64,000 nucleotides of DNA, from assembly GCA_949292905.1 (NCBI GenBank), contig CASFAV010000006.1, forward strand, positions 67,456 through 131,455, written 5' to 3'. Positions 1 to 64,000 of the stretch are shown one piece after another. Source of the DNA: an uncultured Eubacteriales bacterium. Its GTDB lineage: Bacteria > Bacillota > Clostridia > Christensenellales > DTU072. Both the position numbers and the translations under genes were made by a program. Positions within the stretch are counted from its first letter, which is position 1. Each line of letters starts with the position of its first letter. The notes beneath the pieces are model-generated. The model saw only the letters and a program-made list of their open reading frames with translations. It was not told the DNA's origin and searched no databases.

Positions 1-39
1 TTGATAATGGAGTTTCAACGACTCTTTGGCATAATCCAT
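1..39 (-). CDS. 5' end of a CDS running off the left edge (13 codons visible: MDYAKESLKLHYQ); product not assignable
   Basis: ATG at 39-37 on the minus strand, preceded by GGAGGA (complement of 51-56), and open to position 1. The N-terminus vaguely recalls malic enzymes, but 13 aa is too short to name. Confidence 0.3.
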   Translation of the reverse strand, partial: MDYAKESLKLHYQ

Positions 40-169
40 ATTTTATAATATCCTCCGGGACAGATTATTTGTTGTATAGGCGCTTATCGGCGCGCTTTTC
101 GCTAAAATGATAGCATAAGCGGTCTGTTAAGTCAATCGAACGGGTCGTTTTGATACGTTAACGGCGCTT

Positions 170-1330
170 TTACTCCGCCGCGGACGCGTTTACCGAACGT
201 GGGAAAGCGACTTTTTCTGTCTCCGCGCTTTCATCGCTCGATATGACGTACGTCGTGAAGGAGCCGTCCGTTTTAAGATCGATCACTCTCGCGTGCATGG
301 GCGTAGAAGCATCCTCGTAGGACTGCGCCTGACATGCGGGCGTTACCGCGAGCAGCATCTCTTTTCCGTCGCGTTCGTAGACGAGAGTGGCGCTGTTGTA
401 GTGGTTGTGTCCGAAGAAGACGCCCGTTACGTCGCCGCGCGTGAAGCAGGCTTCGAATATCGGCGAACGCGTATCGGCGGGGGATATCCCCGTGTAGAGA
501 CCGGCGAGCGCGCCGCCCGCTTCGTAAGCTTCCTGCACCTCTATGAAAGGAATGTGTGTGAACAGCAGCGAGGGGACGAGCCTGCCGGTTTCGCTTTCGA
601 GCCGCACGGATTCGTCAAGGTACCATTCCGTCTGCTCTTCGGTTATGCTGAGATACGGGTGACCGGACGAACGGTACGAACCGGAGTCGAGAACGTAGAC
701 GTTGTAGGCGACGGCGCCGTCCGCCGTATGGATCGGTATCGAGTAATTTCCCACGAAATCGTCCTTGGCACTTTCGTCCGCTTCGAAAACGGCGGCTTTG
801 AAGTTTTCTCCGTCCTCGAAACCGCCCACGAAATATTCGTATTCGGTGAGCACCTTCAAGAAATCCGCTTTCGAGCGTGCGGATTCGGAGTCGTGATTGC
901 CGAAAGTGCAGGTCCAGTATTGTTCGCGCGTTTCGAAAAGTTCGGCTATCGCGCGATACGTTTTGATGCTCACGCCGTCGTCGCTCAAGTCGCTCAACCA
1001 GTTGAGGCTGAAGATGTTATCGCCGCCGAGCACCACGAGATCGGGCGAATATTCGTTGAGCGCGGAATTCACGTAATCCGTAAGAAGGGGTTTCAGGTTT
1101 TCCTGATGCTCGATATTCATGAAGCCTTCCTTTTCTATTCCCATCCATTCGTGGAAATCGCACAAGTGAAGTATGCGGAAACCGCCTTCCGCGTCGAAAG
1201 AGAGGGCGGGCGTGCCTACTGAGTAGGGAAGGGGCGTCTCGTCGCGGGACGTCTTTGCGAAAGCGAAAGCCAGGACCGCCAAAGTGACAACTGTCAGCAA
1301 TACCGCCGTTAAGGTCCTTAATTTTTTCAT
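170..1330 (-). CDS. secreted metallophosphoesterase (calcineurin-like)
   Basis: 386-aa ORF with an N-terminal signal peptide (MKKLRTLTAVLLTVVTLAVLAFAFA). Metallophosphoesterase motifs are present: LCDFH, GGDNIF, GNHD, GHNH. The start lies 1 nt after the gdh stop. Confidence 0.85.
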   Translation of the reverse strand: MKKLRTLTAVLLTVVTLAVLAFAFAKTSRDETPLPYSVGTPALSFDAEGGFRILHLCDFHEWMGIEKEGFMNIEHQENLKPLLTDYVNSALNEYSPDLVVLGGDNIFSLNWLSDLSDDGVSIKTYRAIAELFETREQYWTCTFGNHDSESARSKADFLKVLTEYEYFVGGFEDGENFKAAVFEADESAKDDFVGNYSIPIHTADGAVAYNVYVLDSGSYRSSGHPYLSITEEQTEWYLDESVRLESETGRLVPSLLFTHIPFIEVQEAYEAGGALAGLYTGISPADTRSPIFEACFTRGDVTGVFFGHNHYNSATLVYERDGKEMLLAVTPACQAQSYEDASTPMHARVIDLKTDGSFTTYVISSDESAETEKVAFPRSVNASAAE

Positions 1331-1331
1331 T

Positions 1332-2594
1332 TTAGAAAAATCCTCTCGCTTTGCGCGCTTTTACCAGTCTTGCGAGCGCCACGATATACGCCGCGCTGCG
1401 CAGATCGGAGGAATACTTTTCCGCAGCGTGCACCACGTCGGCGAAAGCGCGTACCATTATGTCGCGCATTTTACCGTTGACTTCCTCTTTGCTCCAGTAG
1501 TAATTCATATTGTTCTGTACCCATTCGAAATAGGATACGACCACGCCCCCGGCGTTCACGAGAATGTCGGGGAAGACTTTTATGCCGCGTTCGACGAGTA
1601 TCGCGTCGGCTTCGACGGTAGTGGGACCGTTGGCGGCTTCGACGACGAAGCGCGCTTTGACGTCGCGGGCGTTCGCCGCGGTTATCTGATTCTCGAGAGC
1701 GGCGGGGATCAGTACGTCGCATTCGGAAGTAAGCAGTTCGTCGTTGCCAATGTGTTTCACGCCTTCGCGCGAATAATCCTTGAGAAGCCCGCCTCCGTTC
1801 ACGAAGGAAAGTATCTCTTTTACGTCCAGTCCTTTTTCGCGGTAAACGCCGCCCGACACGTCGCTCATCGCGGAAACGGTCGAACCGAGCTCCGCGGCGA
1901 TGAGCGCGGCGCTCACACCGCCCACGTTGCCGGTCCCCTGTATAGCCACGACGGCTTCTTTCGGCTTGATACCGTAACGCTTGAATATCTCGCCCACGAT
2001 AGTGCGCACTCCTCTTCCGGTGGCTTCCTTTCTTCCGAGCGAGCCGCCCAGAATAACGTCTTTACCGGTCACGAAGGCGGGTACGAAATTCCCTCCCGAC
2101 AGCACGGAGCAGGTATCCGTAAACCAGTTCATGATCTGCGCGTTGGTGCCTACGTCGGGAGCGGGGATGTCGCGCTGAGGACCTATTACGGGAAATATCG
2201 CCGCTGTATAAGCGCGCGTCAGTCTTTCGAGTTCCGCTTCGCTCAGTCCGGAGGGATCGACCGCCACTCCGCCTTTGCCGCCACCGTAAGGGATGTTGAC
2301 TACGGCGCATTTGAAGGTCATCCAACCGGAGAGCGCTTTGACTTCGTCGATATTAACGCCCGGATGATAGCGTATGCCGCCTTTGCACGGTCCGCAAAGG
2401 GAGCTGTGCTGAACGCGGTAACCGTCGTAATAATCGACGGTGCCGTCGTCGCGGCGCAGAGACAACGCCACCTTGAGCTCGCGTTCGGGGTGCTTCAGGA
2501 ATTCATAGTCTTCTTTAGCCAGCCCGCACGTCGCCGCTGCCCGGTCTATAGTGAGACACAGTTCGTTGAAAGGATTATATTTTTCGTCGCGCAT
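1332..2594 (-). CDS. gdhA: NAD(P)-specific glutamate dehydrogenase
   Basis: Glu/Leu/Phe/Val dehydrogenase signature KGGIRYHP...VVNIPYGGGKGG plus a GTGNVG Rossmann motif. I chose the ATG at 2594 (MRDEKYNPF), which has GAGGAGG 5 nt upstream, rather than the longer ORF start at 2651. Confidence 0.95.
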   Translation of the reverse strand: MRDEKYNPFNELCLTIDRAAATCGLAKEDYEFLKHPERELKVALSLRRDDGTVDYYDGYRVQHSSLCGPCKGGIRYHPGVNIDEVKALSGWMTFKCAVVNIPYGGGKGGVAVDPSGLSEAELERLTRAYTAAIFPVIGPQRDIPAPDVGTNAQIMNWFTDTCSVLSGGNFVPAFVTGKDVILGGSLGRKEATGRGVRTIVGEIFKRYGIKPKEAVVAIQGTGNVGGVSAALIAAELGSTVSAMSDVSGGVYREKGLDVKEILSFVNGGGLLKDYSREGVKHIGNDELLTSECDVLIPAALENQITAANARDVKARFVVEAANGPTTVEADAILVERGIKVFPDILVNAGGVVVSYFEWVQNNMNYYWSKEEVNGKMRDIMVRAFADVVHAAEKYSSDLRSAAYIVALARLVKARKARGFF

Positions 2595-2722
2595 ATCTAC
2601 CTCCTCACGATATATATTATACTTGTCCGCGCGCGTGAATTCAAGAGTCAAACTTTCCGAAAAAACGAAAAAAACGTTCGTAAGGTATTGAAGACTGTTC
2701 CCCGTAGTGTTAAACTGTCGGT

Positions 2723-3412
2723 ATGAAAGTGAAAGTGAACGGCGTGGAATTGTATTACGAAAGGACGGGAAGCGGACGTCCGCTCGTGCTTCTGCACGGC
2801 AACGGGGAAGATCATAAGATCTTCGACAGCTTCTTGCCGCTCGTCAAGGACGAATTCACCGTGTATGCGTTGGATTCGAGGAGCCACGGCCAAAGTTCGC
2901 GCGCAAAGCTCGATTACCGCGAGATGGCGCGCGACGTCGAGGGATTCATCGAAGCTTCGGGACTTGTGAAACCCGTCGTGGCGGGCTTTTCCGACGGGGG
3001 CATCGTAGCCCTCATGATTGCCGCAGCCGGCAGGGCGGATATCCGCGCGATAGCCGCGTTCGGCGCCAACTCTAAGCCCGAAGGGATCAAACGCCGTTGG
3101 CGATTTTTATTCAAATTGGGATACTTTTTCACACATTCCGAGTACCTTAAATTAATGATAGAAGAACCGCACATCTCGTCGGAGGAGCTTAAAGCGATAA
3201 AGGTGCCCGCGCTTATCACGGTGGGCGAACGGGATATGATATACCCCGAGCACGTCAAAAGCATCGCCGACGGTATTTCAGGCGCGGAGTTTGTCGAAGT
3301 GCCCGGCGAGGGACACGCTTCTTACGTTACCGACGGTAAGAAGCTTTATTCTGTAGCCGGAGAATTTCTCGGGAGGATGAACGATCGATATGAACGAGCA
3401 ACACGAAATTAA
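2723..3412 (+). CDS. alpha/beta hydrolase
   Basis: 229 aa with an LLHGNGEDH oxyanion region and a GFSDGG nucleophile elbow. Confidence 0.8.
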   Translation: MKVKVNGVELYYERTGSGRPLVLLHGNGEDHKIFDSFLPLVKDEFTVYALDSRSHGQSSRAKLDYREMARDVEGFIEASGLVKPVVAGFSDGGIVALMIAAAGRADIRAIAAFGANSKPEGIKRRWRFLFKLGYFFTHSEYLKLMIEEPHISSEELKAIKVPALITVGERDMIYPEHVKSIADGISGAEFVEVPGEGHASYVTDGKKLYSVAGEFLGRMNDRYERATRN

Positions 3413-4406
3413 AAAGCCCACGCCCCTTCTCGACGAAAAAGGCGCGCTCGCCGAACCGGGATATTGCAAGCGCAATCTTTTTATTTACGACCGCGCGGCG
3501 ATAACGGCTCCTTCGCTCCGGCTCAAAGAATGGGATTTCTACGAGATATCCGACGGGAAAACGATGGTGCAGGTCAATTTTGCGGACATTTCCTTAGGCG
3601 CCGCGGCTACCGCCGACGTAATAGATTTTTCGAGCGGGAAGAAACTTTCTTCCGCCAAAGTCGTGCTATTCCCGCGGAAGAGGTTTCTTCCGCTCAACGG
3701 CGACGTCGAACACCGCTTCGAATTCGTTAAGGGGAAGACGAAGCTACTTTTCGACGTCACGGAGCGTGCGCGGAAAATATACTTTTCGGACGGGAAACTT
3801 GAGATAGATATTACCGCGCGGCGCGATCCCGCCGCCGAATCGATAACGATAGCCACTCCGTTCAAAAAGCGCAACCGCTTTTTCTATACCAACAAGATAA
3901 ACTGCATGCCAGCGCGTGGCACGGTAAGATATCGCGGGGAAACATTCAAAGAGTTTTCGGAGGAAGATACCTTTGCCGTGCTCGACTGGGGCAGGGGAGT
4001 GTGGCCTTACAGCAATTACTGGTACTGGGCGAACGGCTCTGCGCGGCTTGAGGACGGTAAGCTTTTCGGCTTCGAACTCACCTGGGGTATAGGCGACGAG
4101 TCCCACGCCACGGAAACGATGCTTTTTTACGACGGCAAAGCTCACAAAATAGGCGCCGTCGACGTCGAAACGCCTCCCGACGGCAGGTGGACGGAGCCGT
4201 GGCATTTTATTTCCGAGGACGGCAGGCTGGATCTTACTATGGTGCCTTTTTACGACAACTTCAATCCCTTTAACCTCGGCGTGGTGAAATTCACCTGTCA
4301 TCAGGTGCACGGCTTGTGGTCGGGGCGCGTCGTACTCGACGACGGCAAGATTATCGAGGTCCGGGATATGTACGCCTTCGCCGAAAAAATGTACAACAGA
4401 TGGTAA
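3390..4406 (+). CDS. DUF2804-family protein
   Basis: 338 aa. The N-terminal pattern LLDEKGALAEPGY...LKEWDFYEI and the Trp-rich C-terminal half match my memory of DUF2804. GGGAGGA lies upstream. Confidence 0.7.
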   Translation: MNEQHEIKKPTPLLDEKGALAEPGYCKRNLFIYDRAAITAPSLRLKEWDFYEISDGKTMVQVNFADISLGAAATADVIDFSSGKKLSSAKVVLFPRKRFLPLNGDVEHRFEFVKGKTKLLFDVTERARKIYFSDGKLEIDITARRDPAAESITIATPFKKRNRFFYTNKINCMPARGTVRYRGETFKEFSEEDTFAVLDWGRGVWPYSNYWYWANGSARLEDGKLFGFELTWGIGDESHATETMLFYDGKAHKIGAVDVETPPDGRWTEPWHFISEDGRLDLTMVPFYDNFNPFNLGVVKFTCHQVHGLWSGRVVLDDGKIIEVRDMYAFAEKMYNRW

Positions 4407-4436
4407 GAAATTCAAATCGAATTTTCATATAAACAA

Positions 4437-4466
4437 TTGACAAAGCTTCAGGCGCGGCGTTATACT
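4437..4466 (+). promoter_or_regulatory. sigma-70-type promoter of the aromatic operon leader
   Basis: TTGACA (4437-4442), 18-nt spacer, TATACT (4461-4466). Confidence 0.6.
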
Positions 4467-4472
4467 TTAGCT

Positions 4473-4535
4473 ATGAAAAAGCAAAATCTTTCCGTTTACG
4501 CATATTACTTTTACTTTAGCTACGAGGTAGCTTGA
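4473..4535 (+). CDS. candidate leader peptide MKKQNLSVYAYYFYFSYEVA (Tyr/Phe-rich)
   Basis: 20 codons plus TGA, too short to appear in the ORF track. Codons 9-17 (4497-4523) contain 5 Tyr and 2 Phe. The ATG lies 6 nt after the -10 element, so translation would be leaderless. A terminator and the aro operon follow. Confidence 0.55.
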   Translation: MKKQNLSVYAYYFYFSYEVA

Positions 4536-4571
4536 TTTTGCGTAGACGGTAAGGTCATATCTGAGCACACG

Positions 4572-4600
4572 GAAACCGCCTCGCAAGAAGCGGTTTTTTT
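4572..4600 (+). terminator. intrinsic terminator / attenuator ahead of aroF
   Basis: AAACCGC (4573-4579) pairs with GCGGTTT (4590-4596), followed by a run of 7 T. It sits 38 nt before the aroF start. Confidence 0.75.
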
Positions 4601-4638
4601 GATAAAAACATAAACGCGAAGGCGTAAAGAGGTAAAAT

Positions 4639-5655
4639 ATGATAGTAACGATCAAAAGGAACAGCAATCCCGTACAAATCGAGAGGCTTACGCGCTGGAT
4701 CAAGAATCTCGGTCTCGAATGTCACATGAGCGAAGGCGAAAAATCCACCGTCATCGGGCTCGTGGGAGACACGAGCAAGGTGGATATAGATCTTTTGAGG
4801 TCGCTGGAGATAGTGGAAGCGGTCACGCGGATACAGGAGCCTTACAAGAACGCGAACCGTAAATTCCACCCCGACGACACGATAGTCGACGTGAAAGGGG
4901 TGAAGTTTGGCGGCAGTCATTTCCAGATAATCGCGGGACCGTGCTCCATAGAGACCGAAAAACAGGTGATAGGCATCGCCGAAGCCGTCAAGGCGGCGGG
5001 CGCGTCGGTATTGCGCGGCGGCGCTTTCAAGCCGCGCACCTCGCCTTACGCCTTCCAGGGACTGGGTCTCAAAGGACTCGAGATACTTAAGAAAGCTTCC
5101 CGCGAAACGGGACTCCCCATCGTGACGGAGATAATGAGCGAGAAGTACATCGACGCATTCGCGGACGTCGACATCATACAGATAGGCGCGCGCAATATGC
5201 AGAATTTCGATCTTCTGAAAGCGGTAGGCAAACTGCGTAAGCCGATACTTCTGAAGCGCGGGCTCGCCAACACCATAGAGGAATGGCTCATGAGCGCCGA
5301 ATACATCATGTCCGAGGGCAACAACGAGATAATCCTCTGCGAACGCGGCATAAGGACTTTCGAGCCGTACACGAGGAATACGCTCGACCTTTCGGCGATA
5401 CCGCTTCTCAAGGAGAAAACGCATCTTCCCATCATCGTCGACCCTTCGCATGCGTCCGGGCTGTCGAGACTCGTCAAACCGTTGTCGCTCGCTTCGGTGG
5501 GCGTGGGCGCGGACGGGCTCATGATAGAAGTGCACAACGATCCGCAACACGCCCTTTGCGACGGAGCGCAGTCGCTTCGTCCCGATCAGTTCGCCGACGT
5601 CGTCAAAGCCGTCGACGTGATGCTTCCGCTCGTCAATAAGGAGAGAGACAAGTGA
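4639..5655 (+). CDS. aroF: 3-deoxy-7-phosphoheptulonate (DAHP) synthase, type I-beta, with N-terminal regulatory domain
   Basis: 338 aa with the LRGGAFKPRTSPYAFQGLG motif. The roughly 65-aa N-terminal extension is like the Thermotoga-type ferredoxin-like regulatory domain. Confidence 0.93.
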   Translation: MIVTIKRNSNPVQIERLTRWIKNLGLECHMSEGEKSTVIGLVGDTSKVDIDLLRSLEIVEAVTRIQEPYKNANRKFHPDDTIVDVKGVKFGGSHFQIIAGPCSIETEKQVIGIAEAVKAAGASVLRGGAFKPRTSPYAFQGLGLKGLEILKKASRETGLPIVTEIMSEKYIDAFADVDIIQIGARNMQNFDLLKAVGKLRKPILLKRGLANTIEEWLMSAEYIMSEGNNEIILCERGIRTFEPYTRNTLDLSAIPLLKEKTHLPIIVDPSHASGLSRLVKPLSLASVGVGADGLMIEVHNDPQHALCDGAQSLRPDQFADVVKAVDVMLPLVNKERDK

Positions 5656-6506
5656 AAATCGGTATCGTAGGACTGGGATTGATAGGCGGCTCGCTCGGCA
5701 GACAGATAATACGCAATACCTCGCACACGGTGTACGGCTACGACATTTCCGAAGACGCCATGCTTAAGGCGCAGATGCTGAACGCCTGTCACGAAAGGCT
5801 TGACGTCGAAGCGGAGCGGATGGATCTGGACTTGTTGATCGTGGCGCTCTGCCCCGAAGCCGCCATAAAAGTTATTCGCGAATTCGCGCCGCGCATGAAA
5901 AAGGGCTCGATAATCATAGATACCTGCGGCACAAAGCGCAAAGTCGTCGCGGCGATGGGCGCGTTGAAGGACGAATATCCCGACGTGGGCTTCGTCGGCG
6001 TGCACCCGATGGCGGGCAGGGAATACAGCGGCATATCTCATTCCACCGCCACTCTTTTCGAACACGCTTACATAATCCTCACTCCGGTACGTACGGATCT
6101 CGAAGCCGAAGAGAAGATAAGAGCGTTTTTCCTCGAGGCTGGTTGCGAGGGGATAACCACGGCGAGCGCCGCGACGCACGACAGGATGATAGCCTACACG
6201 TCGCAACTCGCTCACGTCGTTTCCTCCGCTTATATCCGCAATCCGCTTTCGGAGACTTACGTCGGCTTTTCCGCAGGAAGCTTCAGGGATCTGACGAGAG
6301 TGGCGAAACTGAACCCCGATATGTGGACGGAACTTTTCACCGAGAATAAGGACAATCTCGTCGAATGTATAGACGTACTTCAGCAGAAATTATCGGAATA
6401 CCGCGACGCGCTCGTAGCGGGCGATAACGCTAAACTTCACGCCGCGCTCAAGGAAGGAACGATGATGAAAGAGGCGGCGGAGAAATTGAGGAGAGACAGG
6501 AAATGA
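5652..6506 (+). CDS. tyrA: prephenate dehydrogenase
   Basis: GTG start overlapping the aroF stop. MKIGIVGLGLIGGSLG Rossmann motif and the GVHPMAG motif. Confidence 0.9.
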   Translation: MKIGIVGLGLIGGSLGRQIIRNTSHTVYGYDISEDAMLKAQMLNACHERLDVEAERMDLDLLIVALCPEAAIKVIREFAPRMKKGSIIIDTCGTKRKVVAAMGALKDEYPDVGFVGVHPMAGREYSGISHSTATLFEHAYIILTPVRTDLEAEEKIRAFFLEAGCEGITTASAATHDRMIAYTSQLAHVVSSAYIRNPLSETYVGFSAGSFRDLTRVAKLNPDMWTELFTENKDNLVECIDVLQQKLSEYRDALVAGDNAKLHAALKEGTMMKEAAEKLRRDRK

Positions 6507-7762
6507 GCGTCAAAGCCGTTCGCCCGCATAGGCTCGAGGGAGTAGTAAATATCCCCGCTTCCAAGTCATACGGACACAGACTTCTTATTGAAAGTTTCGC
6601 TTCGGGTAACCCCGTGACAGTAAAAGGTAACCTAATCGGCGACGATATTGAAGCCACCGTCGGGTGCCTCAGGTCTTGCGGAACAAGGATAGAGCGCTCG
6701 GAGCGCGGTATAAAAGTGATCCCCTCCGATAAGCCCGCGAAGCGCGCCGACGTGTTCTGTAAGGAGTCGGGCTCCACGTTGAGATTTTTGATGTCGGTGT
6801 TGCCCGCCGTGGGAGTAGAAGCCTCTTTTTCGGGATCGGGCGAGCTTCCTTCGCGCCCCGTGGGCGCGCTTCTCGACTGCCTTGCCGAGGCGGGAGTTAC
6901 CGCGGACAAGCCGCGGCTTCCGTTTACGTTGCGCGGAAGCTTCGCGCGCGGAACGCGCTTCGTGCTCAAGGAACTCAAAAGCTCGCAGGACGTAAGCGGA
7001 CTTCTCATGGCTATGCCTTTGATAGAGGGCGCTTCTCTGGAGATAGAGGGCGCGCTTCCGTCCGAAGGGTACGTTTCGGTCACTCTTGAAACGCTGGAGG
7101 CTTTCGGGGTGCGTTACGAGCGGAAAGGCAACGCCTACCGTCCGTTGAACTCTTACGGCGCGCCGAGCGAGGTGGAAGCGGAAGGGGACTGGAGCAGCGC
7201 CGCTTTCATTGCTGTCGCGGGCGTGCTTACCGGTGAAACGGAGATAAAGGGATTGAAATATCCCTCCCTTCAGCCCGATTCCGCTATCGTAGGGCTTCTT
7301 AAAGAAGCGGGCGCGGATATAGGTTTTGCGGGCGGCGCGCTCGTAGCGCGTAGATCCGCGCTACGAGCGATCGAATTCGACGCCGACGGTTGCCCCGATC
7401 TGGTGCCGGCGATGTCGGTAGCTCTCGCCGCGGCGAAAGGAGTTTCCGTCATACGCGGCGTGGACAGACTGCGTTTCAAGGAGTCGGACAGGATAGCTTC
7501 CGTCATAAACATGCTTAAGGAGTTCGGCATACGCGCGGAGTACGCGGAGAACGGACTTAAAATTTACGGAGGGGAGCTCGCGGGCGGCGGAGTAGTCGAC
7601 GGCGCCGGCGATCACAGGATAGCCATGAGCGCCGCAATAGCGGCTTCGGCGGCTTCGGGAGATAAGGAAACGCTCGTTCGCGGCGCGGAATGCGTGTCCA
7701 AATCATATCCCTGTTTTTACGAAGATATCGCCGTGCTCGGAGGAATAGTGTATGAAAGGTGA
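6503..7762 (+). CDS. aroA: 3-phosphoshikimate 1-carboxyvinyltransferase (EPSP synthase)
   Basis: 419 aa with IPASKSYGHR, the ...DHRIAM motif and KESDR. ATGA overlap with tyrA. Confidence 0.93.
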   Translation: MSVKAVRPHRLEGVVNIPASKSYGHRLLIESFASGNPVTVKGNLIGDDIEATVGCLRSCGTRIERSERGIKVIPSDKPAKRADVFCKESGSTLRFLMSVLPAVGVEASFSGSGELPSRPVGALLDCLAEAGVTADKPRLPFTLRGSFARGTRFVLKELKSSQDVSGLLMAMPLIEGASLEIEGALPSEGYVSVTLETLEAFGVRYERKGNAYRPLNSYGAPSEVEAEGDWSSAAFIAVAGVLTGETEIKGLKYPSLQPDSAIVGLLKEAGADIGFAGGALVARRSALRAIEFDADGCPDLVPAMSVALAAAKGVSVIRGVDRLRFKESDRIASVINMLKEFGIRAEYAENGLKIYGGELAGGGVVDGAGDHRIAMSAAIAASAASGDKETLVRGAECVSKSYPCFYEDIAVLGGIVYER

Positions 7763-8822
7763 CGTTTTGACCGTAGAAGTATACGGCGCTTCGCACGCCG
7801 TCGCCACAGGCGTGAAAATTACCGGTATTCCCGCAGGGACGGAAATAGATCGCGCGGCGATAGACGCGCTTCTCTTAAGAAGGCGCGCGGTCAACGCCCC
7901 GTGGTCCACTTCGCGTATCGAGAAGGACGAATACGTTTTTTCGGGAGGCGTGGAGAACGGTATCGCCAACGGCGGCACGATAACCGCTGAAATACCGAAT
8001 ACGAATACGAGAAGTTCCGATTACGGCGAATTCAGGAACGTTCCGCGTCCCTCTCACGCCGACTACGCGGCGATGGTAAAGGACGGCACCCGCGAGGTAG
8101 CGCCGGGAGGGGGCAGATTTTCGGGAAGGATGACCGCGCCTCTTTGCATAGCGGGCGGTATCGCGGAAGGTATGCTCGTGAAGAAAGGAGTGTACGTATG
8201 CGCTTACGTCTCTTCGATAGGCAACGTAGAAGGCAGAAGCTATAAAGAGGGCGTTCCCGCGCGGGAAGAGGTGTCCGACGCGCAACGCTTTCCGTTACCC
8301 GCGCTCGACAAGCGTGAGGAAATGCTTGAGGAGATAATCGCCGCCGCTTCGGCGGGCGACAGCGTGGGCGGTACTGTAGAATGCGCGGTCTACGGTCTTC
8401 CCGCGGGGATAGGCGACTATATGACCGACGGCATGGAGTCCGCGATAGCGGCGAGCGTGTACGGCGTGCCCGCGGTGAAGGGAGTGGAATTCGGGGACGG
8501 TTTTTCTCTTTCGCGCATGCGCGGAAGCGAAGCCAACGATCCTTTCGCCTACAAGGACGGCAAGGTCGTCACGCTCACCAACAGAAGCGGCGGTATCAAC
8601 GGCGGTATCACCAACGGAATGCCGCTCACGCTGCGCGTGGCGGTAAGACCGACGCCGTCGATAGCGAAGGAACAGCGTAGCGTAAACGTACTGACGAGAG
8701 AGAACGTCATATTGAGAATAAAAGGGCGCCACGACGCCTGTATAGTCCCGCGCGCGGTCGCGGCGGTGGAAAGCGCGGTAGCGCTGGCGGTGCTCGATAA
8801 AATGCTTGCCGAAGGTAAGTGA
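7752..8822 (+). CDS. aroC: chorismate synthase
   Basis: 356 aa with the motifs RPSHADY, GGGRFSGRMTA and GRHDACIVPRA. Confidence 0.93.
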   Translation: MKGDVLTVEVYGASHAVATGVKITGIPAGTEIDRAAIDALLLRRRAVNAPWSTSRIEKDEYVFSGGVENGIANGGTITAEIPNTNTRSSDYGEFRNVPRPSHADYAAMVKDGTREVAPGGGRFSGRMTAPLCIAGGIAEGMLVKKGVYVCAYVSSIGNVEGRSYKEGVPAREEVSDAQRFPLPALDKREEMLEEIIAAASAGDSVGGTVECAVYGLPAGIGDYMTDGMESAIAASVYGVPAVKGVEFGDGFSLSRMRGSEANDPFAYKDGKVVTLTNRSGGINGGITNGMPLTLRVAVRPTPSIAKEQRSVNVLTRENVILRIKGRHDACIVPRAVAAVESAVALAVLDKMLAEGK

Positions 8823-8831
8823 GGAAGGGAT

Positions 8832-10313
8832 ATGGACATCAAAAATTACAGGGATAAACTCGACGTCATAGACGATCGTATCGCGGCGCTTTTCAAGGAG
8901 CGTTTAGAGGTCGTAAGAGAAATAGGGCTTTGGAAAAAATCGTGCGGCTCACCCACTTTACACGGCGACAGGGAGAAAGCCATTCTCTCAAGGCTGCTTC
9001 CCCGTTTCGACGAGGGGCTCAAAGGCTATGCGGAGCAACTTTATCTCGAAATATTCCGTTCGAGCAAGGAATATCAGCGCGGATTGCTCGGTACCTATTA
9101 CGTCGTAGGCAAAAGCCTTAAGCATACCTGGTCGCCCGATATCTACGTGCCGCTGGGACTCGATTACCGCGTCAAAGAATTCGCGGACGAAAATGAGCTC
9201 GCAGAATTCGTTAAGCGCCGCGAATATTCCGGTTTCAACGTGACTATACCGTATAAGAAAGCGGTCATGAAAATGCTGGACGAAATATCCGAAGAAGCGC
9301 GCGCGATAGGGGCGGTCAATACGGTGGTGAACCGCAACGGGAAGCTGTACGGCTACAATACCGACATAGGCGGAATGAGATACGCATTGAAGGCGGCGGG
9401 CATCGAAGTGCAAGGCAAAGCAGTCGCCGTGCTCGGAAGCGGCGGCACCGCGATGACGGCGGAGTATCTTCTCCGTACCGGCGGGGCGCGAGAGATAGTG
9501 AAGGTTTCGCGCCGCGGTCCCGTAGATTATATCTCCGTATACGATCGTAAGGACATAGAAGTTATCTTGAACACGACTCCCGTGGGGATGTTCCCCGAAG
9601 CGGAATCGACTCCGATAGACGTGACGAAATTCCCCGCGCTCGAAGGAGTTTTCGACGCGATATATAATCCGTTGAGGACGGCGCTGGTGTCCGGAGCGAG
9701 AGCTGCGGGTATCGCCGCAAGCGGCGGACTGCCCATGCTCGTGGAGCAGGGAAGATTGGCATATAACATATACAGGGATACCGAAACAGATATATCGGTA
9801 ACCGAAAATCTTATAAAACAGATTGAACTCAAAAAGTCGAACATTATTCTGTGCGGCATGCCTTCGTCGGGGAAAACTACTATAGGCAGGCTCCTTGCGG
9901 AAGCTTTGGGCAGGGAATTCTACGACGCCGACGAGGAGATAGAGAAGGCGGCGGGCATGGGTATACCTGAGATGTTCGAGCGCTTTGGCGAGGAATATTT
10001 CCGTAAGAAAGAGGTGGAAGCGATAGCCTCTCTTTCAGCTCTCAACGGCGCGGTCATCGCTACCGGCGGCGGCGCGGTGATGAACGAGATCAACCGTATG
10101 CGGCTCAAGCGCAACGGCATAGTCGTGCTTATCGAGCGCGACAACGCCGCGCTCGTTGCGGACGGCAGACCCGTCAGCAGGCGCGAAGGCATAGAGGCGC
10201 TTTATAATAAGCGCATGCCCGTTTACAGAGAGTTCGCGGATCTTTCGGTAAGTAACGACTCAGCGCCGGAGGACGCAGTGAAAAGCATTATTCGGCGGGT
10301 GTTTTCCGTATAA
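8832..10313 (+). CDS. trifunctional fusion: chorismate mutase (aa 1-85) / shikimate dehydrogenase (aa ~88-330) / shikimate kinase (aa ~335-493)
   Basis: The N-terminus (YRDKLDVIDDRIAALFKERLEVVREIG) is AroQ-class chorismate mutase. The middle has NVTIPYK, NTD and GSGGTA, as in AroE. The C-terminus has the P-loop CGMPSSGKTTIGRLLA and ...YDADEEIE, as in AroK. Confidence 0.88.
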   Translation: MDIKNYRDKLDVIDDRIAALFKERLEVVREIGLWKKSCGSPTLHGDREKAILSRLLPRFDEGLKGYAEQLYLEIFRSSKEYQRGLLGTYYVVGKSLKHTWSPDIYVPLGLDYRVKEFADENELAEFVKRREYSGFNVTIPYKKAVMKMLDEISEEARAIGAVNTVVNRNGKLYGYNTDIGGMRYALKAAGIEVQGKAVAVLGSGGTAMTAEYLLRTGGAREIVKVSRRGPVDYISVYDRKDIEVILNTTPVGMFPEAESTPIDVTKFPALEGVFDAIYNPLRTALVSGARAAGIAASGGLPMLVEQGRLAYNIYRDTETDISVTENLIKQIELKKSNIILCGMPSSGKTTIGRLLAEALGREFYDADEEIEKAAGMGIPEMFERFGEEYFRKKEVEAIASLSALNGAVIATGGGAVMNEINRMRLKRNGIVVLIERDNAALVADGRPVSRREGIEALYNKRMPVYREFADLSVSNDSAPEDAVKSIIRRVFSV

Positions 10314-10329
10314 CGCCCGTAATACGGAC

Positions 10330-10358
10330 TTGACATTTTGTCCCTTCGGCTTTAGATT
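10330..10358 (+). promoter_or_regulatory. sigma-70-type promoter
   Basis: TTGACA (10330-10335), 17-nt spacer, TAGATT (10353-10358). A GC-rich 5' UTR of about 80 nt follows. Confidence 0.5.
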
Positions 10359-10440
10359 ATAGACGTGGGGCGCGTGCCGTTCGCGCGGCCGCGAATATTT
10401 CCGCGCGCTCCCGAATAGACGTTTACGGGAGGTTTTTTCT

Positions 10441-11355
10441 ATGGACGAATTAAAAGATCTGCGCATAGTGGATAATTTTTATCAGACTTCGGCGTTTTTC
10501 CCGATGCCTACGATCCTCGTCGGCACGATTTCCGAAAGCGGTATGACCAACCTCGGCTCGTATTCGCTGTGTTTCCCTTATTATATCGCCGGCAAAGATT
10601 ATTACGCGATGCTTCTCGAATGCCGCAACAGCTCCAATACCGCGCAGAATATTCTGAGGAACAAGACGGTTTCCTTGAACTTCATACCCGATAAACGCAA
10701 GTATTTCCGCGAAGCGGTGCGACTCGGTTTTCCCGGAGAAACTACCGAACAGAAAATGAAAAACTGCATCTTCACTCTCCGTAAAGGAGAAGCGGAAGGC
10801 AGACGTCCGGAGATCGTCGAAGAAGCGTTCCAGGTATTCGAATGCACGTGGGACGATTCGCTCGAACGGGCTTTCGAGGACAAGGCGGGCAATCTCGAAG
10901 GTTACGAGCCGCCGTACCGCAATTTCAACGGTATAACCAGTAAATTCGGGGCGCATTTCATATTGAAGATCGACAAGATCCTTATGAAGGAGAAATACCG
11001 CAACGCGATAGTAGACGGCGTTAAGGCGGGTGCGTTCCCTGCGGTACCCGTGGATTACGGTTACCGCGACAGCACCAATTTCTGGTACACGAAATTCCGT
11101 CGTCCGATACCGGAGAAGATACAGGCGAAAGAGGGCGACGTCCAATCGGTGATATACGCGGCTTCGAGGATAGATCCTGCGGTGAAATTCACCGACGGTG
11201 CTTGCGCCAAGCTTACGAAGATACCGCGCGTGTTCCTGAAAGCGGCGTTGACGCAGATGGTGGAGATAGCGAAGAGCGAAGGCATAAGCGTTATCGACGA
11301 AGCGGCGCTCGACGTTATCAACGACAAGCGCAGAGAGGAGAAGAAACGTAAGTAA
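10441..11355 (+). CDS. flavin-reductase-like (FMN-binding split barrel) protein with a C-terminal PCP_red-like domain
   Basis: 304 aa. The N-terminal pattern FPMPTILVGT..G..NLGSYS is typical of flavin reductase-like domains. The C-terminal FTDGACAKLTKIPRVFLKAALTQMVEIAKSEG resembles the protochlorophyllide-reductase C-terminal (PCP_red) motif. Both assignments are from memory. Confidence 0.6.
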   Translation: MDELKDLRIVDNFYQTSAFFPMPTILVGTISESGMTNLGSYSLCFPYYIAGKDYYAMLLECRNSSNTAQNILRNKTVSLNFIPDKRKYFREAVRLGFPGETTEQKMKNCIFTLRKGEAEGRRPEIVEEAFQVFECTWDDSLERAFEDKAGNLEGYEPPYRNFNGITSKFGAHFILKIDKILMKEKYRNAIVDGVKAGAFPAVPVDYGYRDSTNFWYTKFRRPIPEKIQAKEGDVQSVIYAASRIDPAVKFTDGACAKLTKIPRVFLKAALTQMVEIAKSEGISVIDEAALDVINDKRREEKKRK

Positions 11356-11388
11356 ATATCCCGTAAGTCTCTACGGATACGTGAAGAT

Positions 11389-11796
11389 ATGAACGCAGAG
11401 GAAGTCAGAAAGCACATATACGACACATACGGAGTGGAAGGCGACCTGCCGTGGGCGGATGACGACAGCACCGTATTCCGTCATAAGAGTAACCGCAAGT
11501 GGTTTGCGCTAATCATGTTCGGGGTAGACAGGGCCCGTCTGAAGACGGCGGGCGAAGGGGCGGCGGACGCGCTCAATCTGAAATGCGAGCCGGAGCTCGC
11601 GTTGATGATACGCGACGGGAAGGGGATACTTCCCGCGTACCACATGAACAAGGAAAAATGGATAACAGTGGTGCTCGACGGTTCCGTGCCGGCGGAACAG
11701 ATAAAGGCGCTCATCGACGTGAGTTACGAGCTCACGGTAAACGCGAAGCCCGTGAAAAACCCAAAGCCGAGCGCATGTAAAAGCAGTAAAGTATAG
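11389..11796 (+). CDS. MmcQ/YjbR-family DNA-binding protein
   Basis: 135 aa. The segments ...FRHKSNRKWFALIM...LKCEPE...AYHMNKEKWITVVLDG are typical of YjbR/MmcQ. Confidence 0.8.
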   Translation: MNAEEVRKHIYDTYGVEGDLPWADDDSTVFRHKSNRKWFALIMFGVDRARLKTAGEGAADALNLKCEPELALMIRDGKGILPAYHMNKEKWITVVLDGSVPAEQIKALIDVSYELTVNAKPVKNPKPSACKSSKV

Positions 11797-11825
11797 GAAG
11801 AGTAAATGCTTTTTGCATTATAAAG

Positions 11826-11878
11826 GCGCAAACGGGAGCACTGCCCCCGCTTGCGGTCACAAAGTAAAAACAGCTCCG
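11826..11878 (-). repeat. second, decayed copy of the tRNA-Leu-proximal terminator/linker segment
   Basis: GCGCAAACGGGAGCACTGCCCCCGCTTGCGGTCACAAAGTAAAAACAGCTCCG aligns with 12083-12134 (GCGCAAACAGGTACACTGCCCCGATCTTCGGTGCCAATTAAAAACAGCTCCG). The period is about 257 nt. Confidence 0.7.
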
Positions 11879-11921
11879 AGAAGACGGGATAGAAATGCGT
11901 CGTGTATGTAAAATAAATCGG

Positions 11922-11947
11922 TTTGCCGAAGGCGGGGGCACTCGAAG
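11922..11947 (-). repeat. orphan, degenerate copy of the tRNA-Leu T-arm/acceptor 3' end
   Basis: The minus strand reads CTTCGAGTGCCCCCGCCTTCGGCAAA. The genuine tRNA 3' end reads GTTCAAGTCCCGCCTTCGGCACCA. Confidence 0.65.
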
Positions 11948-11959
11948 TTACGGAGAGGA

Positions 11960-12062
11960 GAGAAGGGGCGTGACAGGGCGCCTCGTAGCGCAGAGGTAAT
12001 ACGGAGCTTTACGTTGCCCTCGTCAGTTTTGCCGCAGGGCGGCAAAATAGTGCACCCTTTTT
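11960..12062 (-). repeat. tRNA-Leu-linked structured element (relative of the tRNA-Pro-linked cores)
   Basis: The minus strand reads AAAGGGTGCA, then hairpin TTTTGCCGC-CCT-GCGGCAAAA (12027-12047), then CTGACGAG (12019-12026), then ...GTAAAG. The TGACGAGGGC segment can pair with GCCCTGTCA further 3'. Confidence 0.55.
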
Positions 12063-12121
12063 GCTTGTACACTCAGTGTACGGCGCAAACAGGTACACTG
12101 CCCCGATCTTCGGTGCCAATT

Positions 12122-12153
12122 AAAAACAGCTCCGCGAACACGGAGCTGTTTTT
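12122..12153. terminator. bidirectional stem-loop terminator 3' of tRNA-Leu
   Basis: AAAAACAGCTCCG-CGAACA-CGGAGCTGTTTTT, with A/T runs on both sides. Confidence 0.8.
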
Positions 12154-12156
12154 AAT

Positions 12157-12243
12157 TGGTGCCGAAGGCGGGACTTGAACCCGCACGAGGTCATCCCTCA
12201 GCGGATTTTGAGTCCGCCGCGTCTGCCATTCCACCACTTCGGC
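12157..12243 (-). tRNA. tRNA-Leu (anticodon CAA), CCA encoded
   Basis: Hand-folded cloverleaf. Acceptor GCCGAAG/CTTCGGC, anticodon arm GCGGA-CTCAAAA-TCCGC, long variable arm, T-arm GCGGG-TTCAAGT-CCCGC, then ACCA. 87 nt in total. Confidence 0.93.
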
Positions 12244-12258
12244 ACGAATGCAATGATT

Positions 12259-12287
12259 ATATTAGCATATCGTTAAGTAAATTGCAA
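12259..12287 (-). promoter_or_regulatory. promoter of tRNA-Leu
   Basis: On the minus strand: TTGCAA (12287-12282), 17-nt spacer, TAATAT (12264-12259). It ends 15 nt before the tRNA 5' end. Confidence 0.6.
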
Positions 12288-12320
12288 CAGGTTTGTCGAG
12301 ATAAGCGCTTCCTTTTTTTC

Positions 12321-12349
12321 TTGACCGTATTTGCCGATCGGTATATAAT
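12321..12349 (+). promoter_or_regulatory. sigma-70-type promoter
   Basis: TTGACC, 17-nt spacer, TATAAT (12344-12349). Confidence 0.6.
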
Positions 12350-12390
12350 ATAAGAGTATTTCCGTTTAACGGCGGACACGGAGGTGGCGT

Positions 12391-13356
12391 ATGTTGTGTG
12401 CGGCGCTGGCGCCTTGGGCGATCTCGGTAATTTGCGTTGCTGCCGTCGTGGCGGTCGCGGGGCTCTACGCTCTCGGTTGCTACATCGGCTTCTACTTGAT
12501 AATAGTGAGACCGCCTCTCGTAAGCGCGGACAAGCCCAACCCATTGATGGGCGACGATTTCGTCGGCTTCGTCAAGAAAACGCGGGAAGACGCCGTTATA
12601 ATGCAAAAGCTCGAACGCGAACCAGTGGAAGTCGTTACGCGCGACGGACTTACCTTGCGCGGCGAATTCTATCGCGCGGCGGAGCCGAGCGATATAACGA
12701 TAGTGTGCTTACACGGCTATAACAGCAACGCTTACGGCGATTATTCGACGCGCGGATTGAGTTATCTCCATAGCGGATACAACGTACTGCTTGCCAATCA
12801 CAGGCACCACGGTAAGAGCGACGGAAAATATATCGGTTTCGGCGTGCTGGACCGTCACGACGTGCTTAAGTGGGTGGAAGCCGCGGCTAAACTCGTGCCC
12901 GGCGGTAAGATCTTCATATCCGGGGTATCCATGGGCGGAGCCACGGCAATGCAATGCTCCTGCCTCGCGCTGACGCCGGACGTCAAAGGCATAATCGAGG
13001 ATTGCGGATACACCACGGTCAGAGCCGAAGTAGAGTATCTTGCAAAAAAAATGTTCGGATTCGTTCCCAAGCTGACGATAAAATTTATCGAATTTTACAT
13101 GCGCAAAATAGCGGGCTACGGTATGAGCGAAGCGGACTCGCGCGAAGCGGTCAAGCATTCAAAGGTGCCGATACTGTTCATACACGGAACGGAAGACGAA
13201 TTTGTGCCGACGTTCATGGGCAACGAGTGTTACGAAGCCTGCACGGCGCCCAAAGAACTCGTACTTATCGAAGGCGCGGGACACGCTCAATCGTATTACA
13301 GAGACGCTGCGAAATGCGCCGAAGCCGTGAACGCATTCATATCTCGATACAAATAA
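12391..13356 (+). CDS. membrane-anchored alpha/beta hydrolase
   Basis: 321 aa with an N-terminal TM helix, the GVSMGG nucleophile elbow and a C-terminal ...GAGHAQ segment. GGAGGTGG Shine-Dalgarno site. Confidence 0.85.
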   Translation: MLCAALAPWAISVICVAAVVAVAGLYALGCYIGFYLIIVRPPLVSADKPNPLMGDDFVGFVKKTREDAVIMQKLEREPVEVVTRDGLTLRGEFYRAAEPSDITIVCLHGYNSNAYGDYSTRGLSYLHSGYNVLLANHRHHGKSDGKYIGFGVLDRHDVLKWVEAAAKLVPGGKIFISGVSMGGATAMQCSCLALTPDVKGIIEDCGYTTVRAEVEYLAKKMFGFVPKLTIKFIEFYMRKIAGYGMSEADSREAVKHSKVPILFIHGTEDEFVPTFMGNECYEACTAPKELVLIEGAGHAQSYYRDAAKCAEAVNAFISRYK

Positions 13357-13366
13357 CTTTTAACGA

Positions 13367-13396
13367 TTGACAATATCCTTCCCGATGTGGTAGATT
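13367..13396 (+). promoter_or_regulatory. promoter of tRNA-Pro
   Basis: TTGACA (13367-13372), 18-nt spacer, TAGATT (13391-13396). It ends 15 nt before the tRNA. Confidence 0.55.
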
Positions 13397-13411
13397 ATTC
13401 GGGAAGGAAAA

Positions 13412-13488
13412 CGAGGTGTAGCGCAGTTTGGTAGCGCGCTTGGTTCGGGACCAAGAGGTCGTGGGTTCGAATCCCGTCACCTCGACCA
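13412..13488 (+). tRNA. tRNA-Pro (anticodon CGG), CCA encoded
   Basis: Acceptor CGAGGTG/CACCTCG, D-arm GCGC-AGTTTGGTA-GCGC, anticodon arm CTTGG-TTCGGGA-CCAAG, T-loop TTCGAAT. The T-stem GTGGG/CCCGT has two G-U pairs. Confidence 0.9.
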
Positions 13489-13525
13489 CGCAAAAGGCAG
13501 CCGTCACGGTTGCCTTTTTGCGTGG
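13489..13525 (+). terminator. intrinsic terminator after tRNA-Pro
   Basis: GCAAAAGGCA-GCCGTCACGGT-TGCCTTTTTGC. Confidence 0.75.
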
Positions 13526-13564
13526 TCGGGGACGCGATAGCATACCCGTGCGCTTCAGCGCAAA

Positions 13565-13724
13565 GGGTGCGCAAGTTTGCGCAGGTAAGGCGCAAACCTG
13601 ACGAGCGTGAAAGTTGTACCTGTCCGTCAGGCGGGTGCAATCTTATACACCCTGCGTAAAAAATAACGGCTATAAATCAAATGCCGATATAACTAACGTA
13701 TCTGAGTTTCGGCGCATTTTGCGC
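13565..13724 (+). repeat. tRNA-Pro-linked 160-nt core, copy 1
   Basis: Aligns without gaps to 13832-13991; I count 8 mismatches. Paper fold: P1 AGGGTG 13564-69 / CACCCT 13648-53; P2 GTTTGCGC 13575-82 / GCGCAAAC 13590-97; P3 CCTGACG 13597-603 / CGTCAGG 13625-31. Confidence 0.9.
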
Positions 13725-13734
13725 CCGAGTGATG

Positions 13735-13750
13735 CCGTCACCTCGACCAC
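13735..13750 (+). repeat. orphan copy of the tRNA-Pro 3' end (CCGTCACCTCGACCAC)
   Basis: 16/16 identical to 13474-13489, which lies inside the intact tRNA-Pro gene. Confidence 0.85.
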
Positions 13751-13786
13751 AAAAAAAGGGCAGCATTTTCGCTGTCCTTTTTTTGT
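13751..13786 (+). terminator. second terminator-like stem-loop, following the orphan tRNA end
   Basis: AAAAAAAGGGCAGC-ATTTTC-GCTGTCCTTTTTTT. It has the same position and shape as 13489-13525 but a different sequence. Confidence 0.65.
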
Positions 13787-13831
13787 GCGTCGGACGAACG
13801 GGATAGCTTAACCCGTTTCGTATACGAAAGA

Positions 13832-13991
13832 GGGTGCGCAAGTTTGCGCAGGTAAGGCGCAAACCTGACGAGCGTGAAAGTTGTACCGGTCCGTCAGGCG
13901 GGCGCAACCTTATGCACCCTTCGTAAAAAATAACAGCTATAAATCAAATACCGATATAACTAACGTATCGGAGTTTCGGCGCATTTTGCGC
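13832..13991 (+). repeat. tRNA-Pro-linked 160-nt core, copy 2
   Basis: See copy 1. The offset is 267 nt and the first 56 nt are identical. Confidence 0.9.
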
Positions 13992-14024
13992 TCCTTCTTC
14001 ATTTTCGGAATTCGGCTATTACGC

Positions 14025-14053
14025 TTGGCAAACCCCTTCGTCCGCGACATAAT
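14025..14053 (+). promoter_or_regulatory. sigma-70-type promoter-like element
   Basis: TTGGCA, 17-nt spacer, CATAAT. Confidence 0.45.
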
Positions 14054-14077
14054 ATCGGTAAAAATAAGTAAAAACCG

Positions 14078-14587
14078 TTGCAAAAACGGGAAGAACCGCA
14101 TCCCTTCGGTTATATATTCGGTACCGATTCATATGCCGGCGGAACGGAAGTCGAGCAGTATTATTACGGTAGCAGTACTTCATACACGACGTCGACCACA
14201 TATTATATACCCGCGAGCCTACGAAGCGTCACTGTAACGGGCGGGAATATCCTGTACGGAGCGTTCCGTAATTGCTCGATGCTTACCTCGGTGACTATAG
14301 GGAACTCGGTCACAAGCATAGGAAGATATGCCTTCCGGAATTGCACGGGACTTACCTCGGTGGCGATAGGGCACTCGGTCACGAGCATAGGAAGTTATGC
14401 CTTTTGGGGGTGCACGGTTACTTCAGCCATATTCGAGGATACCGAGGGCTGGCAGGTGTCGTTGTTTAGCTCTTTCAGTAATTATACTTCGCTCGCGAGC
14501 ACCGATCTTGCGGACGCTTCCACTGCGGCTGAATATCTCATCAGGTCGACATACCACAGTTATTACTGGCGTAAGGTAGCGGCATAA
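14078..14587 (+). pseudogene. BspA-type leucine-rich-repeat protein, apparent C-terminal remnant
   Basis: Repeats of the form IPASLRSVTV..AFRNCSMLTSVTIGNSVTSIGRYAFRNCTGLTSVAIGHSVTSIGSYAFWGC. The ORF opens on TTG with no Shine-Dalgarno site, no signal peptide and no ATG for about 65 codons. Proteins of this family are normally large and secreted. Confidence 0.55.
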
Positions 14588-14614
14588 GCTTATAGCCAGC
14601 ACGACAGTAAACCG

Positions 14615-14641
14615 AACGCGGGGCGTAAAGCTCCGCGTTTT
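14615..14641 (+). terminator. intrinsic terminator
   Basis: AACGCGG...CCGCGTT followed by TTTTG. Confidence 0.5.
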
Positions 14642-14794
14642 GCGTAACGGTTAGTATGCGAAGCTACGTAGTGCAAAAAAGAGCCGGAGCGGCTACAGAA
14701 CCCGAATGCTAAGTTTATTCCTATAAATTTTCCGTCGGATATTGTAATTCGGGTAAGATTTTTGATACAATATGTGAATAAGAGGTGCGGAGCG

Positions 14795-15700
14795 ATGAAG
14801 AAAATGGTCAAAATTATCGTAATAGCTTCGGTTTGCGCGGTATTCGCCACGATCGTTATATTGGGCGGTCTCATGATAGCCGCGTACGGCGTTACCGATA
14901 ACGAAAAATATCTCGAAGGGATCGCTTTTGCCGAGGGCGACGGACTCAAAATAATGAGTTATAACATCAGAAATGTTCACGGCGAATCGAAACCCGAAAG
15001 AAACTGGTCGCAACGCAGAGCTTACGTTATGCAACAGATCAAAGAGGAAGCGCCCGATATCCTTTGCCTTCAGGAAGTGAAAGCGTTGCAGATGGGGTTC
15101 ATTGAGAAGAACCTCAAAGACAGTTACGGGTATGTATACAGATACAGAAGCGACAATTATCTCACGAAAGAGGCGGTGCCGATATTCTATAACAAAGAGC
15201 GCTTCACCCTTATAGAAAGCGACAGCTTCTGGTTGAGCGAAACGCCGGAGAAAGAATCCGTAGGCTGGGACGCCGCTTTGGAAAGGATATGCACTTATGC
15301 GCGCCTGAAGGACAACCGTACCGGAAGGGAAGTCGCCGTATATTCCGTTCATTTCGATCACGTAGGTATCGAAGCGATGAAGAACGGTTCCGCAATGGTG
15401 CTGGCAAGAATGGCACAGGACGGTATACCCGCAGTCATGCTGGGAGACTACAATATAGTCGAGCACACCGAATTGTACGATTATATCGCGGCGAGACTCG
15501 TCGATTCCAAATACGCCGCCGCGCATTCCATGCATTCCGTGACGTTTAACAGTTACGGCGGCGACGAAGCGGACGTCATAGATTACATAATGCATAACGG
15601 CGGTTTCGACGTCGATACCTACAGAGTGAGGAACGAGCTCTTTGACGGCAGATACGCTTCCGACCATTTCGCCGTGATCGCCGAAGTCCGTTACCGTTAA
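14795..15700 (+). CDS. endonuclease/exonuclease/phosphatase (EEP) family protein, N-terminal membrane anchor
   Basis: MSYNIRN...ILCLQEV...SDHFAV motifs. I chose the ATG at 14795 (MKKMVKIIV), which has AGAGGTG 7 nt upstream. Confidence 0.85.
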   Translation: MKKMVKIIVIASVCAVFATIVILGGLMIAAYGVTDNEKYLEGIAFAEGDGLKIMSYNIRNVHGESKPERNWSQRRAYVMQQIKEEAPDILCLQEVKALQMGFIEKNLKDSYGYVYRYRSDNYLTKEAVPIFYNKERFTLIESDSFWLSETPEKESVGWDAALERICTYARLKDNRTGREVAVYSVHFDHVGIEAMKNGSAMVLARMAQDGIPAVMLGDYNIVEHTELYDYIAARLVDSKYAAAHSMHSVTFNSYGGDEADVIDYIMHNGGFDVDTYRVRNELFDGRYASDHFAVIAEVRYR

Positions 15701-15715
15701 ACGAACGATATACTT

Positions 15716-16729
15716 ATGAAAAAGCTTGTTAAATACATATCGATATTGCTCCTCGCGGCGACGTTGACGGCGTGCTCTTTTGCACTCGTCGCCTGTAAAG
15801 ACAAGGAATTTACTCTCGAACATTCTTATGCCGAGGTGTACGCGAGAGGAGAAGTTACTCTGGAAGCGGATTCCGACTCCTTCCGCATACTTAAAATAAA
15901 CGACACTCATTTGATAAGCGGCTCGACGAGGAAAGACAAGAAAACGCTCGCGGAACTCAAGACAGTTCTCGACGGAACGCAATTCGATATGATAATACTC
16001 GACGGGGATATTTTCGAAGGCTACAACGCGAAACTTTCCTTCGACAAACCGGCGGCGGCAAAAACGGTGGGAGATCTGATAGACGGTTACGGCAAACCCT
16101 GGACCTTCGCGCCCGGCAACAACGACGGTCAGCGCGGAGGCTCAAACGAGGACATTATCGCTTATTGGCTCGGTTACGGGCATTTCCTTGCGGGGAATAC
16201 GGAAGGTATCAACGGCGCCATGCAGTTCTTCATCGATATAAATTACGAAGGGCGTCCCGCACACAGCATTGCGATAATGGATTCGCTTTCGCTCGACGCA
16301 GACGATAACTACGATTATATCAAACGCGATCAGATAGAAGCCCTTATCGCGGGGATAAGGGAGAGAAGTACTCTCGTAAGCATATTCTTTCATATGCCCA
16401 CGCCCGCATTCAAGAAGGCTTATACCGAAGGCGAACCATACGGGAATTTTCCGTTTTCCGACGAATACCCCGTGGACGACATTCCGGGCAACGCTCTTTT
16501 CGACGAATTGACCGCGGATATAGATAATATAGGGCTTATTTCGGTAGGACACGTGCACAGTAACAATATGGCGTATTATTATAATAACCGTTACTATCAG
16601 CTGAGCAGTCTCGGCGGCTACGGCGCGGTGGGAGCGAACAAGACATCGCCGTCCTATACCATGACGACGGTTGACCTTACGGCAACCGACTCACGCGCCG
16701 CGTACGTCTTCGAAAAGCTGTCGGCTTGA
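15716..16729 (+). CDS. lipoprotein metallophosphoesterase
   Basis: Lipobox LTAC. Motifs INDTHL, LDGDIF, GNNDG and GHVHSN. Confidence 0.85.
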   Translation: MKKLVKYISILLLAATLTACSFALVACKDKEFTLEHSYAEVYARGEVTLEADSDSFRILKINDTHLISGSTRKDKKTLAELKTVLDGTQFDMIILDGDIFEGYNAKLSFDKPAAAKTVGDLIDGYGKPWTFAPGNNDGQRGGSNEDIIAYWLGYGHFLAGNTEGINGAMQFFIDINYEGRPAHSIAIMDSLSLDADDNYDYIKRDQIEALIAGIRERSTLVSIFFHMPTPAFKKAYTEGEPYGNFPFSDEYPVDDIPGNALFDELTADIDNIGLISVGHVHSNNMAYYYNNRYYQLSSLGGYGAVGANKTSPSYTMTTVDLTATDSRAAYVFEKLSA

Positions 16730-16746
16730 AATATCGCGGAGGATAT

Positions 16747-18054
16747 ATGAAAACCGTTTATACCGGATGTGATCTTATAGACGTCGAAAACGGATGCGCC
16801 GTCGTCGGAAACGTAGACATATACGTAGCGGACGGCAGGATAGCAAAGATCACGCCGCACGGCGAAACAGAGGAAGGCTATCGCAAAGAAGATATGACGG
16901 GACTTTACGCGGCGCCGGGACTCGTGAACGCGCACGCTCATCTTTTCGGTACGGGAAGACCGTCGAAAGCGTTGAGCGGCGGGAGCGCGCAACGTCTGCT
17001 AATCAAGCTCGTTTCCACGCGCTTGGGTAAGTCGGTTCTCGCTAAGCTTGTGGAAGCTTCGGCGCGCAACGAGCTTTTATCCGGTGTTACCGCACTGCGC
17101 GCGGTGGGCGATCTGAAGTATTCGGACGTAGCGCTCAAGAAGCGTATCAAACAAGGAAAAAGTAAAGTCAGGGGTCTCAGAATACTGGTTTCGGGACCCG
17201 CTATAACCGCTCCCGGAGGTCACGGCGACGGAACGTTCGCCGATTCCGCGGATACTCCGGAAGGGCTTAAAGCGCTTGTGGACGACCGTGCGGACAATGG
17301 CGTCGACCTTATCAAGGTGTGCGTCACGGGCGGCGTTACCGATTCGAAAAAGCGGGGCGAACCGGGCGAGCTCAGGATGACCTACGAACAAGTGAAAGCG
17401 GTGTGCGATAGGGCGCACGAGAGAGGGCTCAGGGTGGCGGCGCACGCCGAATCCGCTCCCGGCGCGGAGCTGTCGGCGCGTGCGGGCGTAGACACGATCG
17501 AGCATGGCGGCAGACTGAGCGAGGAAGCTTTCCGTATGCTCGAGGAGCGCGGCGGCGCGGTGGTGGCTACCTATTCTCCGGCGATACCTTGCGCGAAGCT
17601 TCCCGCGGAGATAACGCGCTTGAGCGACATGGCGGCTTACAATTCCGAGATCGCCGCCGAAAACATGACTGCGGCGTGCCTGCAGGCTTTCGAAGGCGGC
17701 GTCGAAGTCGGTATGGGTACCGACGCTTCCTGTCCGTTCAGCACCCAATACGGAATGTGGCGCGAAATAGAATGGTTCGCTTTGATGACGGGCGAGGGCG
17801 CCGCGCGCGCTTTCGTAACGGCTACGGCTGGCAACGCGCGCGTGCTCGGCATTTACGACGAAACGGGGTCGCTTACCGTGGGCAAGCGCGCCGATATCAT
17901 ATTCACTTCCGCGAACCCTGCGGAAAACGCCGCGGCGTTATGCGAGCTCAAAGCGGTGGTCGCGGGCGGCAGACTCATCAGAAACCCGCGTCCGAAACGT
18001 ATGCCTCGGCTCGACGCCGTACTCGACAAACTTGCGGAGGAAATGAGAAAATGA
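16747..18054 (+). CDS. amidohydrolase-family metal-dependent hydrolase
   Basis: GLVNAHAHL metal motif plus ...AAHAE..., IEHG and GTDA. The start is uncertain: ATG at 16747 (Shine-Dalgarno spacing only 3 nt) or TTG at 16726. Confidence 0.85.
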   Translation: MKTVYTGCDLIDVENGCAVVGNVDIYVADGRIAKITPHGETEEGYRKEDMTGLYAAPGLVNAHAHLFGTGRPSKALSGGSAQRLLIKLVSTRLGKSVLAKLVEASARNELLSGVTALRAVGDLKYSDVALKKRIKQGKSKVRGLRILVSGPAITAPGGHGDGTFADSADTPEGLKALVDDRADNGVDLIKVCVTGGVTDSKKRGEPGELRMTYEQVKAVCDRAHERGLRVAAHAESAPGAELSARAGVDTIEHGGRLSEEAFRMLEERGGAVVATYSPAIPCAKLPAEITRLSDMAAYNSEIAAENMTAACLQAFEGGVEVGMGTDASCPFSTQYGMWREIEWFALMTGEGAARAFVTATAGNARVLGIYDETGSLTVGKRADIIFTSANPAENAAALCELKAVVAGGRLIRNPRPKRMPRLDAVLDKLAEEMRK

Positions 18055-19022
18055 ATTACGCTATAGACAAGAGCATGACCGTGATATTGAACGGCGACGC
18101 GCAGAATATCCGCATACGCGCCGCGAAAGAGGGATTGAGACCCATCCTGTTTCTACACGGCGGGCCGGGCGTTTGCGACCGTCACTGGGTATTGAAATAC
18201 CAATCCGCTTTCGCCGAGGAGTACACGATGGTGTGCTGGGATCAGCGCGGATCGGGGAAAAGCTACCGCAAAAGCATTAAAGACGAAAAACTGTCCGTAG
18301 ACGTTTACGTCGAGGACGCACGGGCGCTCGTGGAATTTCTGGTAAAAAAATTCGGATACGACAAAATAATCGTTGCGGGACACAGCTGGGGCACGATAAT
18401 CGGTACGGCTCTCGTCAGTCGTTATCCCGAGCATATCGCCGCGTATATCGGGCAGGGACAATTCGTGAACGGAACGGAAAACGAGTGGCGTTCATACCGA
18501 TTCTGCGCGGAAGAAGCGGAAAGGCGCGGTGACGCCGCGGCGGTGAAAGCGTTGAGAGACGCCGAACCCAAGGACGGCGTATATCCTTCGCACAAAGCGA
18601 TGATGCTGCAGCGCAACTATCTTTCGAAATACGGCGGATCGGAGTATCGCGAACATAAAGGTATGATAAGGTCCTTACTCATACCGTTACTGAGATCGGA
18701 TGAATATACCCTGAAGGAAATAGCCGATTACGCGAGGGGGGCGATGTATCTTACCGACGTGTTGTGGAGCGAGGTGGTAGCGCTCGAATTCGACAGAAGC
18801 GTGCGTAGCCTCGAAGTACCGTTGATAATCACTCAGGGCAGGCACGACTACAACACGCCTTCGTCGATAGCGAGAGAATGGTTCGACGCTCTCGACGCGC
18901 CGTTCAAGAAGTGGATATGGCTCGAGAATTCCGCTCATTCTCCGATAAAAGAGGAGCCGGAAATTTGGGGAAAAGCCGTGCGCGCGGCGCTCAGGGAGGC
19001 AATTAAAACCGTCGAAAGTTAA
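18051..19022 (+). CDS. alpha/beta hydrolase (proline-iminopeptidase-like)
   Basis: LFLHGGPG, WDQRGSGKS and GHSWG motifs. The ATG at 18051 overlaps the upstream stop (ATGA). The 5' part of the 477-aa track ORF is Arg-rich out-of-gene read-through. Confidence 0.85.
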   Translation: MNYAIDKSMTVILNGDAQNIRIRAAKEGLRPILFLHGGPGVCDRHWVLKYQSAFAEEYTMVCWDQRGSGKSYRKSIKDEKLSVDVYVEDARALVEFLVKKFGYDKIIVAGHSWGTIIGTALVSRYPEHIAAYIGQGQFVNGTENEWRSYRFCAEEAERRGDAAAVKALRDAEPKDGVYPSHKAMMLQRNYLSKYGGSEYREHKGMIRSLLIPLLRSDEYTLKEIADYARGAMYLTDVLWSEVVALEFDRSVRSLEVPLIITQGRHDYNTPSSIAREWFDALDAPFKKWIWLENSAHSPIKEEPEIWGKAVRAALREAIKTVES

Positions 19023-19051
19023 AATATGCGGAGAGATATCGGGGTATTTTA

Positions 19052-19080
19052 TTGACCTCAACCCGTAAACATGTTATAGT
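19052..19080 (+). promoter_or_regulatory. sigma-70-type promoter
   Basis: TTGACC, 17-nt spacer, TATAGT. Confidence 0.6.
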
Positions 19081-19123
19081 AATTACAATCCGTAATTAAA
19101 TCTTAAGTGGAGAACGGCTGATT

Positions 19124-20734
19124 ATGAGTAATAATATGGGGCAAGCGGGACTTGCCGAAACCAGGCACTTCGACGACTTGCTCAATAAAAAATATCTGGG
19201 CAAAAAGGATTATATTTGGTTTTCGCTCACGATGTTTGCGTCAAGCGCTATAACGGGTATGCTTCAGGGATACCTGTTATTTTTCTATACCGCCATAATG
19301 AATATACCGCTCGGAGCTGTCGGAACGATGTTCCTCATCGCTAAAATATGGGACGGCGTAAACGATCCGATAATGGGCGCGATAGTGGATAAGACGCGTA
19401 CCAAAATGGGTAAGATGCGCCCGTATCTCCTCTGGGGAAGCATTCCTTACGCCTTGCTCACGATACTCTTGTTCATCAACTGGAGAGGTATGAGCGAGGG
19501 CGGTAAGATAGCTTACATGTATATCACGTATATATTGATAACCACTGTGGGCACCGTAGTCGCGGTCCCGCTCGGCGGGCTTCCCACCGTCGTCTCGCCC
19601 AACGTGGACGAACGTACCAAAATGATCTCGATAAGTCGTATACTCGGTTCGATAGGGGAGCAATCGGCGCTCGTGCTCATTTCTTTGGGACTCATCGTCA
19701 CCGACAGCAATTACGAGCTTACTTATACGGGTACCGCGGTCATCATAGGCGTTATAGCGCCGATATTCATGGTGATAAGCGCTCTTACGCTGCGCGAACG
19801 TATAGAACCCACTTCCGAAACTCCCAAACTCAGAGAAGGTTTCGCGTATCTGTTCAAGAACAAACCTTTCTTCATATTAATATTTGCCAATCTTCTGACA
19901 TTCTTCCGCAACCTCGTCTCGGCGTCGATAATATACGTCGTCTGTTACATATACAATAACGGTTCGTTACAGATAGCGTTCGCGCTTCCCGGCGCGATAG
20001 CCTCGATGCTCGGAATGCTTTTCGCGCCGAAGCTCAAGCGGATGTTCAATGCCAAGCAGCTGTTTATCATAGCCACGATATGGCATTCCGTATGTCTCGC
20101 CATCGTGTTTGCGATGGGCATGAATACTCCGTGGTATATCGTAGCGGGAGTTATGTTCGTCACGATGCTTCCCGTGGGCGTATTGAACGTCGTGCCGCAC
20201 CTGATGGCGGCGGATACAATAGACTATTGGGAGCACAAGACAGGTCAGAGACAGGAGGGTATCACCTACGCTCTGATGGGGCTGAGAAGCAATATTTCGA
20301 GCGGATTGAAAGACTATTTCCTTACGTTCCTGCTCTCTTACTTCCTTTTCAGTCAGCCTCTCGGTTTCATAGACGGGCACGAGCCCGTCCAGTCCGAATA
20401 TACGAAACAGGGGTTATTCGCTATTTATACGATAATCCCCGCCGTGCTCAACCTCGTGAGCATATTGCCTATGATCTTCTATAATCTTACGGGCGAAAGG
20501 ATACATAAAATACAGGCTGAGCTTGCCGGAAGGCACGAGGCGGAGAAGCTTGCCGCAGAGCGCGCCGAGGGCGAATCGCTCGAGCCCCCCGTCGCGGTCG
20601 GCGCCGCGTACGGAGCGGAGGTGCTTCTCGACGAAATAGCCGTGGAAAACAGAGTCCCCGAGGGCGTTTCTGAGGAGACAGAGGCGATAGCCAGAGCGGC
20701 GAGTACCGTTTCCGGAGGTGGCGACGATGAATAA
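19124..20734 (+). CDS. glycoside-pentoside-hexuronide (GPH):cation symporter family transporter with acidic C-terminal tail
   Basis: The IAKIWDGVNDPIMGAIVDKTRTKMGKMRPY motif is typical of MelB/YicJ-type GPH carriers. About 12 TM segments, plus a hydrophilic tail of about 70 aa. Confidence 0.88.
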   Translation: MSNNMGQAGLAETRHFDDLLNKKYLGKKDYIWFSLTMFASSAITGMLQGYLLFFYTAIMNIPLGAVGTMFLIAKIWDGVNDPIMGAIVDKTRTKMGKMRPYLLWGSIPYALLTILLFINWRGMSEGGKIAYMYITYILITTVGTVVAVPLGGLPTVVSPNVDERTKMISISRILGSIGEQSALVLISLGLIVTDSNYELTYTGTAVIIGVIAPIFMVISALTLRERIEPTSETPKLREGFAYLFKNKPFFILIFANLLTFFRNLVSASIIYVVCYIYNNGSLQIAFALPGAIASMLGMLFAPKLKRMFNAKQLFIIATIWHSVCLAIVFAMGMNTPWYIVAGVMFVTMLPVGVLNVVPHLMAADTIDYWEHKTGQRQEGITYALMGLRSNISSGLKDYFLTFLLSYFLFSQPLGFIDGHEPVQSEYTKQGLFAIYTIIPAVLNLVSILPMIFYNLTGERIHKIQAELAGRHEAEKLAAERAEGESLEPPVAVGAAYGAEVLLDEIAVENRVPEGVSEETEAIARAASTVSGGGDDE

Positions 20735-21611
20735 GCGTTTCAAACTCGTGGCGATAATTCTGGTAGCGTTGACCGTAGCGGGCGTGCTTGCGGGCTGTAA
20801 CGTGAAAGCGGGGCAGGAGGCGGGTATCATATCGGACGCCGTAGCGGCGACCAAAGCCGCAGGCTTCAACGTAAAATTCGACGTCGAAGTCAGCACGCTC
20901 GTACTTTATCCCGGCAAACAGCTCGAAAAATATACCAAGGAAGCGGACGAAGCAAAAAAGACGCCTTACTGCTTCAGCGACGATCCCGTCGTCAACCGCG
21001 AGATGGGCATAAACCGCACCAACTGGGAGGATGAGGACAGCACCGAATGGGTGACGTACACATATTCCTACGATTTGGTGTATTCGGGCGGTTACGGCGG
21101 TAGCGCCAACTTGAAAAAACCGCAGGAAAAAGATCCCGTGAGCGGAGAAGCCGTCGAGGGCAGCACGGAATCCACGGAGCCGTACGGAGACCTGAGCTGG
21201 CTTGAGGACGTATTTGCGTTTTCGGTGGCTTCGACGGATACGTCGTACGTCGAATACACCGGCGTTAAACGCACGGGAAAAAGCATAATACGCGCCGAAA
21301 TCACCCGTATTTTACTTGACGACGGCAGTTACGCCGTGGTACAACAAGACGGAACTTTCGTAAAGGCGGACGGCACCGTGCTCAAGAAAGCGGGCTCCGA
21401 GGAATACGCCTTTACCGAAGGTATAGAGCAACTCGTCATCGACCGCGTCGACTACACCGTAAGCGACGGTAAGATAGAGTCGATAGAATTCTACAGCGAA
21501 ACTATAGGTTACAAAGAATGCGACCAACGTAATTACCTTAAATCCGGTAGGATATATACCGCGTATAAGGCGATGATCGTCGGGCGTACTCACGCAATAA
21601 TAAATTTCTAA
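20727..21611 (+). CDS. lipoprotein of unknown function
   Basis: Lipobox LAGC after a hydrophobic h-region. ATG at 20727 has GGAGGTG 6 nt upstream and overlaps the transporter stop by 8 nt. Confidence 0.7.
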   Translation: MNKRFKLVAIILVALTVAGVLAGCNVKAGQEAGIISDAVAATKAAGFNVKFDVEVSTLVLYPGKQLEKYTKEADEAKKTPYCFSDDPVVNREMGINRTNWEDEDSTEWVTYTYSYDLVYSGGYGGSANLKKPQEKDPVSGEAVEGSTESTEPYGDLSWLEDVFAFSVASTDTSYVEYTGVKRTGKSIIRAEITRILLDDGSYAVVQQDGTFVKADGTVLKKAGSEEYAFTEGIEQLVIDRVDYTVSDGKIESIEFYSETIGYKECDQRNYLKSGRIYTAYKAMIVGRTHAIINF

Positions 21612-21623
21612 AAAGGAGTTACT

Positions 21624-22496
21624 ATGAAAGATTTTAGCGGTGTGTACGCGGCACTGTTGACCGCGTTCGATGCAAAAGGCGCCGTCAATTTCGACGCAGT
21701 AGGCAAGCTCGTTGAGCGCAATATCGCTTCCGGACTGGACGGAATGTACGTCGCGGGAAGTTCGGGCGAGGCTATCCTCATGAGCGAAGAAGAGCGTATA
21801 GCCATACTCGAATTCGTGGCGAAAAAGACCGCAGGCAGAGTTAAACTCATAGCGCACATCGGTTCCGCTTCGACGGACAGCGCCGTGAGAATGGCGAAAT
21901 GCGCCGAGAAATTCGGCTACGACGCGATAAGCGCGGTCGCACCGTATTATTACGCTTTCTCCAAGGAAGCCGTCAAAGGATATTATTCCGACATCATCAA
22001 CAGCACGAGCCTTCCGATGATCATCTACAATTTCCCCGGCGCCAACGGCTTCGGCGGAATGCTCGAACTCGTCGACGAGCTTATCGACAATCCCAAGCTC
22101 ATGGGCGTTAAGCACACTTCCGTCAACCTCTTCGACCTCGAACGCTTCAAACACCTCAAGAAGCCTCTCGTCGTTTTCAACGGCTACGACGAGATGCTCA
22201 TCGCGGGGCTTTCGATGGGCGCCGACGGCGGCATAGGCAGCACCTACAACTTCCTCGGCAAAGAGATCGTCGCTATTTATAAAGCGTTCAAAGCGGGCGA
22301 CCTGAAGACCGCTCAGGAGATCCAGACTAAAGTCAACCGTATCATCGAGACGATGATACCTTACGGCGTATTCGCTATGGAGAAAGCCGTACTCACCGAG
22401 CTCGGAATACCCATGGGCGATTGCCGCAAGCCTTTCCTCCCGCTCAGCGAGGAAGGCAAAGCCGCCGCGAAGAAGATCGCCGCGGCTCTCAAATAA
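21624..22496 (+). CDS. nanA: N-acetylneuraminate lyase
   Basis: Collinear with E. coli NanA as I remember it: AALLT.FD, GSSGEA, KLIAH.G, NGYDE, GADGGIGSTYN, CRKPF. Confidence 0.85.
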   Translation: MKDFSGVYAALLTAFDAKGAVNFDAVGKLVERNIASGLDGMYVAGSSGEAILMSEEERIAILEFVAKKTAGRVKLIAHIGSASTDSAVRMAKCAEKFGYDAISAVAPYYYAFSKEAVKGYYSDIINSTSLPMIIYNFPGANGFGGMLELVDELIDNPKLMGVKHTSVNLFDLERFKHLKKPLVVFNGYDEMLIAGLSMGADGGIGSTYNFLGKEIVAIYKAFKAGDLKTAQEIQTKVNRIIETMIPYGVFAMEKAVLTELGIPMGDCRKPFLPLSEEGKAAAKKIAAALK

Positions 22497-22514
22497 CCTT
22501 CGTATCGCAAAAAC

Positions 22515-22546
22515 AAAAGCGGCGTCCCGTAGGACGCCGTTTTTTG
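22515..22546. terminator. bidirectional terminator between convergent nanA and the hemolysin-III gene
   Basis: AAAAGCGGCGTCC-CGTA-GGACGCCGTTTTTT. Confidence 0.85.
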
Positions 22547-22583
22547 TAAAAGCAAACCTCTTACGCGCTTGCGCGCGCAGAAT

Positions 22584-23243
22584 TCAGAACAAATATACCG
22601 TTCCGGTCATAAAAAGCACGGGACCTATCAGCGTGAGGATATGGAAAAACGTGTGCGCGTAGCGCAGGTTTTTCAGGCAATAGGGGAGGATACCGAGCAC
22701 GCAGGAAGCGAGCGCCGCGGCGTATATCCAAGTGGTTTCGGCGGGGATAAGATCTGCGTTCACGCAGAATGCGGACAATCCGAGCGCTCCGATAACGACG
22801 TTGAACACAACGCCGAGCTTTTTGAATTTCATCAGATCGATAAAGCAAAGCGTCGCGTCGAGGGCGCATATCGCAAGACAGAGCGCAAGGCTCACGTAAT
22901 TCCAGAAATGCGTGCTCAGCATGAGCATGTACGGCACGCTGCACGCCGTTACGAGCAGACCGATGTTGGCGTGGTCCAATTTGCGTGCGATACGTTTATA
23001 AGATTTTACGGTCAGCGCGTGGTAAACGCAGGAGGTGGTATATACGAGCATCGCCGCAAGACACATGAAAAGCGCCGTCGCCACCTGTGCAAAGGTCGTT
23101 GCGACTATCAGGAAATAGATCATGAAAGCCAACGCTATCGGCGTGCCGATACCGTGAGTGATCGCGTTGGCGACTTCTTCCCGCGGAGTGTAGTACTGAA
23201 GTTGCATCGCTTCGTACTCGGCGCGTATGTCGGCGTTACTCAT
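22584..23243 (-). CDS. hemolysin III / PAQR family membrane protein
   Basis: 219 aa with 7 TM segments. N-terminal REEVANAITHGIG motif. AAGGAGGA Shine-Dalgarno site. Confidence 0.88.
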   Translation of the reverse strand: MSNADIRAEYEAMQLQYYTPREEVANAITHGIGTPIALAFMIYFLIVATTFAQVATALFMCLAAMLVYTTSCVYHALTVKSYKRIARKLDHANIGLLVTACSVPYMLMLSTHFWNYVSLALCLAICALDATLCFIDLMKFKKLGVVFNVVIGALGLSAFCVNADLIPAETTWIYAAALASCVLGILPYCLKNLRYAHTFFHILTLIGPVLFMTGTVYLF

Positions 23244-23437
23244 AATGGGATTCCTCCTTACGGCGTTCGTTAAGATTATATAACAGACGTTGCGTAAATG
23301 TCACTTTCGCGAGCATATAAATATTATTTTCCCGCAAAAATTTTTCCGTTATGACGATCGTTTCTCACGGCTCGCGCCGCGCGACGGGAAGAACGGATAT
23401 TATTTTTTTCAGGCGAATATTTTTTTCTTCGAAACGG

Positions 23438-23466
23438 TTGACAAAATTCCGGCGCGGTGGTTTAAT
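23438..23466 (+). promoter_or_regulatory. sigma-70-type promoter of the Fur-family/rubrerythrin operon
   Basis: TTGACA, 17-nt spacer, TTTAAT. Confidence 0.55.
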
Positions 23467-23480
23467 AGTAATAGTTACTG
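23466..23480 (+). promoter_or_regulatory. candidate Fur/PerR-box operator
   Basis: AT-rich imperfect 7-1-7 inverted repeat TAGTAAT-A-GTTACTG, abutting the -10 element. Confidence 0.35.
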
Positions 23481-23497
23481 ATAGCAATAGGGAATAC

Positions 23498-23890
23498 ATG
23501 CGTAATACGGTTCAGAGAGATTTGATATACAAAGTGGTGTGCGATTCGTCGGACCATCCCGCCGCGGAAACGGTCTATTCGAGGGCGCGCGCCGTCATGC
23601 CGAATATCTCTCTCGGCACCGTCTATCGCAATCTCAAATTGCTTGTGTCCCTCGGCAGGATACGCGAAATACCGCTTGCTTCCGGAGGAAGCAGATTCGA
23701 TAAGACCGTGATGGCGCACGCGCATTTTCGTTGCAGGGTGTGCGGCGAAGTGACCGACGCGGAAGTGAACTCTGTAGATTCGCTCGCGGCGGAGTTGAGA
23801 GCGGGCTCCGGATTCGAAGCGGAGAGCACCGAAGTAATGTTCACCGGGATATGCGCTAAGTGCAGGGAAAAGGAGAAGAAAGCCGTATGA
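23498..23890 (+). CDS. Fur-family transcriptional regulator (PerR-like by context)
   Basis: 130 aa with ...TVYRNLKLL..., [10 protein letters not shown]...CAKC. ATG at 23498. The upstream part of the track ORF has no homology-like features. Confidence 0.85.
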
Positions 23891-25077
23891 ATATCATGAA
23901 TTACATCACCTACGGGCTGTACGTGCTGTCCGTCAGAGAGGGCGATAAAGACAGCGGTTGTATGATCAACACGCTGTTGCAGCAGACTTCGCAACCGGAG
24001 CAGGTGAGCGTGACGGTCAACAAGGCGAATTATACCGCCGAGATACTTATGCGCACCCGTAAGGCGAGCGTCGCGATGTTGTCCACGGCGACGACTTTCG
24101 ACTTTATCAAAGGCTTCGGCATGCGCTCCGGAAGGGATTCCGACAAGTTCGAGGGAGTGGAAGCCAAACGCGCGGAAAACGGGATTTTGGTACCCACGGC
24201 AAGCATAGTCGGATACCTGAATATCGAAGTTAAGGAAACGCTCGATCTCGGTACGCACATACAGTTTCTGTGCGGCGTGACGGGTTCGGAGGTGTTCGGC
24301 GGAGAGCCGCTCACATACGCTTACTATCACGCCAACGTCAAGCCTCGTCCCGCGGCGCAGGCGGGCTCGGACGATTACGTGTGCACGATTTGTGGTTACG
24401 TCAGGAAGGGAAAACCCGAAGCGGATTACGTCTGTCCGATATGCAAGCACGGCGCGGAAGTGTTCGTGAAAGCGGACGGCGCAGCCGGGAATGTAAAAGA
24501 AAAAATAACCTCTAAAGGAGAAACAAAAAATATGGCAAAATTCGTATGTACAGTATGCGGTTACGTTCACGAGGGCGACAGCGCGCCTGAGTTCTGCCCG
24601 ATCTGCAAAGCTCCGGCAGAAAAATTCGTTAAGCAGGAAGGCGAAATGACCTGGGCTTCCGAGCACGTGGTCGGCGTCGCCAAAGGCGTAAGCGAAGACA
24701 TCATCATGGATCTCAGAGCCAATTTCGAAGGCGAGTGCAGCGAAGTGGGTATGTACCTTGCTATGGCGAGAGTGGCTCATCGCGAAGGCTATCCCGAAGT
24801 CGGTCTTTACTACGAGAAGGCGGCTTGGGAAGAAGCGGAGCATGCCGCCAAATTCGCGGAGCTTCTCGGAGAAGTCGTGACCGACAGCACCAAGAAGAAT
24901 CTCGAGATGCGCATCGAAGCCGAGAACGGCGCGACCGCAGGTAAGACCGACCTTGCCAAACGCGCGAAGGCTCAGAACCTCGACGCCATTCACGACACCG
25001 TACACGAGATGGCTCGCGACGAAGCGCGTCACGGCAAAGCTTTCCTCGGTCTGTACAACAGATATTTCAAAAAATAA
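23887..25077 (+). CDS. fusion protein: flavin reductase-like domain + rubredoxin + rubredoxin + rubrerythrin (diiron ferritin-like) domain
   Basis: 396 aa. Residues 1-160 form the flavin-reductase-like domain (YGLYVLS...MINT). Rubredoxin CxxC pairs are CTIC/CPIC (aa 166-186) and CTVC/CPIC (aa 221-240). Diiron ligand motifs are EGECSE, EEAEH, E..ENGA and DEARH. ATGA overlap with the regulator gene. Confidence 0.85.
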
Positions 25078-25105
25078 GTCGGTAGCCGTACGACCGACTA
25101 ACGGG

Positions 25106-25134
25106 GAGCCGCGCGCGAGCGCGGCTCTTCTTTT
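25106..25134 (+). terminator. intrinsic terminator
   Basis: GAGCCGCGC-GCGA-GCGCGGCTC followed by TTCTTTT. Confidence 0.75.
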
Positions 25135-25177
25135 GCGCGCAAACCGCGCGCACGTATAAATTCGCACGCCGTAATTC

Positions 25178-25206
25178 TTGACAACGCGCGCGTAAAAGTG
25201 GATAAT
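25178..25206 (+). promoter_or_regulatory. sigma-70-type promoter of aroB
   Basis: TTGACA, 17-nt spacer, GATAAT. Confidence 0.6.
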
Positions 25207-25223
25207 AAATCAAACGAGGAATT

Positions 25224-26264
25224 ATGCAGAAAGTTGTCGTAAATACCGAGACCCCATACGAAGTCCTTATAGGCGCGGGCTTGCTCGCGCGTTCGGGCGA
25301 ACTGATAGCGAAGGCGATATCTTCCGAAAAGATCGCGCTTTTCAGCGACGATACCGTTTACGGGCTGTACGGCGAGGTTGTCGCCGCTTCGCTTCGCGGC
25401 GCGGGTAAAAAGGTTTATCCTTTCGTGTTCCCGCACGGCGAAAGCAGTAAGCGCGCCGAGTATTATCTCAAAGGGCTCGACTTCTTGGCGGAACACGGCT
25501 TCGACAGAACGGACGCCGTGGCGGCTCTGGGCGGCGGCGTGACCGGAGATCTCGCGGGATTCGTGGCAAGCACCTATCTTCGCGGGATAGCTTACGCGCA
25601 GATACCGACCAGTCTTCTCGCGCAGGTGGACAGCAGCGTCGGCGGCAAGACGGGCATAGACCTCGAGGCGGGTAAAAATCTTGCCGGCACGTTCTGGCAA
25701 CCCCGCATAGTCATAGCGGACACGGACGCGCTCGCCACGTTACCGGAGAGCGAACTTTTCAACGGCATAGGCGAGCTTATCAAATACGCCGTGCTCGACG
25801 GCGGGGAAATGTATTCGCTCATGTCGGAAGGCTTCGAGGGGCGCGAAGAAAGAGTGGTGACTCTTGCCGTCGACATCAAGCGGCGCGTCGTGGAGGCGGA
25901 CGAGAAAGAGGGCGGCGTGAGAAGGCTTCTCAACCTCGGTCACACCGTGGCGCACGCCGTCGAGAAATTGTCCGGCTACACCGTGGGACACGGCGCCGCG
26001 GTGGCTACCGGGATCGCGTATATAGCCCGCGCAAGCAGAAAGTATTTCGGGCTTTCTTCCAGCGATTACGAAGCGGTCGCCGCATTATTGAAGAGGTATT
26101 CCGTCGAAGAATACTCTTCTTACGGCGCGAAAGAGCTTTGCGCCGCGGCTGCCGTGGACAAAAAGACCGCCGGAGACTTTATCAATCTCGTGGTGATAGG
26201 AAAAATAGGCGGTTGCCGCACCGAAAAAATACCGATGACCGAATTGGAGGAATTTCTTTCGTGA
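25224..26264 (+). CDS. aroB: 3-dehydroquinate synthase
   Basis: ALGGGVTGDLAGFVASTYLRGI, GGKTGI, GKNLAGTFWQP and HTVAHAVE motifs. Confidence 0.93.
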   Translation: MQKVVVNTETPYEVLIGAGLLARSGELIAKAISSEKIALFSDDTVYGLYGEVVAASLRGAGKKVYPFVFPHGESSKRAEYYLKGLDFLAEHGFDRTDAVAALGGGVTGDLAGFVASTYLRGIAYAQIPTSLLAQVDSSVGGKTGIDLEAGKNLAGTFWQPRIVIADTDALATLPESELFNGIGELIKYAVLDGGEMYSLMSEGFEGREERVVTLAVDIKRRVVEADEKEGGVRRLLNLGHTVAHAVEKLSGYTVGHGAAVATGIAYIARASRKYFGLSSSDYEAVAALLKRYSVEEYSSYGAKELCAAAAVDKKTAGDFINLVVIGKIGGCRTEKIPMTELEEFLS

Positions 26265-26704
26265 GCGTGAAAATTCTCGTTATCAACGGCGCAAATCTCA
26301 ATATGCTCGGAATACGCGAACCGGAGCTTTACGGCAGGCGCGATTATAAGGCGCTCGTGGAGGCGATAGAAACGCACGCCGCGCGACGCGGCGTGAGCGT
26401 GACCGTTACGCAAAGCAATTCGGAAGGCGAGATAGTGGGTTTCATACAGAAAGCCTACGGCATTTTCGACGGCATAGTGATCAATGCGGGCGGCTATACG
26501 CACACGAGCGTGGTTATATTGGACGCTCTCAAGGCGGTAGGGCTTCCCACGGTGGAAGTGCATCTTACCGACATTCATTCGCGCGAAAAATTCCGCGATT
26601 TCAGTTATATCAGCCTTTATGCGGAAAAGTTTATAGCGGGTAAAGGCTTCGACGGCTATCTCGAGGCGATAGATTATCTAACGGATAGAATTACCTGCAA
26701 ATAA
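26261..26704 (+). CDS. aroQ: type II 3-dehydroquinate dehydratase
   Basis: KILVINGANLNMLGIREPELYG and INAGGYTHTSV motifs. GTG start at 26261 overlaps the aroB stop, with GGAGGA 9 nt upstream. Confidence 0.9.
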   Translation: MSVKILVINGANLNMLGIREPELYGRRDYKALVEAIETHAARRGVSVTVTQSNSEGEIVGFIQKAYGIFDGIVINAGGYTHTSVVILDALKAVGLPTVEVHLTDIHSREKFRDFSYISLYAEKFIAGKGFDGYLEAIDYLTDRITCK

Positions 26705-26720
26705 ATTATTCAATACTGCG

Positions 26721-27725
26721 ATGTCGAAGAAAAACAATCAGAAGATAAAAATAATGGCGTTATACGATATCCTTCGCAGGGAGACCGACGAGGAACATCC
26801 GATGTCCACGGCAGAGCTTATCGCAAAGCTCGCCGATATGGGCATACCCGCCGAGCGTAAATCGCTTTACGAGGATATCCGCGTACTCAACGAATTCGGC
26901 TACGAAGTGCTTACCGTGCGCGAGAAAGCGAACATGTATTACGTCGTAGACCGCGCTTTCGACACGGCGGAACTGAAAATACTGCTCGACGCCGTTCAGG
27001 CGGCGCCGTTCGTCACCGAGAAAAAGACAGACGTTTTGGTCGATAAGATCGCTTCGCTCGCGGGAGCGCACCGCGCCGAGCTTCTCAAGGAAAACATCGT
27101 TTGTTTCGATACCGTGAAACATACCAACGAAAACGTATTCTATTCCGTCGACACGATAGACACCTGCATACTTACCGGAAGGAAGTGCTCTTTCGGCTAT
27201 TTCGATTTCGATTTCGAAGGGCAGAGGGTTTACCGCAAAGGCGGCGAAAGATACCTTGTCAACCCGATAGCGCTCGTATTCAGCAACGACAACTATTATC
27301 TTATGGCTTACGGCGACAAATACGAGAACGTAGCCGTTTACCGCGTGGACAGAATGGACAAGGTGGAGGCGGAAGGGGAATCGGTTACCCGCGCCGACTG
27401 GCTCGATCCGGACGACGTAGCTTCGTACAGGAAGCGCGCCTTCTCGATGTTTGCGGGGAAGACCGAGGAAGTTTCGCTCGTCGCGGACAAATCCGTGACC
27501 GACGTCATCGTCGATAAGTTCGGCGAGCGCGTCAACATGCTCAAGCTCGACGAGAATACCTGCCGCGTAAAAGTTAAAGTGCAGGTGAGTCCCACCTTTT
27601 TCGGCTGGCTCGCGACTTTCCCCGGCAAGATAACGGTGAGCGCGCCAGAAAGCGTGCGCGATGCCTATCTCGAACATCTCGAGAGGGCGGTTTCGGCTCA
27701 GCAAGAGGAGAAAAAAGATGATTAA
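26721..27725 (+). CDS. HTH + WYL-domain transcriptional regulator
   Basis: N-terminal winged HTH (ALYDILRRETDEEHPMSTAELIAKL). Central WYL-like segment (..VNPIALVFSNDNYYLMAYG..YRVDRM). Confidence 0.8.
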   Translation: MSKKNNQKIKIMALYDILRRETDEEHPMSTAELIAKLADMGIPAERKSLYEDIRVLNEFGYEVLTVREKANMYYVVDRAFDTAELKILLDAVQAAPFVTEKKTDVLVDKIASLAGAHRAELLKENIVCFDTVKHTNENVFYSVDTIDTCILTGRKCSFGYFDFDFEGQRVYRKGGERYLVNPIALVFSNDNYYLMAYGDKYENVAVYRVDRMDKVEAEGESVTRADWLDPDDVASYRKRAFSMFAGKTEEVSLVADKSVTDVIVDKFGERVNMLKLDENTCRVKVKVQVSPTFFGWLATFPGKITVSAPESVRDAYLEHLERAVSAQQEEKKDD

Positions 27726-28203
27726 CGTATTGTTCGTATGCAGCAGTAACGTATGTCGCAGTCCGTACTGCGAGTATATTTTCAAAAGAATGGTGAAAGA
27801 AGACGCAGCGCTCGCGGCTGTCGTGGGCAGAGTGGAGTCCGCGGCGGTACTCAACCATTCTAAAAAGTTACATTCCAAAGCGCGCGCGAGCCTGCTCGCC
27901 GAGGGGTTCGCGCCCGAGGAGCTCGACGCGCACCGTCCGAGGCATATACGCGATTATCCCGAACTCACGCACGGAGCGGACGTGATAATCGGCATGACCG
28001 CCTGGCACAGATTACTGATACCGAAAGCGGACAAGGCGAAGTACGTCAATCTCTCCGAGGCGGCGGGCGAGAGCTATAAGGCGGTGCCGGATCCCTTCCT
28101 CGCGCGCAGTCAGGAAAAATACGACGCGGCGATGGCGGTGATCAGAAGATATCTGAAGGGGTTTGCGGATAAACTCAAAAAGGAGAACGGATATGAGCGT
28201 TGA
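27718..28203 (+). CDS. low-molecular-weight protein phosphatase (LMW-PTP / arginine-phosphatase family)
   Basis: MINVLFVCSSNVCRSP contains the CX5R(S) P-loop, and a DP motif lies near the C-terminus. The start overlaps the WYL gene end. Confidence 0.85.
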   Translation: MINVLFVCSSNVCRSPYCEYIFKRMVKEDAALAAVVGRVESAAVLNHSKKLHSKARASLLAEGFAPEELDAHRPRHIRDYPELTHGADVIIGMTAWHRLLIPKADKAKYVNLSEAAGESYKAVPDPFLARSQEKYDAAMAVIRRYLKGFADKLKKENGYER

Positions 28204-28789
28204 GGAGAATAACGGAAAAAGCAAATTTACCGTGACCGCGGAGGAAGAAGTAAAGGTCGCGTCGTACTCTGTTACGGCGGACGAAGGCGACGGGAACGGC
28301 GCTCGCGCCGCTGCGGAGGAGAACGCGCATAATGCTGTCGAAGTCTCGTCGGAGATCAAGCCCGATACCGTAAAGAAATCTTCCGTGAAAGGCGAGGGCA
28401 TCGTTTCCATACCCGCCAACAATTCTCCCAAGAACTATACCAAAGAATTAATCTATATTGCGTTATTGGTGGTTTTGTGCGCCGCAGGAGCGCTTTTGGC
28501 ATACTTTGTCGCGACTTACAAGTACGCGGGCATAATCCTTGCCGTGCTTTCCCTGCTTGCCGCGGCGGCGCTCGTCAAGCACGTTTTCGAAAGCAAGAAG
28601 GTGAGCGCACTCGTGTCTTCCGGCAAGTGTAAGACGATCACGGAGCTGATGAGCGCGATGAAAAAGACCAAGCGCGCCGACTTTCTGCGCACGATAGGCG
28701 GAATGATCAAGGACGGTCATCTTACCGGGTACGCCCTCCTCGACGACGAATATTTCGTATCGCGTTCGCCCGAAAGCGCCGACCGTTAA
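28193..28789 (+). CDS. two-TM membrane protein with acidic N-terminus and small C-terminal wHTH-like domain; unknown function
   Basis: ATG at 28193 follows AAGGAG. Two hydrophobic helices (LIYIALLVVLCAAGALLAYFV and IILAVLSLLAAAALV). Confidence 0.65.
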   Translation: MSVEENNGKSKFTVTAEEEVKVASYSVTADEGDGNGARAAAEENAHNAVEVSSEIKPDTVKKSSVKGEGIVSIPANNSPKNYTKELIYIALLVVLCAAGALLAYFVATYKYAGIILAVLSLLAAAALVKHVFESKKVSALVSSGKCKTITELMSAMKKTKRADFLRTIGGMIKDGHLTGYALLDDEYFVSRSPESADR

Positions 28790-28899
28790 ATATAGGTGAA
28801 ATTTCCGCGCGCGGTTTCTACGGCGCGAAGTTTTATGATAAAATATTATTCAACGCACAGAACGTAAGCACAGGGTAGTTTTTCCCTTCCGAGGTCGAA

Positions 28900-30339
28900 A
28901 TGAAAAAGAAATTCTGGACCAAACAGAACATTATCATCGTCGTTATATGCGCGATACTGGTAGCCGCTATCGTCACGGTGAGCGTCGTGTTGAGTGAAAT
29001 GAGCAAGAAAGAAAAGACGGCGGAAGCTTCGGTGGCGCGCGGTTCGCTTTCGAATAACGTCAATTCTTCGGGCACGATCGTCGAAACGGGGATAAGCGGA
29101 GCGGTGCCTCTGTACGCCTGCGCGCAGGGCGTCACCGATATGGAAGTGCTCGAAGATTACGACAGCAATTTCAGCTGGTCTAGTTACATATTCGACGCCG
29201 TGAGGAACGAAACGCCGCTCATGTATTACGTCGTTTACGCCAATCCCGCGATGCGCGGCACCCGAAATTATTTCCATACTTCCGACGAATCGGAAATAAT
29301 TTTCACCGCTTCCCCGATGACCTTGAATACCGAAAAACTCGTCGAGGATTACGAAGCCGCCAAAGCTTCAGGAGAAATAACTTCGGATATAGCGTTGTAC
29401 GATTTCTTTTTCCTCGTGATACTCGGTTCGGGCGCCGACAATCCCGGAGATATTCCCGTTAAATATCTGAAATTCGATATTTCGAAAACCGTTGTCGTGA
29501 CCACCGCTTATCTTAAAGAACTTATCGAAGTAAACGCTTCCCCGGAGGAAACCGACTCTTTCGAATACACGATAACCAATTTTTCGCTTAAAGAAGGCGA
29601 CGTCGTGAGCCTCGACAAGAGAGTGTTCAATTTCGCAGTAAGTCAGTTGTATACCACCTTCACCGTCACCGAATACGACGTCGCGAGCATTGACGCAAAG
29701 CTGCGCGAAGCGGAAAAGCTTTCGCTCGAAGACGGTAAGAAGCACGGCGTATACGCCGCGGTTTCGATCAACGCGCTCGACGGCAGGAAAGTGGTGGCGG
29801 AGATATTGAGCGTCGTCAAAGGTAGCTACAGCGGCGGCATATCCTATTATTCGGTGCAAGCGAAAATAATTTTCGCTTCGGAGACCGAACTCGACCTGAC
29901 CGTCGAGGAGAACCGTTCGCTCAAAGTTGCGAGGAGCGCGCTGCAGGCGGATCCCGACGCCACGAGCGTGATTTGCGGCGACTACACGTATTACGATCCG
30001 GAGCTCACGCCGGAAGCGGTGGAAGCGCTCGACGTCGATCTTGCCGACTCGGTGTTGCGGGAGGAAGTGCTCGTAAATTATTCCGTTTCGGTAAGAGTTC
30101 AGAAAACGGTCGTCTATAATAAGCTCATCGTTCCCACCAAGTGTATTTTCTACGACGGGAGCAAACAGCCTTACGTTATCGTCAAAGACGGCAACAAGGA
30201 GACGCGCGTTTACATAAAGATACTGCTTTCGACCGGTTCTGAAGCGGCTGTGGAAGTCGGCGAAGGCTATTCGCTCAACGAGGGCGATAAGGTGGTTTAT
30301 AAGGCAGACTCCGGTCTTATCAGTTCGCTTTTGGGATAA
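28900..30339 (+). CDS. membrane-fusion (HlyD/MacA-like) adaptor protein, unusually long
   Basis: N-terminal TM anchor. The start (ARGSLSNNVNSSGTIVE) and end (VIVKDGNKETRVYIKILLSTGSEAAVE..GDKVV) look like efflux adaptors. It sits directly before the macB-like genes. Confidence 0.65.
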   Translation: MKKKFWTKQNIIIVVICAILVAAIVTVSVVLSEMSKKEKTAEASVARGSLSNNVNSSGTIVETGISGAVPLYACAQGVTDMEVLEDYDSNFSWSSYIFDAVRNETPLMYYVVYANPAMRGTRNYFHTSDESEIIFTASPMTLNTEKLVEDYEAAKASGEITSDIALYDFFFLVILGSGADNPGDIPVKYLKFDISKTVVVTTAYLKELIEVNASPEETDSFEYTITNFSLKEGDVVSLDKRVFNFAVSQLYTTFTVTEYDVASIDAKLREAEKLSLEDGKKHGVYAAVSINALDGRKVVAEILSVVKGSYSGGISYYSVQAKIIFASETELDLTVEENRSLKVARSALQADPDATSVICGDYTYYDPELTPEAVEALDVDLADSVLREEVLVNYSVSVRVQKTVVYNKLIVPTKCIFYDGSKQPYVIVKDGNKETRVYIKILLSTGSEAAVEVGEGYSLNEGDKVVYKADSGLISSLLG

Positions 30340-31116
30340 ATGGCAAGAGGTACCGTACTGCTCTCGATGAAGGGCATCAACAAAATTTACGAGATGGGCG
30401 AAAACTCGTTGCACGTTCTCCACGACGTGGATTTCGAGGTGCGCGAAGGAGAATTCGTGTCGATACTCGGGCCGTCGGGCTCGGGTAAGTCCACGCTCAT
30501 GAATATCATCGGTTGTCTGGACGTTGCTACCAGCGGAACGTATATCCTCAACGGGAAGGACATAGGCAAAATGAAGGAAAAGGAGCTGTCGAGGGTAAGG
30601 AACAAGGACATAGGCTTCGTATTCCAGCAATTCCAGCTTTTGCCGAGGATGACCGTCATCGACAACGTGGTGCTTCCGCTCATCTACGCTCGCGTTTCGA
30701 GCAGAGAACGTAAGGCGCGCGCGATGGTGTTGCTCAACAAAGTCGGTCTGGGCGACAAGATAACCAACCGCCCGAAGCAGCTTTCGGGAGGACAGCAACA
30801 GCGCGTGGCGATAGCGAGGGCCATGGTGACCGATCCCGCGATATTGCTTGCGGACGAACCTACCGGCGCGCTCGATCAGGCGACCGGCATGCAGATAATG
30901 GAGCTTTTCAAGCAGCTCAACAAAGAGGGCAAGACCATAATCATGATTACGCACGACTCAAAGCTCGCCAGACAGGCGAAACGCATCGTGCACATACTTG
31001 ACGGCAGGATGTATTCCGCGGAGGAATACGCGGAGATTTACGACGAGGAAGGCGTCAGATGGGAGGATAAACCTACCTTGCGCGAAAAGAGAAGAAGGAG
31101 GCTCTCGGATGATTAA
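30340..31116 (+). CDS. ABC transporter ATP-binding protein (MacB/LolD type)
   Basis: Walker [11 protein letters not shown]-loop, signature LSGGQQQR and Walker B ILLADEPT. Confidence 0.93.
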
Positions 31117-32305
31117 AGACATTATCAGAATGAGTTTCCAGAATCTCAGGATGAACAAAATGCGTACCTTCCTCACGACTCTCGGGATCATAATAGGTAT
31201 CGCCAGCATAATCGCGCTCATCACGATAGGACAGGGCGTGACGAGTTCCGTCATAGAACAGCTTTCCGGGCTCGGCGGCAACAGAGTCACCGTGTCGATA
31301 ACGGATACGAAAGCCATACCGGGCTTCACCGACAGCAATCTCAAAGAATTCACGGCGCTCGACAACGTCGAAGGCATTTCGCCCTCTCTGCGTTCCTACA
31401 AGCCGGTCACGCTCGTTCCCGGCGAAACAAACAGCCTTTACAATTACGTCTACACTTCTTCCGCGAGCGTTATGGGTGTGAATAATTATTACTTTTCGCT
31501 GTTCGCGGGCGGCAATATGAAAGCGGGAAGGGCGATCAACGACGACGACGTGGCTTTTTCTACGCACGTGTGCGTTCTCGGAGAGTCGGTCTGGAAAAGC
31601 CTTTACGGCAATTATAATCCCATAGGCGAAACCATCAGGATACAGAATATGGATTTCGTGATAGTGGGGATACTCGATAACCTCGTCGGTCTGGAAACGA
31701 GAGGCAATTATTCGGTGATAGTTCCCTATACCGTCGCGATGACCGATCTGCAGATGGGACTCATAACCACGTTCGACGCGATAGTTTCGGACACCGAATC
31801 GATGAATATCACCGTTTCGCAGATGAGCGATCTTTGCGCCGACATCGTCGGCTCCACTCAAGGCTACTCGGTGACCAATCAACAGGAAGTAATGGATATA
31901 GTCGTCACGATCACCGACCTTATACTCGGTATGCTCGCGGGTATCGCCGCGATAGCTCTTCTGGTAGGCGGTATCGGCATCATGAACATGATGCTCGTCT
32001 CGGTCTCGGAGCGCACCACGGAGATAGGCTTGAGGAAAGCGCTCGGCGCCAAACCTTCGGTGATAATGATCCAATTCCTCGTCGAAGCCGTCATCATCAG
32101 TATTCTGGGCGGGATACTCGGCGTGGCTTTGGGCATCGCGATCGCTTACGTCGCCTCACTGCTCATCGGGTATAAGTTTACGTTCCAGATGACTACCGTA
32201 TTACTCGCGGTGGGCTTTTCGGCGGCGGTTGGGCTCATCTTCGGGATCTTACCCGCTCGGAAAGCGAGCAAGTTGAACCCGATAGATGCCTTACGCGCGC
32301 AATAA
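31109..32305 (+). CDS. ABC transporter permease (FtsX/MacB type)
   Basis: [34 protein letters not shown], then a large periplasmic loop, then a C-terminal FtsX 3-TM bundle ending ...PARKASKLNPIDALR. Confidence 0.92.
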   Translation: MIKDIIRMSFQNLRMNKMRTFLTTLGIIIGIASIIALITIGQGVTSSVIEQLSGLGGNRVTVSITDTKAIPGFTDSNLKEFTALDNVEGISPSLRSYKPVTLVPGETNSLYNYVYTSSASVMGVNNYYFSLFAGGNMKAGRAINDDDVAFSTHVCVLGESVWKSLYGNYNPIGETIRIQNMDFVIVGILDNLVGLETRGNYSVIVPYTVAMTDLQMGLITTFDAIVSDTESMNITVSQMSDLCADIVGSTQGYSVTNQQEVMDIVVTITDLILGMLAGIAAIALLVGGIGIMNMMLVSVSERTTEIGLRKALGAKPSVIMIQFLVEAVIISILGGILGVALGIAIAYVASLLIGYKFTFQMTTVLLAVGFSAAVGLIFGILPARKASKLNPIDALRAQ

Positions 32306-32355
32306 AACGGCGTCGCGGGGCTCGAAAATTTTTATCGTAAATGAGAAAAAAACCG

Positions 32356-32385
32356 TTGACAAAATAAACTTTGCGGTGCTATCAT
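32356..32385 (+). promoter_or_regulatory. sigma-70-type promoter of the T-box leader
   Basis: TTGACA, 18-nt spacer, TATCAT. Confidence 0.6.
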
Positions 32386-32391
32386 TGCACC

Positions 32392-32668
32392 AACAACCAT
32401 AAACCGTTGACGCAGAGTAGTAACTCGAGGGAAGCGCAGAGAGATATCCGGTACGGTGTGACGGAGAAGCGGAATCCGAGCGAATGGACTGCCGAGGGTC
32501 GGTGCGAACGCATCAGTCAGTAGTGCCGGACGGGAACTCCCGTAACAGAGTCAGGATATGACGGTATCCGTGAATTAAGGTCGGACTCGAGGTCCGGCGA
32601 AGTCGGGTGGCAACACGAAACGATATGATTCGTCCCGACGCAGTAACAGTCTGCGTCGGGATTTTATT
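32392..32668 (+). promoter_or_regulatory. T-box riboswitch, Trp specifier (UGG)
   Basis: Stem I elements AGTAGTA, AGAGA and GGTGTGA. Specifier GAA-TGG-A (TGG at 32485-32487). T-box sequence AAGTCGGGTGGCAACACG (32600-32617). Terminator TCCCGACGCAG / CTGCGTCGGGA plus a T-run (32633-32668). Confidence 0.85.
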
Positions 32669-32707
32669 ATACAAAAATCAAAACTTACTCAAAGGAGGCA
32701 CACAACA

Positions 32708-34087
32708 ATGACCAAAACGACGGACATTCCCTACAAGATCTATTTAACCGAAGACGAAATGCCGCGTAGCTGGTACAACGTCCGTGCCGATATGCCGGAA
32801 AAGCACGATCCGATGCTCAATCCCGCGACGCTCGAACCCGCGACGAGAGAGGAACTCGAGAAGGTATTTTGTTCCGCGGTGGTGGAGCAGGAGCTCAACC
32901 AGACGGACAGATACATAGAGATCCCCGATGGCATAAGGAATTTCTACAAGATGTACAGACCTTCGCCCCTGGTAAGAGCGTATTGCCTTGAGAAAGCGCT
33001 CGGCACCCCCGCGGAGATATACTACAAATTCGAGGGCAACAACACTTCGGGGTCGCATAAGCTCAATTCGGCGGCGGCGCAGGCATATTACGCCAAGCAG
33101 GAGGGACTCACCTCGCTCACTACCGAAACGGGAGCGGGACAATGGGGTACCGCGTTGTCGATGGCGTGCGCCTTCTTCGGACTCGACCTGACCGTATTCA
33201 TGGTAAAGGTCAGCAGCGAGCAGAAGCCGCACCGCAGAGAGGTCATGCGCACCTACGGCGCCAAGGTCATACCTTCGCCTTCGGACACCACGGAATGCGG
33301 CAGGGCGATACTCAAAGCACATCCCGGAACGGGCGGCTCGCTCGGATGCGCCATTTCCGAAGCCGTAGAAGTGGCGGTATCCACTCCCGGCTGTCGTTAC
33401 GGTCTGGGCTCCGTACTCGATCACGTTCTCCTGCATCAGTCTATAATAGGCTGCGAGAGCAAGATAGCCCTCGACAAGTACGGCGTACACCCCGATATGA
33501 TCATCGGTTGCGCGGGCGGCGGCTCCAACCTCGGCGGACTTATCAGTCCGTTTATGGGGGAGAAACTGCGCGGCGAACGCGATTACCGTTTCATCGCCGT
33601 CGAGCCCGTTTCCTGCCCTTCGCTCACGAGAGGCAAATACCTTTACGACTTCGGCGATACAGGCAAGATAACTCCTCTCATGAAAATGTATACCCTGGGT
33701 TGCGACTTCATACCCTCCGCCAATCACGCGGGCGGGCTACGTTACCACGGAATGAGCGCGGTGATAAGCAAACTTTATCACGACGGATTTATAGAAGCGA
33801 GAAGCGTGGAACAGACCTCCGTTTTCAAAGCCGCGGAAGCTTTCGCGCGTACCGAAGGCATACTGCCCGCCCCCGAATCCTCTCACGCCATACGCGTGGC
33901 GATAGACGAGGCGTTGAAGTGTAAGGAGACCGGCGAAAAGAAGGTGATACTTTTCGGACTTACCGGAACGGGGTATTTCGATATGACGGCGTATAAGAAA
34001 TTCAACGACGGCGAGATGAGCGACTATGTCCCCACCGACGAGGAGATAGAGAAGAGCGTCGCGCAACTCGAGCCTTACAACAAATAA
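32708..34087 (+). CDS. trpB: TrpB-like PLP enzyme, TrpB2 (long) subfamily tryptophan synthase beta chain
   Basis: 459 aa. The N-terminal extension (...EMPRSWYNVRADMPEKHDP) is typical of TrpB2. Motifs HKLNSA (PLP lysine) and GCAGGGSN. Confidence 0.88.
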   Translation: MTKTTDIPYKIYLTEDEMPRSWYNVRADMPEKHDPMLNPATLEPATREELEKVFCSAVVEQELNQTDRYIEIPDGIRNFYKMYRPSPLVRAYCLEKALGTPAEIYYKFEGNNTSGSHKLNSAAAQAYYAKQEGLTSLTTETGAGQWGTALSMACAFFGLDLTVFMVKVSSEQKPHRREVMRTYGAKVIPSPSDTTECGRAILKAHPGTGGSLGCAISEAVEVAVSTPGCRYGLGSVLDHVLLHQSIIGCESKIALDKYGVHPDMIIGCAGGGSNLGGLISPFMGEKLRGERDYRFIAVEPVSCPSLTRGKYLYDFGDTGKITPLMKMYTLGCDFIPSANHAGGLRYHGMSAVISKLYHDGFIEARSVEQTSVFKAAEAFARTEGILPAPESSHAIRVAIDEALKCKETGEKKVILFGLTGTGYFDMTAYKKFNDGEMSDYVPTDEEIEKSVAQLEPYNK

Positions 34088-34126
34088 CGCCGTATCCCGA
34101 CGTAAGACACGAATACGTCCGCACGT

Positions 34127-34156
34127 AAAAAAGGGCTGTCACAGTCCTTTTTTCTT
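34127..34156 (+). terminator. intrinsic terminator
   Basis: AAGGGCTG-TCA-CAGTCCTT followed by TTTT. Confidence 0.75.
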
Positions 34157-34268
34157 GCGCGCGGAATTTGCGGATACCGAGCCGCTTTCGTCTTTAATTT
34201 CGCGGTTTTGCGTAATGCTTTACCACGGATATGCGAAGCGGATATGAGAGCGCGTGCTTTCAAGCGTA

Positions 34269-34297
34269 TTGCAAAATATATGCGCGCGTGTTATAAT
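34269..34297 (+). promoter_or_regulatory. sigma-70-type promoter
   Basis: TTGCAA, 17-nt spacer, TATAAT. Confidence 0.6.
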
Positions 34298-34333
34298 CGG
34301 TATAATAAACGGAATTTATTTGCGGAGGCATTT

Positions 34334-35530
34334 ATGAAACCCATTGAATATAAAGAATTGTTCGAACGCGAATTGTTCGAATCCTGCATACCCTTCTGGC
34401 TCGCGCACGGCGTGGACGAGGTGAACGGCGGACTGTATTCCTGCCTCGACCGCGAAGGCAACATCTATTCCACGGACAAGAGCGTGTGGATGCAAGGGCG
34501 TTGCGCATATATGTTCAGCAAGCTTTCCGATACTTTCGGCGCCCGCAAGGAGTGGCTCGATCTGGCGAAAAGCTGTCTCGATTTCCTCGAAGAACACTGC
34601 ATAGACTCCGACGGCAGGATGTATTTCACGGTGACCAAGGACGGCAGACCCCTGCGCAAGAGAAGATATATGTTCTCCGAGACCTTCTATATCATAGCCA
34701 ACGCCGAATATTATAAGGCTACCGGCGACGAAACGGCGCTCAAACGCGCGCGCAAATATTACGATTTTGTGTGCGCGATGTACGACGATCCGGCAACCGA
34801 TCCCTATAAGATCACCCCGAAAAGCGTTCCCGGCGTGCGCGACACGAAGGCGCTTGCGGTCCCGATGATACTTCTGAACGTCACCGCCGTTATGTTCAAG
34901 GCGGATAAAGAGCGTTACGATCTGTACGACAAGAGGGCACGCTCTCTCGTGGAAGACGTCAAAAGCTTCCGTTTCGGCGATACCGGCTTCATGCTCGAAT
35001 CCGTAGGGCTCAACGGCGAATATTACGGCGAGGTTTCCTCCGCCCGCGTCGTCAATCCCGGTCATTCGATAGAATTGAGCTGGTTCCTTATGGACGAAGC
35101 CGAACGCGAAGGCGACGACGAACTTTTCGCTTACGCGGAGCGTATATTCAATACGGCGATAGATTTCGGTTGGGACGCCAAATACGGCGGCATACTCTAT
35201 TTCCGCGATCTCGAGGGCAAGCCCGTCGAGGCTTACGAACACGACATGAAACTCTGGTGGCCTCATAACGAAGCGGTCATCGCCTCTCTTAAACTTTATA
35301 AAAAGACGGGGAACCCCAAATACTGGGAGTATTTCGAACGCGTAGCGGACTACGCTTTCAAGCATTTCTCCGATTTCAAATACGGCGAATGGTACGGCTA
35401 TCTCAGAAGAGACGGCAAGCCTACCGAACCCCCGTGCAAAGGTCATACCTATAAAGGACCTTTCCACGTGCTCAGAATGCTCACGCAGGGCATTGAGATT
35501 TTGACGGAACTCGCCGCGGAAGACAAATGA
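34334..35530 (+). CDS. AGE-family epimerase/isomerase (N-acylglucosamine 2-epimerase-like)
   Basis: 398 aa with an alpha/alpha-toroid-type sequence (..FWL.HG.D...GG...CLDREG...KS.WMQGR..; LWWPHNEA). ATG at 34334 follows GGAGG. Confidence 0.8.
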   Translation: MKPIEYKELFERELFESCIPFWLAHGVDEVNGGLYSCLDREGNIYSTDKSVWMQGRCAYMFSKLSDTFGARKEWLDLAKSCLDFLEEHCIDSDGRMYFTVTKDGRPLRKRRYMFSETFYIIANAEYYKATGDETALKRARKYYDFVCAMYDDPATDPYKITPKSVPGVRDTKALAVPMILLNVTAVMFKADKERYDLYDKRARSLVEDVKSFRFGDTGFMLESVGLNGEYYGEVSSARVVNPGHSIELSWFLMDEAEREGDDELFAYAERIFNTAIDFGWDAKYGGILYFRDLEGKPVEAYEHDMKLWWPHNEAVIASLKLYKKTGNPKYWEYFERVADYAFKHFSDFKYGEWYGYLRRDGKPTEPPCKGHTYKGPFHVLRMLTQGIEILTELAAEDK

Positions 35531-35564
35531 TCTGCGGACGGAATAAATTATTCGGAGGTAAACG

Positions 35565-37079
35565 ATGAAAAGAAAATTTATATTGGCGGTTTGCGCCCTA
35601 CTTACGTCGGTATTGCTGTTAGGCGTGCTCGCAGGCTGTAACGCTACGCCGAAAAGGGTGGCGGGAAGCGGAATTGCCGCAGGCTATCCCACAGTCACCA
35701 CGACCGTTGCGGAGCTTGACGGCGCCAACATAGTCGCCTACGACGGCGAACTCGCAGTCGTTACGAAACAGGATTCGAACACGAATTCCACTCTGACGGG
35801 AGTTTACAATTTTAAATTGTGCAAATTCGTGGTGCCGTTTGACGCGCAGAACGTCGACCTCGACGTGGACGCAAACGGTAACGTGTTCTGCACCGAAGAC
35901 GCGGACACCGGCAAGCTCACTTATTACGACAGAACGGGCGTCGTACTCGCGCAGAACGTCACTCCCGGCACCGTATTCAATGCGGGCGTTAACTTCGTGG
36001 AGATAGGCAACAACCTTTATAACGTGGCGGACGGCGCGCTGAAAAGTCAGGTGATCAAGGGCTTCGGTTACGACTCCGACATACTCCTCGCTTCCGTCGA
36101 GAGCGATAACTATTTTTACTACTTCGTAAGCACGGACTGCTTGAAGATATTCTCCAAGGAAACGGGCAGCGTCGCCACCATAATCGAAGCGGGCGATCTC
36201 GAATACAATTCTACCGTCGACACCTCCGTATTCGTGCTTTACGGAGATACGTTGATACTTCAATACGTCGACCGTCTGCCCGACGACGCGACCAAGTACG
36301 ATTTTGCCGAGTCCAACTCGAAATACGACATTCGCCACTATCTTTACGACGTGGAGAAGAATAAGACCAAGGAAATCAGAAAATTCAATTATTTCATTCA
36401 ACTGGCAAAAGTGCCCGCGGTAAACGAAGAGTATTACGGCGAATACGACGAGGACATCGTCAACGTGCTCGCGGTCAACAAGATCGAGGATAAAAAACTC
36501 AAGACGAATATTTCTCACCTGTCCGTCAGCGACACGTTGAAAGTGAAATTCGATTTTGACGACATAACCGAAAGAGCGGAATATGCCGTCGCTTTCGGCG
36601 AGGGCTACATCGTGACCACCAACGAAGGCTACAATTACGTATACAGCAAAAACAACAAGTTCGTGGCGCCTCTCGGCGACGCGGCAGTCAGCGGCAAATA
36701 CGCCGTAGTGGGCGGCAACATTTATACGCTCGAAGGCAAAGAGATGGTGAAGAAAGCCTCTTACGACGCCAATACCTATAATATAGTTTCGCTTGCGGGC
36801 GACTACGTATTGCTTGCGGGCGTGGCGGACGGAAAGTATTACGGATGCAACGTCGGCGCTCAGCCGCAGGCTTTCAGCGGAACGGTGAGCTATATAGCCG
36901 ATAGTCGCATATATGCCGTGACCGACGGCACGGGCGCCGTAGCGCTATATTCTCTTACCGGAGAGCAGCTGCTCAACGGTCTGAGCTCGTTTGACGTTCA
37001 GGCGACCTACACGGGAGAGGACGGCAAGGTCACCACGCTTGCGCTTATCAACGGAAGTCAGTATATAGTTATCAAATAA
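35565..37079 (+). CDS. lipoprotein of unknown function
   Basis: Lipobox LAGC. The 504-aa mature part is rich in beta-strand-type repeats. GGAGGT Shine-Dalgarno site. Confidence 0.7.
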   Translation: MKRKFILAVCALLTSVLLLGVLAGCNATPKRVAGSGIAAGYPTVTTTVAELDGANIVAYDGELAVVTKQDSNTNSTLTGVYNFKLCKFVVPFDAQNVDLDVDANGNVFCTEDADTGKLTYYDRTGVVLAQNVTPGTVFNAGVNFVEIGNNLYNVADGALKSQVIKGFGYDSDILLASVESDNYFYYFVSTDCLKIFSKETGSVATIIEAGDLEYNSTVDTSVFVLYGDTLILQYVDRLPDDATKYDFAESNSKYDIRHYLYDVEKNKTKEIRKFNYFIQLAKVPAVNEEYYGEYDEDIVNVLAVNKIEDKKLKTNISHLSVSDTLKVKFDFDDITERAEYAVAFGEGYIVTTNEGYNYVYSKNNKFVAPLGDAAVSGKYAVVGGNIYTLEGKEMVKKASYDANTYNIVSLAGDYVLLAGVADGKYYGCNVGAQPQAFSGTVSYIADSRIYAVTDGTGAVALYSLTGEQLLNGLSSFDVQATYTGEDGKVTTLALINGSQYIVIK

Positions 37080-37151
37080 TGTGCGGCGGGGCGGCGGCAA
37101 GCCGCCCCGCGTCCTGCCCAAACGTTTAACGCTATCGACGGAGCGGCATTT

Positions 37152-37583
37152 ATGGAATATGTGAAAAAGGGCGGCGTTATAGCTGTGCGGCTCGTAAAGG
37201 GCGAAGAAATAGTCGCTTCGGTAGCGGCTGTGGCCGAGCGGGAAAATATTTCCGCGGCTTACGTGAGCGGAATAGGCGCGGTAGGGCGCGCCACGATAGG
37301 CGTGTTGCGTACCGCGGATAAGAAATACATTAAACGCGACCTCGAAGAAGATATGGAAATAGCTTCGCTTACGGGTAACGTTTCCGTAGGCGCGGACGGG
37401 AAACCGTATCTTCATCTGCACGTCGTTCTGGGCGGCACGGGGAGCGTTTACGCGGGACACCTGAACGAAGCGCTCGTGAGCGCCACCGCAGAGATATTCA
37501 TAACCACGTTCGACGCGGGAATAGGAAGATATTACGACGAAGATACCGGACTTAACCTTATGAAATTTGAAGAACTGAAATGA
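37152..37583 (+). CDS. PPC (DUF296) domain protein
   Basis: ...RLVKGEEIVASV...ISAAYVSGIGAV...HLHVVLGG pattern. Confidence 0.75.
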   Translation: MEYVKKGGVIAVRLVKGEEIVASVAAVAERENISAAYVSGIGAVGRATIGVLRTADKKYIKRDLEEDMEIASLTGNVSVGADGKPYLHLHVVLGGTGSVYAGHLNEALVSATAEIFITTFDAGIGRYYDEDTGLNLMKFEELK

Positions 37584-38008
37584 AAGCGCTTATATTGCTC
37601 GGTAACCGCATGAACGACGACGGCAGTCTGAGCGAGGCGATGCTCATAAGGCTTGCGCTCGCGGAAGCGCGTTACCGCAGAGGGGACGTGGATCTGATAA
37701 TAGTTTCCGGAGGGCTCGCCAATCCGGTGGCGGGGCTGACCGAAGCGCGCGCGATGAAGAAGGCTCTCACGGCGCGCGGCATACCCGCCGACGCCGTGGC
37801 GGAAGAGGACGATTCGCTCACAACCGTGCAGAACGCGAAATACGCGGTGCCTCTCGCTCGCGCAAAGGGCGCCGACGAGATCGTGCTCTGTTCTTCGCGC
37901 GAGCATATAGAAAGGTGGTATCTCAATCCCGTGCGCCTTTTCAGGCGCGCCATGCGGAAAGCGGGTTATGCTAAAAACGCGCTCGAAGTCTTTACCGACG
38001 AGCGATAG
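37580..38008 (+). CDS. YdcF/DUF218 family protein
   Basis: LILLGNRMNDDGS...IIVSGG...TEA..M motif. ATGA overlap with the previous gene. Confidence 0.75.
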   Translation: MKALILLGNRMNDDGSLSEAMLIRLALAEARYRRGDVDLIIVSGGLANPVAGLTEARAMKKALTARGIPADAVAEEDDSLTTVQNAKYAVPLARAKGADEIVLCSSREHIERWYLNPVRLFRRAMRKAGYAKNALEVFTDER

Positions 38009-38030
38009 CGGAATATGAACGCAGACGAAT

Positions 38031-38062
38031 AAAAGCCGCCCGTGAGGCGGCTTCGTTGTTTA
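38031..38062. terminator. stem-loop terminator between convergent genes
   Basis: AAAAGCCGCC-CGTG-AGGCGGCTT followed by CGTTGTTT. Confidence 0.65.
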
Positions 38063-38076
38063 ACGCGGAATGCGTG

Positions 38077-38778
38077 TCAGACTTTGCCCGAAAAATCGAA
38101 ATTCGTCGTAATGTAATCGACGCCGTAACGCATATAGTGGCGGGCGACGGCGCGCGAATTCACCGTCCATAGATTGACTTCGTGACCTATTTTGTGCGCC
38201 CTGCGTATGAGCGCGCCGCTACAGAAAGTGAACATAAGATCTATGTCGTAGCCTTTGGCGAGATACGCTCTACCCGACGTGGGGTATTTGCCGAGCACCT
38301 GAAGGCGTATCCTTCTGTTCATCGCTCTCAGTCTGGCGATGTTGACGAAATGGAAGCTTATGAATATGGCGTTGTCTATGCCTACGGTAGAGTCCACTAT
38401 TTCTACGAGCTCTTTGAGCTTTGCTTTGGAAGGCTTGCATTTCAGCTCGATGACAGGCACTTTGTTCCCGTCGCGGCAGATCTCCAGATAGGTTATCATC
38501 GGGCAGATGTAGCTCTCCGTCGCATTCTTTACGCTGCCCATCTTATTGAGATTCATCGGGAGAGTAAGGGCTTCCTTAAGCGTGATTTCGGATATCGAAA
38601 CCGACTCGTCTGCGAAAGGATTGTTGTCGTGACAGCATACCCATTCGTTGTCGGAGGTAAACCATACGTCCGTTTCTATGCCGTAAAAAAAGGGACTTGC
38701 CGCCGCCGCGCGGAAGGCCTTTTCGCTGTTCTGATAATATACCGAGCTCAATCCTCTGTGTGCTATAAATCTGGTCAT
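38077..38778 (-). CDS. glycerophosphodiester phosphodiesterase family protein
   Basis: FIAHRG....ENS..AF....GIETDV and ...NLWTVN motifs. Confidence 0.85.
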   Translation of the reverse strand: MTRFIAHRGLSSVYYQNSEKAFRAAAASPFFYGIETDVWFTSDNEWVCCHDNNPFADESVSISEITLKEALTLPMNLNKMGSVKNATESYICPMITYLEICRDGNKVPVIELKCKPSKAKLKELVEIVDSTVGIDNAIFISFHFVNIARLRAMNRRIRLQVLGKYPTSGRAYLAKGYDIDLMFTFCSGALIRRAHKIGHEVNLWTVNSRAVARHYMRYGVDYITTNFDFSGKV

Positions 38779-38784
38779 AATGCC

Positions 38785-38814
38785 TTGACTTCTCCGTAGT
38801 GCTTCTTATATAAT
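38785..38814 (+). promoter_or_regulatory. sigma-70-type promoter
   Basis: TTGACT, 18-nt spacer, TATAAT. Confidence 0.55.
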
Positions 38815-38894
38815 ATATTACTAAATTAAGCTAAAGTCAACAGTAAAATCGAAGCGGATGAAGGCAAGTTCGCATAAGGACAATAATATATCCT

Positions 38895-39647
38895 ATGAAA
38901 TTGTACGGCGATTATCACACGCATACTTTATATTCGGACGGGGTGGGCTCCATCGAAGCCAACCTTAACGCCGCACGTAAAAAGGGCTTGTCCGCAATCG
39001 CCATATCGGACCACGGCTTCAATAATCCGAGCCCGTTCTCTCTCCGCTACGCCACGGCGCAGATGCAGTCCCGAAGACTGGAGATTCTTCGCGACGACTA
39101 CAGAGATCTCAGGATATATCACGCCATAGAAGCGGATATCATCAGTACCGAGGGCGATATAGACATGCGCCCCGAGCAATTCGAGCTGTTCGATTTTATA
39201 CTGGCGGGTTTCCACCGCTTTGCGCGTCCCTGGTCGCTCAAGGATTTTTTCAAGCTCTATATTCCCGCATACATCAGCGACGTCATACGTCCTTCCGGAG
39301 ACGTTATCCGCAGGAATACTCGCGCTTTCTGTCAGATGATAAAGCGGTATCCCGTAGGGATCCTCGCGCATATCGACGATATGTGCATAGTCAGCGCGCG
39401 CGAGGTCGCGAAGTGTTGCGCCGATTACGGCACCCTTCTCGAACTCAACGCAAAGCATATAGATCTTACCTATCGCTCCTTCGATCAGATACTTTCCACC
39501 GACGTGAAACTGATAGCCGATACCGACGCGCATTATCCGCAGAGGATAGGCTGTTTCGAACACGTCATAGAGTATCTTCTTCCTTATCCCGAAATATGGG
39601 AAAGAGTGGTAAACGCCCGTACGGAGGAAATAAAATTCAGGAAGTAA
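38895..39647 (+). CDS. PHP-domain (histidinol-phosphatase-like) metal hydrolase
   Basis: YGDYHTHTLYSDG, ISDHG and ...DTDAH motifs. No clear Shine-Dalgarno site. Confidence 0.8.
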   Translation: MKLYGDYHTHTLYSDGVGSIEANLNAARKKGLSAIAISDHGFNNPSPFSLRYATAQMQSRRLEILRDDYRDLRIYHAIEADIISTEGDIDMRPEQFELFDFILAGFHRFARPWSLKDFFKLYIPAYISDVIRPSGDVIRRNTRAFCQMIKRYPVGILAHIDDMCIVSAREVAKCCADYGTLLELNAKHIDLTYRSFDQILSTDVKLIADTDAHYPQRIGCFEHVIEYLLPYPEIWERVVNARTEEIKFRK

Positions 39648-39663
39648 GAATACTAATTCAGAT

Positions 39664-41187
39664 ATGGATAAGAGATCGGACGTTGCGGCTACCGTGAATA
39701 CCTCGGATAAAATGGGCAACATGTCCATCCCGAAACTGCTTTTCGGGATGTCGCTTCCGGCGATGTTTTCAATGCTCGTCCAGGCGTTGTACAACATAGT
39801 CGACAGCATATTCGTGGCGCGGATAAGTCAGGACGCGCTCACGGCGCTGACGCTCGCCTTCCCGATGCAGATGGTGGTGACCGCGTTCGCTATAGGTACG
39901 GGCGTCGGCGTCAACTCGCTCGTTGCGCGCAAGCTCGGAGAGGGTGACAAGGAGACCGCGAGCCAGGTAGCGCAGTTAGGGCTCATGCTCGCGCTCATAA
40001 TAGCGGCGTTTTTCGCGGGGATAGGCTACGTCACCGCCAAATATTATATCGGGCTTTTTACCGACGACGCCGTCATTTACGAAATGGGCTTCAACTACCT
40101 TGCGATAGTGATGACCTTCTCTTTCGGGCAGTGCATAGAGGTAATTCTCAACAAAACTCTCCAGGCTACCGGCAACATGCTCACACCGATGATCTCGATG
40201 CTGTGCGGGACAGCCACCAATATCATACTGGATCCGATACTTATCTTCGGCTACGTCGGCGCTCCCGCGATGGGTATCCGCGGCGCGGCGATAGCCACCG
40301 TTATAGGGCAGATAGTGGCGCTTATCGTTACTCTCACAGTGCTCATATTCCGCAAGCAGGAGATACACATTTTCTTCCGCAAAGGGTTCAGACCCACCAA
40401 AGAGAATTTCTTCGGTATAATGAAGGTGGGCGTGCCGTCGATAATCCTCAACGCCATAGGTTCGGTCACCACTACCGTCATGAACGCGATACTGATAGCA
40501 TATTCCAATACCGCGGTTGCGGTGTACGGCGCGTTCTATAAATTGCAGTCCTTCGCTTTCATGCCCATATTCGGACTTAACCAGGGCTCCATGCCGATAA
40601 TGGGTTACAATTACGGCGCGCATAACCGCACGAGGTTCGTAGCGACTTTCAAGCTCGCGCTCGTTGTGGCGGTGGCGATCATGTGTCTCGCTACGGCGCT
40701 GTTTATGTCGATACCCAACCTTTTCCTGATGCTTTTCAACGCCGACGCCAATATGATGTCGATAGGCGAAAGGGCGTTCAGGATGTTATCGCTCGGCTTT
40801 GTACCTGCGGCGTTCTCCGTCATATATACGGCGATGTTCACTTCGGTGGGCTACGGCACCCGCTCGATGTTGCTGATGCTTTTAAGACAGCTTATACTTT
40901 GCGTGCCGTTCATTTATGCGCTCGGCAAGCTTTTCGGTCTCGATTACCTGTGGCTCGGTTACGGTACTGCGGAACTTATCTCCGCTATAGCCTTCACTCC
41001 GGTCGCGGTATATACTTATCGTAAAATTTTTCCGGGTGCAAAATTGCGTGAATTGTTCGGAAGGGTGATAGAATCGCTTAAAGAAGCCGACGAAACGCCC
41101 GTCGAAGCCGGCGCGGAGAGAGCGGCGGGAGGCGCGGATACGACGGAGAGAGGATACGATCGCCCGGAAGAGGAAAGTAAAGAATAA
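39664..41187 (+). CDS. MATE family efflux transporter
   Basis: 12 TM segments. The PAMFSMLVQALYNIVDSIFV motif is duplicated in the second half. The start is uncertain (39664 or 39712). Confidence 0.9.
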   Translation: MDKRSDVAATVNTSDKMGNMSIPKLLFGMSLPAMFSMLVQALYNIVDSIFVARISQDALTALTLAFPMQMVVTAFAIGTGVGVNSLVARKLGEGDKETASQVAQLGLMLALIIAAFFAGIGYVTAKYYIGLFTDDAVIYEMGFNYLAIVMTFSFGQCIEVILNKTLQATGNMLTPMISMLCGTATNIILDPILIFGYVGAPAMGIRGAAIATVIGQIVALIVTLTVLIFRKQEIHIFFRKGFRPTKENFFGIMKVGVPSIILNAIGSVTTTVMNAILIAYSNTAVAVYGAFYKLQSFAFMPIFGLNQGSMPIMGYNYGAHNRTRFVATFKLALVVAVAIMCLATALFMSIPNLFLMLFNADANMMSIGERAFRMLSLGFVPAAFSVIYTAMFTSVGYGTRSMLLMLLRQLILCVPFIYALGKLFGLDYLWLGYGTAELISAIAFTPVAVYTYRKIFPGAKLRELFGRVIESLKEADETPVEAGAERAAGGADTTERGYDRPEEESKE

Positions 41188-41209
41188 CGTATAAGGCTTC
41201 GCCTTTATA

Positions 41210-41239
41210 AAAAGCGCCCGTTCGGGCGCTTTGATTTTT
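41210..41239. terminator. terminator between convergent MATE gene and gat operon
   Basis: AAAAGCGCCC-GTTC-GGGCGCTTT followed by GATTTTT. Confidence 0.75.
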
Positions 41240-41248
41240 CTGACGATC

Positions 41249-41674
41249 TTAACGGGAAGTGAGCTTATCCGCTATATCGGCGGCGGTCCTCACGCAAGTG
41301 ACGCAGGAGACGCGCTTCGCGTAATATTCGGGAGTGCGTTCGGAGGGGACCGAGGAAGCTTCCGACGCCGTTTTGAGGATGTCACGGCAAACGTAGCTGC
41401 CGAGCTCCGATTTGAATTCTTCCATGGCTTCGCGTGAGAGAGCGTAAATTTCGCGTTTGGAAAGCTCCGGACGGGCGTAGCCTACGATCATCAGCATGCC
41501 GCTCACGGCTCCGCATACTTCGCGCGCTCGCGCGAAGCCCGCTCCGAAAGGAGCCGACAAGGCTTTCATCATGTTTTCGTCCAGTCCCACTTTGGGAGCG
41601 AGCGCCATGGATACCGCTTGCGCGCAGGAAAGCCCCGTACGGAACAGCTCTTCCGCTTTGTCGGCATATCCCAT
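41249..41674 (-). CDS. C_GCAxxG_C_C family (putative redox-active) protein
   Basis: ...GLSCAQAV...CGAVSG...C...C pattern. The start lies 3 nt after the gatB stop and has an AGGAGG site. Confidence 0.8.
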   Translation of the reverse strand: MGYADKAEELFRTGLSCAQAVSMALAPKVGLDENMMKALSAPFGAGFARAREVCGAVSGMLMIVGYARPELSKREIYALSREAMEEFKSELGSYVCRDILKTASEASSVPSERTPEYYAKRVSCVTCVRTAADIADKLTSR

Positions 41675-41677
41675 ATA

Positions 41678-43093
41678 TCAGCCTCCTATAAGAGCGACGA
41701 GCTTTTTCTCCACCGCGGCGGCGTCCGCTTTGCCGCGCGTGGCTTTCATCACGTAACCGACGAGCGCCTTGATAGCCTGCGCTTTGCCGTTCCTGTAGTC
41801 GTTCACGGCGCGCGCGTTCGAAGCCACCGCTTCGGCGCACAGCTTGTCTATCGCGCCTTCGTCCACGCCCGCAAGATCTTCGGCAGTAAGATACGCCGCG
41901 GCGTCCTTGCCTTCCGCAAGCATCTTCTGCAAAGTCTGCTTCGCTATCTGAGCGTTGATCTTGCCTTCGTCCTGTAGTTTGACGAGCGCTACGAGTTGAG
42001 AGGGGGTTATTTTCAATTCGAAAGCTTCCTTCTCCTCCTCGGTCTGCATACCGCGGAATATCTGTCCGAGTATGAGGTTTGCGGCGAGCTTGGGATTCCC
42101 TTCGCGGGCGCAGGCGTTGAAGAAGTCAGATATCTTCTTGTACTTGACGATAAGGTCTGCTTCCGTCACGCCGAGCCCGTATTCTTCCACGTAACGCTTC
42201 TTGAGCGCTTGCGGGAGCTCCGGCATCGACAAGCGTATCGCCTCCACGAATTCGTCGGATACCTCTACGGTCAGTATGTCGGGTTCGGGGAAATACCTGT
42301 AGTCCTGAGCGTCCTCTTTACTGCGCATACTTTCGGTTGTTTGGGAACCCTCGTTATATCGTCTGGTTTCCTGGATAACCTTTTCTCCGCTGTCCAGCAC
42401 GTCGCATTGACGGGCGTATTCGTAGGCGAGCGCTTTCTCCATGAAGGAGAGCGAGTTCATATTTTTGATCTCAGTGCGCGTGCCGAAAGGTTCGCCTTCC
42501 TTATGAACCGAGATGTTGACGTCGCAACGCATGCTGCCTTCCTGCATCTTGCAGTCGGATACTCCGATATGGCGCATCGTTATCTGGAGCTTCTCCATAT
42601 ATTCGCGCGCTTCGGCGATGTCCGTGATGTCGGGTTCGGACACTATCTCGATAAGCGGCACGCCGCCGCGGTTATAGTCGATATAGGTGTAACCGTCTTC
42701 GTGAACGAGCTTTCCCGCGTCCTCTTCGACGTGGATATGATTTATCCTTATGCGTTTGCCGCTTGCAAGCTCCACGTAGCCGCCGACGCATATCGGTTCG
42801 TCGAATTGCGAGATCTGATAAGCTTTGGGGAGGTCGGGATAGACGTAATTCTTGCGGTCGAGGTGAGTGATCCTGCTTATCCTGCAGTTTGTCGCGAGCC
42901 CCGCGCGTATGGCGTAGGCGAGCACTTCCTTATTGAGTACGGGAAGGCTTCCCGGCTCTCCCGTGCATACCGGACAGCAATGCGTGTTCGGCTCCGCGCC
43001 GAACGCGGTGGGACAGGAACAGAATATCTTTGATTTAGTCTGTAGTTCGACGTGGGTTTCCAGTCCTATAACGAGTTTGTAGTCGCTTTTCAT
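41678..43093 (-). CDS. gatB: Asp-tRNA(Asn)/Glu-tRNA(Gln) amidotransferase subunit B
   Basis: MKSDYKLVIGLETHVELQTKSKIFCSC... The ATG at 43093 overlaps the gatA stop. The 94-codon Arg-rich extension of the track ORF is rejected. Confidence 0.95.
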   Translation of the reverse strand: MKSDYKLVIGLETHVELQTKSKIFCSCPTAFGAEPNTHCCPVCTGEPGSLPVLNKEVLAYAIRAGLATNCRISRITHLDRKNYVYPDLPKAYQISQFDEPICVGGYVELASGKRIRINHIHVEEDAGKLVHEDGYTYIDYNRGGVPLIEIVSEPDITDIAEAREYMEKLQITMRHIGVSDCKMQEGSMRCDVNISVHKEGEPFGTRTEIKNMNSLSFMEKALAYEYARQCDVLDSGEKVIQETRRYNEGSQTTESMRSKEDAQDYRYFPEPDILTVEVSDEFVEAIRLSMPELPQALKKRYVEEYGLGVTEADLIVKYKKISDFFNACAREGNPKLAANLILGQIFRGMQTEEEKEAFELKITPSQLVALVKLQDEGKINAQIAKQTLQKMLAEGKDAAAYLTAEDLAGVDEGAIDKLCAEAVASNARAVNDYRNGKAQAIKALVGYVMKATRGKADAAAVEKKLVALIGG

Positions 43094-44544
43094 ATTGTCA
43101 CCCCCATATCGAGAGTTACGTCGACGCTTCCCGCGCGCTCGAACGCTTCGGCTACGCGCAACACGGTGAGTTCGTCGAATTTTTTGCCTATTATCTGCAT
43201 TCCTATCGGCAAGCCTTTGCCGTCTTTGCCGCAGGGGAGAGATACGGCGGGCAGTCCCGCGATATTGACGGGGACGGTGCATATATCCGACATATACGTT
43301 TCTATCATATTGTCGGCGGTGTAATTCAGCGGGAAAGCGGTAGTGGGCGCGACGGGAGCGATAAGCACGTCGCATTTCCCGAATATGCCCGCAAAAGCGG
43401 TAACTATGCTTTCGCGCAGTCTGAGCGCTTTCTTGTAGTAAGCGTCGAAATAGCCTGAACTCAAAACGTAAGTACCCAGCATTATGCGGCGTTTGACCTC
43501 TCTGCCGAAGCCTTCGCTTCTGGTGCGCATCATCATGTCGTTGACGTCGTCGTAATGCGCGGCGCGGTATCCGTAACGGATGCCGTCGTATCTGCCGAGG
43601 TTACTGCTCGCTTCGGCGCAGGCGATAATATAATAAACGGGGAGGGCGTCCCTGAGCATCGGAAGGGAGACCTTCACTATTTCCGCGCCCGCTCCGGCGT
43701 AGAAATCCACGGCTTTGAGGACGGCATTCAGCGTTTCCTCGGAAATGCCTTCGAAATATTCTTCCGCCACGCCTATGCGCAGACCTTTGACGTTGCCGTC
43801 GAGTTTATCCGCCGCGGGCTCCGTGCCGCCCGAGGAAGTCTGATCGCGCTTATCCGCGCCCTTGATCGCGTCGAAAACTATCGCGGCGTCCTCCACGGAA
43901 GCGGCGATGGGTCCTATCTGGTCGAGAGAAGAGCCGTACGCTATGAGCCCGTAACGGCTTACCGCGCCGTAGGTTGGCTTGAGCCCGACAACTCCGCAGA
44001 ACGCAGCGGGCTGACGTATGGAACCGCCCGTATCCGAGCCGAGCGCGTACGTCGCGATACCCGCCGCTACCGCCGCCGCTCCGCCGCCCGAACTGCCGCC
44101 CGGAACGTAGCCCCTGTCGTGCGGGTTGTATGCGGCGCCGTAACAGGAAGTTTCGGTGGAGGATCCCATCGCGAATTCGTCCATATTGTTTTTGCCGAGC
44201 ACCACGGCGCCGTGAGCGCACAGCTTTTCGTAAACGGTGGCGTCGTAAGTGGGTTTATAACCTTTCAGTATCCGCGAACAGCAGGTCGTTTCCTCGCCTT
44301 TGGTGGCGATGTTGTCCTTGATCGCGAAAGGTATCCCCGTGAGAGTATCCGCTTCTCCGCGCGCGATCCGTTCGTCGGCGGCATTTGCCGCTCGCAACGC
44401 TTTTTCTGCGTTTACGGAAACGTAAGCGTTGATTTCGGGATTCAGAACTTCGATTTTTCTGAGGTATTCTTCCGTCAGTTCCACGGAAGATATCTTGCCC
44501 GAACGCAACAGATCGGCATATTTTCTTATCTTACCTGTTCCCAT
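43090..44544 (-). CDS. gatA: Asp-tRNA(Asn)/Glu-tRNA(Gln) amidotransferase subunit A
   Basis: Amidase signature GGSSGGGAAAVA and ...GSDTGGSIRQPA. Confidence 0.95.
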   Translation of the reverse strand: MGTGKIRKYADLLRSGKISSVELTEEYLRKIEVLNPEINAYVSVNAEKALRAANAADERIARGEADTLTGIPFAIKDNIATKGEETTCCSRILKGYKPTYDATVYEKLCAHGAVVLGKNNMDEFAMGSSTETSCYGAAYNPHDRGYVPGGSSGGGAAAVAAGIATYALGSDTGGSIRQPAAFCGVVGLKPTYGAVSRYGLIAYGSSLDQIGPIAASVEDAAIVFDAIKGADKRDQTSSGGTEPAADKLDGNVKGLRIGVAEEYFEGISEETLNAVLKAVDFYAGAGAEIVKVSLPMLRDALPVYYIIACAEASSNLGRYDGIRYGYRAAHYDDVNDMMMRTRSEGFGREVKRRIMLGTYVLSSGYFDAYYKKALRLRESIVTAFAGIFGKCDVLIAPVAPTTAFPLNYTADNMIETYMSDICTVPVNIAGLPAVSLPCGKDGKGLPIGMQIIGKKFDELTVLRVAEAFERAGSVDVTLDMGVTI

Positions 44545-44824
44545 CCGGCTTCCTCCTTTTTACGGGGAAATACCCGTTCTCGCCGCCGTTTACGTTGGAC
44601 AGCACGAGGTCTTGCGGCGAACATTCGCCGACGACGTCTTCGCGGAGAGCTTCCACGGGAGTCACCACTCCGCGGTAGGCTTCCGTTCCGGACACGGCAG
44701 AATCGATACGACCGGCAAACTCAACTATCTCTTCCATATCTTCGGTGAGACTTTCGAGTTCGTCGTCGCTCAATTTAAGCTTCGCGAGGCGCGCGAGCCA
44801 TTCGACTTCTTTTTTCTCTATCAT
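44531..44824 (-). CDS. gatC: Asp-tRNA(Asn)/Glu-tRNA(Gln) amidotransferase subunit C
   Basis: 97 aa with ...VEWLARLAKLKLSDDELE.., lying upstream of gatA with an overlap. Confidence 0.9.
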   Translation of the reverse strand: MIEKKEVEWLARLAKLKLSDDELESLTEDMEEIVEFAGRIDSAVSGTEAYRGVVTPVEALREDVVGECSPQDLVLSNVNGGENGYFPVKRRKPDGNR

Positions 44825-44905
44825 AATTCCTTCCGTTGAATGCCGCCCGCGACGCGGGCGGCAGAGGTGGTGGTTATTAGGTTGGCGTTAAGGTTATTCG
44901 GTAGA

Positions 44906-46660
44906 TCAGTCCCTAACCTTGATGTGTATCTCGCGCAGTTGCTGTTCGGTAACTTCGCTCGGCGCTCCCATGAGGAGATCCTGCGCGTTCTTATTCATCG
45001 GGAAAGCGATGACTTCGCGGATATTGCTTTCGCCGGTAAGGAGCATCACTATGCGGTCCACTCCGGGCGCCATTCCCGCGTGCGGCGGCGCGCCGTATTT
45101 GAAAGCGTTGTAAAGGGAAGTGAATCTCTTTTCGAGCACTTCGCGGGAATAGCCCGCTATCTCGAAAGCCTTTTCCATGGTGCGGATCTCGTGGTTACGT
45201 ACCGCGCCGCTGGAGAGCTCCACGCCGTTGCATACGACGTCGTACTGGTATGCGAGCACCGCGCCGGGATCGTCGCCCGTAAGCGCTTCGTATCCGCCCT
45301 GAGGCATGGAGAAGGGGTTGTGGGTGAAAGCCCATTTACCCGTTTCCTCGTCTATCTCGTACATCGGGAAATCGACTATGAAGCACATTCTGAAAGATTT
45401 TTCGTCGATTAGGTTGAGCCTTCTGCCGAGTTCCGAGCGTATCGCGCCGGCATAGGCTTCCGCTTTTTCTTTCTTGTCCGCGATGAAGAAGAGAAGATCG
45501 CCCGCTTTGAGCTCGGCGTGTGCGGCAAGTTCCGCTTTGAGGTCCGCGGGGATGAATTTGTCGATAGGTCCTTTATAGGTCATGTCGGCGTTTACGGTGA
45601 CGTAACCGAGTCCCTTCATGCCGAGTTCTCCAGTGGCGAAGGCGAGCATCTGCTCGTGGAAGCCTTTGGAAAGCGTCGCTCCGCCGGGCACTTTGATCGC
45701 GCGCACGCATCTGTTCTTGAAAGGCGCGAAATCGCATTTCATGAAGAAATCCGAAAGGTCGATGATGAAAAGCGGGTTCCTGAGATCGGGTTTGTCGGTG
45801 CCGTAGCGAAGCATCGAATCCCTATAGGTGATGCGCTCGAAAGGCGGCTTCGATACTTCGAGGTCGCTGAATTTCGTAAAGATCTTATAAAGCGCGTTTT
45901 CCGCTACGCGGAGCACGTCCTCCTGCGTCGCGAAAGACATCTCGAAGTCCATCTGATAGAATTCGCCGGGCGCGCGGTCCGCTCTCGCGTCTTCGTCGCG
46001 GAAGCAGGGAGCTATCTGGAAATATTTGTCGAAGCCCGACACCATGAGCAACTGCTTGAATATCTGCGGCGCCTGGGGAAGGGCGTAGAATTTGCCTTTG
46101 TGTTTGCGGCTCGGCACGAGATAGTCGCGCGCGCCCTCGGGAGAAGAAGCCGTAAGTATGGGCGTGGTTATCTCGAGGAAGCCTTCTTCGCGCATTATCT
46201 CGCGCATGTAAGCCACTACCGCCGAACGAAGTATTATCCTGTCGTGCAACTCTTTGTTGCGCAGATCGAGGAAGCGGTATTTGAGTCTCAGTTCCTCTTT
46301 GGTCTCCCTTGCAGTGGTGACGTCGAAAGGAAGCCGCTCGCTGACTTCGCCGAGTACGGTGACCGATTCGCTCACGAGCTCCACTTTGCCCGTCGCGATG
46401 CGCGGATTGTAAGTCGATTCGTCGCGCGTGCGCAATTTACCCGTGACGCTTACGCAGGTCTCGCGGGTGAGTCTGTCGAGGACGGAGGTGTCCTCTATGA
46501 CCACCTGCAAGGTGCCGTAATGGTCTCTGAGGTCGATAAACGATATGCCGCCGTGATCGCGGATGTTCTCCACCCAGCCGGCGACGCGGATCTCGGAGCC
46601 GATGACGTCGTCGTTTATCTCCGAAACGTTGTGTGTGCGGTAAATGTTGGCTTTGGTCAT
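44906..46660 (-). CDS. aspS: aspartate--tRNA ligase (bacterial type; probably non-discriminating given gatCAB linkage)
   Basis: 584 aa with an OB-fold N-terminus (GWV...RDHGG..FIDLRD) and class II motifs (FRDED.R.DR.PEF.Q.D.E; GGGIDR-like GVDRIVML). Confidence 0.95.
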   Translation of the reverse strand: MTKANIYRTHNVSEINDDVIGSEIRVAGWVENIRDHGGISFIDLRDHYGTLQVVIEDTSVLDRLTRETCVSVTGKLRTRDESTYNPRIATGKVELVSESVTVLGEVSERLPFDVTTARETKEELRLKYRFLDLRNKELHDRIILRSAVVAYMREIMREEGFLEITTPILTASSPEGARDYLVPSRKHKGKFYALPQAPQIFKQLLMVSGFDKYFQIAPCFRDEDARADRAPGEFYQMDFEMSFATQEDVLRVAENALYKIFTKFSDLEVSKPPFERITYRDSMLRYGTDKPDLRNPLFIIDLSDFFMKCDFAPFKNRCVRAIKVPGGATLSKGFHEQMLAFATGELGMKGLGYVTVNADMTYKGPIDKFIPADLKAELAAHAELKAGDLLFFIADKKEKAEAYAGAIRSELGRRLNLIDEKSFRMCFIVDFPMYEIDEETGKWAFTHNPFSMPQGGYEALTGDDPGAVLAYQYDVVCNGVELSSGAVRNHEIRTMEKAFEIAGYSREVLEKRFTSLYNAFKYGAPPHAGMAPGVDRIVMLLTGESNIREVIAFPMNKNAQDLLMGAPSEVTEQQLREIHIKVRD

Positions 46661-46721
46661 ATTAACGTGAATTCCTTTCGGTTTGGATGATTTGTTGTCA
46701 ATTCGTTTTGACGCTCTTAAA

Positions 46722-46751
46722 ATATTACCATACGCGCGAGTGTAAAGTCAA
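46722..46751 (-). promoter_or_regulatory. promoter of the aspS-gatCAB operon
   Basis: On the minus strand: TTGACT, 18-nt spacer, TAATAT. Confidence 0.5.
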
Positions 46752-46837
46752 TTTATTACGCGCATATTTAATTTTGCGCCCGTCGCGTGTCATTTCGCCC
46801 GTGCGAGCGCGCTTGAACGCGCTTATGCGCGTTTCGG

Positions 46838-46866
46838 TTGATTTTCCGAAGCGGATATGGCATAAT
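46838..46866 (+). promoter_or_regulatory. promoter of the ABC exporter gene
   Basis: TTGATT, 17-nt spacer, CATAAT. The -10 element ends only 9 nt before the ATG at 46876. Confidence 0.5.
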
Positions 46867-46875
46867 ATATCCATT

Positions 46876-48609
46876 ATGAAGATCCTTATCCGTTTGGCTA
46901 AAGAAGCAAAACAATACAAAACTCATTACGTCACGGGCATACTCGCGGTCATGGTTACGACCGCGGTGAGCCTTGCCGCGCCGAAGATACTTTCTTCGAT
47001 GACGGGGATGGTGTCCGCAGGCATCACGGAGGAGGGACTCAGACTCATCGCCGTCTACGTGGGGATACTTACCGCGCTGTATCTCGTCAAATGGCTGAGC
47101 AGATTCGTATCGACGTATATGTTGCACGTGGCGGCGTGGAACCTCGTCAATAATACGAGGGTGAAGCTGTACGATCACATACAGCTCTCCTCGATGTCCT
47201 TTTTCAAAGACAAGCAGACGGGCGATCTTCTGAGCCGCGTGGTGAACGACACGGCTAATTTCGAAATGCTCTACGCTCACGTGATACCGGAATTCATCAC
47301 CAACACGCTGACATTCGCCGGAGTCCTGGTGATACTTCTCGTGATGAACTGGAAACTCGCGCTGATAACGGCGGTGGTGATACCGCTCGTCGCCGTGGCG
47401 TGCGTGTATTACGCGAAGAAAGTGCGACCCAATTTCAAAGCGGCGCAAAGACTTGTGGGCGATATTTCCGCGGAGATACAGGATAACATAAGCGGAGTGT
47501 ACGAGATACAGGCTTTCGGTCAGGAGGCACAGGAGCATACGCACGTCGAGGAACGCGCGAAGAAGCATACCGTGGCGATACTGAAAGCGCTCAAAACTTC
47601 GGGGGTATTCCATCCGCTCATCGACTTCGTGTCTTCCATGGGCACGGTGCTCGTAGTGGGCGCGGGCGGCTATCTGGCGTACAAGCATCAGGTGGACGTC
47701 GAAGACATCGTGGCGTTTTTGCTTTATCTGACGCTGTTCTTCACGCCGATGCAGAACCTCGCGAGGCTCGTCGAAGACATGCAGACGGCGTACGCTTCGG
47801 GCGAACGCACGGTGCAGATACTCGATTCCCCGATAGAGATACACGACGCGCCCGACGCCGTGGACATAGGCAAAGCGCGCGGCGAGATAACGTTCGACGA
47901 CGTGAGCTTCGACTACGGCGACGGCAAGGACGTGTTGCACGACGTAAGCTTCACTTGCAAAGCGGGCGAAATGATAGCGCTCGTCGGAGCTACCGGCGCG
48001 GGCAAGACCACGATAACGAAACTCATACCGCGCTTCTACGAGCCGATATCGGGCAGCGTGAAGCTCGACGGCGTGGACGTAAGGAAGATAACGCTCAAAA
48101 GTTTAAGAGGGAATATAGCTCCCGTACTGCAGGACACCTTCCTTTTCAATGGTACCGTGGCGGAGAATATCGCCTATGCGCGTCCGACCGCGAAATTTGA
48201 CGAAATTGTAGCTGCTGCTACCAAAGCGCACATTCACGATGAGATCCTCGAGATGCCCGACGGCTATCAGACCAAAGTGGGCGAGCGCGGGATGCGGCTT
48301 TCCGGCGGACAGAAGCAGAGGCTTGCGATAGCGCGCGCGATACTGCGCGACGCGCCCGTCATCATTCTTGACGAAGCCACGGCGTCGGTGGATTCGGATA
48401 CCGAAAGGCATATCCAGCAAGCCATCAACGAGATCAACGGGAAGCACACCATCGTCGCGGTGGCGCACAGACTCTCCACCATAAGGAACGCGGACAAGAT
48501 ACTCGTTCTCAAGGACGGCAGGATAGCGGAGAGCGGCAACCACGAAGAGCTGATGGCAAAGGGCGGTATCTACCGCGATCTTTACGTCAAAAGCGGCGGC
48601 GGCGAATGA
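46876..48609 (+). CDS. ABC exporter, fused permease/ATPase (MsbA/type I exporter fold)
   Basis: 6-TM domain plus a nucleotide-binding domain with GATGAGKTT, LSGGQKQR and ILDEATS. I chose the start at MKILIRLAKEAKQYK. The upstream part of the 640-aa ORF lacks any Shine-Dalgarno site or homology-like features. Confidence 0.9.
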   Translation: MKILIRLAKEAKQYKTHYVTGILAVMVTTAVSLAAPKILSSMTGMVSAGITEEGLRLIAVYVGILTALYLVKWLSRFVSTYMLHVAAWNLVNNTRVKLYDHIQLSSMSFFKDKQTGDLLSRVVNDTANFEMLYAHVIPEFITNTLTFAGVLVILLVMNWKLALITAVVIPLVAVACVYYAKKVRPNFKAAQRLVGDISAEIQDNISGVYEIQAFGQEAQEHTHVEERAKKHTVAILKALKTSGVFHPLIDFVSSMGTVLVVGAGGYLAYKHQVDVEDIVAFLLYLTLFFTPMQNLARLVEDMQTAYASGERTVQILDSPIEIHDAPDAVDIGKARGEITFDDVSFDYGDGKDVLHDVSFTCKAGEMIALVGATGAGKTTITKLIPRFYEPISGSVKLDGVDVRKITLKSLRGNIAPVLQDTFLFNGTVAENIAYARPTAKFDEIVAAATKAHIHDEILEMPDGYQTKVGERGMRLSGGQKQRLAIARAILRDAPVIILDEATASVDSDTERHIQQAINEINGKHTIVAVAHRLSTIRNADKILVLKDGRIAESGNHEELMAKGGIYRDLYVKSGGGE

Positions 48610-48682
48610 GCCGCCGTACGTTTTGATATCGTTTTCGCGTAAGCGCCCGCTTTTTTTGCGTCCGGGCAAATTTGCAATTCTG

Positions 48683-48712
48683 TTGCAATTTATTTATCGC
48701 GCGTGATATAAT
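48683..48712 (+). promoter_or_regulatory. extended -10 promoter
   Basis: TTGCAA, 18-nt spacer, TGaTATAAT. Confidence 0.55.
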
Positions 48713-48714
48713 AA

Positions 48715-48731
48715 TCACAAATAATTTGTGA
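48715..48731. promoter_or_regulatory. perfect 17-bp palindrome, candidate operator
   Basis: TCACAAA-TAA-TTTGTGA lies between the -10 element and the GAGGAG Shine-Dalgarno site of the next gene. Confidence 0.45.
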
Positions 48732-48741
48732 GGAGTGCGCT

Positions 48742-49248
48742 ATGGCACAATACAGGATCAGACAAAAGTATTTCTCGTTCAAGGATTCCTTTACCGTCAC
48801 CGACGCATACACCGGCGAAGAGCGTTACGCTTGCAGAAGCAAAGTCGTCACTCTGCCCAAAAAATTCTGGGTAGAGCGTATAGACGGAACTCCCATGTAT
48901 TTCGTACGTCAGCAGATGTTCCGTTTTCTTCCCCGTCTGGATATTTACAGGGGCGTGGACAAGGACGGACAGCACGTCGCCACGGTAAAAGCGAAATTCT
49001 CTCTATTCCGTAAAAAGTGTATCGTTCACAGCGAGCAATACGGCGATTTCTTCATTTACGGCAACATTTTCGCTTGGGATTTTTCGATCTATGCGGGACA
49101 TAACGCCGACGGAGAGCTCGTTGCGACGATAAACAAGAAGGTTTCGCGTATCGCGGACACTTACGATATAAATATTCTTGCGGGCAAAGAAGGCTTTATG
49201 CTCACGCTCTGCATAATCATAGACTATTTGTATCAGAAAAAGCATTAA
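48742..49248 (+). CDS. LURP-one-related / tubby C-terminal-like (DUF567, YxjI-like) protein
   Basis: 168 aa. MAQYRIRQKYFSFKDSFTVTD..GEE......K..TL.KKF.V....G and a repeated F.IY.. pattern. Confidence 0.7.
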   Translation: MAQYRIRQKYFSFKDSFTVTDAYTGEERYACRSKVVTLPKKFWVERIDGTPMYFVRQQMFRFLPRLDIYRGVDKDGQHVATVKAKFSLFRKKCIVHSEQYGDFFIYGNIFAWDFSIYAGHNADGELVATINKKVSRIADTYDINILAGKEGFMLTLCIIIDYLYQKKH

Positions 49249-49440
49249 TATTCCGGTATACGGGTACCGTCTTCGCTTCGCGAAGCACGGCAGGCAATGC
49301 GTAAGAAACGACGCAGACAGGCGGTAAGCGATAAGCTTGCGTAAGTTATGCGTCGCGATATGTTTACGTCGTGCGGCGGTACGCAGAACGGCATAATCAA
49401 TTTATCCGAAATTATAAAAGACAATAAAAGGAGAATATCT

Positions 49441-50472
49441 ATGGCAAAAGTAAAAGTTGGCGTAGCGGGATACGGCGTGATCGGTCAGCGTCTCGCGGAC
49501 GGCGTAGCCCGTCAGAAGGATATGGAACTCGTCGGCGTAGCGGACGTTGCGCCCACGCTTGCGGTGAGAGCGCTTTACGAGAAGGGAATGCCCTATGCGC
49601 TTTATCTTGCCTCCGAGGACAAACGCGCCGAATTCGACCGTCTCGGCATACCCGTATCCGGCACTATGGAAGACATGGTCAAAAAGTGCGACGTCGTGCT
49701 CGACAGCTCGCCCGGCGGAATAGGCGCGCGCAATAAAGAGCTTTACGTCCGTCTCGGCAAAAAAGCGATATTCCAGGGCGGCGAGAAGAATTCCGTCGCC
49801 GACGTATTCTTCCACGGATACGCCAATTACGAGAAGGGACTCGGCAAAGACTTCCTGAAGCTCACTTCCTGCAACACCACCGGACTCATCAGGAGCGTGG
49901 ACTGCCTCGATAAGGCTTACGGCATCGAGCGCGTGGCGATAACGATAATCCGCAGAGTGGCGGATCCCGGCGATTATCACAGAGGTCTTACCAACGCCCT
50001 CCAGATAGACAAAGCTCCTTCGCACCAGGCTGTGGATCTCATGACGATAATGCCGCACGTGGAAGCCACCGGCATACTCGTACATACGCCCATCACGCAC
50101 GGGCACATAATCACCGTAGTCGCTACCGGTAAGCAGAAGATCACCAAGGAAATGGCGCTCGAAGCTTTCTCCAAGCATCCGCGTATCCGTATAGTCAGCA
50201 TAGCCGACGGTTTCCTCGGCAATGCGTCGCTGTTCCGTTACGCTCGCGATCTCGGTAATCCCCGCGGCGATATGTACGAAATAGCTTTGTGGGAAGACTC
50301 CATCGTGGAGACGGGCGACAGCATCATGTACGCCATCAATATCCCGCAGGAAGCGGTCACGATACCCGAAACGATGGACGGTATCCGCGCGGTTATGAAC
50401 ATGCAGGCGACTTCCGAGGAAGCGACCGCAGTCACCAACAGCTATCTCGGCATAGGAAAATGGAAAAAATAG
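49441..50472 (+). CDS. gap: type II (archaeal-type) glyceraldehyde-3-phosphate dehydrogenase
   Basis: 343 aa. VGVAGYGVIGQRLADGV, IFQGGEK, active-site SCNTTGL and ...IPE... are collinear with archaeal GAPDH as I recall it (e.g. Methanothermus). The bacterial SCTTNC motif is absent. AAAGGAGA Shine-Dalgarno site. Confidence 0.85.
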   Translation: MAKVKVGVAGYGVIGQRLADGVARQKDMELVGVADVAPTLAVRALYEKGMPYALYLASEDKRAEFDRLGIPVSGTMEDMVKKCDVVLDSSPGGIGARNKELYVRLGKKAIFQGGEKNSVADVFFHGYANYEKGLGKDFLKLTSCNTTGLIRSVDCLDKAYGIERVAITIIRRVADPGDYHRGLTNALQIDKAPSHQAVDLMTIMPHVEATGILVHTPITHGHIITVVATGKQKITKEMALEAFSKHPRIRIVSIADGFLGNASLFRYARDLGNPRGDMYEIALWEDSIVETGDSIMYAINIPQEAVTIPETMDGIRAVMNMQATSEEATAVTNSYLGIGKWKK

Positions 50473-51701
50473 GCATTAAAAATCTTATAGGCGCGGACGT
50501 ACGCGGTAAGCGCGTACTGTTCCGCCCCGACATAAATTCTCCCGTGAACGCCGAAGGCGAAATAGTCAACGACAACAGGCTCGATAAGACGATACCCACG
50601 TTGAGGTACCTCGTCGAATCGGGCGCGAAAACGGCGATCATTGCGCATCAGGGCGACACGCTGGACTATCAGAATCTTATCCCGCTTGCGGCGCACGCGA
50701 AAAGGCTCACCGAACTCAGCGGCATAAAGGTGGATTATATCGACGACGTATGCGGCGACGCGGCTATAGAGAGGGTGAAAGCGCTTAAAGAGGGCGAAGT
50801 CATAATCCTCGGTAACCTCCGCTATCTCACGGAGGAAGTTTCCACTTTCGAAAAGGACGTCAAACTGACCGCCGAGGAGATGGAGAAGACCTATCTCGTG
50901 AGAAGGCTGGCGCCGCTTTTCGACGTTTACGTCAACGACGCTTTCAGCGCGGCGCACCGCAACGCTCCGAGCATGGTGGCGTTCGAAAGGCTCATGCCTT
51001 CTTACGCGGGACCGCTCTTTTTCAAAGAGTACGAAGCGCTTTATACGGTCATGCACAACGCCGACAAGCCCGTCGTATTCGTATTGGGCGGAGCGAAGAT
51101 ATCGGACGCTTTCGGCATGATGGACAAGGTGCTCGCGGACGGCGTCGCGGACAAGATCGTTACCTGCGGAGTCACGGGCGTCGTGATGCAACTCGCACGC
51201 GGCGTAAAAGTGGGCGCGAAATACGAAAAATGGCTTGCCGACAAGGATCTTACCGTGTTCGTGGAGCAGGCGAAGGGCTTGCTTGCGAAATATTCGGACA
51301 AGTTCGTGCTTCCCGTCGATTTTGCCTATGAAAAAGGCGGCGCGCGCGCCGAAGCGAATTTATCCGAGCTTCCCATAGACGACGCCATGTTCCTCGATAT
51401 AGGCGCAAAAAGCATATCCGACGCCGAGAAAGCGATAGCTTCGGCGGGAACGATATTCGTCAACGGTCCCGCGGGCGTGTACGAAAACCCGATGTTCGCC
51501 GAAGGTACCGACCGCGTATGGAACGCGATAGCGAAAGCGAAAGGATATTCGGTGATAGGCGGCGGTGACACGGTAACGGCGGCGGCTAAATTCATCGAGC
51601 TCAAAGATATAAGCTACGTCTGCACGGCGGGCGGGGCGATGGTGCGCTTCCTGAGCGGCAAGAAACTTCCGCTCATCGAGGCGATGACTTCTTCGAAATA
51701 A
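50460..51701 (+). CDS. pgk: phosphoglycerate kinase, archaeal-type sequence
   Basis: 413 aa. GKRVLFRPDINSPV...AIIAHQG...NLRY... and FVNGPAGVYE, GGGDT. The RxDINSP block is the archaeal form, versus the bacterial DFNVP. The start overlaps gap by 13 nt. Confidence 0.85.
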   Translation: MEKIGIKNLIGADVRGKRVLFRPDINSPVNAEGEIVNDNRLDKTIPTLRYLVESGAKTAIIAHQGDTLDYQNLIPLAAHAKRLTELSGIKVDYIDDVCGDAAIERVKALKEGEVIILGNLRYLTEEVSTFEKDVKLTAEEMEKTYLVRRLAPLFDVYVNDAFSAAHRNAPSMVAFERLMPSYAGPLFFKEYEALYTVMHNADKPVVFVLGGAKISDAFGMMDKVLADGVADKIVTCGVTGVVMQLARGVKVGAKYEKWLADKDLTVFVEQAKGLLAKYSDKFVLPVDFAYEKGGARAEANLSELPIDDAMFLDIGAKSISDAEKAIASAGTIFVNGPAGVYENPMFAEGTDRVWNAIAKAKGYSVIGGGDTVTAAAKFIELKDISYVCTAGGAMVRFLSGKKLPLIEAMTSSK

Positions 51702-51753
51702 CATAAGCGCGTCGCGCGGCGTTGTCCCGGCGCGCGTACGCCGGAGCATAACG

Positions 51754-52662
51754 ATGCGCGAATTCAAAATAATGCAATTCACCGATTGCCATCTCGACGA
51801 CGCGACCGCGGAAGCGGGACTCGGGCAGATCGCCGCTCTGTGGGACTACGGCAAAGCCGATCTCGCGGTATTCACCGGGGACGTGGTATTCGGTAAGAAC
51901 GATCTCGCTTTTTACGACAGGCTGGACGAGTTTTTCCGCATGAGGAACGCGCCTTTCGCGGTGGTGCTCGGTAATCACGAGGGTGAAGCGAACAGTACCG
52001 ACAGGCGCGGTATCATGGAAAAATGCGCTTCGCTCGGCAACTGTATCACCGAAGTCAATCCGATAGGAAAGCGTTACGGTAATTTTATTTACGACACTCC
52101 GTTCGACGGGGTGTCGCTCGCTATGCTGGACTCCGGCGACTACGCGCCCTGGTACGAGAAGCTGCGTCATCCGATCAGATCGAAGTACGCCGCCGTGACC
52201 GAAGAACAGATCTCGTGGTACGCCGACGCCGTCAAAGACAAAAAAGCGGTATTCGTTTTTCTACATATTCCCTTGCCCGAATACGAACGCGCATATTACG
52301 GCGCGCTCGCGCGGGGCGAAGTCGTGTACGGTGCTTTACGCGAAAACATCGCTTCGGACGGCAGTCTGAAGCGCCTTTCCGACGTAGTGTGCTCTTCCGC
52401 CGTCAACACGGGATTTTTCGAAAGAGCGCGTTCGATAGGGAATCTGAAAGCTATATTCTGCGGACACGATCATCTGAACGACTATTACGTGGAATACAAG
52501 GGAGTAGGGCTCGTTTACGGGCAGAAAACGGTGGGTTTCGCAGGCTCCGGATACGCCTTTGACGGCAGGGGATTCCCCGACTATACGGGAGCTACGCTCG
52601 TTACCGTTTGCGAAAACGGCGATTATACGCCGCGACAAATATATTATAAGGATATCCGATGA
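51754..52662 (+). CDS. metallophosphoesterase (cytoplasmic)
   Basis: FTDCHLDD, FTGDVV, GNHEG and GHDHLND motifs. Confidence 0.85.
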   Translation: MREFKIMQFTDCHLDDATAEAGLGQIAALWDYGKADLAVFTGDVVFGKNDLAFYDRLDEFFRMRNAPFAVVLGNHEGEANSTDRRGIMEKCASLGNCITEVNPIGKRYGNFIYDTPFDGVSLAMLDSGDYAPWYEKLRHPIRSKYAAVTEEQISWYADAVKDKKAVFVFLHIPLPEYERAYYGALARGEVVYGALRENIASDGSLKRLSDVVCSSAVNTGFFERARSIGNLKAIFCGHDHLNDYYVEYKGVGLVYGQKTVGFAGSGYAFDGRGFPDYTGATLVTVCENGDYTPRQIYYKDIR

Positions 52663-53777
52663 TCTGCGATCTCATAGTCATAGGCGGCGGCGTGAGCGGA
52701 ATGGTAGCCGCGATATGCGCATCGAGGCGAGGAAAGAAGGTGCTCATACTCGAGAAGGGCGAGCGCGTAGGGCGCAAGCTTCTCGCTACCGGTAACGGCA
52801 AATGCAACCTTGCCAATACCGCGCCCGTCGCGGGTAAATACAATTCCGACTTTGCCCTGACGGCGTTGCGTGAGTTCCCGCTCGAAGCCCAACTGGACTT
52901 CTGGAGAAGTATAGGGCTCGTGACGAGAGTAGCGGAAGGCAGGGTATATCCTTATTCCGAGCAGGCCTCGGGAGTCCTCAACGCACTACGCGCGGCGCTC
53001 ACGAAAAACGACGTCGCAACGCTCGTTTCCTCGGGCGCGGAAAAGATAGAAGGAAGATATACGGTCAACGGCGCTTATCGGGCGAAAGCGCTTCTGCTTG
53101 CCACCGGCAGCAACGCCTCTTTCGGATACGAAAGCTTGGATCTGCTCGCCCCGTACGGACATCGCGCTACGCGCAGAATACCGGCTTTGGTACCCTTGTT
53201 GACGGATAAAAGCAACCTGAAAGGCTTAAAAGGCGTGAGAGCGCATGCTCAAGTCGCGCTCAAGGCGAACGGGAAGGAAATAGCGCGTACTTCGGACGAG
53301 ATACTGTTCAAGGATAACGGCGTGTCCGGAACGGCGGTCTTTACGCTTTCGGGAGCGCTCGCGAGAGCGGGCGTCACAGACGGGAGCGCTTCGCTCGAGA
53401 TAGATTTCGCTCCCGATTTCATCGAGAAGGATCTGGACGCGCTTTTTATAGGCGGCGTAGAGCCGGAAGGGATGTTCCATAAGGAGATAGCGGCGGCGAT
53501 AAAGAGGGCGGCTGCCGAGAAGGGTTGCAAGTTGGCGCACGCAGCCAAACGCTTTACGCTCGGACGCGTGATCCCCGGTCCGAAAGAGCTTGCGCAGGTA
53601 ATGTGCGGCGGACTCGAAACGGAAGGATTTTATCCCGACACTCTCGAATCGCGTTTCTCGCCCGGCCTGTACGCCGCGGGAGAGGCTCTCGACGTGGACG
53701 GAGACTGCGGCGGATTCAATCTTATGTGGGCGGTTGCGTCCGGAATGGCGGTGGGTAAGAAATGCTGTTCAAAGTAA
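52659..53777 (+). CDS. HI0933/BaiN-like FAD-dependent oxidoreductase
   Basis: DLIVIGGGVSGMVAA...ILEKG.R.GRKLL.TGNGKCNL motif. ATGA overlap with the previous gene. Confidence 0.85.
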   Translation: MICDLIVIGGGVSGMVAAICASRRGKKVLILEKGERVGRKLLATGNGKCNLANTAPVAGKYNSDFALTALREFPLEAQLDFWRSIGLVTRVAEGRVYPYSEQASGVLNALRAALTKNDVATLVSSGAEKIEGRYTVNGAYRAKALLLATGSNASFGYESLDLLAPYGHRATRRIPALVPLLTDKSNLKGLKGVRAHAQVALKANGKEIARTSDEILFKDNGVSGTAVFTLSGALARAGVTDGSASLEIDFAPDFIEKDLDALFIGGVEPEGMFHKEIAAAIKRAAAEKGCKLAHAAKRFTLGRVIPGPKELAQVMCGGLETEGFYPDTLESRFSPGLYAAGEALDVDGDCGGFNLMWAVASGMAVGKKCCSK

Positions 53778-55318
53778 AGGATCTGAGACTCAAGCCGGGA
53801 TATTCCGACGAGGAACTTAAGCGAGCCGTTCTGAAACGGCTCAATACTTATGCGGAGAACGTGGAAACGGTCACGCTCCTGCGTAAGAGCGTCGACGCGC
53901 GCAACAGAAGCGACGTCCGCGTCGTGCTTACCGTCGCGGCGAGGGTGCGTTCGGCAAAAGGTATACGCGCCGAAGAGTACGTCGCGCCGCCGTCGAGGCT
54001 GAAGGATCTCGGGCTGAAAGCTAAAAAAAGAGACGCGAAGATCGTCGTCGTGGGCAGCGGACCCGCAGGACTTTTCGCCGCGCTCACGCTTGCGGAAGCG
54101 GGACTCGCTCCCCTGGTGATAGAGAGGGGCGGCGACGTGGACGAGCGCGTGAAAAAAGTGGATATCCTGCGCAGGACGGGGATATTGGATACCGAATGCA
54201 ACGTGCAGTACGGGGAAGGCGGCGCAGGAACATTCTCCGACGGAAAGCTGAATTCGGGTATCGATAAAGAATACTTCAGTATACTATTTGGTGAATTTAT
54301 AGCGGCCGGAGCTCCAGCCGACATAGCTTACGACGCCAACCCGCACATAGGCACGGACGTATTGCGCTCCGTGGTGAAGAACCTGCGCGGACGTATCGAG
54401 GAGCTTGGCGGCAAAATTCGTTGTCACGCTAAACTTACCGACGTCGAGGTGCGCGACGGCGCTCTCGCGGGCATAGTCGTCAACGGGTGCGAAAGGATAA
54501 AGGCGGACTTTATGGTGCTTGCCATAGGGCACAGCGCGTACGACACTTTCCGTATGCTCCGCGCGCGAGGACTCGACATGGCGCCGAAGCCTTTTTCCGT
54601 AGGCGTGAGAGCGGAGCACGGGCAGGAGCTCATAAGCCGGGCGCGTTACGGGGATTTCGCGCCGCTTCTGCCGCCCGCCGACTATAAATTCAGTACGCAC
54701 CTTGCGGACGGCAGGGGAGTTTACACCTTCTGTATGTGTCCCGGCGGCGAAGTGGTGTGCTCTTCGTCGGAAGAAGGCACGATAGTTACCAACGGGATGT
54801 CCTACCGCGCGCGCGACGGAGAATTCGCCAACAGCGCGGTGCTGGTGTCCGTCGCGCCGAGCGATTTCGGCGGAGGACTATGGGGAGGCTTCGAAGGCAG
54901 AGCGGCGATAGAGCGCGCCGCATTCGCGGCTGGCGGAGGCGGATACCGCGCCCCGGCGCAATATTACGGGGATCTAATGAAAGGTAAGGAAACTTCCGCC
55001 GAGATAAGATCTTCCTACGCTCCCGCGCTCACCGCTACGTCGCTCGCTCGTTGCCTTCCGCGTCACATCCTCGAGGATATAAAAGAAGGTATAGCCGTTT
55101 TCGGCAGGAAATTAAAGGGGTTCGATTCGTCCGAAACCGTATTGATAGGCGCGGAAACGCGCTCTTCCTGTCCCGTCACGATTCTGCGTAACTCTTCCGG
55201 AGAGGGAAGTATCGGCGGTATATATCCCGTCGGAGAGGGCGCGGGGCATGCGGGAGGCATCACTTCTTCGGCAGTCGACGGTATCCGCGCCGCGATCGGG
55301 ATCTGCGGGAAATCATGA
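53762..55318 (+). CDS. FAD-dependent dehydrogenase (COG2509-like)
   Basis: VVGSGPAGLFAAL dinucleotide motif about 90 aa from the N-terminus. 518 aa, with C-terminal ..YPVGEGAGHAGGI. Confidence 0.8.
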   Translation: MLFKVKDLRLKPGYSDEELKRAVLKRLNTYAENVETVTLLRKSVDARNRSDVRVVLTVAARVRSAKGIRAEEYVAPPSRLKDLGLKAKKRDAKIVVVGSGPAGLFAALTLAEAGLAPLVIERGGDVDERVKKVDILRRTGILDTECNVQYGEGGAGTFSDGKLNSGIDKEYFSILFGEFIAAGAPADIAYDANPHIGTDVLRSVVKNLRGRIEELGGKIRCHAKLTDVEVRDGALAGIVVNGCERIKADFMVLAIGHSAYDTFRMLRARGLDMAPKPFSVGVRAEHGQELISRARYGDFAPLLPPADYKFSTHLADGRGVYTFCMCPGGEVVCSSSEEGTIVTNGMSYRARDGEFANSAVLVSVAPSDFGGGLWGGFEGRAAIERAAFAAGGGGYRAPAQYYGDLMKGKETSAEIRSSYAPALTATSLARCLPRHILEDIKEGIAVFGRKLKGFDSSETVLIGAETRSSCPVTILRNSSGEGSIGGIYPVGEGAGHAGGITSSAVDGIRAAIGICGKS

Positions 55319-55340
55319 AACGCTCTCGGGAGATATGTAT

Positions 55341-55931
55341 ATGAACAAACATCTCAAAACAATGTCCTTGACCGCGCTTTTCGCGGCTCTCATATTAGTG
55401 TCTACCGCTTACGCAAAGATACCCATAGGCTTCGGATACGTGCACGTGGGCGACATATTCGTTATGACGGGAGCGTTCTTTTTGCCTCCCGTCTACGCGG
55501 TGCTTTCCGCGGCGATAGGCAGCATGCTTGCCGATCTCATCGCGGGTTACGTCATTTATATGCCCGTTACGTTCCTCGTCAAAGGGTTGATGGCGTTTAT
55601 ATGCAGTCTGTCTTTCTATAAAAAATGCAAATTGGTCCGTCTGGTCGCGGGTACGGTTGCTGCTTCCGTCGTGATGCTTGCGGGCTATTTCGTATTCGAA
55701 GGCTTTTATTACGGTTGGGCGGGAGCGATAGGCAATATCCCGCTTTCGCTCATACAGCCCGCCGTTTCCGTGCCGTGCGCCGTATTGCTCACGCTCGCTT
55801 TGAGCAGGATACCGTACCTAGCGGAATTAAAGGAAGAGATAGCGCCGCGTAAAAAAGCTCACGCGGTCGATCCCGACTCCGAGGAAAACGCCCGCAAGGA
55901 CGCAGGAGGCGACGCGGACGCTTCCGATTGA
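55341..55931 (+). CDS. ECF-transporter S (substrate-capture) component, substrate unknown
   Basis: About 6 TM segments, with ..LTALFAALILVST.Y.KIP.....H.GD and ..ADL..G. GGGAGA lies 7 nt upstream of the ATG at 55341. Confidence 0.7.
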   Translation: MNKHLKTMSLTALFAALILVSTAYAKIPIGFGYVHVGDIFVMTGAFFLPPVYAVLSAAIGSMLADLIAGYVIYMPVTFLVKGLMAFICSLSFYKKCKLVRLVAGTVAASVVMLAGYFVFEGFYYGWAGAIGNIPLSLIQPAVSVPCAVLLTLALSRIPYLAELKEEIAPRKKAHAVDPDSEENARKDAGGDADASD

Positions 55932-56080
55932 GCGTAAAAAGGTACCCTAATCGGCTGTTTGGAAACACGTTTTGACGCCTGCGGAACGGAATGTTGTCGA
56001 AAATACTTGTGTTCGGCACGTCGTTTCTGTATAATAATATATAGTAAGGTCACGGTTCGTGTGGCAAACGGAGAACGGAT

Positions 56081-57055
56081 ATGGAAAGCAATACTAAAAA
56101 ATATGTCAGCAAATACGACGCCAAAAAGTTATTCGAAGAGAGCGGCATCGGCGCCGCCGAAATAGTGAAGGAATGCGAAACGGGCGAATTCAACACCGTG
56201 TATTCCGTCAAGAGCAACGGCAAAAAATATTATCTCAAATTCGGTAACGACGCTTCCACTCCCACGTTGAGTTACGAAAAGGATATGCTCAAAGCGGAGC
56301 TGGCGGCTTACGCGGCGCTCGAGGGCACCGACGTATTGCGCCCCGCGATAGTTTTCGCGGACACTTCGCGCGAGAAGATCAACGTGGATTATTTTATTTC
56401 GGAGGGTCTGGACGCGCCTTTACAGGGACTTACCTTCCCCAATCTTAAAGCCCGCAAGAGGGTGATGTACCAGCTCGGAGCGGACGTTGCGAAAATACAC
56501 GCCGTCAAGGGAGAGGATTTCGGATACTTCCAGCTGGGCAAGGAGCCCACGTGGGCGGAAGCCTATAAACTCATGATAGACAAGATCGTCGCGGACGCGA
56601 CGGTGCATAACGTGCGTCTCGACACTTTCCGCGTGTACGCGGTGCTCGACAGGGTGAAGGATATCCTTTCCGATGTCACCGAGAGCTCTCTCGTCCACGG
56701 CGATTTGTGGGCGGGCAACGTCTTCGTGAACCGTAAGAATTTCACTTATCAGGGACTTATCGACTGGGAGCGCGCCTTCTGGGGCGATATAGCGGCGGAC
56801 TTCGCCACTCTCGCGCCTTGCGGCAACATAGAACGCAACCGTTATTTCGTCAAAGGCTACAACAGCGTCACGCCCATCGAATTCAACGCCAAACTCCATA
56901 CCCGCATCAACCTTATGAAGCTGTATTACGGAATGGTGATGCTCACCGAGCCCGAGCTCCGTTGGAAGAAAGGTTCGTTCCAGTACAACGTGCATAAGTA
57001 TTACGGAAGAAAGGTATTCAACAAAGCGTTGAAGGCTCTCGAGAAGCCCCTTTAA
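56081..57055 (+). CDS. APH / fructosamine-kinase-like phosphotransferase
   Basis: Kinase core LVHGDLWAGNVFV ... IDWERAFWGD. Confidence 0.8.
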   Translation: MESNTKKYVSKYDAKKLFEESGIGAAEIVKECETGEFNTVYSVKSNGKKYYLKFGNDASTPTLSYEKDMLKAELAAYAALEGTDVLRPAIVFADTSREKINVDYFISEGLDAPLQGLTFPNLKARKRVMYQLGADVAKIHAVKGEDFGYFQLGKEPTWAEAYKLMIDKIVADATVHNVRLDTFRVYAVLDRVKDILSDVTESSLVHGDLWAGNVFVNRKNFTYQGLIDWERAFWGDIAADFATLAPCGNIERNRYFVKGYNSVTPIEFNAKLHTRINLMKLYYGMVMLTEPELRWKKGSFQYNVHKYYGRKVFNKALKALEKPL

Positions 57056-57087
57056 CGGTTTTCGGTCAAGCACGTCGATCCCACGAC

Positions 57088-57121
57088 AAAAAAGCCGCGT
57101 TACGGAACGCGGCTTTCTTTA
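57088..57121. terminator. bidirectional terminator between convergent genes
   Basis: AAAAAAGCCGCG-TTACGGAA-CGCGGCTTTCTTT. Confidence 0.8.
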
Positions 57122-57141
57122 TGCTCGCGGAAGGGCGACGG

Positions 57142-57894
57142 TCATTTCAAGAATTTGAATATTTTAGACTTGATCGAGGTCTTTGCTTTAGAGAGGTTCT
57201 CCGCGGGCGCAGCGAGCCGCGTGGGAGTCGCCCATCTGACGGCGTTGAGCAGTACGCGTTTGATCACTTCGTCGTGATAGACGGGGTAGGTCTCGTGCCC
57301 GGGTTGCAAATAAAATATTTTGCCCGCACCGCGTCTGAACGTAACGCCGGCGCGCACGGCGCTGCCGCCGCCGAACCAGCCCATAAATATCGTTTCGTCA
57401 GGTTCGGGTATATCAAAGTATTCGCAATAGGGTTCCTCATTTGGCAGAACGTACCCGTTCGGGAAACCTTCCGCAATGGGGTGAGAGGGACAGCAAACGT
57501 AGAGTTTTTCCGTTTCGCCGCCTTCACCGGCGCGCACGTTCGGATTGGTGGCGCAAGTGGTGCCCATCAGCTTACGGAAGGGCTTGGAGTTTTTTCCGGA
57601 ATGGAGAAAGACGGCGCCCATGCCTTCGAGTACGCGCGACGCCACTTTGTCGGCGACGCTTCCGAGAAGCTCGTTATGCCAGTCCTTCGACCACCATACG
57701 AGCACGTCGGTAGAGTCGAGCACTTCGTCGGTGAGTCCGTGTACCGGTTCCTCCTGCGTTGCCGTTCTGATCTGTACGTCGGGCAGTTGCCCGAAAAGCT
57801 CCGCAAGCGTTTTATGTAAGCCTCCCGGATACGTTTTGGCGGCTTTGCCGCTCTGTTCGTTGGGATGATATTCGTTGAAGATCGTAACGTTCAT
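57142..57894 (-). CDS. ThuA-domain (trehalose-utilisation-like) protein
   Basis: MNVTIFNEY.HE....A...YP.G.H and ...WW....H... pattern. GGAGG Shine-Dalgarno site. Confidence 0.8.
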   Translation of the reverse strand: MNVTIFNEYHPNEQSGKAAKTYPGGLHKTLAELFGQLPDVQIRTATQEEPVHGLTDEVLDSTDVLVWWSKDWHNELLGSVADKVASRVLEGMGAVFLHSGKNSKPFRKLMGTTCATNPNVRAGEGGETEKLYVCCPSHPIAEGFPNGYVLPNEEPYCEYFDIPEPDETIFMGWFGGGSAVRAGVTFRRGAGKIFYLQPGHETYPVYHDEVIKRVLLNAVRWATPTRLAAPAENLSKAKTSIKSKIFKFLK

Positions 57895-58014
57895 ATTTGC
57901 CTCCTGTGCGTATGTCGATTATACTACACTCGCGGATTTTTTGCAACATGCGGAAAAACGCTCTTATTTATACTTTAATTTATCCGCGCGACGCTATTTT
58001 AATTAAAATCGGTA

Positions 58015-58043
58015 TTGACATCGTATATTTTTTTATTTATAAT
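58015..58043 (+). promoter_or_regulatory. consensus sigma-70 promoter
   Basis: TTGACA, 17-nt spacer, TATAAT. Confidence 0.7.
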
Positions 58044-58092
58044 CTAAACTATACTGGTTTACCGCCAAGTAATGCGAGAAGGAGATTGCGAA

Positions 58093-59640
58093 ATGGTCAA
58101 AACAAGAAGAAAAATTACCACTTTGCGCGTTTTGCAGGTTTTGTTTTACGCGCTCGGCTTCCCGCTCTTCGTGCACCTCGTAATGCTCGTCGCGAGACCG
58201 CTTTCCGATAGTAACCTTACTACCGGCATCAACGGCTCGTTGAGCATACTGATTGCTGCAGCGATGTGGGTAGTCGTTATTATCGTACAACTTTTGATGA
58301 GCGCCGTCTGCCGTAAAAATCGTATGGCGCGCGCGGTTGTCGTGGCTCTCGTCGCCGCGGTGATCACGATCGCCCCGATACTTTACAGCGACTTCCTGTT
58401 GAAGGGCAAGTACGAGGAAGATGTAAAAGCTGCTGCGGAAAAGGGCGTAGAAGCCGAAAATTATGAGGTTCAGCTCACCGAATATGCCGAATACGTAAGC
58501 GCCACCAATGCTGAGATCAACGCTTTCCTCGAGGTATTCAATATCGAGTTTGCTTCCAGAGATTACAATAGAGGCGGCGCCAATACCGACCTTTCCGAAG
58601 TAACTTACGATCCCGAGAAAGACGTTTACCTGAGCCCCAACGGAATGTATTCCGACGGTTACAGGTTCGGTTATTATGCGGCTAAAGAGGTCCTCACCAA
58701 TTATTATTCCAACAAACTCGCATACGAAGCGGAAGGCAAAGACATCGACGTGGAACTCGCGAAAGCCGTAGCAGAGCTCGAGTCGAATCCGTCGAGCGAC
58801 TGGAATAAGTACAAGAGCGGAGCGTCCGAGTCGAGTTTCGCTAAAGAAGGCTTCGAGTATATCACTTCTTCCACCGAGTACGAAGACGCTTACGGCGAGG
58901 ACGGCAGCGCGACCAAGTATTATCTTACCGAAGAAAGACTCAACGCCATCCTCAGCGTCATAGGCGATAAATTCGGCAACAACGCCGAGCTTAAGATGCT
59001 GCTTAACTTGTTTACCGGAAGAGGCGACGGCGGCGAAGGCATCGGCGCGATCGTGGATAAAGTTCTCGCCATACTGAATAAAGACCTCGACATCGACACT
59101 CTTCTCGGCGTTGTCAACGAGATAGAATTGAGCGGACAATCTCTCGGCGCCATGCTCGCGGGTCTGCTCGGACAAGAGGGCGTTACCGAATTGACTAAAG
59201 ATATGCTTTTCGGTCTTCTCGTCAATTTCAGCAGCTATCAGTCCCCGATGACATATCCCGTTTATTACTTCATAGAGGACGCCGATCTGCGCGACTACGC
59301 TTACGCTAAGTATTACGCCACCGTTCACGGCGCGACTTTGGGCTCCGTACTCGTTGGCACTCCCGATGCCAACGGCAACGAGTATGTAGGCGAAATTACG
59401 ATGAGCACGAGCGGCACGCTCAATCCTTACAGCGGCGAAGATCTGCTCTATATGTTCAACAAATGGGATTTCGATCAGAAATTGCAGAATGAATATTATC
59501 CCGTTTTCGCGGTTCGCGAAATAGCTCTCAAGATGAGCGCGGTCATAGTATTCACTTTGATGGCGGCTTACTTCTTCACTGCGTTGATAGACAAACAGTA
59601 CGCCAAACTCACCCTCAAAACGGAAGGAGGTAACCGGTAA
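58093..59640 (+). CDS. membrane protein of unknown function (3 N-terminal TM, ~380-aa external domain, C-terminal TM)
   Basis: ATG at 58093 lies 8 nt after AAGGAG. Hydrophobic helices sit at both ends, and the central part is Asp/Glu/Tyr-rich. Confidence 0.7.
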   Translation: MVKTRRKITTLRVLQVLFYALGFPLFVHLVMLVARPLSDSNLTTGINGSLSILIAAAMWVVVIIVQLLMSAVCRKNRMARAVVVALVAAVITIAPILYSDFLLKGKYEEDVKAAAEKGVEAENYEVQLTEYAEYVSATNAEINAFLEVFNIEFASRDYNRGGANTDLSEVTYDPEKDVYLSPNGMYSDGYRFGYYAAKEVLTNYYSNKLAYEAEGKDIDVELAKAVAELESNPSSDWNKYKSGASESSFAKEGFEYITSSTEYEDAYGEDGSATKYYLTEERLNAILSVIGDKFGNNAELKMLLNLFTGRGDGGEGIGAIVDKVLAILNKDLDIDTLLGVVNEIELSGQSLGAMLAGLLGQEGVTELTKDMLFGLLVNFSSYQSPMTYPVYYFIEDADLRDYAYAKYYATVHGATLGSVLVGTPDANGNEYVGEITMSTSGTLNPYSGEDLLYMFNKWDFDQKLQNEYYPVFAVREIALKMSAVIVFTLMAAYFFTALIDKQYAKLTLKTEGGNR

Positions 59641-60959
59641 TGAAAAGATTTCTTAAAATAATTTTGTTCCTTATTGGCTTCCCTGCGTTGCTCGGGTTCG
59701 TGGTATGGAAATCGCTTACCGTCATACAGGAAGGTTCCACTTACGGCTTCTGGCCTTATGTCGGAATAATCCTCGCCGGAGTGTTTGCGTTGGTATACCT
59801 TATCGCGTTCATAATTACCGGCGTCAAAGCCAAGAAAAACGCCGGCAACCGTAAGAAGGTCATGGGCGGCGTGGTAGCGCTCGTGATCGTGTCTTTCGTA
59901 ATGACGGCGGGTCTGTGGCTCGTTATCGATATACCGAAGCTGCTTCCCGACATTCTCAATTCCGCGACTTCGGGCACGATAGGCTTCGACGACCTGCGCG
60001 AAGACTATGCGGCGAATGCCGAAGTACACGGCAATCTGCTCGACGAGTTCATCAGACTCAACTATCAGAATAAGAACCTCGACAACTCTTATACTCTCGA
60101 TTCGTGGCTCGAAGAGGGCTACAGCGCTCCCGAAGTTCAGGAGCTCATAGCCACCAACTTCGCTTCCATGGACAAGAACGGATACGTTACCTTCAAAGGA
60201 CCGTGGATAAATCTTGCGGACGGCGGCCGTCTGACGATACCGGTGCTTGTGCATCTTATCATCAACGAACGCGAATTCCAGGATCTGCCGTATATGCTCG
60301 AATACGACCTTATACCCAATCCTTATAAAGACGACAACTTCAACGACAAATTCCAAAACGAAGATAACTATCCGAAGCACGATCAGGAATATCTTGTGAA
60401 GTGGTCGATTCTCGATATGCAGGGCACGCCCATGGAGATCGACCTCGGCGGAATACTCCCCGATGATATCAAAACTTTGATCCTCGGAGTGACCTCGCTC
60501 ATGCCGGAAACGATCGTGTCCGTACTGAACACCCTCAACGAATGTATAGAGGACGACGCGCTGGCAGGCACGCCCATCTATATCGGCATAAACGCGCAGA
60601 ACGGCGACTTCAAACTCGTTATTTCCTCTACCGTCGAGTCCAGAGGTATGTGGGACTATAAGAAGAGCGCGTGGCTCAACAGTAACCATCTCCTGTTCGC
60701 GGTCATCTCGATATTCCCCGCACGTCAATGGCTCTATATCTGGGGCGGAATAGTGATATTCACGAGCGTTGCGATAGGCGCACTCCGTCTTAAAGAATTC
60801 GGCGGCGAAGAGGAAGAAGAAGGCGAGAATGAGCAAAAGCAAGCGGCGTACGTTCCCGCCAAAGTCGATTACAGCGAGATCGACAAAGAAGTAACCAAGG
60901 GAATGTCTCCCTACGAGCGTAATTTCTATTACGCCACGCAGGAGCGGTTGAGACGATAA
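59640..60959 (+). CDS. membrane protein of unknown function, paralogue of the preceding gene
   Basis: The start shares 1 nt with the upstream stop (TAATG). Same topology as the preceding gene. Shared N-terminal strings (..GFP.. in TM1; R..VVALV in TM3). Acidic C-terminal tail. Confidence 0.7.
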   Translation: MKRFLKIILFLIGFPALLGFVVWKSLTVIQEGSTYGFWPYVGIILAGVFALVYLIAFIITGVKAKKNAGNRKKVMGGVVALVIVSFVMTAGLWLVIDIPKLLPDILNSATSGTIGFDDLREDYAANAEVHGNLLDEFIRLNYQNKNLDNSYTLDSWLEEGYSAPEVQELIATNFASMDKNGYVTFKGPWINLADGGRLTIPVLVHLIINEREFQDLPYMLEYDLIPNPYKDDNFNDKFQNEDNYPKHDQEYLVKWSILDMQGTPMEIDLGGILPDDIKTLILGVTSLMPETIVSVLNTLNECIEDDALAGTPIYIGINAQNGDFKLVISSTVESRGMWDYKKSAWLNSNHLLFAVISIFPARQWLYIWGGIVIFTSVAIGALRLKEFGGEEEEEGENEQKQAAYVPAKVDYSEIDKEVTKGMSPYERNFYYATQERLRR

Positions 60960-60975
60960 AGTTTTCGCATTGCTG

Positions 60976-61008
60976 TAAAAAAGGCTCTCCGAAAGGGGAG
61001 CCTTTTTG
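60976..61008 (+). terminator. intrinsic terminator
   Basis: AAAAAAGGCTCTCC-GAAA-GGGGAGCCTTTTT. Confidence 0.8.
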
Positions 61009-61213
61009 GTCGGTCGGTAACGCCGAAAGCTTCACGGACTTAATACCGGATCATTATAGATACGGCGCTGCGACGCGCTACGGAAGAAATTCTGAATTTG
61101 CGACGGAGAAAAATTTTGCACAAAGGCAAAAGCTAAAAAAGTTGTAACGGTTTAAGGCATTCGGGTAACCTTATTATTATATAAAGATACCTAAATACAA
61201 ATCTATAGGCACA

Positions 61214-61240
61214 TAAAAACGGCGCCGTCGAAGGCGCCGA
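61214..61240 (-). terminator. intrinsic terminator of the 61278-61799 gene
   Basis: The minus strand reads CGGCGCC-TTCGAC-GGCGCCG followed by TTTTT. Confidence 0.7.
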
Positions 61241-61277
61241 AAGAGTTAGTCATATTGTATAACGGGACCGTATACGG

Positions 61278-61799
61278 CTATTTTTTCTTTTTACCGAAAT
61301 CCGCGTTGAGCTTTTCTGCGGCGAGGCAGATCATGAAGACGTACAGGAGATTGCTGTTTTCGTTGACGCGCACCTGATAGATCTCGTCGTCCGCCGGATA
61401 GGGTATCACGTTCGCCACTATGTCGGAGCCGTCGTATATGTCGAAGCCGTAAGCCGAGGGTCTGCCCCATACCGAAAACTTGTGCGCTGCTTTGCCACGG
61501 ACCTTGGAGATGTACGCGTCGTCCCCGCGGTCGATGACGTTGGCGTCGAATACGAAATCGTCGACGTTTACGGCAGTCATCCTTATCGTCCCGGGATAGG
61601 TCGGAAGATCGCTTATGACCGAGAGCATCGCGGAATTGTCTCCGTTGAAGACCAATTGCGCTATCTGCGATCCGCGTTTATTGTAGATGTAATAGCCTTG
61701 TCCGACGTATGCGGCTTTACATATCATATTGCCGATCTCGTCGCGAAGGGCGAAATCTCCGTTTTTTTCGTATAAACGTTTGATGACTCTGAAAATCAT
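61278..61799 (-). CDS. hypothetical protein, possibly a second LURP-one/tubby-like beta-barrel protein
   Basis: 173 aa with a GAGG Shine-Dalgarno site. The pattern F.LRDE.G..I... / F.V.G....GFDIYDG..IVA is reminiscent of DUF567, but the resemblance is weak. Confidence 0.6.
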   Translation of the reverse strand: MIFRVIKRLYEKNGDFALRDEIGNMICKAAYVGQGYYIYNKRGSQIAQLVFNGDNSAMLSVISDLPTYPGTIRMTAVNVDDFVFDANVIDRGDDAYISKVRGKAAHKFSVWGRPSAYGFDIYDGSDIVANVIPYPADDEIYQVRVNENSNLLYVFMICLAAEKLNADFGKKKK

Positions 61800-62012
61800 T
61801 TCTCGTACCTCGCTGTCTATATTCGCATTTTACAATATTTGCGCCCCCGTGTCAAGGTCTTATTACGCTTAACGCCCGTTATCAGAGTGAATTTACTGCC
61901 GTAATCCGTATTTTAGCGCACGGCGCGCGCCTTGCGCACTCGCGCGCGTGGGTCGGTTTCGGCGCGATCGACGCCAAGTATAAAATAATTCATAAAAAAT
62001 ACCGCGAAGTAT

Positions 62013-62041
62013 TTGACAACGTAGGCAATAGATGATATTAT
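62013..62041 (+). promoter_or_regulatory. rRNA/tRNA operon promoter with AT-rich UP-like element
   Basis: TTGACA, 17-nt spacer, TATTAT, preceded by GTATAAAATAATTCATAAAAAAT. Confidence 0.65.
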
Positions 62042-62101
62042 AACAAAGCTGCCGATTAAACAGGCAGCGTTCGTACCTTACAAAGACGGCACTTGCGGCA
62101 T

Positions 62102-62177
62102 GGGGGTATAGCTCAGTTGGTAGAGCACCTGCTTTGCAAGCAGGGGGTCTGCGGTTCGAATCCGCATATCTCCACCA
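62102..62177 (+). tRNA. tRNA-Ala (anticodon TGC), CCA encoded
   Basis: GGGGGTATAGCTCAGTTGGTAGAGC..CTTTGCAAG.. with the G3:U70 identity pair. Confidence 0.93.
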
Positions 62178-62186
62178 ATCGGATAT

Positions 62187-62263
62187 AGGCTGGTAGCTCA
62201 GCAGGTTAGAGCACGCGCCTGATAAGCGCGAGGTCGGTGGTTCGAGTCCACTTCAGCCTACCA
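62187..62263 (+). tRNA. tRNA-Ile (anticodon GAT), CCA encoded
   Basis: AGGCTGGTAGCTCAGCAGGTTAGAGC..CCTGATAAG..GGTTCGAGTCC. Confidence 0.92.
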
Positions 62264-62456
62264 GAACCGCGTAAGCGGCGAACTCCTGCACCTTGACAAC
62301 TGCATAAAGAGTAGACATAAAATGATCTTAAAATATCTAGAAATAACGTTTCAGAGTAATACGAATTGAACGTAGAAACTAGCTGGAATAAATTGCGAAG
62401 ATATTTTGCTGAGGATTAAACCGAGATAATGTTTCTTTAATAGAGAATCAAGACGA

Positions 62457-64000
<1,544 letters not shown>

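Follow-up and report, generated by a model that had tools for sequence, protein, structure and literature searches.

The tRNA-Pro(CGG) gene in the window, the whole 64,000-nt stretch of DNA analyzed here, is followed by a copy-number-variable array belonging to a previously undescribed family of non-coding hairpin units of uncultured gut Clostridia. The best reading of the array, which we hold with slightly less than even confidence, is a tyrT/rtT-like family of tRNA-trailer repeats that grows and shrinks by recombination between its repeats. A preliminary description of the locus had listed three possibilities: collapsed arms of two successive integrations, a miniature integrative element mobilized in trans, and a tRNA-linked structured RNA or protein-binding platform. 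The trailer-repeat array is a fourth, absent from that list, and fits best among the readings.

The tRNA-Pro(CGG) gene (13412..13488, plus strand, as are all features of this array) is intact and encodes its CCA, with ARAGORN and Rfam in agreement, and a promoter consensus scan placed a sigma-70-like promoter ahead of it (TTGACA-18-TAGATT, 13367..13396). Two head-to-tail units (261/267 nt) follow, each opening with the tRNA 3' end. A repeat search returned a direct repeat of 161 nt (13564-13724 vs 13831-13991, 95% identity, spacing 267). A second repeat, of 25 nt with a spacing of 261, covers the tRNA end and runs from 13471 to 13495 as ATCCCGTCACCTCGACCACGCAAAA and from 13732 to 13756 as ATGCCGTCACCTCGACCACAAAAAA. 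The tandem unit is therefore real, as first described: the two cores align with eight mismatches (13621, 13636, 13641, 13647, 13654, 13668, 13683, and 13703) and no indels, and their first 56 nt are identical. Within the 64 kb, the tRNA end CCGTCACCTCGACCA occurs at 13474 and 13735 only, against a chance expectation of 0.12 matches at two or fewer mismatches.

Unit 1 begins with P0, a long terminator hairpin recognized from an inverted repeat and from folding (13480..13531). The acceptor 3' strand of the tRNA, together with CCA (CCTCGACCAC), supplies the outer 5' arm, and the partner, GTGGTCGGGG, lies behind the T-run. The linker (13532..13564), delimited by sequence reading and a pairing test, contains GCATACCC (13540-13547), which is able to pair with GGGTGCGC as stem P1, and an inner hairpin, GCGC-TTCA-GCGC (13550-13561). 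The first copy of the conserved module (13562..13609, 62.9 bits with the covariance model introduced below) consists of GGGTGCGC (13565-13572), hairpin P2 (13575-13582/13590-13597), and CTGACGAG (13598-13605). The remainder of core 1 (13610..13724) is locus-specific, without conservation in other family members, and is stopped in all six frames. It is followed by a junction, CCGAGTGATG (13725..13734), whose motif YCGAGTK stands at the equivalent place in Ser and Leu arrays. Next comes the orphan tRNA-Pro 3' end (13735..13750), supported by repeat search, motif count, and folding; it comprises the T-stem 3' strand, the acceptor 3' strand, an A, and CCA, and forms the 5' arm of the second P0.

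The P0 of unit 2 (13743..13793; inverted repeat, consensus scan, and folding) is a bidirectional terminator-like hairpin, which the consensus scan called terminator-like on the minus strand. Its sequence is unlike that of the first P0 and nearer to the type found at a related locus, L005. The second module copy (GGGTGCGC, P2, and CTGACGAG; 13829..13876, 62.0 bits) is followed by the locus-specific remainder of core 2 (13877..13991), delimited by the core alignment and by comparison with another relative, L003. Neither a junction nor an orphan closes core 2, which continues into flanking sequence common to L003. The end of the array is marked by a promoter-like site from the consensus scan (14025..14053) belonging to a downstream BspA-type LRR gene (14078-14587).

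A hairpin and T-run stand behind both tRNA-Pro ends (inverted repeats 13480-13495/13516-13531 and 13748-13764/13771-13787), giving P0 at 13480-13531 and at 13743-13793 the layout of an intrinsic terminator. As had been proposed, the two terminators have diverged in sequence and kept their shape: the terminator and linker parts are 66% identical with 9 gap columns, vs 95% for the cores. We noted that the reach of P0 into the tRNA acceptor strand is unusual for an intrinsic terminator. The cores are non-coding, in line with the preliminary description, since every reading frame contains stop codons. Depending on the frame, 3-7 of the 8 changes are non-synonymous. A coding gene or pseudogene was rejected on these grounds.

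The window contains a second array, on the minus strand, headed by tRNA-Leu(CAA) (12157..12243, tRNA search). Its P0 (12108..12167, folding) pairs the tRNA-end sequence CTTCGG..CCAATT with AATTGG..CCGAAG beyond the terminator. The conserved module (12015..12060, covariance model, 64.4 bits) is made up of GGGTGCAC, a P2 of TTTTGCCGC-CCT-GCGGCAAAA in which the outer G-C pair is changed to U-A, and CTGACGAGG. The junction TTCGAGTGCC and the orphan tRNA-Leu 3' end CCCGCCTTCGGCA (11924..11946) lead into a second terminator/linker (11825..11923) that is degenerate and truncated, stopping past GTTTGCGCC. In Leu arrays, the tRNA-identical segment has no CCA.

In these copies and those of relatives, the unit has the order P0 (a long intrinsic-terminator hairpin), linker hairpin P1, GGGTGCRC, P2, CUGACGAGG, and a fast-evolving spacer of 60-110 nt. 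A covariance model was built on the conserved part (GGGTGCRC, hairpin P2, and CUGACGAGG), and a scan with such a model was the check that the preliminary description had proposed. Across ~230 kb (window and related contigs), the model gave 17 strong matches, 3 in the window and 14 in relatives. All 17 lie directly 3' of a tRNA gene, co-oriented with it and beside tRNA-end duplications, and the same ~230 kb held no strong copy away from a tRNA. The carrier genes are tRNA-Pro-CGG, tRNA-Leu-CAA, and, in another genus, tRNA-Ser-UGA. Head-to-tail units 3' of a tRNA, with their own tRNA 3' segment, are present at the Pro and Leu loci of the window and at L003, L005, L020, and L026. The orphan always comes from the adjacent tRNA: Pro in the window and L005, Leu in the window and L003, and Ser in L020 and L026. 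Units measure 204-267 nt and contain no gene, and the orphan follows directly on YCGAGTK whether the array belongs to Pro, Ser, or Leu. The module of ~45 nt at the start of the core (GGGTGCRC-P2-CUGACGAGG) is nearly invariant across loci, and the adjoining spacer has diverged past alignment.

Of the structural elements, P2 is a genuine conserved hairpin. All 11 distinct sequences keep it 100% paired, and two of its pairs show compensatory changes (G-C/U-A and C-G/G-C/A-U); its stems are 7-9 bp, its loop varies from 3 to 7 nt, and some copies carry GNRA loops (GCAA, GUAA). A search for covariation in the unit outside P2 found none. P1, formed by the linker and GGGTGCRC, lies at homologous positions, yet many units are individually no better than shuffles. 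When the tRNA end is folded together with its trailer, Pro, Leu, and Ser units give a hairpin of 22-33 bp in which the acceptor 3' strand takes part. The duplex energy is better for the cognate than for the two other tRNA ends in most units (exceptions: L005 Pro, window Pro H2, and L003 Leu, where H denotes the terminator-linker part of a unit). In the clearest module-bearing units this pairing reaches -17 to -28 kcal/mol, vs -11.2 (Pro) and -6.7 (Leu) kcal/mol in L013, a more distant relative without the module, whose tRNA ends pair only weakly with their own trailers.

Several stems did not survive the comparison. The P1 (AGGGTG/CACCCT) and P3 of the preliminary description are specific to the window Pro locus; elsewhere, GGGTG pairs with the upstream linker. 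Its four GCGCA(A/G) hexamers do start at 13558, 13569, 13579, and 13590, but the helical phasing read into them is not conserved. They are arms of hairpins; the first is missing in unit 2, and the whole set is missing in other family members. The minimum-free-energy hairpin at 13611-13644 is not conserved and is broken by two of the eight unit-2 substitutions. A closing helix between GGGTGCAC and AGTGCCCC that RNAalifold suggested in Leu units is invariant, shows no covariation, and is missing from L005 Pro and Ser units.

Close strains carry different numbers of units (0, 1, or 2), answering the strain comparison that had been suggested earlier. The Pro array has two units in the window, one in L003, and none plus a stub in L009, while the Leu array has one unit in the window and two in L003. 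Terminator-linker (H) and core (X) parts are also shuffled between strains. In the window, H1/H2 are 66% and X1/X2 95% identical; L005 shows the reverse, with H1/H2 (terminator plus linker) at 95% and X1/X2 at 73%, and the nearest relative of window H2 is the L005 H (81%). The earlier picture of a constrained core and a free linker is hence not general. Only the first ~45 nt of the core are conserved between loci. At the Pro array, L003 has one unit fewer than the window, and the phase of this indel is off the tRNA end, in short-read assemblies that break in the arrays. Because the single L003 unit equals window unit 1, the breakpoint appears to fall within the final 21 nt of the core or beyond them, and not at the tRNA end.

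We asked whether the arrays could be functionless debris, i.e., collapsed attL/attR arms of islands or prophages that once sat at these tRNAs and were almost wholly deleted. Direct repeats of the tRNA end do exist, and the regions behind these tRNAs are strain-variable, with a TIR+GNAT pair at L005, a giant LRR gene at L009, and gene cassettes at L026 and L027. Tycheposon islands, too, are reported to contain scattered partial tRNAs and the remains of degenerated elements (10.1101/2020.12.28.424599). However, independent deletions would not leave one ~45-nt module and one junction at three tRNAs in two genera, nor a nearly invariant GGGTGCRC-P2-CUGACGAGG with a covarying P2 next to a spacer diverged beyond alignment. 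No island bearing these ends was found. When we sought island borders through the TIR+GNAT genes behind the L005 array, all contigs began within the array and led into ordinary genes. The preliminary description had named an ordinary prophage or ICE at tRNA-Pro, an element confined to this site, and a lack of covariation as grounds for doubt. Instead, the module occurs elsewhere, P2 covaries, and no prophage or ICE was seen at tRNA-Pro or at any related locus examined. We regard debris as improbable, and the version with two collapsed ordinary islands is the weakest option of the earlier list, as neither the related loci nor the scanned window ORFs of at least 220 aa gave a prophage, ICE, or integrase.

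The main rival, possible in our view but doubtful, is a miniature non-autonomous integrative element (CIME-like), one per unit. A circle of [tRNA 3' end-P0-P1-P2-spacer-YCGAGTK] would enter and leave the 3' part of the tRNA gene by means of a tyrosine integrase encoded elsewhere. GGGTGCRC-P2-CUGACGAGG and YCGAGTK would be the element ends, i.e., sites for the recombinase or accessory proteins, and the spacer would drift freely. The arrays do combine an intact tRNA with a displaced cognate 3' fragment, starting in the T-loop, as a direct repeat that bounds an insert, the classical signature of tDNA integration (Islander, PMC4383910). Conserved ends around a variable interior, one junction motif at three tRNAs, and arrays that close with a truncated copy, (H-X)n-H, point the same way, and window H2 resembles the H of another lineage as if imported. 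At Ser loci, gene cassettes are flanked by the same repeats: direct repeats of the tRNA-end/terminator segment enclose a 1.1-kb hydrolase cassette in L026 and a 2.1-kb MerR/AKR/NmrA cassette in L027. Decayed elements with retained att sites have been documented to accrete in tandem (PMC5704250; tycheposons).

Against such an element, no integrase, recombinase, or transposase appeared in Pfam scans of selected window ORFs of at least 220 aa or in the precomputed Pfam annotation of the ~10 fetched related loci, although an integrase may be encoded elsewhere in the genome. Phage, plasmid, and IMG/VR collections queried with Pro, Leu, and Ser units returned no match. The foreign-looking window unit is the distal one, whereas a fresh integration is expected beside the tRNA, and the L003 breakpoint, apparently away from the tRNA end, also speaks against integration. 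The locus-specific spacers argue that there was no recent movement between tRNAs. Moreover, complementarity between trailer and tRNA end plays no part in integrase chemistry, and the variable length of the P2 loop is ill-suited to a double-strand recombinase core site.

We also considered that each unit might encode a small RNA that is guide-like or mimics a tRNA. This RNA would consist of a scaffold (P1-P2-...), a 16-18 nt tRNA-identical 3' segment, and a terminator. Its user would be a trans-acting protein, either for RNA-guided homing to tDNA or to decoy or regulate tRNA 3'-end enzymes. The order of conserved 5' structure, junction, 16-18 nt tRNA segment, and terminator is kept at all loci, and the E. 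coli rtT RNA terminates precisely at an orphan CCA. Nevertheless, we think this RNA very unlikely. There is no effector gene nearby, the scaffold interior is not conserved, the Leu-array segment is without CCA, and the final unit has no tRNA segment in several arrays (window unit 2, L003). A consensus scan also found no promoter-like site within the units.

Known classes did not account for the units either. A search of the whole window against Rfam 15 at the gathering score returned tRNAs only, as did more permissive E-values for the Pro, Leu, and Ser arrays. A first JGI metagenome scan with the exact P2 of the window gave no match, and a 20-mer query of GTDB genomes gave a single one, in a Dyadobacter coding sequence with unrelated flanks. 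RtT (RF00391) gave no match at the gathering threshold in the window, none at E<=10 over 13300-14200, and none at E<=1 over 11780-12260 or over 4500-5000 of L020; as a control, the same search finds four units in E. coli. A hammerhead ribozyme was rejected: CUGACGAG is present, but only 4 nt separate it from GAAA in the window and stem II fails, other members have no GAAA, no NUH precedes P2, and no Rfam ribozyme matched. For a class C group II intron, GGGUGCGC lies 30-50 nt past the terminator and not directly after it, and the unit was put at only 100-160 nt. A group II 5' end (GUGCG after the terminator) came with no domain V and no Intron_gpII or D1-D4 match. P2 as an integron attC or recombinase core has no GTTRRRY/RYYYAAC boxes, with a loop of 3-7 nt and stems of 7-9 bp. 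The tRNA model found no pseudo-tRNA body in the spacer. A likeness of CGAGG/CGAGGTG to the tRNA-Pro 5' end, with possible pairing to the orphan, was seen in Pro and Leu units and not in Ser units, and was set aside.

We therefore return to the trailer-repeat reading. Far from being a bare scar, the orphan tRNA 3' end provides the P0 that follows with its 5' arm, which implies that the orphan is copied with every copy of the unit. The arrays may have originated by tandem duplication of [tRNA 3' part + trailer]. Recombination between repeated segments (the tRNA end and GGGTGCRC-P2-CUGACGAGG) would then expand and contract them and exchange modules, with unequal crossing-over, slippage at long palindromes, and Campbell-type insertion as candidate routes. 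The conserved hairpins might act in cis in the tRNA precursor or a read-through transcript, in termination or 3'-end processing, or might alternatively be processed into a small RNA like that of rtT; on this view the array would be a by-product. Transcription of the module is only putative, given the strong terminator that precedes it and no conserved promoter ahead of it. The terminator, the missing promoter, and the lack of covariation outside P2 weigh against the trailer-repeat reading, as do three further observations. First, homologous modules at three tRNA genes in at least two genera require an ancient shared origin or movement between loci, so local duplication alone is insufficient. 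Second, YCGAGTK, common to the Pro, Ser, and Leu junctions, has the appearance of a conserved element end. Third, the Ser-locus cassettes between tRNA-end/terminator repeats are insertions, not duplications.

These observations also allow a bolder proposal, which we advance tentatively. The units may be a new class of minimal, (semi-)mobile tRNA-associated element: a gene-less cassette of ~200-270 nt that conserves nothing but two hairpins and a junction motif. Its own copy of the target tRNA 3' end and terminator would regenerate the tRNA on insertion. It would have spread to at least three tRNA species, moved in trans by a putative recombinase or through hairpin/ssDNA intermediates, and may also give rise to a small RNA whose 3' end is identical to that of the tRNA.

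Mobile DNA lands most commonly at tRNA genes, and the trailers of these genes are mostly regarded as featureless. Here, conserved hairpins, one of which sequesters the acceptor strand of the tRNA itself, are repeated behind several tRNAs in abundant uncultured gut Clostridia. If the units act at the RNA level, just one rtT-type system would have been known before them, and theirs would be the first to be clearly tied, by its structure, to the formation of tRNA 3' ends; the long-unexplained tyrT repeats of E. coli would then become comparable across phyla. If mobile, they would be the smallest integrative element described and would account for short-read assembly breaks beside tRNA genes. On either reading, the module, with its covariance model, is a usable marker for strain-level variation and for recombination hot spots that take up gene cassettes.

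Among known systems, REP/BIME, BOX, Correia, and MITE-like elements are likewise short, modular, hairpin-forming, non-coding, and variable in copy number. Unlike them, the Clostridia units are not dispersed, every copy seen being tRNA-linked, co-oriented, and tandem; unlike MITEs, they have no terminal inverted repeats or target-site duplications. Functional tRNA 3' trailers such as 3'ETS-leuZ show that the transcribed spacer after a tRNA can hold a conserved RNA with a function, whereas the Clostridia module, known here from sequence only, is repeated and separated from the tRNA by a terminator. tDNA islands leave a regenerated tRNA and a displaced 3' fragment as direct repeats, form tandem arrays, and have integrase-less derivatives that keep att sites (PMC4383910; PMC5704250; 10.1101/2020.12.28.424599). 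The Clostridia arrays resemble such islands, CIMEs, and tycheposons in their intact tRNA, displaced 3' fragment repeats, and tandem arrangement at one tRNA. They differ in their gene-free units of only 204-267 nt, in a repeat that takes in ~100 nt beyond the tRNA, and in conserving a pair of RNA-like hairpins; neither in cis nor at related loci did we find an integrase.

The tyrT/tyrV-rtT array (RF00391) of E. coli has an equal anatomy and, we suggest, an equal origin. The Clostridia units differ from it in having no sequence or structure match to RF00391, in their Firmicutes rather than Enterobacteria hosts, and in opening with a strong terminator hairpin that pairs the tRNA end, which the E. 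coli units are without. The Clostridia family also sits at three different tRNAs, with no Tpr-like ORF and no second full tRNA copy in the array. A function of rtT in the stringent response and in processing of the tyrT transcript is cited in 10.1101/2024.07.17.603846. We checked E. coli K-12 in this analysis and found four RtT units with a period of 178 behind tyrT/tyrV. One unit lies between tyrT and tyrV and continues into the intact tyrV gene, each of the three units after tyrV ends in the tRNA-Tyr 3' end AATCCTTCCCCCACCACCA, and the annotated rttR RNA ends exactly at the CCA of the first orphan. Both systems thus place tandem non-coding units directly behind a tRNA and co-oriented with it. 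The E. coli units after tyrV end with the last ~19 nt of the tRNA, from the T-loop on, the Clostridia units likewise carry the 3' end of their own tRNA, and the E. coli junction (CTGAGTAAT|CC) resembles the YCGAGTKAT of the Clostridia units.

The preliminary description of the duplication behind tRNA-Pro was accurate, since repeat coordinates, substitution count, terminators, identities, and frame stops were all checked and agree. An intact tRNA-Pro(CGG) (13412-13488, plus strand) lies downstream of a good sigma-70-like promoter. A repeat search of the window returned a 161-nt direct repeat (13564-13724 and 13831-13991; 95% identical, spacing 267) and a 25-nt repeat spanning the tRNA-Pro 3' end (13471-13495 and 13732-13756); the 15-mer CCGTCACCTCGACCA occurs twice in 64 kb, at the two tRNA-Pro-end positions only. 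The cores differ by exactly the 8 substitutions counted earlier, the earliest at 13621, with no indel, and they are non-coding as proposed, with stops in all six frames. A hairpin and T-run follow each of the two tRNA-Pro ends, and terminator plus linker have indeed diverged (66% identical with indels versus 95% for the cores).

The window contains another array of this family, missing from that description, on the minus strand at 11825-12243. It is headed by tRNA-Leu(CAA) (12157-12243) and has the same build as the Pro array: tRNA end, long terminator hairpin, linker, module, spacer, junction, and orphan (a displaced tRNA 3' end). Behind the linker, the module reads GGGTGCAC-TA-TTTTGCCGC-CCT-GCGGCAAAA-CTGACGAGG; ~75 nt of unrelated sequence follow, then TTCGAGTGCC and, directly after it, the orphan tRNA-Leu 3' end CCCGCCTTCGGCA (11924-11936, minus strand). 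A degenerate second terminator/linker closes the array near 11825. The window Leu array is thus one full and one truncated unit, and that of a close relative (L003) is two full units.

Contigs of relatives, all uncultured Clostridia ranging from close to distant, were reached via the hydrolase gene upstream of tRNA-Pro, and their arrays vary in copy number and module content. In L003 (94% protein identity, gene order unchanged) there is a single Pro unit, which matches window unit 1 (terminator plus linker 97%, core 99%) and directly abuts the flank that in the window stands behind unit 2. In L009 (98%), tRNA, terminator, and linker are present, and the unit ends after GGGTGCGCAAGTTTGCATC. Two Pro units of 211-217 nt occur in L005 (87%), both carrying an orphan tRNA-Pro end; there, identity is 95% between the terminator and linker parts but just 73% between the cores. 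Behind the L005 array (2141-3803; also L030 and L032) lie genes for a TIR-domain protein and a GNAT acetyltransferase, possibly a defence pair; all contigs of this lineage that carry them begin within the array. In a third lineage (L010), the module lies behind tRNA-Leu(CAA), where a perfect 33-bp hairpin takes in the acceptor strand. A degenerate pattern from the shared segments, run on a metagenome collection, returned one contig (L019; ENA-derived, ERZ779888), whose array-adjoining gene led to longer contigs of another genus, recovered from metagenomes of human gut and other sources. In these, tRNA-Ser(UGA) precedes the module, with a tRNA-Ser 3' end as the orphan. L013, more distant than L010, lacks the module at both its tRNAs. 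Its tRNA-Pro(CGG) is followed by another repeat layout (8097-8790), two 129-nt direct repeats (8105-8233 and 8653-8781) around a ~460-nt imperfect palindrome; all that it has in common with the window is a 24-nt hairpin motif (window 13886-13908).

Only a few parts are kept at all loci: the cognate tRNA 3' end with hairpin P0, a P1-type linker, the module GGGTGCRC-NW-P2-CUGRCGA, and a junction, YCGAGTK, immediately 5' of the orphan. The earlier view of the whole 160-nt core as the conserved element did not hold: outside the module the core is locus-specific, and no covariation was found in its remainder among six Leu units. Arrays follow the formula (H-X)n, often with a truncated H at the end, where H comprises tRNA end, P0, linker, GGGTGCRC, and the P2 5' arm, and X the remainder up to the junction. 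P0, present in the MFE folds of Pro, Leu, and Ser units, is formed by base pairing of the tRNA 3' end with trailer sequence downstream of the T-run. The cognate end gives the better duplex energy in most units (window Pro, -17.0 versus -10.3 for other tRNA ends; L010 Leu, -28.2 versus -9.9/-13.7; L020 Ser, -17.0 versus -6.6/-8.0) but not in L005 Pro, window Pro H2, or L003 Leu. P1 (linker with GGGTGCRC) occupies homologous positions, yet often scores no better than shuffles and is weakly supported. P2 is paired in 74/74 cells across 11 distinct sequences (slid controls, 12-50%), with compensatory changes at two pairs (G-C/U-A and C-G/G-C/A-U) and GNRA loops in some copies.

A covariance model built on the module segment gave 17 matches (52-66 bits) in 199 kb, with the next best below 20 bits; another 29 kb yielded no match. 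Within this sequence the linkage to tRNA genes is strict: all 17 lie directly 3' of a tRNA and are co-oriented with it. Exactly three fall in the window (13562-13609 and 13829-13876, plus strand; 12015-12060, minus strand). The partial rRNA operon at the window end (62102-64000, plus strand; tRNA-Ala(UGC), tRNA-Ile(GAU), and the first 1548 nt of 23S rRNA) lacks the module at both tRNAs.

H and X have different histories of identity. In the window, H1/H2 are 66% and X1/X2 95% identical; in L005, the values are 95% and 73%. Window H2 is 81% identical to L005 H, closer than to window H1. Judged from these sequences, H and X appear to recombine independently of each other. All eight unit-1 variants are present in the single X of L003. 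The breakpoint that separates window from L003 must then fall within the final 21 nt of X or still further on, rather than at the tRNA end. Terminal copies end at hairpin apexes (L009 after GTTTGCATC; L019, L020, and L026 after GTTTGCCG). Since short-read contigs of relatives break within or beside arrays, assembly collapse could account for some of the differences in copy number; the two-unit Pro array of the window cannot be such an artefact, because its two H parts clearly differ.

At the Ser locus, tRNA-end/terminator repeats also flank gene cassettes without an integrase: a 1.1-kb alpha/beta-hydrolase cassette (L026 3685-4880), with its left breakpoint 5 nt beyond the P0 loop, and a 2.1-kb MerR/aldo-keto reductase/NmrA-like set (L027, repeats at 263-470 and 2568-2760). 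Such insertions, the junction motif common to loci, and a variable interior between conserved ends favour a miniature non-autonomous integrative element. We consider this main rival less likely than the preferred reading below: no integrase, transposase, or phage gene was found at any fetched locus or in the 49 window ORFs scanned, the foreign-looking unit sits distally in the window, and spacers are locus-specific. That the units are plain scars of ordinary islands is less probable still, as it leaves the conserved, covarying module unexplained. Our preferred reading, held tentatively, is a tyrT/rtT-like family of tRNA-trailer repeats, in which the orphan tRNA end serves every unit as the 5' strand of its terminator hairpin and arrays would vary through recombination among repeats. 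The hairpins may have a cis effect on the tRNA transcript or give rise to a processed RNA; that they encode a guide-like RNA seems very improbable. We regard the units as of moderate interest, and more so if mobility or an RNA function were demonstrated.

No Rfam family matched at any array, and phage, plasmid, and IMG/VR collections gave no matches to the units. Resemblances to hammerhead, group II intron, and attC each fail on defining features. A 27-nt exact core match, AAGGCGCAAACCTGACGAGCGTGAAAG, within a CDS of Dyadobacter crusticola (Bacteroidota; L002 7890-7916) has unrelated flanks and is probably chance, though the expected number is far below one. Neighbourhood genes in the window are those of the shikimate pathway, GatAB, AspRS, glycolysis, and the rRNA operon. 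A 69-nt tandem repeat (14261-14398, plus strand; 84% identical) within a BspA-type leucine-rich-repeat gene (14078-14587) is a coding LRR repeat with no relation to the tRNA arrays. Elsewhere, a T-box leader (32398-32640, plus strand; RF00230, 94.4 bits, barely over the gathering score) precedes a PLP-dependent enzyme gene (32708-34087), and a WYL/WCX-domain protein gene (26721-27725, plus strand) has neighbours without a Pfam match; WYL/WCX regulators are frequent neighbours of defence or mobile genes.

Two known systems come close. The first comprises islands integrated at tDNA, their tandem accretion, and CIMEs that lack an integrase (PMC4383910; PMC5704250; tycheposons). The window family carries the direct-repeat signature of this group, but the integrase that the concept requires was not found at the fetched loci or in the window ORFs scanned. 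The nearest anatomy is that of the E. coli tyrT/tyrV locus, which we examined directly (L037, K-12 1286300-1287800). It holds four RtT units (RF00391, 133-138 bits; period 178). The unit between tyrT and tyrV continues into intact tyrV, and all three behind tyrV terminate in AATCCTTCCCCCACCACCA, the tRNA-Tyr 3' end from the T-loop start; the annotated 3' limit of rttR RNA is exactly the CCA of the first orphan. Unlike RtT, the window-family units have no RF00391 match, carry a P0 terminator hairpin, and occur at three tRNAs. The E. coli junction CTGAGTAAT before the orphan tRNA-Tyr end (CC) resembles the YCGAGTKAT of the window family before NCC, and in both systems T-loop positions 54-58 are replaced and 59-76 are kept.

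Follow-up and report, generated by a model that had tools for sequence, protein, structure and literature searches.

The question raised by this locus is why a bacterial chromosome should carry, among ordinary bacterial genes, two overlapping genes for a glyceraldehyde-3-phosphate dehydrogenase (GAPDH) and a phosphoglycerate kinase (PGK) of archaeal type, and what such a pair might do in the cell. Within the window, that is, the whole stretch of 64,000 nucleotides that was analysed, the features bearing on this question are the following:

48683..48712, forward strand: match to a sigma-70-like promoter (TTGCAA-18-TATAAT, with TG), 5' of the LOR gene (consensus scan only)
48742..49248, forward strand: LOR gene (LURP-one-related, PF04525), 168 aa (Pfam, 37.8 bits)
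49249..49440, forward strand: intergenic spacer or leader, 192 nt (Rfam, fold statistics, same-genus comparison)
49430-49433, forward strand: GGAG ribosome-binding site, 7 nt 5' of the gapII ATG (sequence)
49441..50472, forward strand: gapII, type II (archaeal-type) GAPDH-family dehydrogenase, 343 aa (HMM, PDB matches, residue contrast, tree)
49543..49545, forward strand: codon of Asp35, at the NADP-associated Lys position (residue contrast, archaeal structures)
49870..49872, forward strand: codon of the catalytic Cys144, Cys140 of M. fervidus (sequence; 78/78 clade members)
50460..51701, forward strand: pgk-like kinase gene, class A module PGK, 413 aa (Pfam, PDB ranking, residue table, tree)
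50655..50657, forward strand: codon of Asp66 in H-Q-G-D-T, at the place taken in bacterial and eukaryotic PGKs by Arg65 (H-L-G-R-P) (residue table)

The positions of the two reading frames and their 13-nt overlap, taken from the sequence, agree with an earlier note on this DNA, and the genes around the pair, which encode an ABC exporter, the LOR-family protein, a metallophosphoesterase and flavoproteins, are the ordinary bacterial neighbours that it described.

That note had also called both proteins archaeal in type, an assignment that is borne out. GapII scores 409.7 bits against the ‘type II GAPDH’ model NF003251 (cut-off 185) and 310.4 bits against TIGR01546 (cut-off 232.9), its four PDB matches (2czc, 1cf2, 1b7g and 2yyy) are all archaeal, and the tree and the motifs IFQGGEK (residues 110-116) and SCNTTGL (residues 143-149) agree with these scores. 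To the archaeal enzymes of M. fervidus (1CF2), P. horikoshii (2CZC), S. solfataricus (1B7G) and M. jannaschii (2YYY) it is about 40% identical over the full length. The PGK-like protein matches PF00162 with 363.8 bits, contains the block RPDINSPV and shares 32% identity with the canonical PGK of the same genome; archaeal 2cun is its best PDB match (273 bits), the 45 other PGKs listed reaching at most 197 bits. Its tree places it on the archaeal side, where the archaeal PGKs are from a single order, the Thermococcales: a 100/100 branch sets five bacterial PGKs apart from the module PGKs and the Thermococcales.

Inter-domain transfer into this lineage, which the earlier note had offered as one of two possibilities, is contradicted by the data. 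GapII falls in a well-supported clade made up of bacterial proteins alone and set off by a long stem of 0.75 changes per site, the PGK-like kinase in another well-supported and likewise all-bacterial clade, phyla are intermixed in both, and the two clades span at least seven phyla; any archaeal origin must therefore be old and have been followed by spread among bacteria. Support for the sister group of the gapII clade is weak (SH-aLRT 83), and the named GAPDHs nearest to it are those of Caldinitratiruptor, Hodarchaeota, Aenigmarchaeota, Dehalococcoidia and Methanomicrobia. In composition the pair is fully native: GC equals that of the neighbouring genes, GC and GC3 are within one standard deviation of the genome mean, and measured against the whole genome the typicality of its codon usage lies between the 90th and the 95th percentile, which rules out a recent horizontal transfer visible in composition. 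The order ABC-LOR-gapII-pgk is moreover conserved through the genus, with the LOR gene, only 35-51% identical at the amino acid level, directly 5' of gapII in all 11 same-genus loci examined.

A canonical type I gap gene (gapA) and a pgk-tpiA pair are found on contig C13 of the same gut Clostridia genome, so that the archaeal-type pair is an addition. Of the proposal that the lineage had either replaced or supplemented its glycolytic trunk enzymes, supplementation thus stands, whereas replacement is ruled out. A specialised role for the pair is likely, as had been surmised, but the gluconeogenic or NADP-linked role offered as an example is contradicted by an invariant Asp35 in gapII, by the loss of a phosphate-binding Arg from the PGK and by a conserved genomic context of malate, transketolase and inositol genes.

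To contrast gapII with its relatives, 78 clade members were compared with 66 other type II GAPDHs, the catalytic and phosphate-site roles of the residues being taken from PMC12041015. Ser139-Cys140-Asn141 and His219 (M. fervidus numbering) correspond to Ser143, Cys144, Asn145 and His222 in gapII, and the Ser, Cys and Asn are kept in all 78 clade members. The substrate-phosphate site Arg167/Arg168 is likewise retained, as Arg171/Arg172 within I-I-R-R-V-A-D-P, and since it is unaltered, gapII may be active on glyceraldehyde-3-phosphate (GAP). As the catalytic residues and this Arg pair are common to gapII and the archaeal enzymes, a mechanism via thioester and acyl phosphate is expected. What sets the clade apart is Asp35, Lys140 and Gln196, where the archaeal enzymes have the NADP-associated Lys, Arg136 and the second-site His. 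Position 35 is Asp in 78/78 clade members, whereas Lys occupies it in 28/66 other type II GAPDHs and in 4/4 archaeal structures; PMC12041015, citing Charron 2000, links the NADP dependence of the archaeal type II enzymes to a Lys that follows the second beta-strand, and Asp35 thus predicts use of NAD rather than NADP. The second phosphate site, His193/His194, is incomplete, His195 being kept and His194 replaced by Gln196; Gln is found here in 100% of the clade, as against His in 88% of the other type II GAPDHs.

The PGK-like kinase deviates at its substrate site. Its nearest solved structure and sister group in the tree is Thermococcales PGK (P. horikoshii 2CUN), with which it has in common the NSP and HQG signatures, its length and all catalytic residues. 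In a table of 69 module PGKs (25 of class A and 44 of class B; human PGK numbering), D23, N25, R38, H62, R122, R170, K215, N336, E343 and D374 are retained throughout, and the kinase studied here keeps all catalytic and nucleotide-site residues (the K215, N336, E343 and D374 equivalents). R65, however, is missing from all 69 and replaced by a non-basic residue, namely Asp in 25/25 of class A and Ser, Gly or Asp in 44/44 of class B, whereas the same alignment has Arg in two bacterial PGKs and Lys or Arg in five archaeal PGKs. Where Thermococcales PGKs have a phosphate-binding Lys or Arg after H-Q-G, the PGK-like kinase has Asp-Thr, its Asp66 aligning with that basic residue. The basic patch of His62, Arg65, Arg122 and Arg170, the ligands of the 3-phosphoglycerate (3-PG) phosphate in PGK structures, is thereby incomplete, the change of Arg65 to Asp66 being the only one.

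A search for related loci, started from a 12-sequence alignment, returned 80 loci from at least seven phyla, all of them bacterial. Cultured carriers among these include Flexilinea flocculi TC1, Clostridium magnum DSM 2767, Clostridium pascui DSM 10365, Lucifera butyrica, Christensenella hongkongensis and Dorea sp. D27. A PGK match lies beside gapII in 74 (70 downstream, 4 upstream), and the PGK-like gene, unlike that of Thermococcales, is coupled to gapII and in most genomes also to malate enzymes. Within 6 kb, a malate racemase, a malic enzyme or a tartrate/D-malate dehydrogenase occurs in 53/80 loci, a split transketolase in 38/80 and iol genes in 33/80; at least one of these three classes is found in 64/80. 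The usual neighbours are iolG, iolE, iolD and iolB, the split transketolase, and for malate a D-malate dehydrogenase or else a nickel-dependent racemase together with malic enzyme, a setting that suggests a carboxylate as substrate rather than a gluconeogenic role. By NCBIfam, the neighbouring racemase is LarAH6 (560.9 bits, cut-off 500) and the iol genes are iolD (885 bits), iolE (411 bits) and iolG (435 bits), while the enzyme flanking the pair in Actinomycetota belongs to the tartrate/D-malate dehydrogenase family, at 438.9 bits just under the cut-off of 470.4.

We propose, with a probability of roughly 55%, that the pair converts D-malate semialdehyde via malyl phosphate into D-malate and ATP. 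Its substrate, product and ATP yield we infer from family membership, gene context, residue changes and the patterns of co-occurrence and exclusion across genomes, which are best explained by a retooled aldehyde-to-ATP module rather than by a second copy of glycolysis. The aldehyde would be supplied by the split transketolase, cutting 5-dehydro-2-deoxy-D-gluconate made from inositol by IolG, IolE, IolD and IolB, a route that would need neither the IolC kinase, with its cost in ATP, nor the IolJ aldolase, nor IolA. GapII, as an NAD-dependent phosphorylating dehydrogenase, would then turn D-malate semialdehyde (OHC-CHOH-CH2-COO-), which may be regarded as a carboxylate look-alike of GAP, into D-malyl-4-phosphate, and the PGK-like kinase would transfer the phosphoryl group to ADP, with D-malate and ATP as products. 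By the established stereochemistry of transketolase, cleavage of the 5-keto acid yields exactly this C4 acid, an aldehyde whose hydroxyl has the D configuration, which explains why a racemase or a D-malate dehydrogenase is needed: D-malate would reach pyruvate through the nickel-dependent malate racemase and malic enzyme, which in Actinomycetota would be replaced by a decarboxylating D-malate dehydrogenase. Whether the GAPDH and PGK families have been recruited in bacteria for substrate-level phosphorylation on this non-phosphorylated aldehyde, allowing anaerobes of gut and rumen a kinase-free and ATP-yielding fermentation of inositol, and perhaps of other keto-acid sugars, is in our judgement an even bet.

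The genome under study encodes the parts of this putative pathway, albeit dispersed: the pair lies on C6, iolB-D-E-G on C15 (C15:7111-11858), a split transketolase on C5, assigned to the module type by identity alone (46% versus 35-38%), the malate racemase on C16 (553 bits) and the malic enzyme about 49 kb from the pair (C6:66325-67494). As the pair is unlinked from these genes here, the inositol-malate role proposed for it draws on its setting in other genomes and on co-occurrence. The Bacillus-type alternative is not complete: no gene exceeds the iolC cut-off (best 106.8 bits against 300), iolA was not found (best 21 bits against 448.5), and the search for a second class II aldolase yielded only the one PF01116 aldolase, so that the IolC, IolJ and IolA steps are lacking. 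The genome thus contains iolG/E/D/B, the split transketolase, the malate racemase and malic enzyme without iolC or iolA. Throughout the genus, iolD occurs in 22/22 genomes, including this one, and gapII in 21/22.

Across the class, gapII was found in 6 of 249 sampled genomes, from six families. A malate racemase over the cut-off is present in all six, against 23 of the 243 others, and iolD in five of the six, against 11/243. Seventeen iolD-positive genomes divide into seven with iolC, six with gapII and four with neither, the overlap between iolC and gapII being zero. The association is not without exceptions, as G284 and G037 have gapII and malate racemase and no iolD, and G022 and G024 have gapII and no malate racemase. 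One step, moreover, fits poorly: none of LarB, LarC and LarE reaches its cut-off in the host genome, larB, larC and larE are missing from the genus, and a search of the 25 genomes of the family yielded no LarC. In this genus the racemase would need a source of its nickel-pincer cofactor other than the known biosynthesis genes, and the conversion of D-malate to L-malate is therefore unexplained here.

The predicted route resembles several known systems in part. It shares with the myo-inositol pathway of the Bacillus subtilis type the IolG, E, D and B steps, the genes for which the host has and many relatives carry next to the pair, whereas in place of IolC, IolJ and IolA (iolC, iolA and the second class II aldolase being absent from the host) there would be transketolase, gapII, the PGK-like kinase, malate racemase and malic enzyme; the B. 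subtilis-type pathway spends ATP on the way to DHAP and acetyl-CoA, while the predicted one would make ATP on the way to malate and pyruvate. Aspartate kinase and aspartate-semialdehyde dehydrogenase, the latter a member of the GAPDH-like superfamily, handle a C4 dicarboxylate via an acyl phosphate, by the same chemistry as that proposed for the pair, and so do engineered malate kinase and malate-semialdehyde dehydrogenase. Both of these systems, however, run in the reductive, ATP-consuming direction, with a kinase of the amino-acid-kinase rather than the PGK fold. The sequence from malic semialdehyde via D-malate to pyruvate is proven in carnitine breakdown by A. baumannii (PMC11353897), where, as in the Actinomycetota loci, a beta-decarboxylating dehydrogenase acts on D-malate; in that pathway, however, oxidation of the aldehyde falls to an enzyme of the ALDH superfamily that is non-phosphorylating and brings no gain of ATP, whereas the predicted GAPDH/PGK-type pair would conserve the energy.

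Other readings deserve attention. The pair could be a true second set of GAPDH and PGK acting on GAP and 3-PG, maybe NAD-linked and serving one flux direction or condition in the manner of Bacillus GapA and GapB. Both proteins match their families strongly, gapII keeps its catalytic residues and the Arg pair for the phosphate of GAP, the kinase keeps H62, R122 and R170, the pair stands alone among housekeeping-type genes with a codon usage like that of well-expressed genes, and GAP is made and consumed by transketolase pathways. We nevertheless regard this reading as unlikely, as gapA and pgk-tpiA are already there, R65 is replaced in 69/69 module PGKs (by Asp in class A), the linkage to malate racemase, malic enzyme and D-malate dehydrogenase has no triose-phosphate role, and gapII and iolC exclude each other. 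The type II GAPDH of P. thermosuccinogenes, furthermore, has been reported as inactive on GAP with either NAD or NADP; judged by the clade-like termini (VKVGVA... and ...GMGKWK) specified by the primers used to clone it, this is a probable member of the gapII clade and the only one with a published assay on GAP, although the negative result may reflect misfolded protein. The same assay, together with the absence of the catalytic Cys from some distant relatives of gapII, could be taken to mean that an old transfer left behind a pair that is now decaying or without function, an idea to which we attach hardly any weight: the frames are intact with all catalytic residues present, codon usage is highly typical of the genome, the pairing of the genes is kept across at least seven phyla, and gapII is 90-95% identical among same-genus loci, compared with 35-78% for its neighbours.

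It is also conceivable, if doubtful, that the chemistry is as proposed, a 2-hydroxy aldehyde acid being oxidised with substrate-level phosphorylation, and that the main substrate in this genus is another acid aldehyde, released by a transketolase or an aldolase and unconnected with inositol, for instance tartrate semialdehyde oxidised to tartrate, with several feeder pathways in use. Such a substrate would suit the lack of linkage to iol genes, in this genome as in the same-genus loci, the gapII- and racemase-bearing genomes without iolD, the excess of loci with malate enzymes nearby over those with iol genes, and the family of the Actinomycetota flanking enzyme. It sits less easily with the near-universal presence of both iolD and gapII in the genus and with the mutual exclusion of gapII and iolC among iolD-positive genomes, and no second conserved feeder pathway besides inositol was seen in the 80 loci.

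Should the D-malate semialdehyde reading prove correct, two highly conserved glycolytic enzyme families would have a second natural substrate pair, and a phosphorylating malate-semialdehyde dehydrogenase and a malyl-phosphate kinase would exist in nature; to our knowledge, only engineered versions of these have been built so far. We found no published description of the module or of its reaction in the literature. Malate racemases, whose physiological role has been left open in published work, would gain one. It would also become clear how inositol, an abundant plant-derived (phytate) carbon source, can be fermented with net ATP gain by many anaerobes of gut and rumen in which iolC, iolJ and iolA are missing. 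The current annotation labels ‘type II GAPDH’ and ‘phosphoglycerate kinase’ would then mislead metabolic models.

Finally, the earlier note had pointed to an untranslated region of about 190 nt with hairpins in front of gapII. The spacer exists (192 nt), but its fold is not clearly beyond chance (z = -1.74; 13/200 shuffles fold equally well) and the hairpins are not conserved. It has zero Rfam matches, and about 150 nt of it are an insertion that is single-copy in the genome and missing from 12 same-genus loci, the distance between LOR and gapII being short in these relatives; a riboswitch or leader RNA is thereby ruled out. A match to the PA5194 thermometer at 51661-51747 we regard as noise, at 25 bits far below the gathering score of 60. 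The consensus scan flagged no promoter-like site within 49249-49440, and a transcript covering LOR, gapII and pgk may start from the match in front of the LOR gene, at 48683..48712.

The gene pair, and the gene found immediately 5' of gapII in all the same-genus loci that were inspected, are arranged in the window as follows.

48742–49248, + strand: LURP-one-related (LOR) gene (PF04525)
49441–50472, + strand: gapII, the type II GAPDH gene; ORF of 343 aa, with GGAG 7 nt 5' of the ATG
50460–51701, + strand: PGK-like kinase gene (pgk); ORF of 413 aa

The ORF coordinates bear out the 13-nt overlap between the two frames claimed in the earlier note, and its description of both products as archaeal in type was confirmed by profile scores, by the ranking of PDB relatives and by the presence of all the motifs that it quoted. 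gapII scores 409.7 bits with NF003251 (cut-off 185) and 310.4 bits with TIGR01546 (cut-off 232.9), and its only four relatives in the PDB are all archaeal (2czc, 1cf2, 1b7g and 2yyy). The window PGK, which matches PF00162 with 363.8 bits, has its best solved relative in the archaeon Pyrococcus horikoshii (2cun, 273 bits), with the 45 other PGKs listed scoring at most 197 bits, and shares just 32% identity with the canonical PGK of its own genome.

Judged by phylogeny, 'archaeal-type' is correct as a classification of both genes, but a lineage-specific import across domains is not supported, as both fall within purely bacterial clades. Among 1.84 billion cluster representatives searched, only two full-length clusters exceeded 50% identity to gapII (76% and 61%; the next, 46%), and a scan of species-representative genomes yielded 80 gapII loci of 45–94% identity, all of them bacterial and, going by the phylum named in each record title, distributed as follows: 54 from Bacillota, 11 from Spirochaetota, 6 from Actinomycetota, 3 from Chloroflexota, one each from Atribacterota, Synergistota and Myxococcota, and 3 unassigned. 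A tree built from 106 type II GAPDHs unites all the bacterial loci in a single clade (SH-aLRT 100) on a stem of 0.75 changes per site, within which branches are short and phyla intermixed; its sister group is a poorly supported mixture of archaeal and bacterial sequences (SH-aLRT 83). In the PGK tree, where archaeal sampling covered one order, the Thermococcales, a 100/100 branch sets apart five canonical bacterial PGKs, and the PGKs that accompany gapII (module PGKs) group together (98/96) as the sister clade of those from the Thermococcales. Since the clades are purely bacterial and their phyla intermixed, the window genes belong to old bacterial subfamilies whose spread from one bacterium to another has been horizontal.

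The genome itself (1.95 Mb, 16 contigs, 99% complete) carries the canonical genes as well, both found by own-genome search on its contig C13.

C13, ~93.7 kb, strand not given: type I gap
C13, 123.3–125.5 kb, strand not given: canonical pgk-tpiA pair

The trunk enzymes, which had been suggested to be either replaced or supplemented, are therefore supplemented and not replaced. In GC and GC3 the pair matches its neighbours and the genome, and when 921 long ORFs are ranked by codon typicality the two genes come at the 90th and 95th percentiles. The order ABC exporter, LOR, gapII, pgk, flavoproteins is preserved across 11 same-genus loci, with gapII 90–95% identical versus 35–78% for the neighbours. 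Native composition, synteny within the genus and membership of purely bacterial subfamilies thus argue against a recent or lineage-specific inter-domain transfer. Beyond the window's genome, gapII was detected in 20 of 21 genomes of the same genus and in two of three further genera of the family, but in just one of 16 further families of the order, and in 6 of 249 genomes sampled evenly from the class.

Proteins of the 80 loci were called as ORFs and clustered, and recurrent neighbours were named by NCBIfam. A PGK match stands beside gapII in 74 loci (70 downstream, 4 upstream); these PGKs fall into two classes, 49–77% and 40–47% identical to that of the window, and both are only 28–37% identical to canonical PGK. 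Also recurrent beside gapII are iolG, iolE, iolD and iolB, both halves of a split transketolase, an NAD(P) malic enzyme and a nickel-dependent malate racemase, assigned to LarAH6 with 560.9 bits (cut-off 500); in Actinomycetota the recurrent neighbour is a tartrate/D-malate dehydrogenase family enzyme (TIGR02089, 438.9 bits, just below the cut-off of 470.4). By tblastn, a malate enzyme lies within 6 kb in 53 of the 80 loci, a transketolase in 38, iol genes in 33 and at least one of these in 64. No clusters resembling iolC, iolJ or iolA were present among the clustered proteins of these loci. In four spirochaete loci (L031, L032, L037 and L042) the order is inverted, with pgk before gapII and directly after iolG-B-D-E.

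We propose, with a probability of roughly 55%, that the pair oxidises an aldehyde to D-malate with a gain of ATP, as one module of an inositol route that depends on transketolase. Transketolase would cut the C6-C5 glycolaldehyde unit off 5-dehydro-2-deoxy-D-gluconate, the IolB product, leaving OHC-CHOH-CH2-COO-, that is D-malate semialdehyde, a carboxylate analogue of GAP. gapII would convert this to the acyl phosphate, from which the PGK-like enzyme would form D-malate and ATP, and D-malate could then reach pyruvate via racemase and malic enzyme or via D-malate dehydrogenase. The stereochemistry of transketolase products is known, and the D-configuration of the aldehyde would follow from it; a D-configured product would in turn account for the constant presence of either a racemase or a D-specific dehydrogenase. 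In L077, L079 and L083, from Actinomycetota and one further bacterium, a gene of the tartrate/D-malate dehydrogenase family precedes gapII directly, in place of racemase and malic enzyme, which independently points to a D-configured hydroxy-acid product.

The proposal was also tested at the level of single residues. In all 69 module PGKs the equivalents of D23, N25, R38, H62, R122, R170, K215, N336, E343 and D374 (human PGK numbering) are retained, while R65, a ligand of the 3-PG phosphate, is gone from all 69: class A has Asp-Thr at this place (Asp66 in the window PGK) and class B mostly Ser-Asp, versus Arg in the two bacterial PGKs of the alignment and Lys or Arg in its five Thermococcales PGKs. 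gapII retains Ser-Cys-Asn and His222 for catalysis, along with the Arg171/Arg172 pair, and its catalytic machinery is intact; at the second phosphate site Gln replaces His194 in 78 of 78 core-clade proteins, and Arg136 has become Lys. A change of substrate shows more clearly in the PGK than in gapII. The same chemistry on another substrate is a possible but clearly less probable reading. We likewise regard a true second GAPDH/PGK set as unlikely, although gapII keeps the Arg pair for the phosphate of GAP and may still act on that substrate, and a functionless relic as very improbable. Asp35 occupies, in 78 of 78 core-clade proteins, a position at which the archaeal structures have a Lys tied to NADP dependence (review PMC12041015, citing Charron 2000), and gapII is therefore predicted to use NAD. 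This, together with the loss of R65 from the PGK and the conserved malate, transketolase and iol neighbours, speaks against the gluconeogenic or NADP-linked role that had been suggested.

In the window's own genome the pair stands alone, and every partner gene is encoded elsewhere.

C15:5495–11858, strand not given: iolB-D-E-G and a transporter
C16:141661–142917, strand not given: malate racemase (553 bits; 51 of 51 highly conserved columns kept)
C6:66325–67494, − strand: malic enzyme most similar to that of the module (72% identity)
C5:2923–4687, strand not given: split transketolase (46% median identity to module transketolases)

The start of the malic-enzyme gene falls within the first 39 nt of the window (1–39, − strand), ~49 kb from the pair, and two further transketolase copies are less like those of the module (35% and 38% versus 46%). 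Neither iolC nor iolA was found in this genome, and class II aldolase is present in a single copy. The six gapII-positive genomes of the class sample (n=249) represent six families; all six have a racemase over the cut-off, versus 23 of the 243 others (hypergeometric chance ~1.5e-6 for independent genomes, a condition that does not hold here), and five have iolD, versus 11 of 243. Among 17 iolD-positive genomes, the window's included, iolC occurs in seven, gapII in six, both in none and neither in four, the chance of zero overlap being 330/19448 = 0.017 on the assumption of independent genomes, which does not hold. Such complementarity is the pattern predicted by replacement of the IolC branch. 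Co-occurrence of gapII with its partners is imperfect, and the genes of the proposed route are unlinked in the window's genus, where 17 of 22 genomes including the window's have a racemase over the cut-off, one more has it cut by a contig end, and 18 of 22 keep an intact racemase. A specialised role, one of the options originally offered, is likely. A weak point of the proposal concerns the proteins that make the nickel-pincer cofactor of the racemase: a search of all 25 genomes of the family detected no LarC, and in the window's own genome neither LarB nor LarE reached the cut-off; two order-level relatives with racemase (G029 and G037) do have LarC. One genome of the class sample (G273) carries two gapII copies, of which that on its contig C23 is 2.3 kb from iolD and that on C28 has a racemase 4.4 kb away, and three racemase-family matches, two over the cut-off and one below.

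We found no paper joining inositol, transketolase and malate racemase, nor one joining 'malate semialdehyde' and inositol; papers on malate racemase leave its physiological role open and mention none of the partner genes. Koendjbiharie et al. (2019) reported a type II GAPDH of P. thermosuccinogenes to be inactive on GAP and stated that functional evidence for such enzymes in bacteria was absent. The termini specified by the primers used for cloning, N-terminal VKVGVA and C-terminal GMGKWK, are typical of the gapII clade and absent or rare in 66 other type II GAPDHs. Conversion of malic semialdehyde via D-malate to pyruvate is established in carnitine catabolism of A. baumannii (PMC11353897), although the dehydrogenase there is unrelated and non-phosphorylating, whereas the proposed gapII/PGK route would be phosphorylating.

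The untranslated region with short hairpins noted 5' of gapII exists, as a LOR-gapII spacer of 192 nt, but most of it is a genome-specific insertion of ~150 nt (~49262–49420), GC-rich, with short inverted repeats and in single copy in the genome. A conserved regulatory leader was ruled out, as the insertion is absent from 12 same-genus loci and the spacer has no Rfam match and no significant fold. LOR itself is only 35–51% identical across same-genus loci. In relatives LOR is 20–60 nt from gapII. A promoter-like site upstream of LOR makes a LOR-gapII-pgk transcript plausible; the three genes may be co-transcribed. The PA5194 thermometer family of Rfam gives a match below its gathering score (25.3 bits versus 60; window 51661–51747) across the last part of pgk and the 52 nt that separate it from a metallophosphoesterase gene, which is probably due to chance.

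The gapII proteins of L017, L021, L023, L025 and L033 and those of L016, L018 and L019 are closely alike (77–83% identical to the window's) and pair with either PGK class, the classes being ~42% identical to each other; partners have therefore been swapped between modules in evolution. Within the bacterial gapII clade, one divergent group (P0249, P0252, P0258 and L095:6001–7011) has lost the catalytic Cys, with, for example, PPSLI or QPSLV instead of SCNTT, and may represent a pseudo-enzyme or an altered mechanism; the L095 gene is still placed between split transketolase and a PGK-like gene.
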